A stretch of DNA of 7,570 nt, taken from positions 1 to 7,570 of the IMG/VR virus record IMGVR_UViG_2585427790_000004. The stretch is one strand, 5' to 3'. The translations under genes and the position numbers were made by a program. Positions within the stretch are counted from its first letter, which is position 1, and each line of letters starts with the position of its first letter. Origin of the DNA: a virus. Taxonomy: Duplodnaviria > Heunggongvirae > Uroviricota > Caudoviricetes. Shown here piece after piece: positions 1 to 7,570 of this stretch. The notes beneath the pieces are model-generated. The model made no database searches. It had not been told where the DNA came from and saw nothing but the letters and a program-made list of their open reading frames with translations.

Positions 1-93
1 GCACTGGCGCTCGGGCGTCGTGCGATTGGCGTTGAACTGGAGACCGGACGTTTTGAGCAGACAGTCAGGGAAGTTCAGGATTTAATCGTTTGA
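1..93 (+). CDS. 3' end of an ORF entering from upstream (5' partial); C-terminus resembles a beta-class DNA N6-adenine/N4-cytosine methyltransferase
   Basis: Frame 1 is open from position 1 to TGA at 91-93 and translates to ALALGRRAIGVELETGRFEQTVREVQDLIV*. The A-x-x-G-R-R-x-I-G-x-E pattern resembles the segment after the FxGxG AdoMet motif near the C-terminus of beta-class methyltransferases. Only 30 residues are visible, so the family call is tentative. Confidence 0.4.
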   Translation, partial: ALALGRRAIGVELETGRFEQTVREVQDLIV

Positions 94-104
94 AACGGAT
101 GATA

Positions 105-133
105 TTGAAGAATTAATTACGCGTCGTTATTAT
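105..133 (+). promoter_or_regulatory. sigma70-like promoter for the tRNA cluster
   Basis: TTGAAG at 105-110, a 17-bp spacer, then TATTAT at 128-133; the first tRNA begins at 143, about 9 nt downstream. Confidence 0.5.
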
Positions 134-142
134 GCGGCTCCC

Positions 143-218
143 GGCCCTTTAGCTCAGTGGTGAGAGCGAGCGACTCATAATCGCCAGGTCGCTGGTTCAA
201 ATCCAGCAAGGGCCACCA
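143..218 (+). tRNA. ileZ: tRNA with CAU anticodon, most likely tRNA-Ile2 (lysidine type) rather than tRNA-Met
   Basis: Cloverleaf read by hand: acceptor GGCCCTT (143-149) pairs with AAGGGCC (208-214), discriminator A, encoded CCA at 216-218; D stem GCTC/GAGC; anticodon loop CTCATAA; T loop TTCAAAT. Closely resembles E. coli ileX as I recall it. The symbol follows the 933W naming from memory. Confidence 0.85.
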
Positions 219-225
219 TCACATA

Positions 226-302
226 CCGCCATTAGCTCATCAGGATAGAGCGCCAGCCTTCGAAGCTGGTTGCGCGGGGTTCGAGTCCTCGATGGCGGTC
301 CA
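226..302 (+). tRNA. argN: tRNA-Arg (anticodon UCG, reads CGA/CGG)
   Basis: Acceptor CCGCCAT (226-232) pairs with ATGGCGG (292-298), discriminator T, encoded CCA at 300-302; D stem GCTC/GAGC; anticodon stem CCAGC/GCTGG with loop CTTCGAA (anticodon TCG at 260-262); T loop TTCGAGT. Unusual C1:G72 first pair. Starts 7 nt after the previous tRNA. Confidence 0.8.
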
Positions 303-315
303 TTATCTGTACCCT

Positions 316-392
316 GCGTTGTTAGCTCAGCCGGACAGAGCAATTGCCTTCTAAGCAATCGGTCACTGGTTCGAATCCAGTACAACGCGCCA
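316..392 (+). tRNA. argO: tRNA-Arg (anticodon UCU, reads AGA/AGG)
   Basis: Acceptor GCGTTGT (316-322) pairs with ACAACGC (382-388), discriminator G, CCA at 390-392; anticodon stem ATTGC/GCAAT with loop CTTCTAA (anticodon TCT at 350-352); T loop TTCGAAT. Resembles E. coli argU. Confidence 0.88.
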
Positions 393-406
393 CACTTATT
401 TTCCCT

Positions 407-432
407 GGCTCGCTTTTGCGGGCCTTTTTTTT
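407..432 (+). terminator. rho-independent terminator after the tRNA cluster
   Basis: Stem GGCTCGC (407-413) / GCGGGCC (418-424) with one G-U pair, loop TTTT, followed by a run of 8 T (425-432). Confidence 0.7.
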
Positions 433-627
433 AAATGTCTCACAATTCAGACGGTTGACTGTTGTCTGGTTGGCGGGGAGTTTGTTAAAAGAAACTGGCA
501 TGGTGAATCCCCCTGTGCGGAGGGGCAATCAGCGAGTAGGTATATGGGATAATCGCGGATTCAGGTGCTGGTACTGAATTCACCGGGAGGCACCCGGCAC
601 CATGCAATGGCACATAGCGCCACTCTC

Positions 628-662
628 CAGCCCCTCTCCGGAGGGGCTGTTTATATTGATTT
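628..662 (+). terminator. rho-independent terminator-like hairpin
   Basis: Perfect 9-bp stem CAGCCCCTC (628-636) / GAGGGGCTG (641-649), loop TCCG, followed by the T-rich tract TTTATATTGATTTT. It lies just before the convergent end of the minus-strand ORF at 684. Confidence 0.5.
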
Positions 663-683
663 TGTCAGATGTGAGTAAACTGC

Positions 684-1019
684 TTATGGACTTTGTTGTT
701 TTAGCCCATAAGGACATATTTGCAGAGTGCAACGGTTATTAAAGCATTCATTCAATACGTTATCTGTATTTGTAGGGCATTCCTGGCTGTTTTTGATTAA
801 ATTCCAGAATGTTTTATTGAATGGTACTACGTTGTAAATGGTTACAGGTAGCACTTTGTTATTGAGCATGATGCCTGTGTGAGTCAGTGTAAATATACTT
901 TCAGGAGGTAAGAAAGCATCCGATTGATACCAGATTATTAATTTTATTTTACTCCATATGACTGAAAAAGATATTCCGCATGATGGCTGGATAACTGTAT
1001 CAATCACAATCCACTTCAT
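684..1019 (-). CDS. hypothetical 111-aa protein in an AT-rich island, no family recognised
   Basis: Open frame of 111 codons in very AT-rich DNA, where stop codons are frequent. Good Shine-Dalgarno AAGGAA 6 nt upstream of the ATG (complement of 1017-1019). A candidate sigma70 promoter lies upstream on the minus strand (TTTACA / TATACT, complement of about 1060-1086). The protein ([22 protein letters not shown]...) matches nothing I know. Confidence 0.4.
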
Positions 1020-1279
1020 TTAGTTTCCTTGTTTATGCCTTGCTGGTGATGTTCTGAAAAGTATAAATGATATTTTTGATTGTAAACCATAGAGCAGAAT
1101 TATTTTTCTGATGTTGTTTATTGTTTATTTAAATGCAGGGTGGTTTATATCTCGTCTTGTAGTTTATCCATGCATATCTGCTTGATGATGAGGTTTTTAT
1201 TTAAGGTATGGTTTTGTGTTTTTTCTGTATTACATGTCAGGTATTTTAAAGAATCATTTTTCAGATGGTGGAAAGAACC

Positions 1280-3136
1280 ATGGCATTTAAACACTATGAT
1301 GTTGTCAGGGCGGCGTCGCCGTCAGATCTTGCGGAAAAGCTGACACATAAACTGAAAGAGGGCTGGCAGCCGTTTGGTAGTCCGGTGGCCATAACCCCTT
1401 ATACCCTGATGCAGGCGATTGCAGCAGAAGGTGATGTGGTGGTCAGTGGTGCAACTGAGCCGGATTGGTACTACGTCATCGTACTGGCCGGGCAGTCCAA
1501 TGCCATGGCTTACGGTGAAGGGCTTCCGCTGCCGGATTCATACGATGCGCCCCATCCGCGCATTAAGCAACTGGCCCGTCGTAACACAGTGACTCCCGGT
1601 GGTGAAGTATGCGTATTTAACGACATCATTCCTGCTGACCATTGTCTGCATGATGTTCAGGATATGAGTACGATTAACCATCCCCGGGCTGACCTGAGCA
1701 AAGGGCAGTACGGCTGTGTCGGACAGGGCTTACATATTGCCAAAAAACTGCTTCCGTATATCCCGAATAACGCGGGGATCCTGCTGGTACCATGCTGTCG
1801 TGGTGGTTCGGCATTCACCCAGGGCGCGGAGGGGACATTCAGTGCGGACACGGGGGCCAGCCAGGATTCGGCACGCTGGGGTGTGGGTAAACCGTTATAT
1901 CAGGACCTGATCGCACGCACCAAAGCGGCATTACAGAAGAACCCGAAAAATGTGTTGCTGGCGGTGTGCTGGATGCAGGGCGAATTTGACATGAGCGCTG
2001 CCACCTACGCACAGCAACCGGACCTGTTCACGGCCATGCTGAAGCAGTTCCGTACTGACCTTTCCGGATTTAACGCGCAGTGCCATGGCGGCAGTGCTGC
2101 AGTTGTACCGTGGATTTGTGGCGACACGACGTATTACTGGAAAAACACATACGGCACACAGTATGACTCCGTCTACGGCGCGTACAAAAACAGGGAGAGC
2201 GACAACGTTTTCTTTGTGCCGTTCATGACCGACGGTAACGGCAACAACACGCCCACCAACTTACCGGCAGAAGACCCGGATATTGCTGATGCAGGTTATT
2301 ACGGCGCGCAATCCCGTAGTAATGGTAATTGGGTATCGTCAAATCGTCCGACACATTTCAGTTCATGGGCGCGCAGGGGCATTATTTCGGATCGCCTGGC
2401 AACCGCTATTCTGAACGCAGTTGGTCGAACCAGCGCCTTCATCAGCGGTACCGCACCGGAGATTAAACCCTCGCCCGGCGGCGACACGCCATCGGGGCCG
2501 TCTGATGGTGACACATCCGTTCGTACAGTCTCCCTGCTGCCGACAGCCGGAGAGGCTGCTGCGCAGGGCTGGACCATCACCGGCGGCAGTGTTGCGCTGG
2601 AAGATGGTGTGTTTAAGGTTACCAAGCAGAGCAATAAAACCTGGTCCCTGATGCATCCGGTGGATGACGCAGTCTCCCTGCTGACACGGGGTGGCAGACT
2701 GAGCTGTAAGTTTCGACTGTCAGGCGCACTGATCAACAACCAGTTCGGTCTGGGAATTTATCTGTATACCGATGTAGCGTTACCTGACGTCGTGGCGATG
2801 ACCGGGACTGGTAACCCGTTCCTGATGTCGTTCTTCACCCAGACCACAGACGGCAAACTGAATCTGATGCATCACAGGAAAGCAGGAAACACAAAGTTGG
2901 GCGAGTTCGGGAATTACAGTAACGACTGGCAGACGCTGGAGCTGGTGTTCACCGCCGGCAGTGCCACGGTTACTCCGAAACTGAATGGAGTGGCTGGCCC
3001 GGCATTCCAGGTCATAAAAGACAGTCTGACACTGGGGCTGAATGCGCTGACGCTGACGGATATTACCAAAAATGCAGCGTATGGCGTTGAGATAGAAAGT
3101 CTGGTGCTGGAGATAAATGCACCGGCATCATCATAA
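1280..3136 (+). CDS. nanS-p: prophage sialate 9-O-acetylesterase (NanS-p-like, SASA/DUF303 family)
   Basis: Long ORF (1265..3136 in the ORF track). Contains the GQSN block (VIVLAGQSNAMAYGEG) typical of SGNH-type sialate O-acetylesterases, and sits between the tRNAs and the holin as nanS-p does in Stx phages. Start placed at ATG 1280 (MAFKHYDVV...) because GGTGGAAAG precedes it; the in-frame ATG at 1265 has no Shine-Dalgarno. Confidence 0.85.
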   Translation: MAFKHYDVVRAASPSDLAEKLTHKLKEGWQPFGSPVAITPYTLMQAIAAEGDVVVSGATEPDWYYVIVLAGQSNAMAYGEGLPLPDSYDAPHPRIKQLARRNTVTPGGEVCVFNDIIPADHCLHDVQDMSTINHPRADLSKGQYGCVGQGLHIAKKLLPYIPNNAGILLVPCCRGGSAFTQGAEGTFSADTGASQDSARWGVGKPLYQDLIARTKAALQKNPKNVLLAVCWMQGEFDMSAATYAQQPDLFTAMLKQFRTDLSGFNAQCHGGSAAVVPWICGDTTYYWKNTYGTQYDSVYGAYKNRESDNVFFVPFMTDGNGNNTPTNLPAEDPDIADAGYYGAQSRSNGNWVSSNRPTHFSSWARRGIISDRLATAILNAVGRTSAFISGTAPEIKPSPGGDTPSGPSDGDTSVRTVSLLPTAGEAAAQGWTITGGSVALEDGVFKVTKQSNKTWSLMHPVDDAVSLLTRGGRLSCKFRLSGALINNQFGLGIYLYTDVALPDVVAMTGTGNPFLMSFFTQTTDGKLNLMHHRKAGNTKLGEFGNYSNDWQTLELVFTAGSATVTPKLNGVAGPAFQVIKDSLTLGLNALTLTDITKNAAYGVEIESLVLEINAPASS

Positions 3137-3220
3137 AAAGTGAGCCAGTCAAATGGAAGGTATCGTTAAACTCACCGGTAGTGTCAGTGGGTCGTCTGAG
3201 ATGCCTGCATGAGTTATCAG

Positions 3221-3252
3221 AGCCATCAGTACTTAACTGGTGGCTTTTTTTA
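3221..3252 (+). terminator. rho-independent terminator between nanS-p and the holin
   Basis: Stem AGCCATCAG (3221-3229) / CTGGTGGCT (3237-3245) with one G-U pair, loop TACTTAA, followed by six T and TAT. Confidence 0.6.
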
Positions 3253-3286
3253 TTGTTGTCAGCTTCCGGATAACGGGAGACGGGGT

Positions 3287-3502
3287 ATGTACCAGATGGA
3301 AAAAATCACAACAGGTGTGTCATACACCACGTCAGCGGTGGGAACGGGCTACTGGTTCCTGCAGTTGCTGGACAGGGTTTCCCCGTCTCAGTGGGCGGCA
3401 ATAGGCGTGCTGGGGAGTCTGCTGTTTGGGTTGCTGACATATCTGACTAACCTGTATTTCAAAATCAGAGAGGACCGTCGTAAGGCGGCGCGGGGAGAGT
3501 AA
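3287..3502 (+). CDS. S: class II holin (phage 21 S-like, 71 aa)
   Basis: [71 protein letters not shown]: two transmembrane segments and a charged C-terminus, near-identical in layout to the S21 holin as recalled. GGGAGA Shine-Dalgarno 6 nt upstream. Met1 and Met4 give a dual-start motif. The track ORF from 3209 is an unsupported N-terminal extension. Confidence 0.85.
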
Positions 3503-3506
3503 AGCG

Positions 3507-3851
3507 ATGAAGAAAAAATACGAACTGGTTGTTAAAGGGATAAATAATTACCCGAATAAGATTACTGTTACTGTGGCACTGGAAATTGGTGGGTATCCGT
3601 CACTGTTGTTGCCAGATGTGGCGATTAGTCTTGACCGTACTGAAGATGCCACGCTGGAGTTTTACGAAGCTGAGGCGAAAAAGCAGGCGAAGCAGTTTTT
3701 CATGGATGTTGCTGCCGGGTTATGTGAAGGGGATGGTCCGTTGCCGGAAAAGCGCCCCGTAATTTTAGAGGCGCAGGATGTGTTGATAACCTACAGAGGA
3801 AAACTACCGGGAATAATTACTGGTTCTCTGAAGACTCCACCGCTGGCCTGA
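3507..3851 (+). CDS. 114-aa protein of unknown function, probably DUF1327 (YdfR-like)
   Basis: Begins 5 nt after the holin stop and lies between holin and endolysin, the position of ydfR in the Qin prophage as I recall. The family assignment is from memory of similar proteins, not a search. Confidence 0.65.
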   Translation: MKKKYELVVKGINNYPNKITVTVALEIGGYPSLLLPDVAISLDRTEDATLEFYEAEAKKQAKQFFMDVAAGLCEGDGPLPEKRPVILEAQDVLITYRGKLPGIITGSLKTPPLA

Positions 3852-3901
3852 AGACTTAACATATCCAGGGATTTGAAATCGATAAACCCTGATAAATATC
3901 C

Positions 3902-4435
3902 ATGAACACCAAAATCAAATACGGCCTGTCGGCTGCCGTTCTGGCGCTGATTGCCGCAGGTGCGCCTGCGCCTGAAATCCTCGACCAGTTTCTGGATGAA
4001 AAGGAAGGTAACCACACCACGGCATACCGTGATGGCGCGGGTATCTGGACCATCTGCCGCGGTGCCATCCTGGTGGATGGCAAACCTGTCGTTCCGGGCA
4101 TGAAGTTGTCGAAGGAAAAATGCGACCGGGTTAACGCCATTGAGCGTGATAAGGCGCTGGCATGGGTGGAGAAAAACATCAGAGTGCCATTGAGTGAACC
4201 CCAGAAAGCGGGGATCGCGTCATTCTGTCCGTACAACATTGGCCCCGGTAAGTGTTTTCCGTCGACGTTTTATAAACGAATTAATGCAGGTGATCGCAGG
4301 GGAGCGTGTGAGGCGATTCGCTGGTGGATTAAGGACGGTGGCAGAGACTGCCGTATTCGCTCAAATAACTGTTACGGTCAGGTATCCCGTCGTGACCAGG
4401 AGAGCGCGCTGGCGTGCTGGGGAATCGACAGATAA
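3902..4435 (+). CDS. R: SAR endolysin (phage lysozyme, GH24 / T4-lysozyme fold)
   Basis: N-terminal Gly/Ala-rich weakly hydrophobic segment (MNTKIKYGLSAAVLALIAAGA) typical of signal-anchor-release endolysins, followed by the catalytic E-x8-D-x5-T spacing (EGNHTTAYRDGAGIWT). 177 aa. Confidence 0.9.
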   Translation: MNTKIKYGLSAAVLALIAAGAPAPEILDQFLDEKEGNHTTAYRDGAGIWTICRGAILVDGKPVVPGMKLSKEKCDRVNAIERDKALAWVEKNIRVPLSEPQKAGIASFCPYNIGPGKCFPSTFYKRINAGDRRGACEAIRWWIKDGGRDCRIRSNNCYGQVSRRDQESALACWGIDR

Positions 4436-4525
4436 GCAGAATATTTTGCTAATCAATGACGTTGGCCAAGGCGGACGGATAACACGAAATCCTGCGAACT
4501 GGCAAAATGTAAGTGAATAAAAGTA

Positions 4526-4558
4526 AAAACCCCGTTTGTTGGCTGCAAGCGGGGTTTT
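4526..4558. terminator. bidirectional terminator-like hairpin in the R-Rz gap
   Basis: 9-bp stem AAAACCCCG (4526-4534) / CGGGGTTTT (4550-4558) around a 15-nt loop; T-rich sequence follows on both strands. The large loop makes strength uncertain. Confidence 0.35.
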
Positions 4559-4633
4559 GTGTTTCCTGACTCTGGAAAAGTCAAAGGAGAAAGTGTGTTT
4601 GATTTTAGCAAACTGATTCGGGAGATTCGAGTG

Positions 4634-4732
4634 ATGGCTGGAAAATTATCCACCTGGAAGTTCATTCTTATCTGGCTGGTGTTTGTGATTATGGCCTCCG
4701 GTTATTTCATCGGTCAGATACGCTGGTGGTGA
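4634..4732 (+). CDS. possible 32-aa single-pass membrane peptide (alternative GTG start at 4595 gives 45 aa)
   Basis: Not in the ORF track because it is too short. ATG 4634 to TGA 4730-4732 encodes MAGKLSTWKFILIWLVFVIMASGYFIGQIRWW with a hydrophobic core. GGGAGA lies 8 nt upstream of the ATG, and AGGAG lies 5 nt upstream of the GTG at 4595. Its stop is 1 nt from the Rz start (TGAAATG). Confidence 0.35.
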   Translation: MAGKLSTWKFILIWLVFVIMASGYFIGQIRWW

Positions 4733-4733
4733 A

Positions 4734-5201
4734 ATGAACCGCGTACTGTGCGTGGTCATCATTGCCCTGCTGGTGGCCTGTGGTGCGCTTAGTCTGGGGC
4801 TGAATCATTACCGTGATAACGCCATAACCTACAAAGAGCAGCGCGATAAAAAAGTCAGTGAGCTGGAGCAGGCAAATGCAACCATTACTGATATGCAGCA
4901 GCGCCAGCGTGATGTTGCTGCACTTGATGCCAGATACTCGAGGGAATTAGCCGATGCGAGAGCTGAAAATGAAACTCTGCGCGCTGACGTTGCCGCTGGT
5001 CGTAAGCGCCTGCGGATCAACGCCACCTGCCCCGGTACCGTGCGTGAAGCCCCCACCACCTCCGGCGTGGATAATGCAACCGGCCCCCGACTGGCAGACA
5101 CCGCTGAACGGGATTATTTCACTCTCAGAGAGCGGTTGATGCTGACGCAGAAGCAGCTGGAAGTGGCGCAGGAATATATCCGCACTCAGTGCCTGAAATA
5201 A
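4734..5201 (+). CDS. Rz: Rz inner-membrane spanin (i-spanin)
   Basis: N-terminal transmembrane segment (MNRVLCVVIIALLVACGALSL) followed by a charged, coiled-coil-like periplasmic domain; position after the endolysin; 155 aa. Confidence 0.9.
   Translation: MNRVLCVVIIALLVACGALSLGLNHYRDNAITYKEQRDKKVSELEQANATITDMQQRQRDVAALDARYSRELADARAENETLRADVAAGRKRLRINATCPGTVREAPTTSGVDNATGPRLADTAERDYFTLRERLMLTQKQLEVAQEYIRTQCLK
4954..5139 (+). CDS. Rz1: Rz1 outer-membrane lipoprotein spanin (o-spanin), embedded in Rz in the +1 frame
   Basis: MRELKMKLCALTLPLVVSACGST...: lipobox LVVSAC and a proline-rich mature region (CVKPPPPPAWIMQPAPDWQTPLNGII) very like lambda Rz1 as recalled; wholly inside Rz. Confidence 0.85.
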   Translation: MRELKMKLCALTLPLVVSACGSTPPAPVPCVKPPPPPAWIMQPAPDWQTPLNGIISLSESG

Positions 5202-5229
5202 GTTTTGCTGATGCGCGGTATTGTCGCCG

Positions 5230-5294
5230 TATCCCCGCATTAACAGAGACCGCAGCCCGACCGGGAGACTCCTCTGCGCGAGTGTGCGGGGATA
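5230..5294. repeat. long imperfect palindrome at the Rz / tail-fibre junction
   Basis: TATCCCCGCA (5230-5239) is the exact reverse complement of TGCGGGGATA (5285-5294); inside are nested pairs CAGAG/CTCTG and CCCG/CGGG. No T-run follows. Confidence 0.5.
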
Positions 5295-5295
5295 A

Positions 5296-6742
5296 TCAAA
5301 AACGATACACACCGGGGTTTCTGCAGCAAAAACCTCTGAAACAAATGCAAAGACTTCAGCAGATAATGCTGCTTCCTCTAAGGCGGCAGCCGCATCGTCA
5401 GCCAGTTCAGCGGCGTCATCGGCATCATCTGCGTCTGCTTCAAAAGATGAGGCGACCAGACAAGCGTCAGCAGCGAAAGGTAGTGCCACGACAGCAACAA
5501 TGAAAGCATCAGAGGCAGCTGGTAGTGTGACGGCGGCAGCTCAGAGCAAAAGTACGGCGGAATCCGCGGCAACGCGCGCCGAGACAGCAGCAAAACGGGC
5601 AGAGGATATTGCATCCGCCGTGGCGCTGGAGGATGCGAGCACGACGAAAAAGGGGATAGTACAGCTCAGCAGTGCGACCAACAGCACTTCCGAGTCACTG
5701 GCGGCAACGCCAAAAGCGGTTAAGGCGGTAATGGGTGAAACGAACAAGAAAGCGCCCTTAAATAGTCCTGCACTGACCGGAACGCCAACAACACCAACTG
5801 CGCGACAGGGAACGAATAATACCCAAATCGCAAGCACGGCTTATGTTATGGCTGCGATCGCTGCCCTCGTGGACTCGTCGCCTGACGCACTGAATACGCT
5901 GAACGAGCTGGCTGCGGCGTTGGGCAACGACCCGAATTTTGCGACCACCATGACTAACGCGCTTGCGGGTAAGCAACCGAAAGATGCCACCCTGACGGCG
6001 CTGGCCGGGCTTGCTACTGCGGCAGACAGGTTTCCGTATTTTACGGGGAATGATGTTGCCAGTCTGGCAACCCTGACAAAAGTTGGGCGGGATATTCTTG
6101 CGAAATCGACCGTTGCCGCCGTTATCGAATACCTCGGTTTACGAGAACTCGGCACAAGCGGGGAGAAAATACCGTTACTCAGTACAGCGAATACCTGGAC
6201 TAATCGACAAACATTCAGCGGTGGCCTTTCTGGTGAACTATCCGGCAATGCTTCTACAGCTGCAAAATTAAAAACTGCCAGGAAAATAAGCAATGTGGCT
6301 TTTGATGGTTCCTCCGATATCACATTAAAAGCAAGTCATGTTGGTGCGTTTGCCTTAGGGAAAACAGGAAGCACCGTTGCGAATGATAAAGCAGTTGGAT
6401 GGAACTGGAGTAGCGGAGCCTATAACGCAACTATTAGTGGTGCATCAACGTTAATTATTCATTTTTATATGGGAGAAGGAAGTTGTCCTGCAGTTCAGTT
6501 TCGGATTAATTATAAAAATGGCGGTATTTTTTATCGTTCAGCCCGTGATGGTTATGGTTTTGAAGCCGACTGGTCCGAATTTTACACCACCACCAGAAAA
6601 CCTTCAGCAGGAGATGTTGGTGCACTGCCGTTATCTGGTGGTCAACTGAATGGTGCACTGGGTATCGGAACATCCAGTGCTCTTGGCGGTAATTCGATTG
6701 TATTGGGTGATAATGACACGGGCTTTAAACAAAATGGCGATG
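5296..6742 (+). pseudogene. side tail fibre (Stf-like) gene fragment, missing its 5' end and cut at its 3' end by the IS
   Basis: The frame of track ORF 5500..6903 is open back to the TAA at 5293-5295 with no start codon before 5500, and already encodes Ala/Ser-rich fibre repeats (ETNAKTSADNAASSKAAAASS...). It continues with GIVQLSSATNSTSESLAATPKAVKAV and ...LGDNDTGFKQNGD, typical of lambdoid Stf and T4 gp37-type fibres. After GD the frame runs into IS sequence at 6743. Confidence 0.8.
6122..6147. other. gix/hix-like DNA-invertase crossover site inside the tail-fibre gene
   Basis: TTATCGAATACC TC GGTTTACGAGAA: two 12-bp inverted half-sites around a 2-bp core; its reverse complement matches the Mu gixL site as I recall it (TTCCTGTAAACCGAGGTTTTGGATAA) at 22 of 26 positions, with the central AAACCGAGGTTT identical. 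Confidence 0.5.
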
Positions 6743-7570
6743 TGAACCGCCCCGGGTTTCCTGGAGAGTGTTTTATCTGTGAACTCAGGCTGCCAGATCA
6801 TCGTTTCCGATGGAAGCATAATAAGCTTTTTCTGCTTCTGCCGGAGGAGTATGGCCCAGCCTTTCCAGCAATCGTCGATTGTTATACCAGTCCACCCACG
6901 TGAGTGTGGCCAGTTCCACTTCTGCACGGTTTTTCCAGCTCTTACGGTGTATTACCTCCGCTTTGTAAAGACCATTGATGCTCTCCGCCATCGCGTTGTC
7001 ATACGAGTCGCCTGTACTTCCTGTTGATGCCAGTAATCCGGCTTCCTTAAGCCGCTGTGTGTAGGCCAGCGATACATACTGAGAACCTTTATCACTGTGA
7101 TGGACCGTGCCGGACGGTCGACGGGCCCATAACGCCTGCTCCAGTGCATCCAGCACGAATGTCGTTTCCATGGACGATGAGACCCGCCACCCCACGATGT
7201 ATCCGGCAAACACATCAATGATGAACGCCACATAGACGAAGCCCCGCCATGTGCTGACGTAAGTAAAATCAGCCACCCACAGCTGGTCAGGTCGTTCTGC
7301 CACGAACTGACGGTTTACGCGGTCGCCTGCGACAACGGCTTTCCGGCTGATGGTCGTACGGACCTTTTTACCCCGGAGAACACCGGCAAGTCCCATAACC
7401 GCCATGAGACGTGCCACAGTGCATCTGGCCACTCTGATACCTTCCCGTAACAACTGACGCCAGACTTTACGCACACCGTATACCTTGTGATTTTCATCGT
7501 ATACGCGCTGTATCTCTTTCTTCAGCCAGTCATCGCGCTGCGCACGGGCACTGCGTTTATCCGGATGATG
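6743..7570 (-). mobile_element. IS3-family insertion sequence (IS629-like), 3' part; continues beyond the window
   Basis: The tail-fibre frame breaks at 6743, where a terminus beginning TGAACCGCCCCGGG starts (IS3-family ends are 5'-TG...CA-3'). The transposase OrfB stop lies about 40 bp inside that end. Confidence 0.8.
6785..7570 (-). CDS. IS3-family transposase OrfB (DDE integrase domain), N-terminus beyond the window
   Basis: Track ORF 6785..7474 plus an open in-frame extension to 7570 (...HHPDKRSARAQRDDWLKKEIQRVYDENHKVYGV RKVWRQLL...). DDE-type blocks are present: LWVADFTY, HHSDKGSQY, YDNAMAESINGLYKAE. Matches IS629/IS1203-type OrfB from memory. Confidence 0.9.
   Translation of the reverse strand, partial: HHPDKRSARAQRDDWLKKEIQRVYDENHKVYGVRKVWRQLLREGIRVARCTVARLMAVMGLAGVLRGKKVRTTISRKAVVAGDRVNRQFVAERPDQLWVADFTYVSTWRGFVYVAFIIDVFAGYIVGWRVSSSMETTFVLDALEQALWARRPSGTVHHSDKGSQYVSLAYTQRLKEAGLLASTGSTGDSYDNAMAESINGLYKAEVIHRKSWKNRAEVELATLTWVDWYNNRRLLERLGHTPPAEAEKAYYASIGNDDLAA

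Follow-up and report, generated by a model that had tools for sequence, protein, structure and literature searches.

Organisation of the locus

The window, that is, the whole 7,570-nucleotide stretch of DNA analysed here, carries part of the late region of a lambdoid prophage, in which the final 93 nt of a DNA methyltransferase gene, three tRNA genes, the small RNA STnc100, the anti-adaptor gene iraL and a nanS-p-type esterase gene follow one another (Table 1). The order read in the original prediction (methyltransferase tail, tRNA-Ile, two tRNA-Arg, a gap, nanS-p, S, R and Rz) is indeed found. The position that it gives for stxAB also agrees with the 933W record, which reads ileZ-argN-argO-terminator-stxA2-stxB2-SASA esterase-S-R-Rz. 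The methyltransferase remnant was aligned with the gene of FDAARGOS_536, which occupies positions 7652-8701 of that locus, so that position 1 of the window corresponds to 8609. The tRNA with the CAT anticodon is annotated as tRNA-Ile/ileZ by PGAP and in the 933W record (FDAARGOS_536, CFT073, 933W), and a homologue of the terminator behind the tRNA cluster is labelled in 933W as 'possible rho-independent terminator upstream of the stx genes'. The esterase is of the NanS-p type, with a length of 618 or 623 amino acids for a start at 1280 or at the alternative position 1265, respectively. Downstream of it follow a class II holin, a YdfR-family ORF, a lysozyme and Rz. A gap of ~300 bp between the lysozyme gene and Rz (4436-4733) contains only a 57-aa ORF (4559-4732, plus strand) and is unannotated in FDAARGOS_536 too.

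Table 1. Coordinates of the features in the left part of the window, with the evidence on which each one was placed.
Feature	Position	Strand	Evidence and remarks
3′ end of a prophage DNA methyltransferase gene	1..93	+	Stop codon 91-93; aligns with the end of WP_000935516.1
tRNA with CAU anticodon, ileZ-type tRNA-Ile2	143..218	+	ARAGORN (calls Met); Rfam tRNA, 72.5 bits
tRNA-Arg (UCG; TCG)	226..302	+	ARAGORN; Rfam
tRNA-Arg (UCU; TCT)	316..392	+	ARAGORN; Rfam
Intrinsic terminator closing the tRNA cluster, GGCTCGC-TTTT-GCGGGCC, then T8	407..432	+	Terminator scan
Empty Shiga-toxin insertion point (slot A)	434..435	.	BLASTN breakpoints against 933W and phage 1717
STnc100 sRNA (Rfam RF02076), including terminator hairpin 628-649 and T-rich tail	469..658	+	cmscan
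iraL coding sequence, 111 aa, IraM-family RssB anti-adaptor	684..1019	-	Identity with CFT073 IraL
iraL 5′ leader, 33 nt; transcription start at 1052	1020..1052	-	Match to published 5′-RACE
iraL sigma-70-type promoter: -35 TTTACA (1086..1081), 17-nt spacer, -10 TACTTT (1063..1058)	1058..1086	-	Read upstream of the mapped start
AT-rich region upstream of iraL, ending at the start codon of nanS-p; forms the right border of the cassette	1087..1279	.	Composition (GC 0.29 over 1053-1279)
nanS-p-type SASA carbohydrate esterase	1280..3136	+	Pfam DUF1737, SASA, DUF6645; PGAP 'SASA family carbohydrate esterase'

No coding sequence for a Stx A or B subunit is present, as originally stated: searches by tblastn with Stx1A, Stx1B, Stx2A and Stx2B gave a best E value of 0.79 across the whole window. 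The abrupt drop in GC content is equally real, from 0.56 to 0.29-0.35, the values being 0.558 for 469-658, 0.348 for 684-1019, 0.291 for 1053-1279 and 0.549 for nanS-p. The part previously described as hairpin-rich can be resolved into two terminator-like hairpins, one at 407-424 that precedes a run of T and one at 628-649 that precedes a T-rich tail, and the multi-helix STnc100; a scan detected three terminator-like hairpins, compared with 0.7 ± 0.9 in shuffled sequences. The original prediction overlooked an ORF of 111 aa encoded by the minus strand (684-1019).

The right part of the window contains tail-fibre and IS sequences. Genomes that are 100% identical over positions 1-5320 diverge beyond them. 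The stretch 5319-6742 is 99.7% identical to an internal part of a 'prophage tail fiber N-terminal domain' gene, and since it lies inside a tail-fibre gene, the genes from terminase to tail are missing. An IS3-family element that begins at ~6743 (orfB 6785..7474, minus strand) cuts short the tail-fibre ORF at 5500-6903. The window as a whole is found in no complete E. coli genome of the collection, and the IS-truncated tail-fibre fusion ORF is not on record. The prophage is defective, with its structural genes deleted and an IS present, and iraL is untouched. Loss of the structural genes together with the IS implies that the phage context is no longer functional.

The iraL moron and the STnc100 small RNA

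The minus-strand ORF encodes a protein identical in 111 of 111 residues to IraL of the UPEC strain CFT073 (WP_000871291.1). It passes the NCBIfam model NF007393 (IraM), whose cut-off is 121 bits, with a score of 162 bits over residues 1-110 of the 111, and it matches the IraM chain of PDB entry 8twd over residues 1-78 (E = 9e-32). Identity to K-12 IraM amounts to 62%; the published value for IraL and K-12 IraM is 58.9% (PMC4045071). By the published rule, which assigns genes to iraL at an identity of at least 95% over the whole coding sequence (PMC4045071), the protein of the window is an IraL. Within the IraM/IraL family, dN/dS values of 0.10-0.17 indicate purifying selection. The identity of the cargo is not new, as iraL has already been characterised: IraL of CFT073 interacts with RssB and stabilises RpoS in log phase, and its gene was located on the potB island (PMC4045071).

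[quoted passage not shown] 2014, mBio, PMC4045071). This sequence matches the minus strand of the window at 1052..1021 in 31 of 32 bases, a match that was found in 0 of 200 shuffles, and the sole mismatch lies in the leader, 3 nt before the iraL ATG. The match at 1052 leaves a 33-nt leader before the ATG at 1019, in agreement with the '+33' limit of the published complementation fragment (PMC4045071). Sigma-70 -10 and -35 elements were predicted for iraL (PMC4045071), and the hexamers upstream of the mapped start in the window document the presence of a promoter sequence, not its activity. A consensus scan does not return the RACE-supported promoter because its -10 hexamer fails the scan rule. 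Conservation of the regulatory region upstream of the gene is 96% or higher across iraL strains (PMC4045071). A small plus-strand ORF at 1140-1343 has no match in Pfam. At the other end of the gene, the terminator scan detected no intrinsic terminator on the minus strand 3′ of iraL, only the STnc100 hairpin in reverse, which is devoid of a U tract.

STnc100 is recognised by cmscan over the full Rfam model (positions 1-206) with 133.1 bits, compared with a gathering score of 47 (E = 1e-30). Compensatory changes occur in 9 of the 38 consensus pairs among 12 copies from related loci; the z-score of the single-sequence minimum free energy is modest (-1.98). The small RNA is located directly 3′ of stxB in 933W, 75/02 Stx and phage 1717, and a distance of 75 nt downstream of stx2 has been reported (PMC12370729). 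STnc100 is a conserved part of the backbone, which in Stx phages stands immediately 3′ of stxB. For its function only hypotheses have been put forward (PMC12370729). The consensus scan of positions 380-1300 returned no plus-strand promoter for STnc100, and STnc100 could either be transcribed from a promoter of its own that departs from the consensus or result from processing.

Two further observations concern the surroundings of this RNA. Directly upstream of STnc100, positions 436-468 form a conserved block (GTCTCACAATTCAG.C.GTTGAC.GTTG.CTG) that is shared with 933W, phage 1717, Nil3 and CFT073; it contains a TTGAC motif resembling a -35 element, for which the consensus scan found no matching -10 element. 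In related genomes, PGAP annotates an incomplete 'hypothetical protein' pseudo-CDS at 488-613 on the minus strand, which is wholly antisense to STnc100. The ORF (485-613) has no match in Pfam, and the pseudo-CDS is probably an annotation artefact.

The AT-rich part of the segment (~620 bp) is a moron, and a known one. The term is used here in the sense of Juhala et al. 2000, as cited in PMC4104026, and the AT-rich part fits it in being poor in GC, running against the late operon, having its own promoter and occupying a slot whose content varies; a dedicated terminator, which the definition also includes, did not turn up in the terminator scan. GC content is 0.33 over 659-1279, compared with 0.56 in STnc100 and 0.55 in nanS-p. 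The slot between STnc100 and nanS-p measures 621 bp here and 199-221 bp in 933W, 75/02 and PPwrbA, and the sequences are unrelated. This AT-rich DNA was probably acquired horizontally.

The segment is not unusual: at least 80% of the 887 bp is present, and annotated, in 1,428 of 5,426 complete E. coli genomes, i.e., about a quarter. At least 15 of these copies are 100% identical, and the genome records carry the annotation 'anti-adapter protein IraM'. Such a wide and annotated occurrence in stx-negative prophages is the outcome by which the original prediction was to be refuted. Four phage records derived from induced prophages contain the segment as well, and so does E. albertii, where the protein is identical; IraL-type genes convergent to STnc100 are found in E. 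albertii, E. coli ECMA0423 and CFT073. Positions 393-1279 are a known module, common among the stx-negative lambdoid prophages that E. coli, Shigella and E. albertii carry. Published work already covers iraL, STnc100 and the tolerance for morons of the region downstream of PR′.

Two cargo positions in the late region

The position of the toxin genes relative to this module can be read from BLASTN alignments with Stx phages. Window positions 1-433 align with the tRNAs and terminator of 933W (locus 2979-3412) at 90.8% identity, and positions 436-606 align at 71.6% with locus 4745-4926, which begins 42 bp after the stxB2 stop codon. These breakpoints define the stx2AB cassette (~1.33 kb) as a clean indel at window 434/435. 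In the Stx2c phage 1717, window 112-433 corresponds to locus 2600-2914 and window 436-1696, at 69% identity, to locus 4248-5528; the alignment is colinear, and the two blocks are separated by 1,333 bp of stx2c. Nil3 and PPwrbA_EH2201 are continuous across 434/435, like the window. The toxin insertion point (slot A) is therefore empty here, and iraL lies one slot further on, between STnc100 and nanS-p.

This second position, slot B, extends from the STnc100 terminator to the ATG of the esterase gene, and iraL is placed in it on the strand opposite to the late operon, convergent with STnc100. The other occupants of slot B are likewise encoded on the minus strand, namely AsxR in 933W (Rfam, 88 bits), an AgvB-like RNA in 75/02 Stx and an IraM-like gene in phage 1717, and the order of plus-strand STnc100, minus-strand cargo and esterase is common to these three phages. 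Homology of the window to 933W, 75/02 and PPwrbA resumes exactly at the start of the esterase gene (1279/1280). The late region thus has two cargo positions, one for the toxin upstream of STnc100 and one for anti-sRNA or anti-adaptor cassettes downstream of it on the opposite strand. Because these positions are separate, the absence of stx does not mean that the neighbouring AT-rich DNA has replaced it.

Both slots vary among related prophages. Slot A is polymorphic in prophages carrying iraL: phi-potB of CFT073 contains a 642-bp insert with a DUF3927 ORF (locus L010, 2567-3208), which replaces window 405-427 including the tRNA terminator, and vB_EcoS-640R1 and E. albertii carry a second, diverged STnc100 copy that is ~73% identical to the first (L002, 5562-5755; L011, 3826-4019). 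The slot after STnc100 is occupied in the stx-negative Nil3 (L005, 6146-6200) and PPwrbA_EH2201 (L003, 4734-4790) by a different element, encoded on the minus strand and equipped with a strong terminator (reverse complement of AAAAAAAGCCCGCGCAGGGAGACGCGGGC). No Rfam family is recognised in it at gathering score, and it may be another anti-sRNA-like gene.

Three other explanations of the segment were weighed. It is very improbable that the window represents a former Stx prophage from which stxAB was lost by precise deletion, the segment being the scar of this loss. The homology of both flanks of 434/435 to the flanks of the stx2 cassette would suit such a history, as would the fact that some Stx phages carry an IraM-family gene in slot B, but tblastn detects no stx remnant in the window, and the cassette is not flanked by direct repeats that would favour precise excision. 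The junction T8-AAAT-GTCTCACAATTCAG is also present in Nil3, and the continuity of PPwrbA_EH2201 at this point argues in the same direction. Identity between the iraL module and its counterpart in Stx2c phages is no higher than ~69-75%, which makes the former an old, independent lineage rather than something recently derived from the latter.

Very improbable, too, is the view taken in the original prediction, according to which the stx cassette was swapped for a different, possibly novel moron in the Shiga-toxin slot. What stands of it is the Stx-converting lambdoid phage backbone, which is toxin-free and carries an AT-rich block of moron-like composition; what does not stand is the location in the toxin slot, and the segment is both common and annotated. 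The stx genes map upstream of STnc100, whereas the cargo lies downstream on the other strand and is the known iraL, and both slots are filled in phage 1717 and in an Stx2k phage, which contain stx2AB together with an IraM-like gene. The colinear alignment with phage 1717 refutes the swap on positional grounds. The joint presence of stx2c and the IraM-like gene in this phage shows that toxin and anti-adaptor are not alternative cargoes.

It is hardly credible that the AT-rich region functions mainly through a so far unrecognised small RNA of the anti-sRNA type, with the 111-aa ORF secondary or decaying: AsxR in 933W and the AgvB-like RNA in 75/02 Stx do occupy the slot on the same strand, and Nil3 and PPwrbA have their own minus-strand element with a terminator there, but the ORF is intact, under purifying selection and identical to a functionally demonstrated protein, and the models of AsxR and AgvB (RF02703 and RF02702), both of which match 933W and 75/02 Stx, have no Rfam match at E <= 1 in positions 1-1500, and blastn-short yields only chance matches of 7-9 nt.

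A broader idea is speculative and on balance unlikely: the interval between STnc100 and nanS-p might be a dedicated and recurrently reused slot for minus-strand cassettes that antagonise global regulators of the host. The occupants so far known comprise anti-sRNAs directed against FnrS or GcvB (AsxR, AgvB) and anti-adaptors directed against RssB (IraL and the IraM-like variant of Stx2c phages), all of them convergent with STnc100. As iraL lacks a terminator, transcription of the gene might run on antisense into STnc100, which might couple the levels of the two RNAs.

The anti-adaptor variant of the Stx2 phages is a third type within the IraM family. It comprises 107 aa and is 75% identical to IraL and 65% to K-12 IraM. 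In 41 Stx2 phage records, mostly of Stx2c but also of some Stx2a and Stx2k phages, it is found in slot B together with stx2 in slot A. Its gene is located at 4503-4826 on the minus strand in both phage 1717 (L008) and phiSTEC1575-Stx2k (L009), directly behind stx2B and STnc100 in the opposite orientation; it is usually labelled hypothetical or left unannotated. Within the literature searched, no paper on iraM-family genes in Stx phages was found. The gene could link toxin phages to the control of RpoS. The additions made here are modest; they consist of the description of the two slots and of this distinct, mostly unannotated IraM-family gene of Stx2c phages.

Proposed function and comparison with known systems

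The locus is very probably explained by an iraL moron that stands beside STnc100 and serves lysogenic conversion through stabilisation of RpoS, with the toxin insertion point unoccupied. In the lysogen, the Q-dependent late operon would be silent and iraL would be transcribed from its own sigma-70 promoter, starting at 1052. IraL would then bind the adaptor RssB and stop the delivery of RpoS (sigma-S) to ClpXP. RpoS would thereby be protected from degradation in log phase too, with a stronger general stress response as the result; this would constitute the lysogenic-conversion function. The identity and positions of the elements, their prevalence and their relation to Stx phages are established in the present analysis; the transcription start, RssB binding and RpoS stabilisation are taken from work on the identical CFT073 protein (PMC4045071; see also PMC7157518). 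By analogy with CFT073, the protein probably acts on RssB and RpoS in the same way in this strain.

Among the closest known systems is the IraL locus of CFT073, which also lies in a lambdoid prophage and shows the same succession of three tRNAs, STnc100, minus-strand iraL, DUF1737/nanS-p, holin, YdfR and lysozyme. It differs from the window by the 642-bp DUF3927 insert between the tRNAs and STnc100, by an IS200C after Q and by a truncated nanS-p, whereas it is the window that has lost the structural genes. In the literature, iraL is assigned only to the 'potB genomic island'; it can now be placed precisely in the late region of a lambdoid prophage.

K-12 IraM is a PhoPQ-induced anti-adaptor that acts under Mg2+ starvation. 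It belongs to the same family as IraL and has the same target, RssB (PMC4045071), but the similarity between the two genes is limited to the coding sequence (71% at the nucleotide level). The flanks are unrelated, and K-12 iraM is located next to e14 with no STnc100 beside it. Because the similarity is confined to the coding sequence, the PhoP-dependent regulation of K-12 iraM is not transferable to iraL. IraL and IraM are reported to differ in regulation and in the mode of interaction with RssB (PMC4045071).

In Stx phages, convergent sRNAs have been described 3′ of stx2B (Tree et al. 2014, PMC4104026). The pair formed by STnc100 and AsxR or AgvB (PMC4104026; PMC12370729) resembles the window in the position and orientation of STnc100 and in the convergent minus-strand cargo upstream of nanS-p. 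However, the cargo of the pair is an anti-sRNA of 51-60 nt, compared with the ~620-bp protein-coding cargo found here, and the window has no stx upstream. In the Stx2c phages 1717 and 2851 and in the phage phiSTEC1575-Stx2k, the tRNA block recurs and window 436-1696, with STnc100, a minus-strand IraM-family gene and nanS-p, has a colinear counterpart, but stx2AB fills the point left vacant in the window, and the anti-adaptor homologue of these phages is the 107-aa protein.

Follow-up and report, generated by a model that had tools for sequence, protein, structure and literature searches.

STnc100 is among the most often annotated small RNAs (sRNAs) of bacteria. One of its copies overlaps an RNA that goes by two names, EcOnc27, reportedly named in Tree et al. 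2014, and sRNA103, which is said to have been named in Gruber and Sperandio 2015. This copy is located 75 nt downstream of stx2B (PMC12711010, PMC7873438). EcOnc27 has been detected by Hfq-CRAC with Northern confirmation, and overexpression of sRNA103 leads to increased levels of fimZ and espA (PMC7873438, PMC12711010 for both). In EDL933, 11 copies of STnc100 are transcribed, one of which, STnc100_4, is positive in Northern blots (PMC5331693). Despite the heavy annotation, a review lists the function of STnc100 as unknown, and no seed has been defined for it (PMC9029176).

Another RNA that has been linked to this family is PasD, of which two copies, PasD1 and PasD2, come from EPEC E2348/69 (Pearl Mizrahi et al. 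2021). Hfq-dependent stability, targets identified by RIL-seq and a Northern signal have been reported for PasD (PMC8550237). According to a 2026 preprint by Zhu, Shabalina and Storz, PasD is structurally homologous to STnc100 as judged by cmscan; BLAST cannot link the two, and their seeds differ. Both Q and LpxR are located within 10 kb of PasD in >98% of the PasD loci.

Here, we examine a stretch of 7,570 nt, referred to below as the window, which corresponds to positions 1 to 7,570 of the Caudoviricetes record IMGVR_UViG_2585427790_000004. A preliminary description of this DNA had pointed to a hairpin-rich segment at about 500-662 and suggested that it could be a small RNA, a readthrough-controlled leader or the remnant of a repeat element.

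An STnc100 gene in the window

A scan with the Rfam covariance models matched the STnc100 family (RF02076) to positions 469-658 on the plus strand with a score of 133.1 bits (E = 6e-30), to be compared with a curated gathering score of 47 bits. The match extends over the full length of the model, from position 1 to position 206 of 206. No other Rfam family, riboswitches and ribozymes included, was matched at E <= 1 in the segment 380-1300 of the window. The qPCR primers published in the study that detected STnc100 in outer-membrane vesicles (PMC12370729) match the window exactly at positions 499-518 and 572-591. What had been described as hairpin-rich is a complete STnc100 small-RNA gene, a member of a family that has already been catalogued. 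Of the three readings offered at the outset, the Rfam match identifies the small RNA as the appropriate one, and relatives of this RNA have been verified by Northern blots and found to be bound by Hfq (PMC5331693, PMC7873438, PMC8550237).

The home of STnc100 is lambda-like prophages. Matches were present in the majority of the complete E. coli genomes (3408 of 5426), at up to 13 places per genome. Most of these E. coli matches are labelled in RefSeq as a minus-strand "hypothetical protein" (pseudo), and here the label takes the form of a partial CDS assigned by PGAP to window positions 488-613. We rejected a coding function on either strand, including that of the minus-strand PGAP pseudogene. 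The length of the element modulo 3 is flat, with 78, 75 and 69 of 222 homologues in the three classes, and no reading frame is therefore preserved on either strand. Likewise, a plus-strand ORF of 25 codons (500-577) gained no support, there being no conserved frame, which agrees with the earlier remark that the segment holds no credible long ORF. The RefSeq pseudogene label is a mislabelling of a catalogued sRNA gene.

Genomic context

Positions 1-5320 of the window are 100% identical to a prophage in an E. coli chromosome. The gene order in this chromosome is Q, PR' and its terminator, a small ORF, a DNA methyltransferase gene, a tRNA promoter followed by three tRNA genes and a terminator, STnc100, an iraM-like gene on the minus strand, nanS-p, the holin gene, the endolysin/lysozyme gene and Rz. 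In the window, the element is immediately preceded by the tRNA cluster (CAT/Ile2, Arg-TCG and Arg-TCT; 143-392, plus strand) and the terminator of the cluster (407-424, plus strand). It is followed by the iraM-like anti-adaptor gene (684-1019, minus strand, as annotated in the 100% identical locus), which is convergent with it. Since this gene is convergent, and since no anti-terminator pairing is conserved, the proposed readthrough-controlled leader is unlikely here. There was also no conserved pairing between a sensor and the terminator, as expected for a riboswitch or attenuator, and no match to a riboswitch family at E <= 1.

The prophage contains its own lambda-like PR' directly after Q, with the promoter elements TTGATT-17-TAAATT and an AACGAT pause motif followed by tR'. 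This module, which occupies positions 2474-2567 of the 100% identical chromosomal locus that we examined, lies 2 kb upstream of the element. Because a separate PR'/tR' is located at this distance, just after Q, the STnc100 unit is not the PR' leader, and we rejected the reading of the element as a PR'-tR' late leader.

The same order is seen in VT2-Sakai, but there stx2AB separates the STnc100 unit from the tRNA terminator. In an alignment with Sakai, the window matches as far as the tRNA terminator and again from about 48 nt after stx2B. The window thus represents the Stx moron region in its stx-less form. The VT2-Sakai copy of STnc100 (EcOnc27/sRNA103; 208 bits) shares the core, the promoter layout and the type of terminator with the copy in the window and, like it, is found between the tRNA cluster and nanS-p. 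The two copies are about 76% identical by BLAST, with differences in the variable insert, the P3 and P4 sequences and the tail (for these features, see below). The Stx2 phages carry stx, whereas the window prophage is devoid of stx genes and its STnc100 unit comes directly after the tRNA terminator. The convergent partner also differs: the iraM-like gene fills the slot in which the Stx2 phages have the convergent sRNA AsxR.

Across the family, the element is intergenic, on the strand of the late operon, and falls in the interval from Q to the lysis genes; in many cases the holin gene is found 400-500 nt downstream of it. The copy in the window conforms to this pattern in being intergenic, within a lambdoid prophage, between Q and the lysis genes, and on the late strand. 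The Q proteins at the family loci belong to two unrelated Pfam families, and several families of holins and endolysins are represented. With the Q, holin and endolysin families all varying, the element is not associated with any one protein family at these loci.

Homologues of the element

Homologues were collected by scanning for the 19-mer CCGGGAGGCACCCGGCACC, located at positions 583-601 of the window. Exact copies of this 19-mer were present in at least 120 IMG/VR contigs and in at least 120 genome contigs, the latter mostly from Enterobacterales and representing many genera. A few genomes with a high GC content contain the 19-mer without the rest of the element, and these look like chance matches. 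The sequences flanking the 19-mer are very divergent, with 114 distinct contexts of 240 nt. As the 19-mer served as the search key, its invariance, and that of the helix P5 within it, is by construction and provides no information about covariation. Pair counts were based on an alignment of 47 diverse STnc100 cores (A1), while a wider set of 222 homologues was used for length modulo 3, terminators and the likeness of the hairpins.

The median length of the predicted RNA is about 169 nt across the family. Some genomes contain tandem arrays with a period of about 255 nt, in which each copy has its own promoter and terminator and the copies combine a common scaffold with different A/U-rich tails. 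In one subclass (class C), the P2 hairpin is GCGGC-UCAGC-GC(A)CGC, and the Rfam model misses this subclass at its threshold. Class C copies are found in the early-left operon, downstream of a gene for a CI-type repressor and upstream of an RdgC-like gene, the likeness to RdgC being judged by eye from the N-terminal sequence. We rejected the reading of these copies as PL-proximal, put-like leaders, in that they are located about 900 nt downstream of a PL-like promoter and have a promoter and a terminator of their own. Two further candidates were dismissed. One was that the 5' domain is the leader of a recurrent downstream ORF; these ORFs are spurious read-throughs of the element, which is followed by a terminator with a long loop. 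The other was a tRNA-like sequence located 3' of some copies of the Klebsiella type, in which ARAGORN finds no tRNA.

Structure of the conserved core

The minimum free energy (MFE) of the segment 498-662 is -69.5 kcal/mol and none of 200 dinucleotide shuffles folded as well (z = -2.98), so that the segment is more structured than expected by chance, as its description as hairpin-rich implied. For the helices P1, P2, P4 and P5 taken together, 89.9% of the cells in the 47 cores of A1 are paired, the corresponding figures being 77.4% for shuffles and 42-47% for slid controls. Double-sided changes numbered 179 in these helices versus 62.5 in the shuffles, a level reached by none of 500 shuffles. 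The first 108 nt or so of the RNA fold into a conserved junction, supported by covariation, which is composed of the helices P1, P2, P2.1, P4 and P5 and a pseudoknot. All features described below are on the plus strand.

P1 is formed by GCAUGGUG at 498-505 and CACCAUGC at 598-605. The pair counts on A1 show compensatory changes in its four outer pairs, and P1 is also recovered by RNAalifold and in the MFE fold. The junction AAU (506-508), which is at least 90% conserved in A1, leads into the P2 hairpin (509-524), consisting of CCCCC (509-513), the loop UGUGC (514-518) and GG(A)GGG (519-524) with A521 bulged. In this bulged register 98.3% of the cells in A1 are paired, with 3 compensatory pairs, versus 82.6% in the register of the Rfam model, and RNAalifold, which was run blind, chose the bulged register unprompted. 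P2 is followed by a helix of 3 bp, P2.1, between GCA (525-527) and CGC (554-556), the latter being part of the conserved CGCGG motif. RNAalifold placed this helix at the alignment pairs 32-118, 33-117 and 34-116, the second and third of which show 6 and 10 double-sided changes, respectively; in the window copy A527-C554 is a mismatch. P2.1 accounts for the conservation of the GC and CGCGG motifs.

The two strands of P2.1 enclose P3a (AUCAGCG, 528-534) and a variable insert (535-553), which is hypervariable in both length and sequence across the family alignments. The P4 hairpin (557-581) pairs GGAUUCAG at 557-564 with CUGAAUUC at 574-581 around a loop at 565-573. Double-sided changes were observed at 8 of its 8 pairs in A1, and the MFE fold recovers it. 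A single junction base, A582, separates P4 from the P5 hairpin (583-597; CCGGG, loop AGGCA, CCCGG), which lies inside the 19-mer used as the search key. In addition to P1 and P2.1, RNAalifold recovers P2 and P5.

The pseudoknot is formed by P3a and P3b (UGCUGGU, 566-572), the latter being inside the loop of P4. Because the MAFFT columns are unreliable for a segment as short as P3b, the P3 pairing was tested with a custom script on individual homologues. A helix of at least 6 bp could be formed in 78 of 95 distinct homologues, with 45 distinct complementary sequence pairs, whereas the corresponding frequencies were 14.9% for shuffled loops and 29% for strands combined across homologues. The consensus structure line for STnc100 in the cmscan output shows no such pseudoknot.

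Junction and loop bases outside the search key (AAU, UNNGC, GC and CGCGG) are conserved, while the helices P1, P2, P4 and P3 vary with compensation. The linkers between the core helices are 0-3 nt long, which implies a tight multi-helix junction. The pseudoknot, P2.1, the corrected register of P2 and the Rfam-negative subclass appear to be absent from the Rfam model and from the papers cited here. These points refine a known family and do not define a new kind of element.

The two stem-loops and the four heptamers named in the preliminary description are all present in the sequence, but several of them are located elsewhere than stated. ATTCACC (578-584) and the second hairpin (628-649) were placed correctly. 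CCCCT-GTGCGG-AGGGG, given as 520-535, is found at 510-525 (the helix P2 being 509-524), TGAATCC at 504-510 instead of 512-518, GGTGAAT at 502-508 instead of 510-516, and GGATTCA at 558-564 instead of 557-563. The alternative folds proposed from these heptamers rest on complementarities that are real in this copy, owing to a chance resemblance of its P4 to the conserved 5' GGUGAAUCC, but the homologues conserve them no better than shuffles. For TGAATCC/GGATTCA, 67.6% was paired in A1 versus 66.5% in the shuffles, with 51 of 500 shuffles as good. The corresponding values for GGTGAAT/ATTCACC were 84.2% and 83.7%, with 58 of 500 shuffles as good. Only the invariant GGUG/CACC part of the latter pairing holds, and 35 of the 47 sequences lack the central A-U pair of this pairing. 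Both pairings compete with P1 and P4, which covary strongly. The check by folding and covariation that had been called for thus bears out P1, P2 and P4 but not the alternative pairings.

The two hairpins had also been described as related. They are alike in this copy, but a CCCC...GGGG motif is present downstream in only 34 of the 222 homologues. One of these CCCC...GGGG hairpins is P2, the other is the terminator, and they differ in function.

Tail, terminator and putative promoter

Transcription probably starts near G498, from the gene's own promoter. A putative sigma-70 promoter is located at 463-491 on the plus strand, with TTGTCT as the -35 element (463-468), a 17-nt spacer ending with TG (483-484), and TAAAAG as the -10 element (486-491). 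A scan for consensus promoters made no call at 463-491, since position 6 of the -10 element is not T. Many of the other classes in the family have a near-consensus TTGACx-17-TAAATT of which the -10 element ends 7-9 nt before GGUG, and the start is therefore expected at the first bases of P1. The layout of the promoter in the VT2-Sakai copy is the same as in the window, and an RpoD ChIP-exo signal has been reported for the STnc100 promoters of Salmonella (PMC10794520). Given a start near 498, the first 29 or so positions of the Rfam model would represent the promoter and not the RNA.

The core is followed by a variable, A/U-rich 3' tail (606-627, plus strand), a candidate region for pairing with targets and for contacts with Hfq, and the tails differ between tandem copies. 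The intrinsic terminator (628-664, plus strand) consists of the hairpin CAGCCCCTC-TCCG-GAGGGGCTG at 628-649, with 9 bp of which 7 are G-C and a UCCG loop, and a U-tract at 650-664. It passes a terminator scan and the hairpin is also seen in the MFE fold. The T-tract that had been noted after the second hairpin is thus present, but it is interrupted (TTTATATTGATTTTG, UUUAUAUU) and poorer than that of typical Hfq-dependent sRNAs. At least 134 of the 222 homologues have a hairpin with a U-run after it within 120 nt. The 3' strand of P2 was also considered as an anti-terminator that would pair with the 5' strand of the terminator, to which it is complementary at 7 of 8 positions in this copy. This candidate was rejected, as the complementarity was no better than in cross-sequence controls, for which the baseline is inflated by G-U pairing to U-tracts.

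Comparison with other phage RNAs

Both PasD of EPEC E2348/69 and the element in the window are encoded by prophages near Q, and their kinship rests on the cmscan result of the preprint. In the 100% identical locus, Q is located 2 kb upstream of the element, and no LpxR is annotated in the 13 kb around it (4.5 kb on the upstream side and 8.7 kb on the downstream side).

The AsxR/AgvB anti-sRNA dyads of EHEC prophages share the genomic slot of the element, with the late promoter on one side and the lysis genes on the other. In VT2-Sakai, AsxR (88 bits) is located tail-to-tail with the STnc100 terminator, whereas neither AsxR nor AgvB, and hence no dyad, was matched at E <= 1 in the segment 380-1300 of the window. 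Within such a dyad STnc100 is the partner encoded on the plus strand, and it is not known to act as a sponge. The lambda 6S RNA and StxS, which binds Hfq (PMC7873438), are likewise short RNAs with a constitutive promoter and an intrinsic terminator located between Q and the lysis genes. These RNAs are PR'-tR' leaders, whereas STnc100 in the window is a separate unit downstream of the PR'/tR' of its own prophage.

The put RNA of HK022 resembles the element in being a phage RNA of several helices close to a promoter, with non-canonical features and the orientation of its operon. Its place is at the early promoters, and its two stem-loops have a total length of about 70 nt. The hallmark of put is that it acts against termination further downstream through binding to the beta-prime zinc-binding domain of RNA polymerase. 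There is no similarity in sequence or to the model between put and the window, and homology was rejected, as neither a match to the model nor the core motif is present in the HK022 genome. IpeX of the DLP12 prophage of E. coli K-12 is also a prophage sRNA from the Q-to-lysis region, and at 167 nt it has the same length as some STnc100 copies. This shared length suggested that the two might be identical, but the DLP12 region of K-12 has no STnc100 match and IpeX is therefore unrelated.

Discussion

Our analysis suggests that positions 463-664 or so of the window hold a complete and autonomous STnc100 gene, the product of which, an RNA of about 165 nt, is quite probably an Hfq-associated sRNA that acts in trans and is made in the lysogen. 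Transcription would begin at about G498 from the sigma-70 promoter of the gene itself. The conserved 5' domain of about 108 nt, locked by the pseudoknot between 528-534 and the loop of P4, could then provide a stable scaffold, followed by the variable and mostly single-stranded tail at 606-627, and the transcript would end at the intrinsic terminator (628-649). By analogy with EcOnc27/sRNA103 and PasD1/2, the RNA would be bound by Hfq through the tail, the terminator and the U-tract in the lysogen. It may act on mRNAs of the host or the prophage, with the variable insert and tail giving the specificity for targets. In the lytic cycle, RNA polymerase that is modified by Q and comes from the late promoter upstream would be expected to read through the unit to nanS-p and the lysis genes, in line with standard lambdoid biology. 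Expression, Hfq binding and the effects on fimZ and espA are taken from the literature on the homologues and may extend to the copy studied here, for which we infer both the behaviour of the RNA and the role of the tail. The interrupted U-tract, the lack of the final consensus T in the -10 element and the pattern of conservation speak against this account.

Invariant junction and loop bases combined with freely covarying helices are more typical of an RNA that binds a protein or a ligand than of a seed-driven sRNA. The main rival explanation, which is favoured by this pattern of conservation, is that the pseudoknotted 5' domain is the functional part and serves as a decoy, sponge or scaffold by binding a host or phage protein or a small ligand, with Hfq-mediated base-pairing being secondary or absent. 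Such a role partly overlaps that of a trans-acting sRNA and the two are not mutually exclusive. It would fit with the exact recurrence of the 19-mer in many genera of Enterobacterales, although this was the search key, and with the 0-3 nt linkers of the tight multi-helix junction. Conserved junction and loop bases next to compensated helices are moreover a pattern typical of selection for three-dimensional shape, and the family, heavily annotated as it is, still has no listed function (PMC9029176). However, no partner is known, no riboswitch or ribozyme family was matched at E <= 1 and no single protein family co-occurs with the element, while the relatives are documented ligands of Hfq with RNA partners. 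We therefore consider it rather unlikely that binding by the 5' domain is the main function. A role in cis, either as a put-like antiterminator RNA or as a leader or attenuator that controls readthrough into the late genes, seems improbable to a much higher degree. The RNA does begin at a promoter and is followed by a terminator, its orientation is always that of the surrounding operon, it maps to the Q-to-lysis interval, with the holin gene often 400-500 nt downstream, and the divergent subclass sits in the early-left operon. Nevertheless, HK022 lacks both an STnc100 match and the core motif, a separate PR' with an AACGAT pause element and tR' is located 2 kb upstream, the downstream gene is convergent, no pairing between the domain and the terminator is conserved, and members of the family accumulate as discrete, terminated RNAs (PMC5331693, PMC8550237).

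It is hardly credible that the segment is non-functional, be it a decayed repeat, a recombination scar or a fragment of a protein gene on the minus strand, as annotated in RefSeq (488-613). The partial CDS called by PGAP and the "hypothetical protein" label on most E. coli matches would agree with such an origin, as would the presence of the element in multiple copies, like a repeat. But no frame is kept on either strand (78/75/69), and compensatory changes maintain five helices. The promoter and the terminator are conserved, and expression of the relatives has been published. The same compensatory changes, conserved signals and published expression exclude the remnant of a repeat element suggested in the preliminary description.

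We tentatively raise the possibility that RNAs of the STnc100 type are modular rather than ordinary seed-driven sRNAs, such that a near-invariant pseudoknotted domain recognises a conserved factor or confers unusual stability, while a diversifying tail might provide the specificity. The pseudoknotted domain goes beyond what the Rfam consensus captures, and it recurs in both the late and the early-left operons of Enterobacterales phages, sometimes in tandem.

The location of STnc100 next to stx2 in the Stx2 phages gives these details a wider interest. Polymorphisms just upstream of STnc100 are among the strongest genomic predictors of HUS, and the HUS-linked changes are located at +90 and +103 after stx2B (PMC12370729, PMC12711010). 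Because the start of transcription is placed near the first base of P1, these changes would fall in the promoter/discriminator region of the sRNA gene and not in the RNA. For the same reason, the published 11-nt complementarity between STnc100 and stxB, which corresponds to model positions 5-15 (PMC12370729, PMC12711010), would lie upstream of the transcript. The concrete hypotheses that the refined model offers for the family are that transcription starts near the first base of P1 and that the RNA combines a pseudoknotted junction of five helices with a variable tail.

A counterpart of the Stx2-phage moron region without stx

Alignment of the window with a stretch of the Stx2 phage VT2-Sakai, L245 (window 393-445 against L245 3064-3160 and 4395-4450), showed that the window sequence up to the tRNA terminator is that found upstream of stx2A, and that the match resumes at window ~441, from about 48 nt past stx2B. 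Since the window matches both flanks of stx2AB, the cassette is placed downstream of the tRNA terminator and upstream of the STnc100 promoter, and the window is the exact counterpart, without stx, of the Stx2-phage moron region.

In the tRNA moron itself (105-424), a predicted promoter, TTGAAG-17-TATTAT at 105-133, precedes three tRNAs, and a strong terminator follows them at 407-424; the CAT tRNA was assigned to Met by ARAGORN versus Ile by PGAP. Converging on the sRNA terminator is an iraM-like anti-adaptor gene on the minus strand (684-1019), whereas in VT2-Sakai the same slot is occupied by AsxR, a convergent sRNA. The stop codon of the iraM-like gene is overlapped by an imperfect inverted repeat, CTTATGGAC...GCCCATAAG (683-711). 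Perfect identity with E. coli EC21Z-078 ends at position 5320, immediately past the Rz/lysis genes, and the best matches to the sequence beyond are other genomes, so that a mosaic recombination boundary seems to lie here.

In the surrounding prophage locus, the late promoter region (L001 2474-2567) lies 2 kb upstream, outside the window, and is very similar to lambda PR': it has a TAAATT -10 element, the sigma-dependent pause motif AACGAT and, ~45 nt further on, a GC-rich terminator. With a terminator at this distance, the product would be a very short leader RNA, like StxS.

Coding annotations over the sRNA

The RefSeq/PGAP annotation places a partial "hypothetical protein" pseudogene over the sRNA (488-613, minus strand), and "hypothetical protein" is also the label on the majority of the ~10,000 E. 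coli matches. The flat distribution of lengths modulo 3 argues that this minus-strand pseudogene call is an annotation artefact. On the plus strand, the E. coli class of the element contains a 25-codon ORF (500-577) that runs from an ATG in helix P1 to a TGA in the 3' strand of helix P4 and is not conserved across the other classes of element. Ribosome footprints have been reported by Ribo-seq for some STnc100 copies (PMC5331693).

Related elements in other contigs

Complete STnc100-type units were arranged in tandem arrays in four contigs (L166, L184, L161 and L022), with three copies 255-268 nt apart in L166 and three copies followed by a tRNA in L022. The copies share the scaffold, the conserved 5' domain, and differ in their tails and in the sequences of P4 and the pseudoknot P3. 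Matches to isrI (RF01392), a Salmonella island sRNA that binds Hfq, were located directly 5' of STnc100-type elements in L029 (8139-8235), L053 (8665-8763) and L011 (5465-5560), all on the minus strand, which suggests another recurrent sRNA pairing in the late-region slot.

Elements of one subclass, whose P2 has the alternative form GCGGC-UCAGC-GC(A)CGC, score under the Rfam threshold for STnc100. The members of this subclass (L003 3519, L006 3393, L014 4460 and L073 1060 on the minus strand, L020 10271 on the plus strand, and L122) sit in the early-left operon: a CI-type repressor lies upstream of them, and the gene on their downstream side looks, by eye, RdgC-like.

Published stx2-linked positions

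An 11-nt complementarity to stxB has been proposed in a study of OMVs (PMC12370729). The segment corresponds to positions 5-15 of the Rfam model (L245 4473-4483) and may be absent from the RNA, because it lies upstream of the inferred transcription start. The top reported predictors of HUS, +90 T/C and a +103 T deletion counted after stx2B (PMC12711010), map to L245 ~4484-4498, equivalent to window ~484-498. To within ~2 nt, these sites would fall in the inferred extended -10 and the -10-to-start spacer of the STnc100/EcOnc27 gene, outside the folded RNA.

Follow-up and report, generated by a model that had tools for sequence, protein, structure and literature searches.

What is the 111-codon open reading frame that runs against the late genes of this lambdoid prophage, and should it be treated as something new? 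In the window (the whole stretch of 7,570 nucleotides analysed here) the frame exists just as the first-pass annotation had described it: it begins with ATG on the minus strand, within an AT-rich island where no other ORF exceeds 70 aa (32.4% GC at 650-1264, against 52.7% in the remainder of the window), and it opposes the tRNA, esterase, holin, lysozyme and Rz genes. That annotation regarded the product as an orphan of no recognisable family, possibly a lysogenic-conversion or phage-exclusion protein. Our answer is different. We conclude, with a probability of about 95%, that the ORF is iraL, a moron of lambdoid prophages whose product is an anti-adaptor of RssB that stabilises sigma-S. This gene is already known, its promoter, target and phenotype having been published along with it in 2014, and the structure of IraM bound to RssB followed in 2023. 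The features discussed below are collected in Table 1.

Table 1. Features of the iraL locus, in window coordinates.
Feature	Position	Strand	Basis and remarks
tRNA cluster Met(CAT), Arg(TCG), Arg(TCT)	143-392	+	ARAGORN, Rfam, RefSeq
STnc100/PasD-family prophage sRNA gene, convergent with iraL	469-658	+	Rfam RF02076, 133 bits (gathering score 47)
GC-rich 9-bp hairpin	628-649		Intrinsic terminator of convergent STnc100 (+); terminator scan, Rfam, minus-strand fold
AT-rich iraL cassette (32.4% GC)	650-1264		Moron between sRNA terminator and esterase gene; composition, flank comparison
iraL CDS	684-1019	-	ATG start, 111 aa, RssB anti-adaptor, IraM/IraL/RssC family; ORF list and homology
5' UTR of 33 nt, TSS 1052	1020-1052	-	Match to published 5'-RACE
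Shine-Dalgarno AAGGAA	1025-1030	-	5 nt before ATG, read from sequence; AAGGAAA in the diverged Stx2-phage paralogue
Sigma-70-type promoter	1060-1086	-	-10 TATACT 1060-1065, -35 TTTACA 1081-1086, 15-nt spacer; position relative to TSS
NanS-p-type sialate O-acetylesterase gene (DUF1737 + SASA + DUF6645)	1280-3136	+	Pfam; first late gene after the cassette

The first-pass annotation had considered a frame of this length unlikely by chance in such AT-rich DNA. The length is indeed suggestive, but it does not decide the matter: when the island is shuffled with its dinucleotides preserved, 26 of 5000 shuffles contain an ORF of at least 111 codons in one or other of the six frames (p ~0.005). Since length alone is insufficient, it is homology and dN/dS that settle the coding question. 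In the comparison with K-12 iraM, dN/dS is 0.168 in the frame of the ORF, the two shifted frames giving 1.08 and 1.29, and in the comparison with the allele of phage 640R1 it is 0.167. A lack of coding constraint had been named in the first-pass annotation as an argument that would count against its own reading; what was found is a constraint specific to this frame. One could still imagine a chance ORF in AT-rich non-coding DNA, as the 0.5% of island shuffles that yield one of this size would allow, but such a reading is refuted by the dN/dS of 0.17 here against values above 1 in the other frames, by the maintenance of the family across Enterobacterales, and by a transcript and a phenotype that are already in print; we regard its probability as negligible.

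The identity of the gene is not in doubt at the sequence level. The protein of the window is the same as IraL of the uropathogenic E. coli strain CFT073 (c1429, WP_000871291.1) at 111 of 111 residues, and the two coding sequences agree at 335 of 336 nucleotides, the single difference being synonymous. In the original description, the name iraL is given to genes whose full coding region is at least 95% identical and whose promoter region is conserved (Hryckowian 2014, PMC4045071). Besides the coding sequence, 133 of the 136 positions from -100 to the ATG are identical to CFT073 in the window, above the threshold of 96% that we applied to this region, and the mapped transcription start is present. 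Profile and structure databases agree with this assignment at the level of the family: NCBIfam NF007393, "anti-adapter protein IraM", scores 162 bits (cutoff 121; E 4.7e-48), aligning residues 1-110 of the protein with positions 1-113 of a profile of 114, and a sequence search of the PDB retrieves IraM (8TWD; E 9e-32), to which residues 1-78 are 65% identical. The same cassette bears the RefSeq label IraM in 1446 of 5426 complete E. coli genomes, and four phage records likewise annotate the cassette gene. The present analysis establishes the identity of the gene, the constraint on its coding sequence, the fold, the match of promoter and TSS, the prophage context and the distribution.

This identity refutes the idea of a novel orphan gene, unrelated to known families and devoted to lysogenic conversion, toxicity or phage exclusion, an idea that we now hold to be extremely improbable. 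It could draw on the antisense position in a prophage late region within an AT-rich island, and on two database results, since the sole match in PHROGs (phrog_4407, 244 bits) is labelled 'unknown function' and our Pfam scan was empty. The matches to IraM and IraL are, however, strong in family, structure and identity alike. Scans with Pfam-A returned nothing even at E <= 10 for either IraL or K-12 IraM, and homologues in protein databases bear a precomputed PF11183 label; the null is a limitation of the Pfam-A copy used and not evidence against membership of the family. Given this null and the PHROGs label, a pipeline relying on Pfam only or on PHROGs only would call the known gene iraL hypothetical. 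As for the role proposed earlier, the notion of lysogenic-conversion cargo stands in the broad sense of a prophage gene that alters host physiology. The more specific suggestion of a phage-exclusion function or a toxin finds no support: a search with the PADLOC-DB defence-protein HMMs matched 0 families (E <= 1), and what the protein is known to do is to bind a host adaptor, RssB, the published function being stabilisation of host sigma-S.

The expression signals can be placed with some precision. The published 5'-RACE start of the CFT073 iraL mRNA, ACATCACCAGCAAGGCATAAACAAGGAAACCA (PMC4045071), matches CFT073 at 32 of 32 positions and the window at 31 of 32, and its first base corresponds to window position 1052 on the minus strand. 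This start lies 7 nt downstream of TATACT, which thus occupies -13 to -8, in agreement with the TTTACA / TATACT promoter that had been picked out in the first-pass annotation; the AAGGAA ribosome-binding site proposed there was right as well. Both promoter hexamers are identical between the window and CFT073. The 3 positions of 136 that differ between -100 and the ATG are 1080 (beside the -35 hexamer), 1053 (-1) and 1022 (in the 5' UTR), and, to judge from their location, these substitutions could alter the expression of iraL. Our consensus scan missed the true promoter because of its short spacer of 15 nt, the scan requiring 16-18 nt. The two sigma-70 sites that the scan did report, at 1127-1099 and 968-941 (-), disagree with the mapped start and were discarded.

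The segment from -100 to the end of the coding sequence, i.e. iraL with 100 bp of native upstream sequence, suffices to raise sigma-S in K-12 (PMC4045071). A reported rise of IraL in a delta-fur background motivated a scan of positions 1000-1270 for a Fur box, in which the best site had 11 of 19 matches, a score reached in 969 of 1000 shuffles, so that a Fur box finds no support. By RNA-seq, iraL mRNA is 1.6 log2 higher after a shift to 37 C. At the other end of the gene, neither the terminator scan nor the fold of the minus strand gave iraL a canonical intrinsic terminator. Downstream of the gene there is one strong hairpin only, at 628-649, and on the iraL strand it lacks a U tract; as the terminator of STnc100 it lies 35 nt from the stop codon of iraL, and both genes converge on it. 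An iraL transcript left unterminated would run antisense into the STnc100 gene.

The surroundings of the gene are those of a lambdoid late region. The first tRNA (143-218, +) is called Met(CAT) by ARAGORN and tRNA-Ile in RefSeq (CFT073 and FDAARGOS_536); we take it to be of the ileZ type, with a CAT anticodon read as Ile after lysidine modification. The esterase gene is placed at 1280 following the RefSeq start in FDAARGOS_536 (MAFKHYDV...), the mechanical ORF 1265-3136 overshooting it. The holin lies in the mechanical ORF 3209-3502 (+), with an annotated length of 71 aa and a start at about 3287, and is followed by genes for a DUF1327 protein, a lysozyme and Rz/Rz1, the Rz1 lipoprotein ORF lying inside Rz at 4954-5139. 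Q, (methylase), tRNAs, (STnc100), minus-strand iraL, esterase, holin, lysozyme and Rz follow one another in this order in CFT073, in FDAARGOS_536, in the E. albertii type strain and in phage vB_EcoS-640R1. FDAARGOS_536 matches window positions 1-5320 at 98.9%, and the IraL of the E. albertii type strain is identical to that of the window.

Two variable slots can be recognised in this arrangement. The first, slot A, lies between the last tRNA-Arg gene and STnc100; it is empty in the window (about 393-436), holds stx2AB in an Stx2a phage, and contains about 640 bp with a DUF3927 ORF in CFT073. The second, slot B, is bounded by the STnc100 terminator and the esterase gene and is occupied by iraL in the window, while in the Stx2a phage no more than 232 bp separate its two flanks (window 436-648 and 1279-1387). 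The prophage itself is degraded: homology to the intact relative in FDAARGOS_536 ends at 5320, just past Rz, and is succeeded by an internal segment of a tail-fibre gene (5319-6742) and then by an IS3-family element from about 6743 (transposase 6785-7474, -). The junction of Rz, tail fibre and IS was found in one piece in no complete E. coli genome of our collection.

The comparison with CFT073 iraL (c1429, formerly YcgW) is the closest that can be made with a characterised gene. In both cases the gene sits in a lambdoid-prophage slot between a tRNA cluster and the esterase and lysis genes. There are eight nucleotide differences over 684-1264, including the three upstream of the ATG already mentioned. 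CFT073 has the extra 640 bp or so between the tRNAs and STnc100, and its esterase gene is truncated whereas that of the window is intact; conversely, the prophage of the window lacks all that would lie between Rz and the internal part of the tail-fibre gene.

The structure of the protein was predicted with AF2 from two alignments, of 15 sequences (the model used for comparison with the PDB) and of 30. The latter model has a mean pLDDT of 84, and about 90 over residues 1-80, with strands at 2-11, 16-22, 26-33, 42-45, 49-52 and 55-66 and a helix at 69-77. Residues 1-78 are thus predicted to form an antiparallel beta-barrel of the PmrD type, with a beta-hairpin and a single helix at the C-terminal end, to which a Cys-rich tail would be appended. 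The search of AlphaFold models with Foldseek, suggested in the first-pass annotation as a way to identify the protein, does so: the best match of the 15-sequence model is IraM (8twd_A, TM 0.90, rmsd 1.3 A).

The second match, the polymyxin-resistance connector protein PmrD of E. coli (4hn7, TM 0.73, E 9e-4), raises the question of whether the protein could be a connector of this kind, guarding a phosphorylated response regulator such as PmrA, and not act on RssB. The two proteins share an unusual barrel, both are small and bind the receiver domain of a response regulator, and IraM, like PmrD, raises the net phosphorylation of its partner (PMC10844676). Identity to PmrD is nevertheless 14%, against 65% to IraM, and PmrD lacks the Cys-rich tail and has PmrA, not RssB, as its partner. 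Moreover, the residues that touch RssB are conserved. Among the 15 residues of IraM that contact RssB (PMC10844676), 11 are identical in IraL (I4, I6, W22, K26, I42, C14, F18, W30, I61, Y62 and P66), three are replaced conservatively (T13S, L75I and I64V) and one differs (H63N). Finally, IraL binds RssB experimentally, in two-hybrid and pulldown assays (PMC4045071). We thus see practically no chance that a PmrD-like action is the right explanation, and return to IraL as an anti-adaptor of RssB.

Another question is whether the gene might be a functional equivalent of K-12 IraM, activated by PhoP and induced by Mg2+ starvation, and not the constitutive log-phase IraL. The name given by RefSeq/PGAP and NCBIfam, 'anti-adapter protein IraM', would favour this, as would the common fold and the large share of RssB-contact residues in common. 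K-12 IraM (b1160, PDB 8TWD, PMC10844676) belongs to the same family, with the same PmrD-like barrel and helix, a C-terminal tail with four cysteines and the same target. Identity to K-12 iraM is, however, 62% for the protein and 70.9% for the DNA, when IraM sensu stricto is recognised at 95% or more. DNA homology to K-12 is confined to the coding sequence (window 700-1021), and the iraL promoter is therefore unrelated to that of K-12 iraM; a PhoP box, (T/G)GTTTA-N5-(T/G)GTTTA, is absent from both strands at 601-1300. The K-12 gene also has another location, beside the e14 element, rather than in a slot of a late region. Mg2+ starvation induces IraM, which contacts both domains of RssB, whereas IraL is expressed in log phase and is reported on the N-terminal domain only, and it is by regulation and mode of RssB binding that IraL, with which our protein is identical, was set apart from IraM (PMC4045071). 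We consider equivalence to K-12 IraM very unlikely, and the assignment to iraL stands. The automatic name "IraM" masks the fact that the allele is IraL, with a different promoter and a different regulation.

What the protein does can be said with reference to CFT073. [quoted passage not shown] RssB binding and sigma-S stabilisation are thus taken from the literature on an identical protein, and by analogy should apply to that of the window. In the scenario that we propose, iraL would be transcribed from its own sigma-70 promoter (TSS 1052) against the phage late operon; with a promoter of its own opposing that operon, the gene could be expressed in a lysogen without Q-dependent late transcription. 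The copy in the degraded prophage of the window is, we infer, still expressed; the state of this prophage, the three substitutions noted above and the short spacer of the promoter weigh against the proposal. Its product would bind RssB, the adaptor of ClpXP, and block the delivery of sigma-S (RpoS) to the protease, so that sigma-S would be stabilised in exponential growth and the general stress regulon raised. IraM bridges both domains of RssB and occludes the 4-5-5 face that binds sigma-S (PMC10844676). The IraL of the window presumably occludes this face of the receiver domain in the same manner; details may differ, given that IraL is reported to bind the N-terminal domain only (PMC4045071).

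Beyond E. coli, a profile search of 1.84 billion representative proteins gave 95 matches at E <= 1e-3, 48 of them at E <= 1e-10, the named members coming from Salmonella, Citrobacter, Enterobacter, Kosakonia, Intestinirhabdus, Dryocola and Pantoea. In Citrobacter sp. ANG330 a member 54% identical is chromosomal, located between purB and a histidine phosphatase gene on one side and lpxR-phoP-phoQ on the other, with no prophage genes nearby. This locus hints at a PhoPQ-linked chromosomal origin of the IraM family.

In an alignment of 30 full-length members, with identities as low as 20-40%, eleven columns are taken by a single residue in 90% or more of the members: M1, W3, P12, W30, W72, C81, P82, C92, C97, C102 and P103. 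Six of these 11 fall within the 29-residue tail, C81, C97 and C102 being invariant in the 30 sequences and C92, P82 and P103 nearly so. The motif is CP-x9-C-x4-C-x4-CPYG, in residues 81-111 of IraL (window 684-779, -). In the structural work on IraM the tail was removed for crystallisation and called less conserved and flexible (PMC10844676). Neither this paper nor Battesti 2013 mentions zinc or the cysteines of the tail, and our search of the literature for IraM with zinc and cysteines gave no relevant paper. The pLDDT of the tail rises from about 35 with the 15-sequence alignment to about 60 with that of 30 sequences. Because the tail holds the most conserved residues of the family, it is reasonable to suppose, from conservation, that it may be a zinc-binding or redox-sensitive module.

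A relative of iraL is also found beside a Shiga toxin operon. Stx2c- and Stx2a-converting phages of the 2851 type carry an IraM-family gene of 107 aa whose product is 74% identical to IraL (41 phage records, e.g. LC567829, where it is named 'iraM', and FM180578). As in the window, this gene is antisense in slot B, with an STnc100-like region on one side and the nanS-p esterase gene on the other, and its flanks are homologous to those of iraL (window 436-2413 aligns at 68.6%). It differs in its promoter, with TATAAT at -10 and a diverged -35, in an insertion in the UTR, and in its position immediately downstream of stx2B. In the library searched, no paper pairs 'iraM' with 'Stx2c'. With the paralogue directly downstream of stx2B, stabilisation of sigma-S could be a conversion trait inherited together with the toxin.

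Only two leads, the Cys tail conserved in the family and the repeatedly used slot beside stx, reach past the literature searched. Taken jointly, they would mean that the tail is a zinc-binding or redox-sensitive module controlling the stability or activity of IraL and IraM, and that IraM-family genes are a regular antisense cargo of a fixed lambdoid slot beside stx, with sigma-S stabilisation co-inherited with Shiga toxin. We offer this double proposal tentatively and think it rather less probable than its failure in one part or the other.

For the rest, the ORF should no longer be listed as an orphan. IraL helps to explain the high exponential-phase level of RpoS in many pathogenic E. coli and Shigella, and the position of iraL means that this high-RpoS trait travels on lambdoid phages.

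Follow-up and report, generated by a model that had tools for sequence, protein, structure and literature searches.

Two questions are raised by the short segment in front of a phage holin gene: whether its hairpin ends transcription and so shields the lysis genes behind it, and whether the two start codons with which the holin gene opens act as a holin/antiholin device. The segment lies in a stretch of phage DNA of 7,570 nt, referred to in the following as the window, which represents a lambdoid late region; the prophage is defective and of the Stx-phage type. The window shares 100% identity over positions 1-5320 with a prophage of E. coli EC21Z-078, and Stx2-converting phage 86 matches 3100-3520 at 99.8% identity, hairpin and holin included. 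Similarity to intact prophages ends near position 5320, and none of the complete E. coli genomes in the collection covered at least 80% of the window. The head and tail genes are deleted, with a tail-fiber ORF and a transposase gene standing in their place. The genes of the window are arranged as follows:

143-392: three tRNA genes
469-658, plus strand: STnc100 sRNA (Rfam, 133 bits against a gathering score of 47), ending in a terminator at 628-649
684-1019, minus strand: iraM-like ORF of 111 aa (RefSeq “anti-adapter protein IraM” in the identical prophage)
1265-3136, plus strand: nanS-p, prophage sialate O-acetylesterase (Pfam DUF1737, SASA and DUF6645, the NanS-p architecture)
3287-3502, plus strand: holin gene S
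3507-3851, plus strand: DUF1327/YdfR gene between S and R (PF07041, E 2e-45)
3902-4435, plus strand: endolysin R, R21-like (PF00959; matches to 3hde/3hdf, E 8e-16, and to RrrD 4zpu)
4734-5201, plus strand: Rz spanin with embedded Rz1 at 4954-5139 (PF03245 and ORF list)
5500-6903: tail-fiber ORF (Phage_fiber_2 and gp37_C), directly after Rz
6785-7474, minus strand: IS3-family transposase orfB, overlapped by the 3' end of the tail-fiber ORF

The iraM-like ORF, for which no Pfam match was found, occupies the position that stx holds in Stx phages. STnc100 has been related to the prophage sRNA PasD, which is typically located upstream of a sialate esterase gene (2026 preprint). RefSeq lists nanS-p of the identical prophage as “SASA family carbohydrate esterase” with a start at window position 1280, and the Rz/Rz1 arrangement is that of Stx2 phage 86.

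The first-pass annotation had placed an intrinsic terminator with a 9-bp stem and a T6 tract between nanS-p and S, and the elements of this interval are the following:

3137-3218, plus strand: 3' untranslated spacer of 82 nt, from the nanS-p stop codon to the terminator
3219-3247, plus strand: terminator hairpin of 12 bp, with a 9-bp core (3222-3230/3236-3244) and the loop at 3231-3235
3245-3251, plus strand: T7 tract (U-tract), followed by ATTGTTGT; tail score 5.5 with a maximum of about 7.1

The hairpin reads AGAGCCATCAGT-ACTTA-ACTGGTGGCTTT with a 5-nt loop, and the first three T of the T7 run are able to pair with AGA. In its 12-bp form it folds with -17.0 kcal/mol (z = -4.86) and an equally stable structure was obtained in 0 of 200 shuffles, while the 9-bp core GCCAUCAGU/ACUGGUGGC, which includes one G.U pair, accounts for -12.9 kcal/mol. 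It starts 82 nt 3' of the nanS-p stop codon, and the terminator ends 35 nt 5' of the holin ATG at 3287. Terminator prediction, which had been suggested as a check, agreed with this assignment: a consensus terminator scan lists the 3219-3247 hairpin, and a score of the d'Aubenton-Carafa type (d; with modern energies) amounts to 24-37, varying with the definition of the stem, as compared to 46 at 407-424 after the tRNA cluster and 30 at 628-649 after STnc100. When the whole window was shuffled with dinucleotides preserved and both strands were scored, one of 100 shuffles contained a site with d≥24, and the terminator signal is far beyond chance. Positions 3219-3251 are thus predicted to form a genuine, strong Rho-independent terminator that closes the nanS-p block. 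The terminator of the first-pass annotation is borne out by folding energy, z-score, shuffles and the compensatory conservation described below, as is its 9-bp stem, which corresponds to the core and can be extended to 12 bp; the T tract needs correction, as the run at 3245-3251 comprises seven T. A bidirectional terminator was considered as well and rejected, since no T tract follows the stem on the reverse strand.

Related loci were collected from IMG/VR and species genomes with the holin gene as an anchor, which yielded 27 distinct sequences for the segment that precedes the 5'UTR of the holin gene. The hairpin position is kept in these 27 distinct homologs, and their stems differ in sequence (for example GCCATCAGT/ACTGGTGGC, GACCATCGG/CCGGTGGTC, GGGGTGTCGG/CTGATGCCCC and GCCGTCAGTG/CACTGGCGGC). 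Upstream of these variants there are at least four different nanS-p C-termini and, in some cases, non-nanS contexts. Homology of other Stx phages to the window, as determined by megablast, breaks off at window positions 3217, 3239 and 3293, which places the hairpin on a mosaic joint. The hairpin might therefore be a functionless relic that hitchhikes at a recombination joint between modules, as its coincidence with the breakpoints at 3217 and 3239 and the close relationship of the sampled loci to one another would allow. However, standard pairs make up 95.3% of the alignment cells, as compared to 32-73% in a control in which the 3' partner was slid by one to three columns, and five of the 11 stem pairs were altered on both sides in compensatory fashion among the 27 homologs. 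In addition, distant S21-family loci carry unrelated hairpin and T-tract elements at the same position. A mere relic is already disfavored by these data and must be considered very improbable.

In a survey of Enterobacterales species genomes, 45% of 58 distinct regions upstream of S21-family holin genes contained a terminator that scored d≥10 and lay within 150 nt, in comparison to 1% of the control regions, which were windows on the same strand. A terminator followed by a holin gene is a recurrent module boundary, and the terminator of the window marks the one at which the mosaics of Stx phages recombine.

Length variants with T7 or T6 were observed among otherwise identical loci (e.g., L015), and there is another allele group in which the T tract has decayed to CTCTTGTTG and the hairpin is still there. 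The hairpin is retained together with a poor T tract (CTCTTGTTG, d<0) in 19 of 91 related loci, one such weak variant being GGGGCTGTCGG...CCCCTCTTGTTG, and efficient termination is therefore not universal. Besides its predicted role in termination, the hairpin may serve RNA stability. In a stricter form of this idea, selection would have favored the hairpin mainly for a function at the RNA 3' end and not for insulating the lysis genes; it would either stabilize the nanS-p mRNA or form the end of an Hfq-binding sRNA derived from the 3'UTR. Such a role would agree with the conservation of the hairpin at loci with a poor T tract and with the combination of a stem-loop and U7, which is typical of Hfq-binding 3' ends. 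Moreover, two Hfq-bound sRNAs, PasA and PasC, are known to be encoded in the slot between nanS-p and the holin gene of some other prophages (PMC8550237 Table S6; bioRxiv 10.64898/2026.05.13.724894). PasA and PasC (Pearl Mizrahi, 2021; Zhu, Shabalina & Storz, 2026 preprint) resemble the window hairpin in their slot and in their stem-loop and U-tract end, but they come from the other strand and are found in intergenic regions of a longer type, with about 450 nt (e.g., in Stx1_699). Northern-probe sequences of PasA, PasC, PasD and PasB were absent from both strands of the window, with up to six edits allowed for PasA and PasC, and the hairpin was consequently rejected as the terminator of a described Pas sRNA. 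Further points against a 3'-end element are that Rfam returned nothing at E≤1 within 3137-3300 and that the 82-nt spacer is unconserved across nanS-p alleles. A plus-strand, 3'UTR-derived sRNA ending at the hairpin has no support, and selection mainly for a 3'-end role appears unlikely, even though such a role and that of an insulator are not mutually exclusive.

The long type of nanS-p/holin intergenic region, with PasC-like and PasA elements, was found in Stx1_699 (L082, positions 2056-2504) and in an E. albertii prophage (L166). The PasA probe has an exact match at 2215-2239 of the Stx1_699 locus, with the sRNA on the opposite strand, and this phage possesses a separate plus-strand terminator 46 nt before the holin start.

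The terminator closes a block of genes that simpler relatives of the prophage do not have. The segment 383-3295 is absent from S21-type prophages sharing the tRNA cluster and the holin, in which the holin is reached within about 380 nt of the tRNA cluster, and it can therefore be regarded as an insertion with its own terminator, as expected of a moron, an inserted unit of promoter, gene and terminator. The terminator at 3219-3251 would close an inserted moron block of the STnc100 sRNA, the iraM-like gene and nanS-p. A crude scan of the plus strand upstream of nanS-p (1020-1264) yielded no sigma-70-like promoter with at least 9 of 12 matching positions.

The first-pass annotation had argued that lysis-gene expression would depend on transcription modified by Q. 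Q and pR' are located outside of the window, and the identical prophage of EC21Z-078 supplies the missing context: a Q gene (PF03589) ends 1.7 kb before the window start and is followed by a hairpin, CCCGCCGCCTGGCGGG plus T6, that resembles tR'. Of the elements of a Q-dependent late operon, Q and a tR'-like terminator are hence present upstream on the same strand in this prophage. From Q to Rz, the consensus scan detected 12 terminator-like sites, as compared to 6.8±2.7 in shuffles, and nine of the 12 are on the plus strand. In Stx phages, stx, nanS-p and S-R-Rz are part of one Q-dependent late transcript (PMC12078605; PMC8065619; PMC10462455). Expression of the late region was reported to be Q-dependent in 933W (PMC12078605; PMC8065619), and mitomycin C raised nanS-p mRNA by 1-2.4 log (PMC10462455). 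The literature search returned no paper characterizing the nanS-p/S terminator.

These observations suggest a model in which the lysis cassette (S, ydfR, R and Rz/Rz1) would be insulated by the terminator from any transcription that is not modified by Q. RNA polymerase modified by Q and coming from pR' would read through 3219-3251 and the other plus-strand terminators, and the holin would be made only after induction, from an mRNA with the two-start layout of S21. Termination in vivo, read-through by Q and the use of both starts are what we infer from the signals in the DNA, and there are good grounds, short of a demonstration, to assume that lysis-gene expression needs a terminator-resistant, Q-modified polymerase. 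Weighing against the model are the poor T tracts of some related loci, the promoter scan, which points to no source of Q-independent transcripts to be stopped, the position of Q and pR' outside of the window, the defective state of the prophage and, for the dual start, the extension free of Lys/Arg and the alleles that lost Met1 (see below). We assign a probability of roughly three in four to this model as a whole.

The second question concerns the holin itself, whose start region comprises the following elements:

3263-3279, plus strand: stem-loop CUUCCG-GAUAA-CGGGAG (-8.7 kcal/mol), present in the MFE folds and burying SD1
3275-3279, plus strand: SD1, GGGAG, 7 nt before AUG1 (duplex with the 16S 3' end, -7.4 kcal/mol)
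3282-3286, plus strand: SD2, GGGGU, unpaired, 9 nt before AUG4 (duplex -6.4 kcal/mol)
3287-3502, plus strand: holin S of 71 aa from Met1, class II, phage-21 S family
3296-3502, plus strand: holin S of 68 aa from Met4, aligned with Met4 of S21 and the sole start in Met1-less alleles

With 112.5 bits (E 9e-33; Pfam gathering score 26), the holin ORF falls into PF04971, “Bacteriophage P21 holin S.” It aligns over its full length with members of the phage 21 S (pinholin) family, and databases list it as “lysis protein S” or “class II holin family protein.” In line with the assignment to class II, it seems to be paired with a SAR-type (R21-like) endolysin: the translation of R contains an N-terminal Ala/Gly-rich hydrophobic segment and the residues E35-x8-D44-x5-T50. 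The structures 3hde/3hdf, which are named only “Lysozyme” in the search output, are taken here to be R21 of phage 21. The spacer between R and Rz (4436-4733) contains a 14-bp hairpin, AAAACCCCG...CGGGGTTTT, at 4526-4558 of the plus strand with a poor T tract (d<0), and RefSeq has a small hypothetical ORF in the identical prophage that corresponds to window positions 4595-4732. In Stx2 phage 86, this spacer is the site of the ant moron.

A longer holin ORF of 97 aa can be read from an ATG at 3209 (3209-3502, plus strand). It was rejected, as the terminator lies within it, no SD precedes it and its upstream part is unconserved in other alleles. Database entries for holins of 96-97 aa (“...RRGMYQM...”) are probably start mis-calls, and those that start at ATG 3209 and run through the terminator can be corrected in annotation.

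The two ATGs at 3287-3289 and 3296-3298 are in frame and open the reading frame M-Y-Q-M-E-K..., with the stop codon at 3500-3502. When aligned with S21, the holin has Met1 and Met4 exactly where the proven starts of S21 are located, and for S21 Barenboim et al. in 1999 reportedly described a dual start giving S21-71 and S21-68. Both methionines are invariant in an alignment of 18 family sequences from Escherichia, Citrobacter, Salmonella, Enterobacter, Cronobacter, Dickeya, Kosakonia and Erwinia, and M-x-x-M is widespread across 120 family clusters. SD1 forms the 3' arm of the stem-loop at 3263-3279, and an equivalent stem-loop exists in all 5'UTR types of the family, with stems as different as UCCG/CGGA, CCCGC/GCGAGG, CCCCG/CGGAGG and CUUCC/GGAGG. 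Pairing was computed as a probability for each sequence, as MAFFT does not keep the variable loops in register for a covariation count on a single structure, and the mean of 0.78 for the SD1 zone, as compared to 0.59 with the 5' part shuffled, discriminates modestly; SD1 is paired at a probability of about 0.75. The sequestered SD1 would serve AUG1 and the free SD2 would serve AUG4, so that two holin products of 71 and 68 residues would likely result; their production is plausible because each AUG has its SD and the layout is of the S21 type. The Met-Tyr-Gln-Met start of the first-pass annotation thus holds up as a two-start arrangement homologous to the dual start of S21, complete with tandem SDs and stem-loop. 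No paper was found that covers both 933W and the dual start.

Whether the two starts also set a holin/antiholin ratio, as had been proposed, is a separate matter. The antiholin behavior of lambda S107 and of S21-71 has been attributed to an extra positively charged residue (PMC9636201; bioRxiv 10.1101/2024.01.23.576932), and a working definition of dual-start holins calls for a basic residue located between the two starts (PMC9671378). The extension of the window holin, Met-Tyr-Gln, contains neither Lys nor Arg. Among the 120 clusters, extensions with a basic residue are represented by MYRM (20), MKSM (18), MLRM (6), MKM (4), MMKM (3), MHRM (2) and MKFM (1), and those without by MYQM (33), MDQM (4), MNQM (3), MFQM (2) and MHQM (1). 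A distant branch of the family has M-R-M, with AGG or CGA as the Arg codon. The window allele MYQM belongs to the non-basic branch, which many of the listed Stx phages carry, Min27 and phi24B among them. In the Stx1a phage Stx1_699 and in the E. albertii prophage mentioned above, codon 1 is ATA and Met1 is lost; the gene is annotated with 68 aa, and the SD is shifted to 8-10 nt before the remaining AUG. The IMG/VR loci L153-L156 encode a recombinant holin, in which the MYQM start and its own 5'UTR are joined to an S21-type body with the mosaic joint within codons 5-8.

The two ATGs may consequently not constitute a holin/antiholin device in this allele, with one start dominating or with the 71- and 68-residue forms being equivalent, as no positive charge is added. 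The credit given to the extra basic residue in S107 and S21-71 points in this direction, and so does the presence of Lys or Arg in the extension of a sizeable share of the clusters and its absence from the branch of the window. Residue 2 is hypervariable (Y/D/N/H/F), and the Met1-less alleles of Stx1a phages have relocated their SD to serve Met4. Against this stands the retention of ATG1 in nearly all alleles of the MYQM-type branch, together with the tandem SDs and stem-loop typical of S21, and the three extra residues could still slow the exit of TMD1. We regard the absence of a device as a serious possibility with slightly less than even odds. Antiholin activity of the 71-aa form is in any case doubtful: one defining feature of the classical holin/antiholin function is missing, and this function is evidently dispensable in nature. 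As for the proposed ratio, dual-start homology and tandem SDs speak for it and the non-basic extension and the Met1-less alleles speak against it, and the function is not established here. On a broader scale, it can tentatively be proposed, with the odds rather against it, that the Stx-phage branch of the S21 family lost the basic residue, that its long product is no charge-retarded antiholin, and that lysis and toxin release are timed without the classical mechanism. If so, timing would be set, for example, by the terminator and the SD stem-loop alone, or the extension would act in another way. The charge-less dual start of Stx phages thereby poses a question on the timing of lysis and toxin release.

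In sum, a terminator followed by an S21-family holin gene with an SD stem-loop and two starts is ordinary, already known architecture of lambdoid late regions. The first-pass annotation had labeled the locus as expected biology and was largely right; the only mildly unexpected point is the dual-start extension without a basic residue in the holin branch of the window. The locus means little beyond its correct annotation, as the cassette is wired like other lambdoid late regions, with terminator insulation, an S21-type holin and, as we infer, Q dependence.

The locus can be compared with three further known systems. With phage 21, it shares a PF04971 holin (75-80% identity to the MKSM-type, i.e., phage 21-type, members P0067 and P0083), the identical positions of Met1 and Met4, the tandem SDs, of which the upstream one is part of a stem-loop, and a downstream endolysin that is R21-like. 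Differences are the extension, which is Met-Lys-Ser in S21 and has no basic residue in the window, the DUF1327 gene between S and R, and the upstream region, as S of phage 21 follows soon after the tRNA cluster whereas the window holin is preceded by nanS-p and the terminator. In lambda, Q acts at pR' to render transcription resistant to tR' and further terminators, and the choice between S105 and S107 is set by the sdi stem-loop over the upstream SD. The window resembles this late operon in that the lysis genes are located downstream of terminators that only Q-modified polymerase would pass and in that a stem-loop covers the upstream SD. However, lambda S is a class I holin with three TMDs and unrelated in sequence, and it is not directly preceded by a moron that carries its own terminator. 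The gene order agrees with that of Stx phages, such as 933W and Stx2 phage 86, whose late region runs Q-pR'-tR'-tRNAs-stx-nanS-p-S-R-Rz. Unlike these phages, the window prophage has no stx, carries the STnc100 sRNA and the iraM-like gene in its place and is truncated after Rz.

Follow-up and report, generated by a model that had tools for sequence, protein, structure and literature searches.

A classical moron carries its own promoter upstream and its own terminator downstream, and is expressed from the prophage. The moron concept reportedly goes back to Juhala and Hendrix, and HK97 gp15 is said to be a moron that encodes a small membrane protein. The promoter of P22 sar points backward from inside the start of its target gene, and the resulting RNA of about 70 nt ends at an upstream intercistronic hairpin that resembles a bidirectional terminator. 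LysA of phage P2 is an extra membrane protein of the lysis cassette. The Mu releasin gp25, a DUF2730 protein, is an extra membrane protein of the same kind (PMC9239132), and the hokW-sokW locus of prophage Sp5 is a type I pair that aids phage release (PMC8621323). P22 sar is cited in PMC5415839 as a small antisense RNA lying across the ant ribosome-binding site.

The DNA analyzed here (the window) is a stretch of 7,570 nt from a Caudoviricetes record (IMG/VR IMGVR_UViG_2585427790_000004, positions 1 to 7,570). Between its endolysin gene R and its i-spanin gene Rz lies a cassette of about 215 nt (4517-4732) that moves as one unit, made up of a hairpin (HP1), a leader and a gene for a 45-residue peptide (Table 1). 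The cassette resembles a lambdoid moron in being an extra gene between genes that are adjacent in relatives, and in its deviant base composition (43.5% G+C for the ORF, versus 54.9% for R and 55.8% for Rz). Like lambdoid morons, it sits in late operons that are probably antiterminated by Q and can thus accommodate a terminator inside them, and it uses the hot spots occupied by ant and Bro-N genes. It departs from a moron in that its terminator is upstream and its gene abuts, and is probably coupled to, the next late gene. Neither an upstream sigma-70 promoter nor a downstream terminator of its own was found. A simple sigma-70 consensus scan, which is blind to non-canonical and phage-specific promoters, gave no + strand promoter-like site in 3100-5600. 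Only about 36 nt separate HP1 from the start codon, and by direct reading and a terminator scan the sole hairpin is the upstream one, with none downstream of the small ORF.

The predicted layout is that of P22 sar/ant: a backward promoter, an RNA of about 70 nt and a hairpin at its end. The target in the cassette is a 45-aa membrane peptide rather than an antirepressor, the two loci have no sequence similarity, and the cassette side of the comparison is a prediction. With type I systems (Hok/Sok, SymE/SymR, Ibs/Sib) the cassette shares a small single-helix membrane peptide (45 aa with one helix at 24-42, where type I toxins are hydrophobic membrane peptides of <60 aa), a ribosome-binding site predicted to be occluded, a candidate cis-antisense RNA and a location in mobile elements. 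It differs from them in having no homology to Hok or another toxin and no dedicated toxin promoter or terminator, and in a helix that is predicted to be C-terminal, behind a cytoplasmic amphipathic head of 20 residues. P2 LysA, Mu gp25 and holin dual-start motifs offer a third comparison, through the endolysin-spanin position, the membrane protein and the two conserved in-frame starts. Unlike LysA and gp25, the peptide is much smaller, non-homologous and frequent outside lysis cassettes. Mu gp25 has an N-terminal transmembrane segment and a cytoplasmic C-terminal domain, whereas the cassette peptide has the reverse predicted topology, with a C-terminal transmembrane helix, and no Pfam hit to DUF2730. 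Holins have at least one transmembrane segment and a charged hydrophilic C-terminal tail; past its helix the peptide has only QIRWW, five residues with one charge. The entries phrog_6632 and WP_000459345.1 cover the same family at full length, but without function, leader, covariation or a link to other peptides ending in IRWW.

Table 1. Features of the R-Rz region, in window coordinates
Feature	Position	Strand	Basis or remark
Endolysin R	3902-4435	+	GH24 phage lysozyme; PF00959 E 1.3e-23, phrog_7; RefSeq 'lysozyme'
Spacer 3' of R	4436-4516	+	common to lambdoid phages with ant in place of the cassette
Predicted cis-antisense RNA, ~72 nt	4522-4595	-	from the -10 position and HP1
HP1, intrinsic-terminator hairpin, G+C-rich	4526-4558	both	terminator scan and direct reading
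HP2, small hairpin	4562-4590	+	RNAfold of 26 leaders
Small ORF, 45 aa from GTG	4595-4732	+	phrog_6632 full-length match; RefSeq WP_000459345.1
Predicted extended -10 promoter, TTTGCTAAAATC	4601-4612	-	reverse complement of codons 3-6
Internal Shine-Dalgarno GGGAG (4620-4624) and ATG codon 14 (4634-4636)	4620-4636	+	9-nt spacing
Rz (i-spanin)	4734-5201	+	PF03245 E 4e-48, phrog_13, phrog_3198
Rz1 (o-spanin)	4954-5139		inside Rz

Layout and distribution of the cassette

R begins with an Ala/Gly-rich, SAR-type segment and, by direct reading, ends with a TAA codon at 4433-4435. BLAST matches to phages of the 933W/Min27 type end at about query 142-151 (window 4521-4530), and comparison with the Min27, 783R2 and Sakai Sp4 sequences gave the same limit to the spacer. 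The stretch 4436-4516 is shared with ant-carrying lambdoid phages and therefore lies outside the portable cassette. At the other end, the small ORF stops at TGA 4730-4732, leaving a single nucleotide before Rz begins with ATG at 4734 (TGAaATG, read directly). The lysis genes in the window follow the phage-21 pattern, pairing a class II holin with a SAR-like endolysin, and the prophage ends truncated past Rz.

An in-frame motif search recovered 171 copies of the peptide gene, all intact. The peptide does recur next to Rz in other prophages: about 120 of the 171 copies have an endolysin gene on one side and an i-spanin gene on the other, although many of these come from near-identical prophages and are not independent, and the identical 1-nt junction was found at 106 related loci. 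The endolysins upstream belong to four unrelated families (GH24, phrog_873, GH19, CHAP) and the spanins downstream to three (phrog_13, 214, 1026). Another 33 copies or so lie between baseplate spike and wedge genes. The sites away from lysis genes include spike gpV to wedge, gpK, gpT to tape measure and a T7-gp14-like gene, and the cassette also occurs in lambda-type tail operons and in non-phage islands. In SEN34, where it sits between baseplate genes, a Q-like antiterminator stands ahead of one long late operon. Distant members have type II toxin-antitoxin pairs as neighbors, in islands where toxin-antitoxin genes abound, and some, L187 among them, stand alone in islands with no co-oriented upstream gene nearby. 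The cassette also co-occurs with Bro-N/ant cargo genes and with further tiny membrane ORFs.

Empty sites agree with the statement in the initial annotation that R and Rz are normally contiguous, as they are in K-12 Qin and in phage PhiR49_2. Its view that this junction takes up cargo in Stx phages was also borne out, since ant occupies the same junction in Min27 and Sakai Sp15. A 48-aa ORF is annotated after ant in Sp15 and can be read in the Min27 sequence too. The family ranges over Escherichia, Salmonella, Citrobacter, Yersinia, Brenneria and Providencia to an Azoarcus MAG. Converting phages for Stx1a (such as LC645435), Stx2a and Stx2c carry the cassette, as do Salmonella phages and at least 871 of 5426 complete E. 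coli genomes. A gene carried by about one in six such genomes is yet annotated inconsistently, and PGAP leaves the ORF without annotation in many genomes. On these sequence comparisons the cassette is real, conserved and mobile, and has landed at many unrelated junctions of phage late operons.

The small ORF and its peptide

The open frame runs from 4559 to 4732 in the ORF list. A Shine-Dalgarno sequence (AGGAG, 4585-4589) precedes the GTG at 4595, and an alternative ATG start gives 32 aa (4634-4732), so that the earlier description of an RBS-preceded ORF of 32 aa, or 45 aa from the GTG, with its stop 1 nt from Rz, was upheld on direct reading. Translated from the GTG, the peptide is MFDFSKLIREIRVMAGKLSTWKFILIWLVFVIMASGYFIGQIRWW. 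The match to phrog_6632 (E 1.6e-28) aligns residues 1-45 with profile positions 1-45, and the RefSeq hypothetical protein WP_000459345.1 has the same coordinates in NZ_CP033884. The wider family comprises 41 clusters of 42-54-aa proteins among 1.84 billion representatives.

The 45 distinct 45-codon sequences are all intact and start with GTG or TTG. Pooled pN is 0.19 versus a pS of 0.61 (dN/dS ~0.18), which points to purifying selection. On this evidence the small ORF is a conserved protein-coding gene under purifying selection. A few alleles are frameshifted or lack a stop (P0018, P0025, P0027, P0041); the 171 copies from the in-frame search keep the reading frame. The suggestion that the insert is a distinct small cargo gene thus gained ground from the phrog_6632 match, the selection on the protein, the joint movement with the hairpin and a G+C content of 43.5% against 55-56% for its neighbors.

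The single hydrophobic helix noted at the outset is seen both in the best 19-aa Kyte-Doolittle window (residues 24-42, mean 2.13) and in the AlphaFold model, a single helix over residues 4-44 (pLDDT 84.5). The peptide has a cationic amphipathic N-terminal half, one transmembrane helix at about 24-42 and an IRWW end. It is predicted to be a single-pass protein, tail-anchored in the inner membrane with the N terminus in and the C terminus out. Sequence searches of Pfam, NCBIfam, PADLOC and PDB with the peptide returned nothing meaningful. This includes Hok and other type I toxins (Hok, Ldr, TisB, Ibs, ShoB, Zor and others), for which Pfam and NCBIfam gave no hit above threshold, and the PADLOC models, where the peptide and four array partners matched 0 families at E up to 1. 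Searches for holin (PHROG and Pfam), antiholin, LysA and DUF2730 homology gave none. We considered Chi selection as the origin of the IRWW end, CGC TGG TGG forming a Chi octamer, and rejected it; codon use at Arg-43 is roughly ordinary (CGC 22, CGT 14, CGA 8, CGG 1).

Codon 14 is ATG in 45/45 sequences, codon 10 is GAG in 44/44 of the Glu codons and codon 9 is CGG or AGG only. Distant members with different residues here still keep a purine-rich GGAG, GAGGAG or AAGGAG, and some genomes carry 32-aa gene calls (P0022/P0023). Because the GTG and the internal ATG are both conserved with a Shine-Dalgarno sequence, a dual start is possible.

The hairpins and the frozen codons

HP1 reads AAAACCCCGTTTGT-tggct-GCAAGCGGGGTTTT, followed by GTGTTTCC, and the terminator scan gives it a stem of 14 pairs, 6 of them G-C. 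A conserved and nearly invariant A-tract (4517-4529) precedes the hairpin and a U/pyrimidine tract (4555-4566) follows it, giving tails of TTTTGTGTTTCC on the + strand and TTTTTACTTTTATTC on the - strand. HP1 combines the G+C-rich stem-loop and U-tract of an intrinsic terminator with compensatory conservation. The count of the terminator scan is by itself not above chance (4 found versus 2.6 expected); HP1 is more than chance because relatives keep the hairpin with differing stem sequences. In the alignment 95% of cells are paired, 8/11 pairs have changed on both sides, and 0/500 shuffles scored as high; slid alignments, used as a control, reach at most 64% paired. The hairpin was found ahead of all family members examined except Dryocola L094, in which the N terminus of the ORF is replaced, and L189, the most distant member. 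The bidirectional terminator-like hairpin of the initial annotation, read directly and picked by the scan, is thus corroborated by covariation. By its sequence and that of its relatives, HP1 is terminator-like on both strands and is the 5' boundary element of the cassette. Likeness to an integron attC site or a MITE was rejected, as HP1 is a plain G+C-rich terminator hairpin without inverted-repeat termini, and in the R-Rz array of phage 783R2 it is found on the first ORF only.

The two strands of HP1 are not equally stable (-21.6 kcal/mol on the + strand versus -14.2 on the - strand), because G-U pairs turn into A-C mismatches on the - strand. The + strand is the stabler in 23/26 leaders, and the Azoarcus copy is reversed (-23.6 on the - strand versus -13.5 on the +). 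We also tried to assign hairpins to a strand from this G-U asymmetry and abandoned the attempt: HP1 leans toward + (23/26), HP2 splits 16 versus 9 and the Azoarcus copy goes the opposite way, which is not decisive.

HP2 pairs TGACT (4567-4571) with AGTCA (4579-4583) in its inner stem, and the pyrimidine tract UUUCC with the Shine-Dalgarno AGGAG (4585-4589) in its outer part. This fold is predicted to mask the ribosome-binding site that serves the GTG. Relatives form the inner stem from other sequences (CCTTG/CAAGG, CCTG/CAGG, CGTTA/TAACG, CCTTCTG/CAGAAGG). An alignment of these stems, picked by hand, has 93% of cells paired and 3/5 pairs compensatory, with 0/500 shuffles reaching this; HP2 stems are short, and that of the window is offset 3 nt upstream of the commonest register. 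A generic search for the best stem (>=5 bp, within 34 nt upstream of the start) did no better than shuffles, 54% of which reach the same, so that what backs HP2 is position-specific covariation, not energy or stem length. HP2 thus appears to be conserved through compensatory change, with weaker evidence than HP1. HP2 usually accompanies the ORF, while HP1 and the ORF are nearly always together. A covariance model of the leader showed that the same leader also precedes other small ORFs, and several of the tiny peptides behind it likewise end in IRWW. The conserved leader could serve as a searchable RNA signature for tiny phage membrane-peptide genes missed by gene callers. A long-range pairing of the U-tract with the internal Shine-Dalgarno sequence, present in the window's own fold, is absent from the RNAalifold consensus and was dropped.

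Synonymous change is nearly absent at codons 1-6, 10, 12 and 17 and saturated over codons 19-45 (pS 0.78). Codons 3-6 are GAT TTT AGC AAA, with GAT in 43/43, TTT in 31/31, AGC in 45/45 and AAA in 44/45. Read backward, these codons would form the extended -10 promoter of Table 1. On the minus strand TGnTAnnnT is kept in 11/12 diverse members, with a probability of a match given the residues of 0.002-0.24 each. The motif survives the residue variants HISR, HLSR, NSSK, DLSK and NFIK; a change of S to I falls on the 'n', and changes of F to I, L or S preserve TAnnnT. The candidate -35 (TCGAAT, 4625-4630, 17-nt spacer) is weak, which is why a consensus promoter scan is silent at the candidate -10. 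That scan did give a minus-strand promoter at 4717-4688 (CTGACC-18-CATAAT), which we rejected as not conserved, L088 having TTGCCC...AGCGAC there.

Beginning across from the GTG, the candidate antisense RNA would be the complement of the Shine-Dalgarno sequence and HP2, cover an A-rich stretch and end with HP1 and a U-tail. The minus strand of 4520-4596 folds at -21.9 kcal/mol (z -4.0). No Rfam family matched; the one hit, to the rimP leader on the minus strand, stayed below threshold (28 bits versus a gathering threshold of 47, E 0.25) and falls on the predicted antisense RNA stretch. The Hfq-CRAC orphan sRNA list of Sakai gives no peak for the R-Rz gap of either Sp4 or Sp15, and the peptide is absent from the supplements of the Sakai RIBOseq small-gene paper; both lists are uninformative here because Sp4 and Sp15 lack this ORF. 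The proposal that the hairpin could end an antisense RNA, which is a prediction, gains indirect support from the conserved A-tract and from the minus-strand TGnTAnnnT in codons 3-6. The interpretation first placed on the insert is, overall, partly supported. Its likening of the peptide to type I toxins and small lysis modulators is an analogy, as the peptide has no homology to Hok and the cassette is also common away from lysis genes. With the frozen codons, the idea of an antisense promoter lying within coding sequence can be put to a direct test.

Possible roles of the cassette

The explanation we prefer, at somewhat better than an even chance, is that the cassette is a tightly silenced passenger gene of late operons, mostly in lambdoid temperate phages, which makes a membrane peptide upon transcriptional read-through. 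The peptide would be made solely from transcripts that read through HP1, that is, by Q-modified RNA polymerase during lytic growth, and HP1 would block stray transcription in the lysogen. We infer the dependence on read-through from the lack of a + strand promoter in the window; the Q-like antiterminator of SEN34 and the + strand bias of HP1 (23/26) also count toward it. Translation would be kept low by the weakness of GTG as a start codon and by the masking of the ribosome-binding site. After stopping at TGA 4730-4732, ribosomes would start again on the Rz ATG, restoring the R-Rz translational coupling broken by the insertion, and the peptide would then exert its effect at a late stage of infection, in the cytoplasmic membrane. 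Silencing this heavy suggests a peptide that does harm when made at the wrong time. Members like L187, which have no co-oriented upstream gene close by, mean that late-operon read-through cannot be general. The frozen synonymous sites of codons 1-18 are left unexplained by read-through alone. With its upstream terminator and no promoter found, the cassette widens the picture of cargo-gene insulation in antiterminated operons.

The frozen codons are better accommodated if the gene encodes a toxic peptide under a cis-antisense RNA, in the manner of a type I toxin-antitoxin pair or of P22 sar/ant, with a leftward promoter in codons 3-6. We regard this as a real possibility, though short of even. 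Leaky mRNA would be silenced in the lysogen, and in lytic growth late mRNA would be made in such excess that the antisense RNA could not keep up. The A-tract would serve as the source of the U-tail, and its near invariance ahead of HP1 fits, as do the contrast between frozen codons 1-6, 10, 12 and 17 and saturated codons 19-45, the TGnTAAAAT that the frozen bases spell on the minus strand with its motif in 11/12 diverse members, and the good fold of the predicted RNA (z -4.0). The much stabler minus-strand HP1 of the Azoarcus copy, the distant members among type II toxin-antitoxin pairs and the precedent of hokW-sokW in Sp5 (PMC8621323) point the same way. Antisense control is compatible with the read-through model and differs from it on the purpose of HP1 and of the frozen codons. 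Against it are a poor -35 (TCGAAT or TCGCAA, 3/6) with no call from the consensus scan, an HP1 that is stabler on the + strand in 23/26 leaders, no Rfam family match and, unlike classical type I loci, no promoter for the toxin mRNA within the cassette. The Sakai Hfq-bound orphan sRNAs, none of them in the Sp4 or Sp15 R-Rz gaps, are a weak test, as the ORF is absent there. Common descent also makes TGnTAnnnT look more significant than it is, since the motif overlaps one that is conserved in the peptide. A rather unlikely role is that of an accessory lysis-timing protein which modulates the pinholin, SAR endolysin or spanin at the inner membrane, the 45- and 32-aa forms perhaps being an effector/inhibitor pair in the manner of dual-start holins. 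The endolysin/i-spanin position of about 120/171 copies across four endolysin and three spanin families speaks for this role, as do the stop 1 nt from the Rz start, the conserved internal ribosome-binding site and ATG, and the phage-21 type cassette with its class II holin and SAR-like endolysin; P2 lysA and Mu releasin gp25 (PMC9239132) are precedents. Yet many of the R-Rz copies are near-identical prophages, the peptide has no homology to holins, antiholins, LysA or DUF2730, and its short tail with one charge is unlike the charged tails of holins. The roughly 33 spike/wedge copies, with those in tail operons and islands, further indicate that adjacency to lysis genes is not required. If the peptide does alter lysis timing or membrane integrity, phage release would be affected, and in Stx phages toxin release as well.

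The moron signature of the cassette, an extra gene of lower G+C at junctions contiguous in relatives, would also suit a lysogenic-conversion or exclusion peptide, expressed from the prophage like HK97 gp15, that blocks DNA entry by superinfecting phages or alters the host membrane. Classic moron spots in tail operons are occupied, and the company of the cassette includes Bro-N/ant cargo genes as well as other tiny membrane ORFs. We think this improbable: no + strand promoter was found in 3100-5600, the terminator upstream of the gene would block rather than permit expression in the prophage state, and no PADLOC match was obtained. The reading that nothing here is functional, with the hairpin as the terminator of R and the ORF as a chance frame or decaying remnant, is scarcely credible. 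PGAP skips the ORF in many genomes, frameshifted or stop-less alleles exist (P0018, P0025, P0027, P0041) and the window prophage is truncated after Rz. But the hairpin accompanies the ORF and not R, standing behind four unrelated endolysins and behind non-lysis genes, the protein is under purifying selection with saturated synonymous sites, and the family spans Escherichia to an Azoarcus MAG. Comparative data of this kind already contradict a non-functional reading.

Antisense control, toxicity and any lysis role of the peptide are what we infer. More tentatively still, and on balance we doubt it, the cassette may represent an as yet unrecognized class of self-contained micro-cassettes, each with a bidirectional terminator, a hairpin occluding the ribosome-binding site, a membrane peptide of ~45 aa ending in IRWW and its own cis-antisense RNA from a hidden extended -10. 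Such a class would have spread singly or in tandem in late operons and toxin-antitoxin-rich islands across Proteobacteria, as a type I-like phage family acting at the inner membrane at lysis.

The peptide gene at the R-Rz junction

R directly adjoins Rz in K-12 Qin and phage PhiR49_2, the arrangement that the initial annotation had taken to be normal. It had also described their gap in the window correctly. The terminator-like hairpin (HP1) is read directly in the sequence, the small ORF has two starts preceded by ribosome-binding sites (AGGAG, 5 nt and GTG at 4595; GGGAG, 9 nt and ATG at 4634), and its stop (TGA, 4730-4732) lies 1 nt from the Rz ATG at 4734.

The cassette is real and more than a stray ORF. 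The small ORF matches phrog_6632 across all 45 positions (E 1.6e-28) and already has a database entry as a hypothetical protein: WP_000459345.1 is the NCBI pipeline annotation of exactly this ORF, present in some genomes and omitted in others. Scans of viral and genome collections returned 171 copies, all open and representing 45 distinct sequences of 45 codons, by a search that demanded both peptide motifs in frame and could not return frameshifted copies; a few frameshifted alleles exist and are rare. Every copy starts with GTG or TTG, bar one GTA. Pooled Nei-Gojobori counts from 14 divergent representatives gave pN 0.19, pS 0.61 and dN/dS of about 0.18, with synonymous sites saturated in codons 19-45. 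These results uphold the suggestion of a distinct small gene. Among 1.84 billion representative proteins, a profile search matched 41 clusters with the same layout; they measure 42-54 residues, a few longer or truncated gene calls excepted.

The peptide has an amphipathic N-terminal half with a net charge of +3, one transmembrane helix at residues ~24-42, and a 5-residue tail, QIRWW. The single hydrophobic helix first noted thus holds from the sequence, and AlphaFold models the peptide as a single helix. From these features the peptide is predicted to be tail-anchored, with its N-terminus inside and its C-terminus outside. Family and profile searches show that it is neither a holin nor a releasin, nor any known defence protein. 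Residue 16 (GGA, 4640-4642) is Gly only in the window and in related locus L007; nearly all relatives have Glu (GAA or GAG).

The initial annotation was right that the R-Rz junction is a cargo site in Stx phages, since ant lies there in Min27 and Sakai Sp15. Tiny single-helix ORFs (phrog_4906, phrog_1115/3246/4493) also cluster in the gap of other phages, a hot spot where as many as four follow each other in tight coupling, in some cases 3′ of ant. A 48-aa ORF is annotated after ant in Sakai Sp15 (ECs_5741, L175 14749-14895) and can be read in Min27 (L004 3409-3543), four tiny membrane ORFs are packed together in vB_EcoS-783R2 (L005 1715-2198), and Sakai Sp4 has the tiny ORF ECs_1094 (L186 24614-24727). 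An 8-codon mini-ORF after R in the window may be a chance open frame. Its frame and stop (GGATAA) are conserved in Min27, 783R2 and Sakai Sp4, with most residues changed.

A mobile cassette with a structured leader

The terminator, structured leader and membrane-peptide gene form a conserved, mobile cassette. The neighbours of all 171 copies were clustered and annotated. About 120 copies lie between an endolysin (GH24, phrog_873, GH19 or CHAP) and an i-spanin (phrog_13, phrog_214 or phrog_1026). About 33 lie between the baseplate spike (gpV) and wedge genes. Further loci have the cassette 3′ of lambda gpK (L166 and L179) or in the gpT-tape measure interval (L178). In L092 it separates a T7-gp14-like protein from one of 772 aa that has a transglycosylase-like motif, in L176 and L183 its neighbours are DUF5675 or SHOCT genes, and in L187 and L188 it lies among ParE/RelB, YafQ/RelB and PrlF/YhaV pairs.

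Judged from sequence comparison, HP1 belongs to the small ORF rather than to R. In Salmonella phage SEN34, where the same 45-aa ORF lies between the baseplate spike and wedge genes, a terminator-like hairpin again comes first, followed by a pyrimidine tract, a small hairpin and the GTG start. The same leader order occurs in Citrobacter, Yersinia, Brenneria, Symbiopectobacterium, Providencia and an Azoarcus MAG, and distant metagenomic family members likewise have both hairpins and the tract before the ORF. The HP1 stem varies in sequence by lineage and its pairing is kept (95% of cells paired); 8 of 11 pairs changed on both sides, a level reached in 0/500 shuffles, and slid controls gave at most 64%. 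The cassette's left edge is an A-tract directly 5′ of HP1, and the ~80 nt from R to this tract are common to ant-bearing phages.

The pyrimidine tract 3′ of HP1 pairs with the Shine-Dalgarno in most leaders, and the small hairpin HP2 adjoins or overlaps the Shine-Dalgarno. HP2 stems include TGACT/AGTCA in the window, CCTTG/CAAGG, CCTG/CAGG, CGTTA/TAACG and CCTTCTG/CAGAAGG. Because stems so short are frequent by chance, the case for HP2 is one of covariation only (93% of cells paired, 3/5 pairs compensatory in a hand-picked alignment), and the window stem is off by 3 nt.

A covariance model built from the 80-nt leader finds full-length copies 5′ of other tiny ORFs. In Sakai Sp4 an 8-codon ORF separates the leader (L186 24788-24867, minus) from ECs_1094. 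A second cassette of L179 lies in the gpL-gpK interval (leader 1910-1990), L187 has two further cassettes (the locus has leaders at 2419-2499, 3123-3205 and 4649-4731), and L190 has tandem cassettes (leaders 2647-2720 and 2864-2940). These recurring leaders precede differing small ORFs, which are arranged in tandem or alternate with type II toxin-antitoxin pairs. Several of the peptides, otherwise dissimilar, share only a C-terminal (A/V/Q)IRWW. No earlier description of the leader, its reuse, the IRWW-tail link or the frozen codons treated below was found in the literature searched.

Codon constraint, expression and function

Synonymous variation is nearly nil in codons 1-6, 10, 12 and 17 (GAT 43/43, TTT 31/31, AGC 45/45, AAA 44/45, GAG 44/44, CGA 45/45) and plentiful further 3′; pS is 0.33 in codons 2-18 versus 0.78 in codons 19-45. 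The frozen codons fit two readings, an internal start and a minus-strand promoter. Codons 9-10 (xGG GAG) form a Shine-Dalgarno 9 nt 5′ of an invariant ATG at codon 14. Distant members with other residues retain this Shine-Dalgarno as GAGGAG or AAGGAG, which makes a second start giving a 32-aa product plausible. On the minus strand codons 3-6 spell TTTGCTAAAATC, a predicted extended -10 element. Of 12 diverse members, 11 carry TGnTAnnnT at this position, including those with residues HISR, HLSR, NSSK and DLSK; random synonymous choice given the residues would yield it with a probability of 0.002-0.24 in each. Beginning opposite the start codon, the predicted antisense RNA (~72 nt, fold z -4.0) would be complementary to both HP2 and the Shine-Dalgarno and stop at HP1, taking its U-tail from the conserved A-tract. 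Against this reading, the -35 of the candidate promoter is weak and HP1 mostly has its more stable form on the + strand.

In P22 sar/ant, an antisense RNA runs from inside the target's start across its ribosome-binding site to an upstream hairpin. With its predicted RNA the cassette has a similar layout, without homology. It likewise resembles type I toxin-antitoxin loci, the predicted RNA recalling cis-encoded antitoxins, again without homology. The cassette behaves like a moron, but lacks two defining features, an own promoter and a downstream terminator.

A simple consensus scan found no + strand promoter in the window, so the peptide would be made only from late transcripts reading through HP1. 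In the lysogen it would be kept off by HP1, by the GTG start with its occluded ribosome-binding site and perhaps by the antisense RNA, and termination 1 nt 5′ of the Rz ATG would recouple Rz translation. Regulation in SEN34 is lambda-like, with a Q-like antiterminator ahead of a single late operon, so an internal terminator would be tolerable there too. The probable site of its action is the inner membrane, at a late stage of infection. There it could tune lysis, poison the membrane or exclude other phages. Its frequent place between endolysin and spanin favours a link to lysis, but the baseplate, tail and island copies indicate that this position is not required.

Prophage setting

The window is late-region DNA from a defective lambdoid E. 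coli prophage. The prophage is truncated: the stretch 5202-7570 has an IS3-type transposase and a tail-fibre fragment at the place that terminase genes occupy after Rz in relatives. Of 5426 complete E. coli genomes, 871 cover at least 80% of the query 4380-4800 with near-identical DNA; such DNA also occurs in Stx1a-, Stx2a- and Stx2c-converting phages.

Features of the late region and R-Rz gap in the window
Feature	Position	Strand	Remarks
Three tRNA genes, then STnc100 sRNA family match (133 bits, E 5.7e-30)	143-389 and 469-658	+	Moron site downstream of late promoter
111-aa ORF	684-1019	-	IraM candidate by position and length
SASA-family carbohydrate esterase, 623 aa	1265-3136	+	Annotation; upstream of holin
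Terminator-like hairpin	3219-3247		Between esterase and lysis genes
Class II holin			5′ of YdfR/DUF1327 gene
YdfR/DUF1327 gene (E 2.4e-45)	3507-3851	+	Between holin and endolysin; conserved lysis-cassette passenger
GH24 endolysin R	3902-4435		3′ of YdfR/DUF1327 gene
8-codon mini-ORF	4457-4483	+	Spacer after R; ATG ACG TTG GCC AAG GCG GAC GGA TAA
HP1	4526-4558		Terminator-like hairpin
HP2	4562-4590		Small hairpin
Small ORF	4595-4732	+	45 aa from GTG
Rz	4734-5201		Rz1 embedded within
Tail-fibre-like ORF, 467 aa	5500-6903		End overlaps IS3-family transposase on the other strand
IS3-family transposase	6785-7474		Opposite strand to tail-fibre-like ORF

Three perfect Chi octamers (GCTGGTGG) lie on the + strand at 4320-4327, 4722-4729 and 4769-4776, inside a 460-nt stretch about the R-Rz junction; the expectation for the whole window is 0.31, and 1 of 200 shuffles gets to three. 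The middle octamer is the Arg-Trp-Trp end of the small ORF, and Arg-43 codon usage across its relatives shows no selection for Chi. Their place close to the right end of a lambdoid genome may be relevant to RecBCD.

Esterases of the SASA type are also present in the Stx-phage late regions examined. At the site equivalent to that of the window tRNA genes, Sakai Sp4 carries tRNA-Ile (anticodon CAT), tRNA-Arg (TCG) and tRNA-Arg (TCT). In strain 50579417, an ORF of the same length, strand and place as the 111-aa ORF is annotated as the anti-adapter protein IraM, a host-regulator cargo gene.

Follow-up and report, generated by a model that had tools for sequence, protein, structure and literature searches.

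The window (the whole 7,570-nt stretch of viral DNA that was analysed) is best read as the late region of a lambdoid prophage that is decaying, in which the palindrome downstream of the Rz gene is a stem of a conserved module and not a recombination scar; we assign this reading a probability of about 0.8. The following features were identified.

143..389, + strand: three tRNA genes, Ile, Arg and Arg (Rfam tRNA at 143-215, 226-299 and 316-389)
469..658, + strand: STnc100-family sRNA locus (Rfam RF02076, 133 bits; gathering score 47)
684..1019, - strand: iraM-like anti-adaptor gene (NCBIfam NF007393, E = 5e-48)
1265..3136, + strand: SASA-family carbohydrate esterase of the NanS-p type (Pfam DUF1737, SASA and DUF6645; EC21Z-078 annotation)
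3287..4435, + strand: lysis cassette as a whole (Pfam)
3287..3502, + strand: class II holin (PF04971)
3507..3851, + strand: YdfR/DUF1327 (PF07041)
3902..4435, + strand: lysozyme R (PF00959)
4734..5201, + strand: Rz i-spanin (PF03245, E = 4e-48), stop TAA at 5199-5201
4954..5139, inside Rz in another frame: ORF of the Rz1 lipoprotein, Rz1 itself running from about 4969 (PF06085, E = 6e-21)
5211..5320, + strand: 5' part of a structured module of about 185 nt (alignments, consensus fold and covariance model)
5319..5320: deletion junction, a TT common to both parents (three-way comparison)
5320..6742, + strand: internal fragment of a side-tail-fibre (stf) gene, codons 356-829 of 941 (homology; Pfam Phage_fiber_2 and gp37_C)
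6116..6142: crossover site of a Pin/Gin-type invertible tail-fibre segment, inside the stf fragment
6743..7570, - strand: IS3-family insertion sequence that runs off the window (NCBIfam transpos_IS3, E = 2e-85)

The order of the tRNA, esterase, holin, YdfR, lysozyme and Rz/Rz1 genes is collinear with that in intact prophages and Stx phages, and tRNA genes are typical cargo of the late region in lambdoid and Stx phages. The Ile/Arg/Arg identities were taken from the annotation of the near-identical E. coli EC21Z-078.

The match to the Rz-side parent extends to position 5320 (100% identity with EC21Z-078 and 93.5% with intact Stx1 phages) and homology to the fibre-side parent, the 941-codon stf gene, begins at 5319, which places the break at the 2-bp TT overlap at 5319-5320, 25 bp right of the inverted repeat. 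The joint lies 119 bp downstream of the Rz stop and is fused to stf codon 355/356. According to the original prediction, a truncated stf frame begins about 95 bp after the Rz stop; a TAA occupies 5293-5295 and the frame is indeed open from the next base, 5296, but its codons 1-8 (5296-5319) are read-through of Rz-flank sequence and fibre homology is found only from 5319. The predicted lack of an in-frame start before 5500 was confirmed, as ATG, GTG and TTG are all absent until the ATG at 5500 (codon 416 by translation), and a truncated fibre gene does stand beside the lysis cassette, with the N-terminal stf codons 1-355 gone. The description of the junction as palindromic did not hold, since the repeat ends at 5294. 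The same junction was observed in an independent IMG/VR contig with four base differences elsewhere. A 601-bp junction probe at 80% coverage or more matched 0 of 50,697 phage records and 0 of 5,426 complete E. coli genomes, and a 27-mer across the junction had 0 matches in GTDB species representatives and 0 in JGI metagenomes.

An illegitimate deletion via the 2-bp microhomology would have joined the two parents. Relative to the prophage of E. coli MLI114, an uninterrupted reference of like architecture, 22,288 bp are missing, comprising 21 genes from YnfO/HNH/terminase to J/lom and stf codons 1-355 (window 5211-5320 maps to 26332-26223 and window 5319-6742 to 3936-2513 of the MLI114 locus), and the terminase-to-J genes are wholly absent between Rz and stf in the window. 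This agrees with the large deletion and defective prophage that had been proposed. The lambda-type cosN sequence GGGCGGCGACCT is located 135 bp right of the breakpoint position in EC21Z and BEC1, and had 0 matches in the window at up to one mismatch. The deletion would have taken cos plus all packaging, head and tail genes and left a fibre remnant with no start before codon 416, so that the element should be unable to make or enter particles. An IS-mediated deletion was considered and rejected, as no IS end is present at 5319-5320.

How much was lost would depend on the parent, amounting to 22.3 kb from an uninterrupted prophage and only 4.5 kb if the parent was a terS'-'J remnant like that of EC21Z-078. 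The latter would imply a history in two steps, a terS'-'J deletion followed by a 4.5-kb deletion that engulfed the first junction. EC21Z-078 is by far the nearest relative on both sides, with identities of 99.96% over window 1-5320 and 99.88% over 5319-6142 and 4,526 bp separating these matches, and the EC21Z junction falls entirely within the interval deleted from the window. However, the terS'-'J junction was found only in four clonal EC21Z genomes among the 5,426, and independent single deletions from a common intact ancestor fit equally well; the two-step history is plausible at somewhat less than even odds.

The adjacency of Rz and fibre gene could instead be the natural arrangement of a functional phage type. 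No support for such an architecture was found, and the Rz-fibre adjacency was absent from the 50,697 phage records and 5,426 complete E. coli genomes searched. What remains of the fibre gene, 941 codons long in relatives, begins at codon 356 and has no start before codon 416, its other end is broken by an IS, the conserved module is severed in the middle of a helix and cos is missing from the window, all of which makes the chance of an alternative architecture practically negligible.

The stf fragment shares 99.7% identity with stf of E. coli WS3294A and MLI114, the gene having coordinates 2937-5762 in locus L003, one of the right-parent loci. The IS3-family element splits stf at codon 829/830, where homology stops at 6742, and would have cut the fibre remnant after the deletion; many E. 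coli have copies with 100% identity that bear the annotation IS3 family transposase. The 467-codon ORF at 5500-6903 is a chimera of fibre and IS sequence and no real gene, and an exact look-up of its 467-aa protein retrieved no record. EC21Z-078 matches window 5319-6142 and 6116-6742 on opposite strands, with hybrid sites at both ends, so that a 3.1-kb fibre segment is flipped there relative to the window, and recombinase remnants are annotated in EC21Z-078 at that place. The crossover site was found together with both orientations of the segment, as expected of a Pin/Gin/Cin-type invertible segment, in which inverted sites of about 26 bp lie on either side of alternative fibre C-termini and tfa genes. 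The invertase gene of this segment lies outside the window.

Two remnants of similar make-up were compared. Qin of E. coli K-12 (nohA-stfQ-tfaQ-pinQ) is likewise a lambdoid remnant that kept its lysis genes and contains IS, and an internal deletion has set the packaging end of its late operon against a truncated stf, followed in Qin by tfa and the Pin invertase. Its left breakpoint lies inside nohA (terS) with the cos-proximal sequence kept, whereas that of the window lies upstream of cos, inside the module; Qin has no more of the module than a P5-like vestige (14.6 bits). The ompW-adjacent remnant of EC21Z-078 (NZ_CP101257.1) shows 99.9% identity to either side of the window junction and shares with the window both the tRNA-iraM-esterase-lysis cassette and the stf allele. 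It differs in that the module is still complete and that cos, a terS piece joined to the 3' part of J, then lom and stf codons 1-355 are still there, in the opposite orientation of the invertible segment, and in having no IS at the equivalent stf position in the region examined.

The 10-bp perfect inverted repeat with internal pairing that had been reported was confirmed as TATCCCCGCA at 5230-5239 and TGCGGGGATA at 5285-5294, with nested pairing within. By itself the repeat is unremarkable against chance, as the window holds two such repeats (10 bp, loop up to 60 nt), the second at 6460-6469 and 6511-6520 within stf coding sequence, and dinucleotide shuffles contained a mean of 0.51, with at least one in 31% of shuffles. 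Among relatives it is mostly imperfect as DNA (8-9 of 10 positions), and pairing is retained via G·U or compensation; its significance derives from the comparison with relatives alone.

The original prediction had left two options for the palindrome, a recombination scar or a structured regulatory element. The first fails, because the whole repeat belongs to the Rz-side parent, the break being 25 bp away, and hundreds of intact phages have it; the second was supported in its structural half, the repeat being stem P2 of a conserved, covarying module. We also considered whether the palindrome might have caused the rearrangement, as a site or as a cruciform. The break is only 25 bp away, the left breakpoint of an independent deletion in another genome (loci L040, L043 and L044) coincides exactly with the 3' end of the same repeat arm, and in locus L070 an IS1 is inserted 10 bp beyond that point. 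Against this, in intact phages and prophages the Rz-side sequence runs on through the repeat and a further 25 bp, the parents have only TT in common at the break, and the local fold stability is ordinary on both strands (z = -1.5). By what is established on palindrome instability, a 10-bp stem whose arms stand 45 nt apart would be far below what cruciform extrusion needs. A palindrome that is itself the junction, as scar or as cause, is accordingly very improbable, and the palindrome had no detectable part in the deletion. Three distinct lesions lie within the module among 81 Rz-anchored loci, and a weak role of the module region as a fragile site may be considered.

Scans for promoters and terminators around the spacer gave nothing. 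No intrinsic terminator was detected at 5202-5320, the sole site in 4400-5700 being at 4526-4558, and P2 is unlike a Rho-independent terminator in having a 45-nt loop and being followed by AAUCAAAAAC.

In intact lambdoid phages the module is a discrete noncoding block of about 185 nt between the lysis cassette (or bor) and terminase/cos. Its boundaries, set from alignments A1 and A3, are sharp, with three unrelated contexts upstream and several unrelated ones downstream. A total of 398 phage records carry it, for example those of BP-4795, mEp460, P13374, 933W-like Stx phages and Salmonella S137, with Stx phages of both tail types among its carriers; the lambda copy lies at 46,863-47,048 (119 bits, E = 3e-35). 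About a third of complete E. coli genomes (1,911 of 5,426) contain it, with no annotated feature at the copies under the matches listed, and so do 65 of the 81 Rz-anchored loci. The covariance model scored the window copy at 131.8 bits, compared with 220-234 bits for full copies. A scan with a 17-base pattern across diverse species returned mostly chance matches in unrelated phyla; 5 of the 19 matches were real module copies, some of them in evidently contaminated MAG bins.

The module is noncoding. The most widely open frame is open in at most 18 of the 52 copies, stops interrupt each of the six frames in the EC21Z copy, and the indels differ from multiples of three in length. The coding reading implied by annotation ('ORF B85' in an Stx1 phage; mEp460_059) was rejected, as no frame is conserved. 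An independent plasmid context was likewise rejected, since the matches in 520 conjugative plasmids represent the phage-derived iss (bor) locus. At this bor/iss locus of ColV-type IncF plasmids, only the 5' domain of the module is present, about 170 bp from iss and on the opposite strand. Like the window copy it ends just after P1, and the order, bor then module, is that of lambda; it differs in its plasmid setting, in its 82% identity and in that some pairs are broken. The ColV copy is a phage remnant that moved with iss and lies outside any late operon.

On the strand of the late (pR') transcript, the predicted fold would have three parts: P1-P2-P3, which make up one long and irregular hairpin; P4, a small hairpin; and S1/S2, an H-type pseudoknot whose purine-rich loop, GGUGGAAGAA, is conserved. 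The pseudoknot topology is S1a-L1 (2 nt)-S2a-S1b-L3 (10 nt, purine-rich)-S2b, with stems of 5 bp and 7 bp that both covary. In the window, P1 corresponds to 5218-5224/5302-5308, P2 to 5230-5240/5284-5294 (containing the 10-bp repeat) and 5243-5244/5282-5283, and P3 to 5251-5255/5274-5278. The 5' strand of P4 is retained (GGG at 5314-5316) and its 3' strand deleted, such that the 5' hairpin domain is intact and the entire pseudoknot is lost.

Double-sided changes were observed at 16 of 42 pairs, compared with 6.5 ± 1.4 in shuffles (0 of 500 shuffles reached the observed value) and 2-9 pairs in slid controls, the consensus structure having been derived from the same alignment that was used for testing and stem S1 having been proposed by eye. 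For the + strand 98.1% of cells are paired, compared with 87.6% for the - strand, and G·U was counted in 211 cells, A·C in 11. Cell counts are inflated by the close relationship of many copies; pair and type counts are affected less. In Salmonella S137 and locus L152, two to three adjacent P2 pairs are swapped, S2 occurs as GUCCGGU/ACCGGAC, GUCCUGU/ACAGGAC and UCUCGAU/AUCGAGA, and S1 was found in four forms. The covariation supports a fold on the late-transcript strand, as judged from these alignments. Parts of the fold would be dispensable, because one large variant group lacks the inner tip of P3 (a 10-nt deletion); in the lambda copy S1 is degenerate, with 3 of 5 pairs.

Recent kinship, or use as a recombination linker, could also explain the conservation, in which case there would be structure without function. 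Most copies are more than 80% identical, and conserved boundary sequences are known at the mosaic joints of lambdoid phages. In a first covariation test on 24 close variants there were 0 compensatory pairs and the real data were no better than shuffles; the signal emerged only once copies at 75-85% identity were added. The more divergent copies did yield the 16 double-change pairs, including multi-pair swaps, the bias for one strand and for G·U over A·C is strong, and loops and junctions are better conserved than stems, which renders a neutral module improbable.

A role as DNA, such as single-strand priming, a packaging-associated signal near cos or a protein-binding site, was also weighed. 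In cos phages, cos follows downstream of the module at a distance of 135 bp to 1.45 kb, folded single-stranded DNA also tolerates G·T wobble, and a near-Chi octamer, GATGGTGG, is present in the pseudoknot loop in the orientation for RecBCD entering from cos. On the other hand, the module accompanies terminases of at least three unrelated types, and in the Sepvirinae, Stx phages with short tails, an unrelated terS follows it after about 110 bp and a lambda-type cos is absent from the vicinity, so that a terminase-specific site is unlikely. A wobble bias on one strand is not expected of double-stranded sites, and the octamer varies freely (GGGGGTGG, GGTGGTGG, TGGCACGG). Taken together, a DNA role appears decidedly improbable. 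A reading of GATGGTGG as a Chi site was rejected, as the octamer is variable and true Chi was never present.

A further-reaching reading of the palindrome, held tentatively and at rather less than an even chance, is that of the central stem of an undescribed, widespread structured RNA of lambdoid late operons, built of a hairpin and an H-type pseudoknot at the lysis/packaging boundary. Because of the strand asymmetry and the position, we infer that the module would act as RNA in cis on the late transcript. The pR' late operon is transcribed during lytic growth, and the module, lying within it, is therefore expected to be transcribed then. A processing, stability or expression-control element at the lysis/packaging boundary is our best guess at its function, made with low confidence.

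By analogy alone, the cis-acting RNAs of lambdoid transcripts HK022 put, nut/boxB, the lambda 6S/tR' region and STnc100/PasD are likewise sense-strand structured RNAs in phage operons that are conserved across mosaic relatives. The module differs from them in its place at the lysis/packaging boundary of the late operon, in the lack of similarity in sequence or Rfam model, and in its own predicted architecture of about 185 nt with a long hairpin and an H-type pseudoknot. Frameshift stimulators and riboswitches of the SAM-II and preQ1 types share the H-type topology with an A-rich third loop; unlike frameshift signals, the module lies outside any ORF, and unlike those riboswitches, it matches no riboswitch model, the pseudoknot moreover being missing from the window. 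Searches of Rfam 15 gave no match at E <= 1 over window 5202-5320, and only chance snoRNA/miRNA matches at E <= 5 for a full copy from an intact Stx1 phage. Full-text searches that included conserved sequence strings found no published description of the module; it could be among the more than 10,000 candidate viral structured RNAs catalogued in 2023 (PMC10690425). A preprint on Pas sRNAs (10.64898/2026.05.13.724894) and one on lambda RIL-seq (10.1101/2024.10.31.621285) describe other loci.

The deletion itself represents routine prophage decay, and its relevance is limited to annotation. The palindrome led to a conserved, covarying and unannotated element in the best-studied phage family. The module could serve annotators as a marker of the lysis/packaging boundary in mosaic prophages, and natural truncations (the window, the L044-type deletion, the IS1 insertion and the ColV iss locus) split its two domains. 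If the module is a functional RNA, the 25-kb late transcript would be subject to a so far unrecognised layer of control or processing at the point where the lysis genes give way to those for packaging and morphogenesis.

ORF listing together with Pfam/NCBIfam and Rfam searches identified the window as late-region DNA from a lambdoid prophage, and a comparison of loci showed that its gene order is that of intact Stx1 phages and E. coli prophages. The features were as follows.

143-389, three tRNAs (Rfam)
469-658, STnc100-family sRNA, between the tRNAs and iraM (Rfam match, 133 bits)
684-1019, minus strand, iraM
1265-3136, SASA/NanS-p esterase
3287-3502, class II holin
3507-3851, YdfR
3902-4435, lysozyme
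4595-4732, 45-codon ORF preceding Rz
4734-5201, Rz with embedded Rz1, stop codon at 5199-5201
after Rz, to 6742, tail-fibre (stf) fragment
6743 to the window end (7570), IS3-family element

STnc100 is related to PasD sRNAs, and PasA/PasC adjoin esterase and holin genes (2026 preprint, 10.64898/2026.05.13.724894); the spacer between esterase and holin (3137-3286) is therefore a candidate site that may hold a PasA/C-like sRNA. Within the lysis cassette, a terminator-like hairpin (4526-4558; 14 pairs, then GTGTTTCC) was observed in the gap that separates the lysozyme gene from the 45-codon ORF.

The original prediction, that the lysis cassette meets a truncated stf gene at a palindrome, was correct in its components but not in the placement of the junction. 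The Rz stop, the perfect 10-bp inverted repeat at 5230-5239 / 5285-5294 with nested inner pairs, and the frame open from 5296 with its first start codon at 5500 were each recovered by ORF listing, translation and sequence inspection. A 601-bp probe across the region had matches in 420 phage records and thousands of E. coli genomes, all confined to its first 321 bases (to window 5320), and a fibre probe matched from window 5319 onward only. Compared base by base, the Rz-side relatives run on as ...GGGGTTT/ACCGCG... and the fibre-side relatives come in as ...CTGCTT/CTGCAG... (slash, breakpoint). The joint is therefore the TT at 5319-5320 that both have in common, 25 bp past the right end of the repeat. 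Since window 5320 is the start of codon 356 of the 941-codon stf gene, the frame open from 5296 is the native fibre frame extended by 8 leftward codons of Rz-flank DNA. By itself the repeat is statistically unremarkable (two such repeats observed in the window versus 0.51 expected, at least one in 31% of shuffles; fold z-score of the repeat region −1.5 on both strands). The second perfect 10-bp repeat (6460-6469 / 6511-6520) lies within the fibre coding sequence, so such repeats arise here by chance. Lying wholly within the Rz-side match, 25 bp from the joint, the palindrome is neither the junction nor a recombination scar.

The large deletion and the defective state proposed for the prophage were supported. 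An uninterrupted prophage with this architecture is present in E. coli MLI114 (locus L087), to which window 5211-5320 maps at 26332-26223 (97.3% identity) and window 5319-6742 at 3936-2513 (99.7% identity), so that 22,288 bp are absent from the window. The loss relative to MLI114 comprises 21 genes (YnfO, HNH, terS, terL, capsid, portal, connector and tail genes, tape measure, L, K, I, J and lom) and 1,064 nt at the 5' end of stf; relative to the lambda-type BEC1-S17-ESBL-09 (ompW site) it is ~21.5 kb. In EC21Z and BEC1 a lambda-type cosN (GGGCGGCGACCT), its flanks resembling those of lambda, is found 135 bp to the right of the breakpoint; a search of the whole window found none.

The joint is real, the independent IMG/VR contig UViG_2585427782_000003 (L005) having the same one with four bases different from the window near position 110. 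All four differences fall at 103-124 (22 bp), just 5' of the first tRNA, and the other 6,100 bases are the same. The joint is rare as well: among 5,426 complete E. coli genomes and 50,697 phage records, not one site covered 80% or more of the 601-bp probe, and an exact 27-mer was without match in GTDB species representatives and JGI metagenomes. Those E. coli genomes and phage records yielded no intact phage in which a complete fibre gene follows Rz in this way, so the deletion reading was not refuted. Neither an IS end nor a repeat was found at the joint, and the deletion would have arisen by illegitimate recombination at the 2-bp microhomology. It is ordinary prophage decay and the junction is routine, with a textbook analogue in the K-12 Qin prophage, where nohA adjoins stfQ-tfaQ-pinQ.

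The closest relative, E. coli EC21Z-078, whose prophage adjoins ompW/yciE/trp, was 99.96% identical over window 1-5320 and 99.88% over 5319-6142, and 4,526 bp separate the two matches. Its prophage carries an internal deletion distinct from that in the window, in which a terS fragment is joined to the 3' two-thirds of J (terS'-'J; L002 6684-8965) and which is limited to four clonal genomes of the 5,426. Given this fusion, the window lesion could be a single ~22-kb deletion from an intact ancestor or, just as well, the second event on an EC21Z-like remnant, a further loss of 4.5 kb; the DNA that would decide between them is itself deleted.

The fibre remnant stops at 6742 (codon 829/830) against the terminal repeat of the IS3-family element, whose terminal sequence, TGAACCGCCCCGGG..., may be akin to that of IS629/IS1203. 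Simple insertion and IS-mediated deletion look alike here because the far side of the IS lies beyond the window. The element creates a spurious 467-codon fibre-IS chimeric ORF (5500-6903). Inside stf, a crossover site of ~26 bp (TTATCGAATACCTCGGTTTACGAGA) of a Pin/Gin-type invertible fibre segment was observed at window 6116-6142 (L087, 25/3109; locus L088, 6720/9804). In EC21Z-078 the 3.1-kb fibre segment is flipped, with hybrid sites at both ends, and contig L005 ends exactly at window 6142, which fits an assembly break at the invertible repeat. A weak Rfam match to isrG (5339-5596, minus strand; 18.9 bits against a gathering score of 100, E = 0.078) in the alanine/serine-rich fibre repeat region was treated as chance or tail-fibre sequence similarity.

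The joint cuts a conserved module of ~185 nt. Comparison of 80 collected loci encoding close Rz relatives showed a discrete block from window 5211 onward (ATGCGCGGTATTG...), preceded by Rz directly, by an extra small gene, or by bor and a terminator, with wholly different upstream flanks in each; in the relatives it extends ~70 nt past the position of window 5320 before unrelated sequence resumes. The module was present in 65 of 81 Rz-anchored loci, in 398 phage records and in 1,911 of the 5,426 complete E. coli genomes (up to 9 copies), with no RefSeq annotation under the matches listed for the latter. Carriers include siphoviral lambda-like phages, HK97-like packaging types, short-tailed Stx phages (933W-like, P13374) and Salmonella phage S137. 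A search with a covariance model of 52 representatives located the lambda copy at 46,863-47,048 (L237 2364-2549), between bor and lambdap78 (119 bits, E = 3e-35). The module is noncoding: no reading frame was open in more than 18 of the 52 copies, each of the six frames of the EC21Z copy contains stops, and indels do not come in threes. Full copies on short contigs filed as a Candidatus Nanosynbacter MAG (L101), a Thiomicrorhabdus assembly (L110) and a soil 'Proteobacteria' MAG (L115) are probably contamination or mis-binning in public assemblies.

Among close variants only, zero compensatory change was seen; every difference affected one side of a pair, most being C to U changes that leave a G·U, and the real data did no better than shuffles. 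Covariation appeared once copies of 75-85% identity were added to the alignment, for which RNAalifold gave a consensus of 37 pairs in these stems.

P1, window 5218-5224 / 5302-5308
P2, window 5230-5240 / 5284-5294 (the palindrome), extended by 5243-5244 / 5282-5283
P3, window 5251-5255 / 5274-5278
P4 and P5, right of the junction

P2 covaries as UAUCAUCGCA / UGCAAUGAUA in Salmonella S137, CACCUCCACA / UGUGGAGGUA in the IMG/VR variant L152 and, with a compensated CG to GC swap, UAUUCCCGGA / UCCGGGAAUA in lambda. P5 occurs as GUCCGGU/ACCGGAC, GUCCUGU/ACAGGAC and UCUCGAU/AUCGAGA. An added 5-bp helix, S1, proposed by eye, takes the forms GUCGC/GCGAU, CUCGC/GCGGG, GCCGC/GCGGU and CCAG/CUGG; its loop holds the P5 5' strand, giving a predicted H-type pseudoknot with a 2-nt L1 and a conserved 10-nt purine-rich L3 (GGUGGAAGAA). 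The lambda copy is divergent (119 bits versus ~230), keeping P5 with S1 degenerate (3 of 5 pairs), and one variant group is without the P3 tip.

In the MAFFT alignment, with S1 included, 98.1% of 2,159 cells were paired. Both-side changes were seen in 16 of 42 pairs versus 6.5 ± 1.4 in shuffles (0 of 500 reaching 16), the fold having been derived from that same alignment; cells with both sides changed numbered 60 versus 13.8, many rows being related to one another. Slid controls gave 2-9 such pairs. The pairing is strand-specific (98.1% on the plus strand versus 87.6% on the minus strand; 211 G·U cells versus 11 A·C), the plus strand being the sense of the pR' late transcript. That the palindrome is part of a structured element, one of the two options named in the original prediction, is supported by covariation; a regulatory role is conjectural. 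The main alternatives to an RNA are a single-stranded-DNA role and neutral conservation of the module.

Of the module, P1-P3 (the entire 5' domain) and the P4 GGG survive in the window copy; the P4 partner strand and the pseudoknot are lost at the joint. This copy scored 131.8 bits versus 220-234 for full copies. Three contigs of one genome (L040/L043/L044, about 3061) carry a ~19-kb deletion from the P2 3' end into the 3' end of J, and an IS1 insertion at another locus (L070, about 3325) lies 10 bp past that breakpoint. With the window joint, three lesions fall within ~30 bp among 81 loci, which could reflect a fragile spot or merely tolerated noncoding DNA. About 550 IncF/ColV conjugative plasmids carry only the 5' domain (P1-P3), ~170 bp from iss, the serum-survival gene and bor homologue (pH2291-144, NC_025139.1; L238 2490-2595, 82% identity). 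The iss locus of ColV-type plasmids mirrors the bor-then-module layout of lambda, and the plasmid copy is evidently left over from a phage and moved together with iss.

A terminator scan rejected the module as an intrinsic terminator, a promoter scan predicted no promoter in it, and neither the window copy nor a full copy matched an Rfam family. Its occurrence alongside at least three unrelated terminase systems, whether or not bor is present, makes a DNA site specific to terminase or to bor unlikely. We propose that the module may act in cis as RNA within the late transcript, at the boundary between lysis and packaging genes, where it would perhaps determine processing or stability or regulate expression downstream. 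No name for it was found in Rfam 15, in RefSeq under the matches or in full-text literature including sequence strings, and the papers on Pas/STnc100 and on lambda LPR/6S deal with different loci. Since subscription literature and large catalogues (e.g. PMC10690425) lie outside this scope, that the module is a real and undescribed RNA family is given a probability of about 0.4. The value of the locus lies in the conserved element cut by the junction rather than in the routine junction itself.

Follow-up and report, generated by a model that had tools for sequence, protein, structure and literature searches.

The switching of tail-fibre C-termini by DNA invertases is long known, going back to Mu, P1 and e14, and wild-type enzymes of the Gin/Hin family need an enhancer in cis. 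Both the G segment of Mu (gixL/gixR, Gin) and the C segment of P1 (cixL/cixR, Cin) carry an in-frame 26-bp site, made up of two half-sites of 12 bp and a 2-bp core, at the boundary between the constant and the variable part of the fibre gene (Sc/Sv). The segment is arranged as Sv-U / U'-Sv', and the invertase gene follows just outside the partner site. For E. coli EC958, alternative-orientation PacBio contigs were reported for the prophages Phi1, Phi2 and Phi4, with about 50% of the Phi1 reads in each orientation, and the Phi4 invertase was described as 'severely truncated', hence inversion at this locus was taken to occur in trans (Forde 2014, PMC4134206).

The DNA analyzed here is a stretch of 7570 nt (the window), in which the 26 bp at 6122-6147 had been proposed, in the original prediction, as a Gin/Pin/Hin-type inversion site inside a tail-fibre coding sequence. 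These 26 bp are very probably the constant-side site of a Gin/Pin-family fibre switch, belonging to a lambdoid prophage of the EC958 'Phi4'/JJ1886 type, and the switch is now without output.

A 26-bp crossover site in the fibre reading frame

The sequence at 6122-6147 on the plus strand is TTATCGAATACCTCGGTTTACGAGAA (26 bp), in which two 12-nt halves flank a central TC at 6134-6135. The left half, TTATCGAATACC, agrees with the reverse complement of the right half, GGTTTACGAGAA, at nine of the 12 positions, which bears out the form of two half-sites around a 2-bp core that had been read from the letters. The Mu and P1 reference sites were taken from annotated records, namely NC_000929 (Mu G-segment boundaries) and NC_005856 (P1 cixL and cixR), and the e14 pix and Salmonella hix sites were compared only through the consensus quoted in Forde 2014 (PMC4134206). 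The Mu 26-mer, TTATCCAAAACCTCGGTTTACAGGAA, is the same at both G-segment boundaries in inverted orientation (NC_000929), and the window site matches it at 22 of 26 positions, the very count given in the original prediction. The matches to the P1 sites (NC_005856) were 23/26 for cixR and 19/26 for cixL.

A search with the P1 cixR pattern (≤3 mismatches) found a single place in the window, 6122-6147, while none of 200 dinucleotide shuffles of the window matched the same pattern, so that a chance match of the 26-mer is excluded. No second site was found in the window; apart from this one, the best 26-mer of the two strands reaches 15/26, no more than chance would give. Within the fibre ORF the site is in frame, and the encoded peptide is ..AAVIEYLGLRELGTSGEK.., and its 26-mer is identical to Phi1_5prime, an active crossover site listed for E. 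coli EC958 (Forde 2014, PLoS One 9:e104400, PMC4134206). On these grounds, 6122-6147 is judged to be a genuine serine-invertase crossover site whose sequence has already been described. The Mu and P1 matches, the shuffles, the identity with Phi1_5prime and the repeat arm found in relatives led us to annotate it (plus strand) as a 26-bp Gin/Pin/Cin-type crossover site, TTATCGAATACC-TC-GGTTTACGAGAA, on the 5' (constant) side of an invertible segment.

A degenerate form of the 26-nt site pattern was also scanned against 185,579 species representatives and returned zero loci, a result that is uninformative as the site is common in E. coli. Such a zero is hard to believe, though the representatives may be without the site.

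The invertible cassette and its two orientations in relatives

Three relatives carry the cassette in an intact layout, namely WS3294A (L002, 99.7% identical), JJ1886 (L003, 98.6% identical) and a genome found through a look-up of the Rz protein (L016; GCA_014216555.1, CP050200.1), which is 100.000% identical to window 540-6742, the Rz/fibre junction included. Their gene order is fibre, tfa, inverted tfa', inverted Sv', a partner site (TTCCTGTAAACCGAGGTTTTAGATAA) and a Resolvase-N remnant, which is the layout of Mu (Sc / Sv U / U' Sv' / gin). The tfa genes are chaperones, and the inverted fibre C-terminal fragment is annotated as 'missing N-terminus' in WS3294A and JJ1886. In each relative's region, the top inverted repeat consists of a left arm, CCGCCGTTATCGAATACCTCGGTTTACGAGAA, which is the window's own sequence, and a right arm, TTCCTGTAAACCGAGGTTTTAGATAATGGCGG; the arms are 32 nt in length and 84% complementary, with 3053-3055 nt between them in L002, L003 and L016 (3055 nt in L016). 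In WS3294A and JJ1886 the right arm lies about 50 nt ahead of the recombinase remnant. The inverted partner that was to be sought in flanking sequence is therefore present in the relatives, and the repeat search extends the window site to a 32-nt arm at 6116-6147 on the plus strand, composed of CCGCCG and the site. Going by these relatives, the source genome of the window may carry the partner as well. When the relatives' segment was flipped in silico at the TC cores, the frame was kept and a 932-aa fibre reading ..VIEYLGLQETVNK.. was obtained. The fibre gene of the window is the orthologue of the fibre gene of the EC958 Phi4 and JJ1886 prophages.

Collinearity of the window with EC958, EC21Z-078 and P88 extends to 6142, and their silent inverted cassette is matched from 6116/6118. 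As collinearity ends at 6142 and the cassette match already starts at 6116/6118, the switch of partner falls inside the 26-mer. These breakpoints (6116-6142 against EC958, EC21Z-078/083 and P88) set the site at the constant/variable boundary of the fibre gene, as had been supposed by likeness to Mu, P1 and e14, and the same cassette match agrees with a variable part that runs from about 6135 onward. A comparison of EC958 with JJ1886 revealed two sequences that are collinear except for an inverted block of 3.1 kb, at each end of which the alignments overlap by 27 nt, on the sites. The sites of the JJ1886 type are TTATCGAATACC-TC-GGTTTACGAGAA and TTATCTAAAACC-TC-GGTTTACAGGAA, and those of EC958 Phi4 are TTATCGAATACC-TC-GGTTTACAGGAA and TTATCTAAAACC-TC-GGTTTACGAGAA; only the right half-sites are swapped, which is the outcome predicted by exchange at the core. 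The window 26-mer likewise combines the left half of Phi4_5prime with the right half of Phi4_3prime, as would result from a crossover at TC. The P1 record places the crossover between the two bases at the centre of each site, cixL and cixR (NC_005856). The register shared with P1, the half-site swap and the breakpoints at 6116-6142 all point to the central dinucleotide TC at 6134-6135 (plus strand) as the exact place where the strands would be exchanged.

Both arrangements are widespread in E. coli. A 700-nt junction in the flipped arrangement was covered to at least 80% by 242 complete E. coli genomes, in one contiguous piece with 100% coverage and at least 99.7% identity among the matches listed, and the window-type junction of equal length was found in 324 complete E. 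coli genomes. Within ST131 alone both states were observed, with JJ1886 and strains 2/0 and 4/0 in one state and EC958 and strains 4/1-1 and 4/4 in the other. The window is in the 'JJ1886' orientation, opposite to the EC958 reference, and EC21Z-078, which is 99.96% identical over window 1-5320, is likewise in the orientation opposite to that of the window. At the orthologous locus in relatives, then, the cassette occurs in both orientations with the breakpoints on the sites.

The WS3294A record (NZ_CP035819.1) contains the whole tail region twice, once at the record end (L009) and once at the record start (L002), with identical proteins and with the cassettes in opposite orientations. The duplicate is probably a circularisation overlap left untrimmed, derived from a culture of mixed orientation, an assembly artefact of the type that Forde et al. 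2014 (PMC4134206) warned of. Because of this switch, differences between assemblies of related strains, or duplicated ends in them, can be legitimate, and orientation differences at the locus should not be taken as a phylogenetic signal.

Remnants of the fibre gene, the cassette and the invertase

Positions 1-5320 of the window represent the region for late regulation and lysis in a lambdoid prophage, and several E. coli genomes match this stretch at 99.96-100% identity. It contains three tRNAs and the genes of an IraM-like protein, a SASA/DUF1737 esterase, a holin, YdfR, the lysozyme RrrQ and Rz. The tRNA genes at 143-392 were called by ARAGORN as Met(CAT), Arg(TCG) and Arg(TCT), the first of which is tRNA-Ile by RefSeq in relatives, and downstream of them lie the IraM-like anti-adapter gene at 684-1019 on the minus strand and the DUF1737/SASA esterase gene at 1280-3136. 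Next, at 5320-6133 on the plus strand, comes what remains of the constant part of a side tail-fibre gene of lambdoid type, recognized by the alignment to L002 and by a Phage_fiber_2 repeat (Pfam PF03406). Window 5319-6742 corresponds to L002 7001-8424 at 99.7% identity, within a 2826-nt CDS at 5937-8762; since the alignment begins at L002 7001 and the CDS at 5937, the first 1064 nt of the fibre gene are missing.

At 5319-5320, the sequence downstream of Rz runs directly into the interior of the fibre gene, and this junction was recognized as a deletion by split mapping in EC21Z-078, in which window 1-5320 and 5319-6142 map 4.5 kb apart (L005 11320 and 15847) with an overlap of 2 nt at the junction. 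The terminase, head and tail genes that separate Rz from the fibre gene in fuller relatives are deleted in the window, where no morphogenesis genes were found. The junction is common to the window and L016 (GCA_014216555.1) and absent among 5,426 complete E. coli genomes, and no complete E. coli genome covered at least 80% of the window. An origin of this deletion in the action of the invertase was rejected, since the junction is 800 nt from the site, has an overlap of 2 nt and shows no site-like sequence.

Of the variable receptor-binding cassette (Sv), the first 607 nt are retained at 6136-6742 on the plus strand, where the cassette is cut by an IS. It was recognized by the silent inverted cassettes of EC958 (99.2% identical) and EC21Z-083 (L012, 99.5%) and by a gp37_C match in Pfam, and is about 77-84% identical to the cassettes of P88, Mu Sv', P1 Sv' and P2-like gpH. 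Homology to all relatives stops at 6742, and the end of an IS3-family element occupies 6743-7570 on the minus strand, with the transposase orfB at 6785-7474 (minus strand) matched by Pfam rve and HTH_21. Sequences that match the IS at 100% carry the annotation IS3 family transposase, and those that match the IS end less well are assigned to the IS1203 family; by the annotation of similar copies, the element at 6743-7570 is IS1203/IS629-like, with one of its ends within the window. The junction at 6742/6743 is absent among the 5,426 complete E. coli genomes, L016 has no IS at this place, and the exact IS junction is absent from species-representative genome contigs and metagenome contigs. The open frame at 5500-6903 is a fibre fragment that continues into the IS, and no record of an ORF fusing fibre to IS was found.

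Because the fibre gene is decapitated and its variable cassette interrupted by the IS, the switch in the window is without output, and the original prediction was right to put 'possibly once invertible' in the past tense. It was right too in placing the partner site and the invertase gene outside the window, which holds no second site and no recombinase gene. Its further suggestion, that the partner may have been displaced by the IS, need not hold. Without the IS, the partner would fall near window coordinate 9.2 kb and so outside the 7570 nt whatever the IS did; the window ends 1423 nt past the site, and the IS is not needed as the cause.

Neither the ORFs nor Pfam gave a serine invertase gene in the window, and at the orthologous loci the only trace is a 60-aa Resolvase-N remnant, annotated in WS3294A and JJ1886 as 'recombinase family protein' with a Pfam Resolvase match. 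The pin/gin-like gene that was to be looked for in the flanking genome is accordingly there as a truncated recombinase remnant in the relatives, but a full gene is absent at the orthologous loci. The missing invertase bears on the autonomy of the locus and leaves the identity of the site intact. In P88-like phages, an intact invertase lies beside a cassette that is homologous to the variable part of the window from 6118. The 180-nt remnant (L002 10963-11145; L003 10965-11144) shares about 96% identity with the 5' end of Mu gin, and its end in WS3294A and JJ1886 is a TGG-to-TGA change. In these two genomes it keeps a 72-nt stretch alignable to the cin enhancer of the P1 annotation, 70 of the 72 being the same as in Mu gin, and this retained stretch is a plausible reason why loci of the Phi4 type would still flip in trans.

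In L016, the closest relative, the recombinase remnant is reduced to 34 nt and most of the enhancer-aligned stretch is gone, and this lineage may no longer invert at all. In the lineage of the window, the cassette is probably frozen in its present orientation. At L016 14550-14816, the remnant is followed by a 241-nt fragment of 16S rRNA (RF00177, model positions 101-347, 140.7 bits) and then by IS66; a 16S fragment at a prophage end is odd, and may stem from a real rearrangement or from faulty assembly. Upstream of window 540, in L016, IS66 and rve fragments replace the tRNA genes. Given these upstream and IS differences, the window and L016 are at least two IS-associated rearrangements apart, with the fibre deletion common to both.

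The sequence of events that we propose for such loci runs as follows. In intact relatives, a serine invertase would pair the site with its inverted partner about 3.05 kb downstream, probably assisted by Fis bound to the enhancer in the 5' end of the invertase gene, and the strands would be exchanged at the central TC. The cassette flipped in this way would carry two alternative fibre C-termini and two assembly chaperones, and either C-terminus would thereby be fused in frame to the constant N-terminal part. In prophages of the Phi4/JJ1886 type, where the adjacent invertase is truncated, flipping would rely on the invertase of another prophage. In the window the site itself is intact, but the deletion (1064 nt of the fibre gene together with the morphogenesis genes) and the IS, 607 nt past the core, would have removed the output.

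Alternative readings and comparison with known switches

The site might still recombine silently in the source genome, where, provided that the remaining cassette and the partner have survived past the IS, the invertase of another prophage would flip about 4.4 kb, IS included, with no phenotype. We regard this as unlikely, though several observations are in its favour: the 26-mer is the same as the documented active site Phi1_5prime, the partner is kept in the 100%-identical L016, both orientations are frequent, with EC21Z-078 (99.96% over 1-5320) in the opposite one, and inversion in trans with a truncated invertase is documented for this type of locus (Forde 2014, PMC4134206). What speaks against it is L016, whose 34 nt of recombinase remnant have lost most of the enhancer-equivalent region, and IS elements can also cause adjacent deletions. 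Wild-type members of the Gin/Hin family depend on a cis enhancer. Rather doubtful is the related idea that the orphaned site is still a live substrate for the invertases of co-resident prophages, either with its own partner or with identical 26-mers in other prophages, for example those of the Phi1/P88 type. If true, pairing with the 26-mers of other prophages would lead to large chromosomal inversions or deletions between prophages, while pairing with its own partner would flip a cassette that now carries an IS3 element.

The motif could also be read as the mere nucleotide encoding of a conserved fibre peptide, with no role as a DNA site, and this is highly improbable. It is true that the site is in frame, that it encodes VIEYLGLRE where P1 has VIQYLGLRE, and that P1 S has, on both sides of cixR, a peptide nearly identical to that of the window (..AVIQYLGLRELGTSGEKIPLLST.. 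in P1 S and ..AVIEYLGLRELGTSGEKIPLLST.. in the window). However, Mu S is unrelated upstream and has the peptide FIQNLGLQE, yet 22 of the 26 bases are kept; the outer half of the silent partner, which lies outside the expressed frames between the silent cassette and the recombinase gene, keeps the consensus; the homology breakpoints and the half-site swaps fall exactly on the site; and the P2-like phage L-413C, 84% identical to the variable part from 6207, has neither the motif (best 15/26) nor an invertase. L-413C gpH had been tried as a control that would carry the motif without an invertase, and failed in this role as gpH has no such motif. The original prediction had itself named this coding explanation, together with the absence of a second site or an invertase within a few kb, as what could overturn it, and the breakpoints, the half-site swaps and the long reads of Forde 2014 (PMC4134206) contradict it. 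Part of the conservation of the motif is nevertheless coding constraint, and both constraints, on the DNA site and on the encoded peptide, act on the sequence, as they do in Mu and P1.

That the locus still serves a viable phage in the source genome as a working host-range switch, as the intact site and the seemingly intact upstream lysis genes might suggest, is scarcely credible, as the fibre gene is without its first 1064 nt and its start codon, the terminase, head and tail genes are deleted, and an IS lies in the variable cassette.

The reading of the locus as the remains of a Phi4/JJ1886-type switch makes the feature an ordinary relic in the fibre pseudogene of a defective prophage. Both the site sequence and this type of prophage locus, truncated invertase included, are already described in E. 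coli ST131, and there is little significance beyond correct annotation, for which 5320-6742 should be entered as a pseudogene remnant with an invertase crossover site.

Among the known systems, EC958 Phi4 is the orthologous locus, with the same constant part, two cassettes, a partner site and a truncated recombinase; the window differs from it in its opposite orientation, in the lack of the 5' 1064 nt and in the IS3-family insertion in the cassette. The P88-like (Xuanwuvirus) prophages have a constant part that is 92% identical up to 6142 and a silent cassette homologous from 6118, with the sites TTATCGAATACCTCGGTTTACAGGAA and TTATTTAAAACCTCGGTTTACGAGAA, but unlike the window they are complete P2-like phages with a full-length DNA invertase gene, and their cassette is only 77% identical. 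The window shares with the Mu G segment and the P1 C segment the in-frame 26-bp site at the Sc/Sv boundary, in the same peptide register as P1 S at cixR, and part of its cassette shares 79-80% identity with the Sv' of both phages, while the relatives share with these phages the arrangement of cassettes, partner site and recombinase gene. In contrast to Mu and P1, the host element here is a lambdoid prophage with a side tail fibre and not a myovirus, and the adjacent invertase in prophages of the Phi4/JJ1886 type is a pseudogene.
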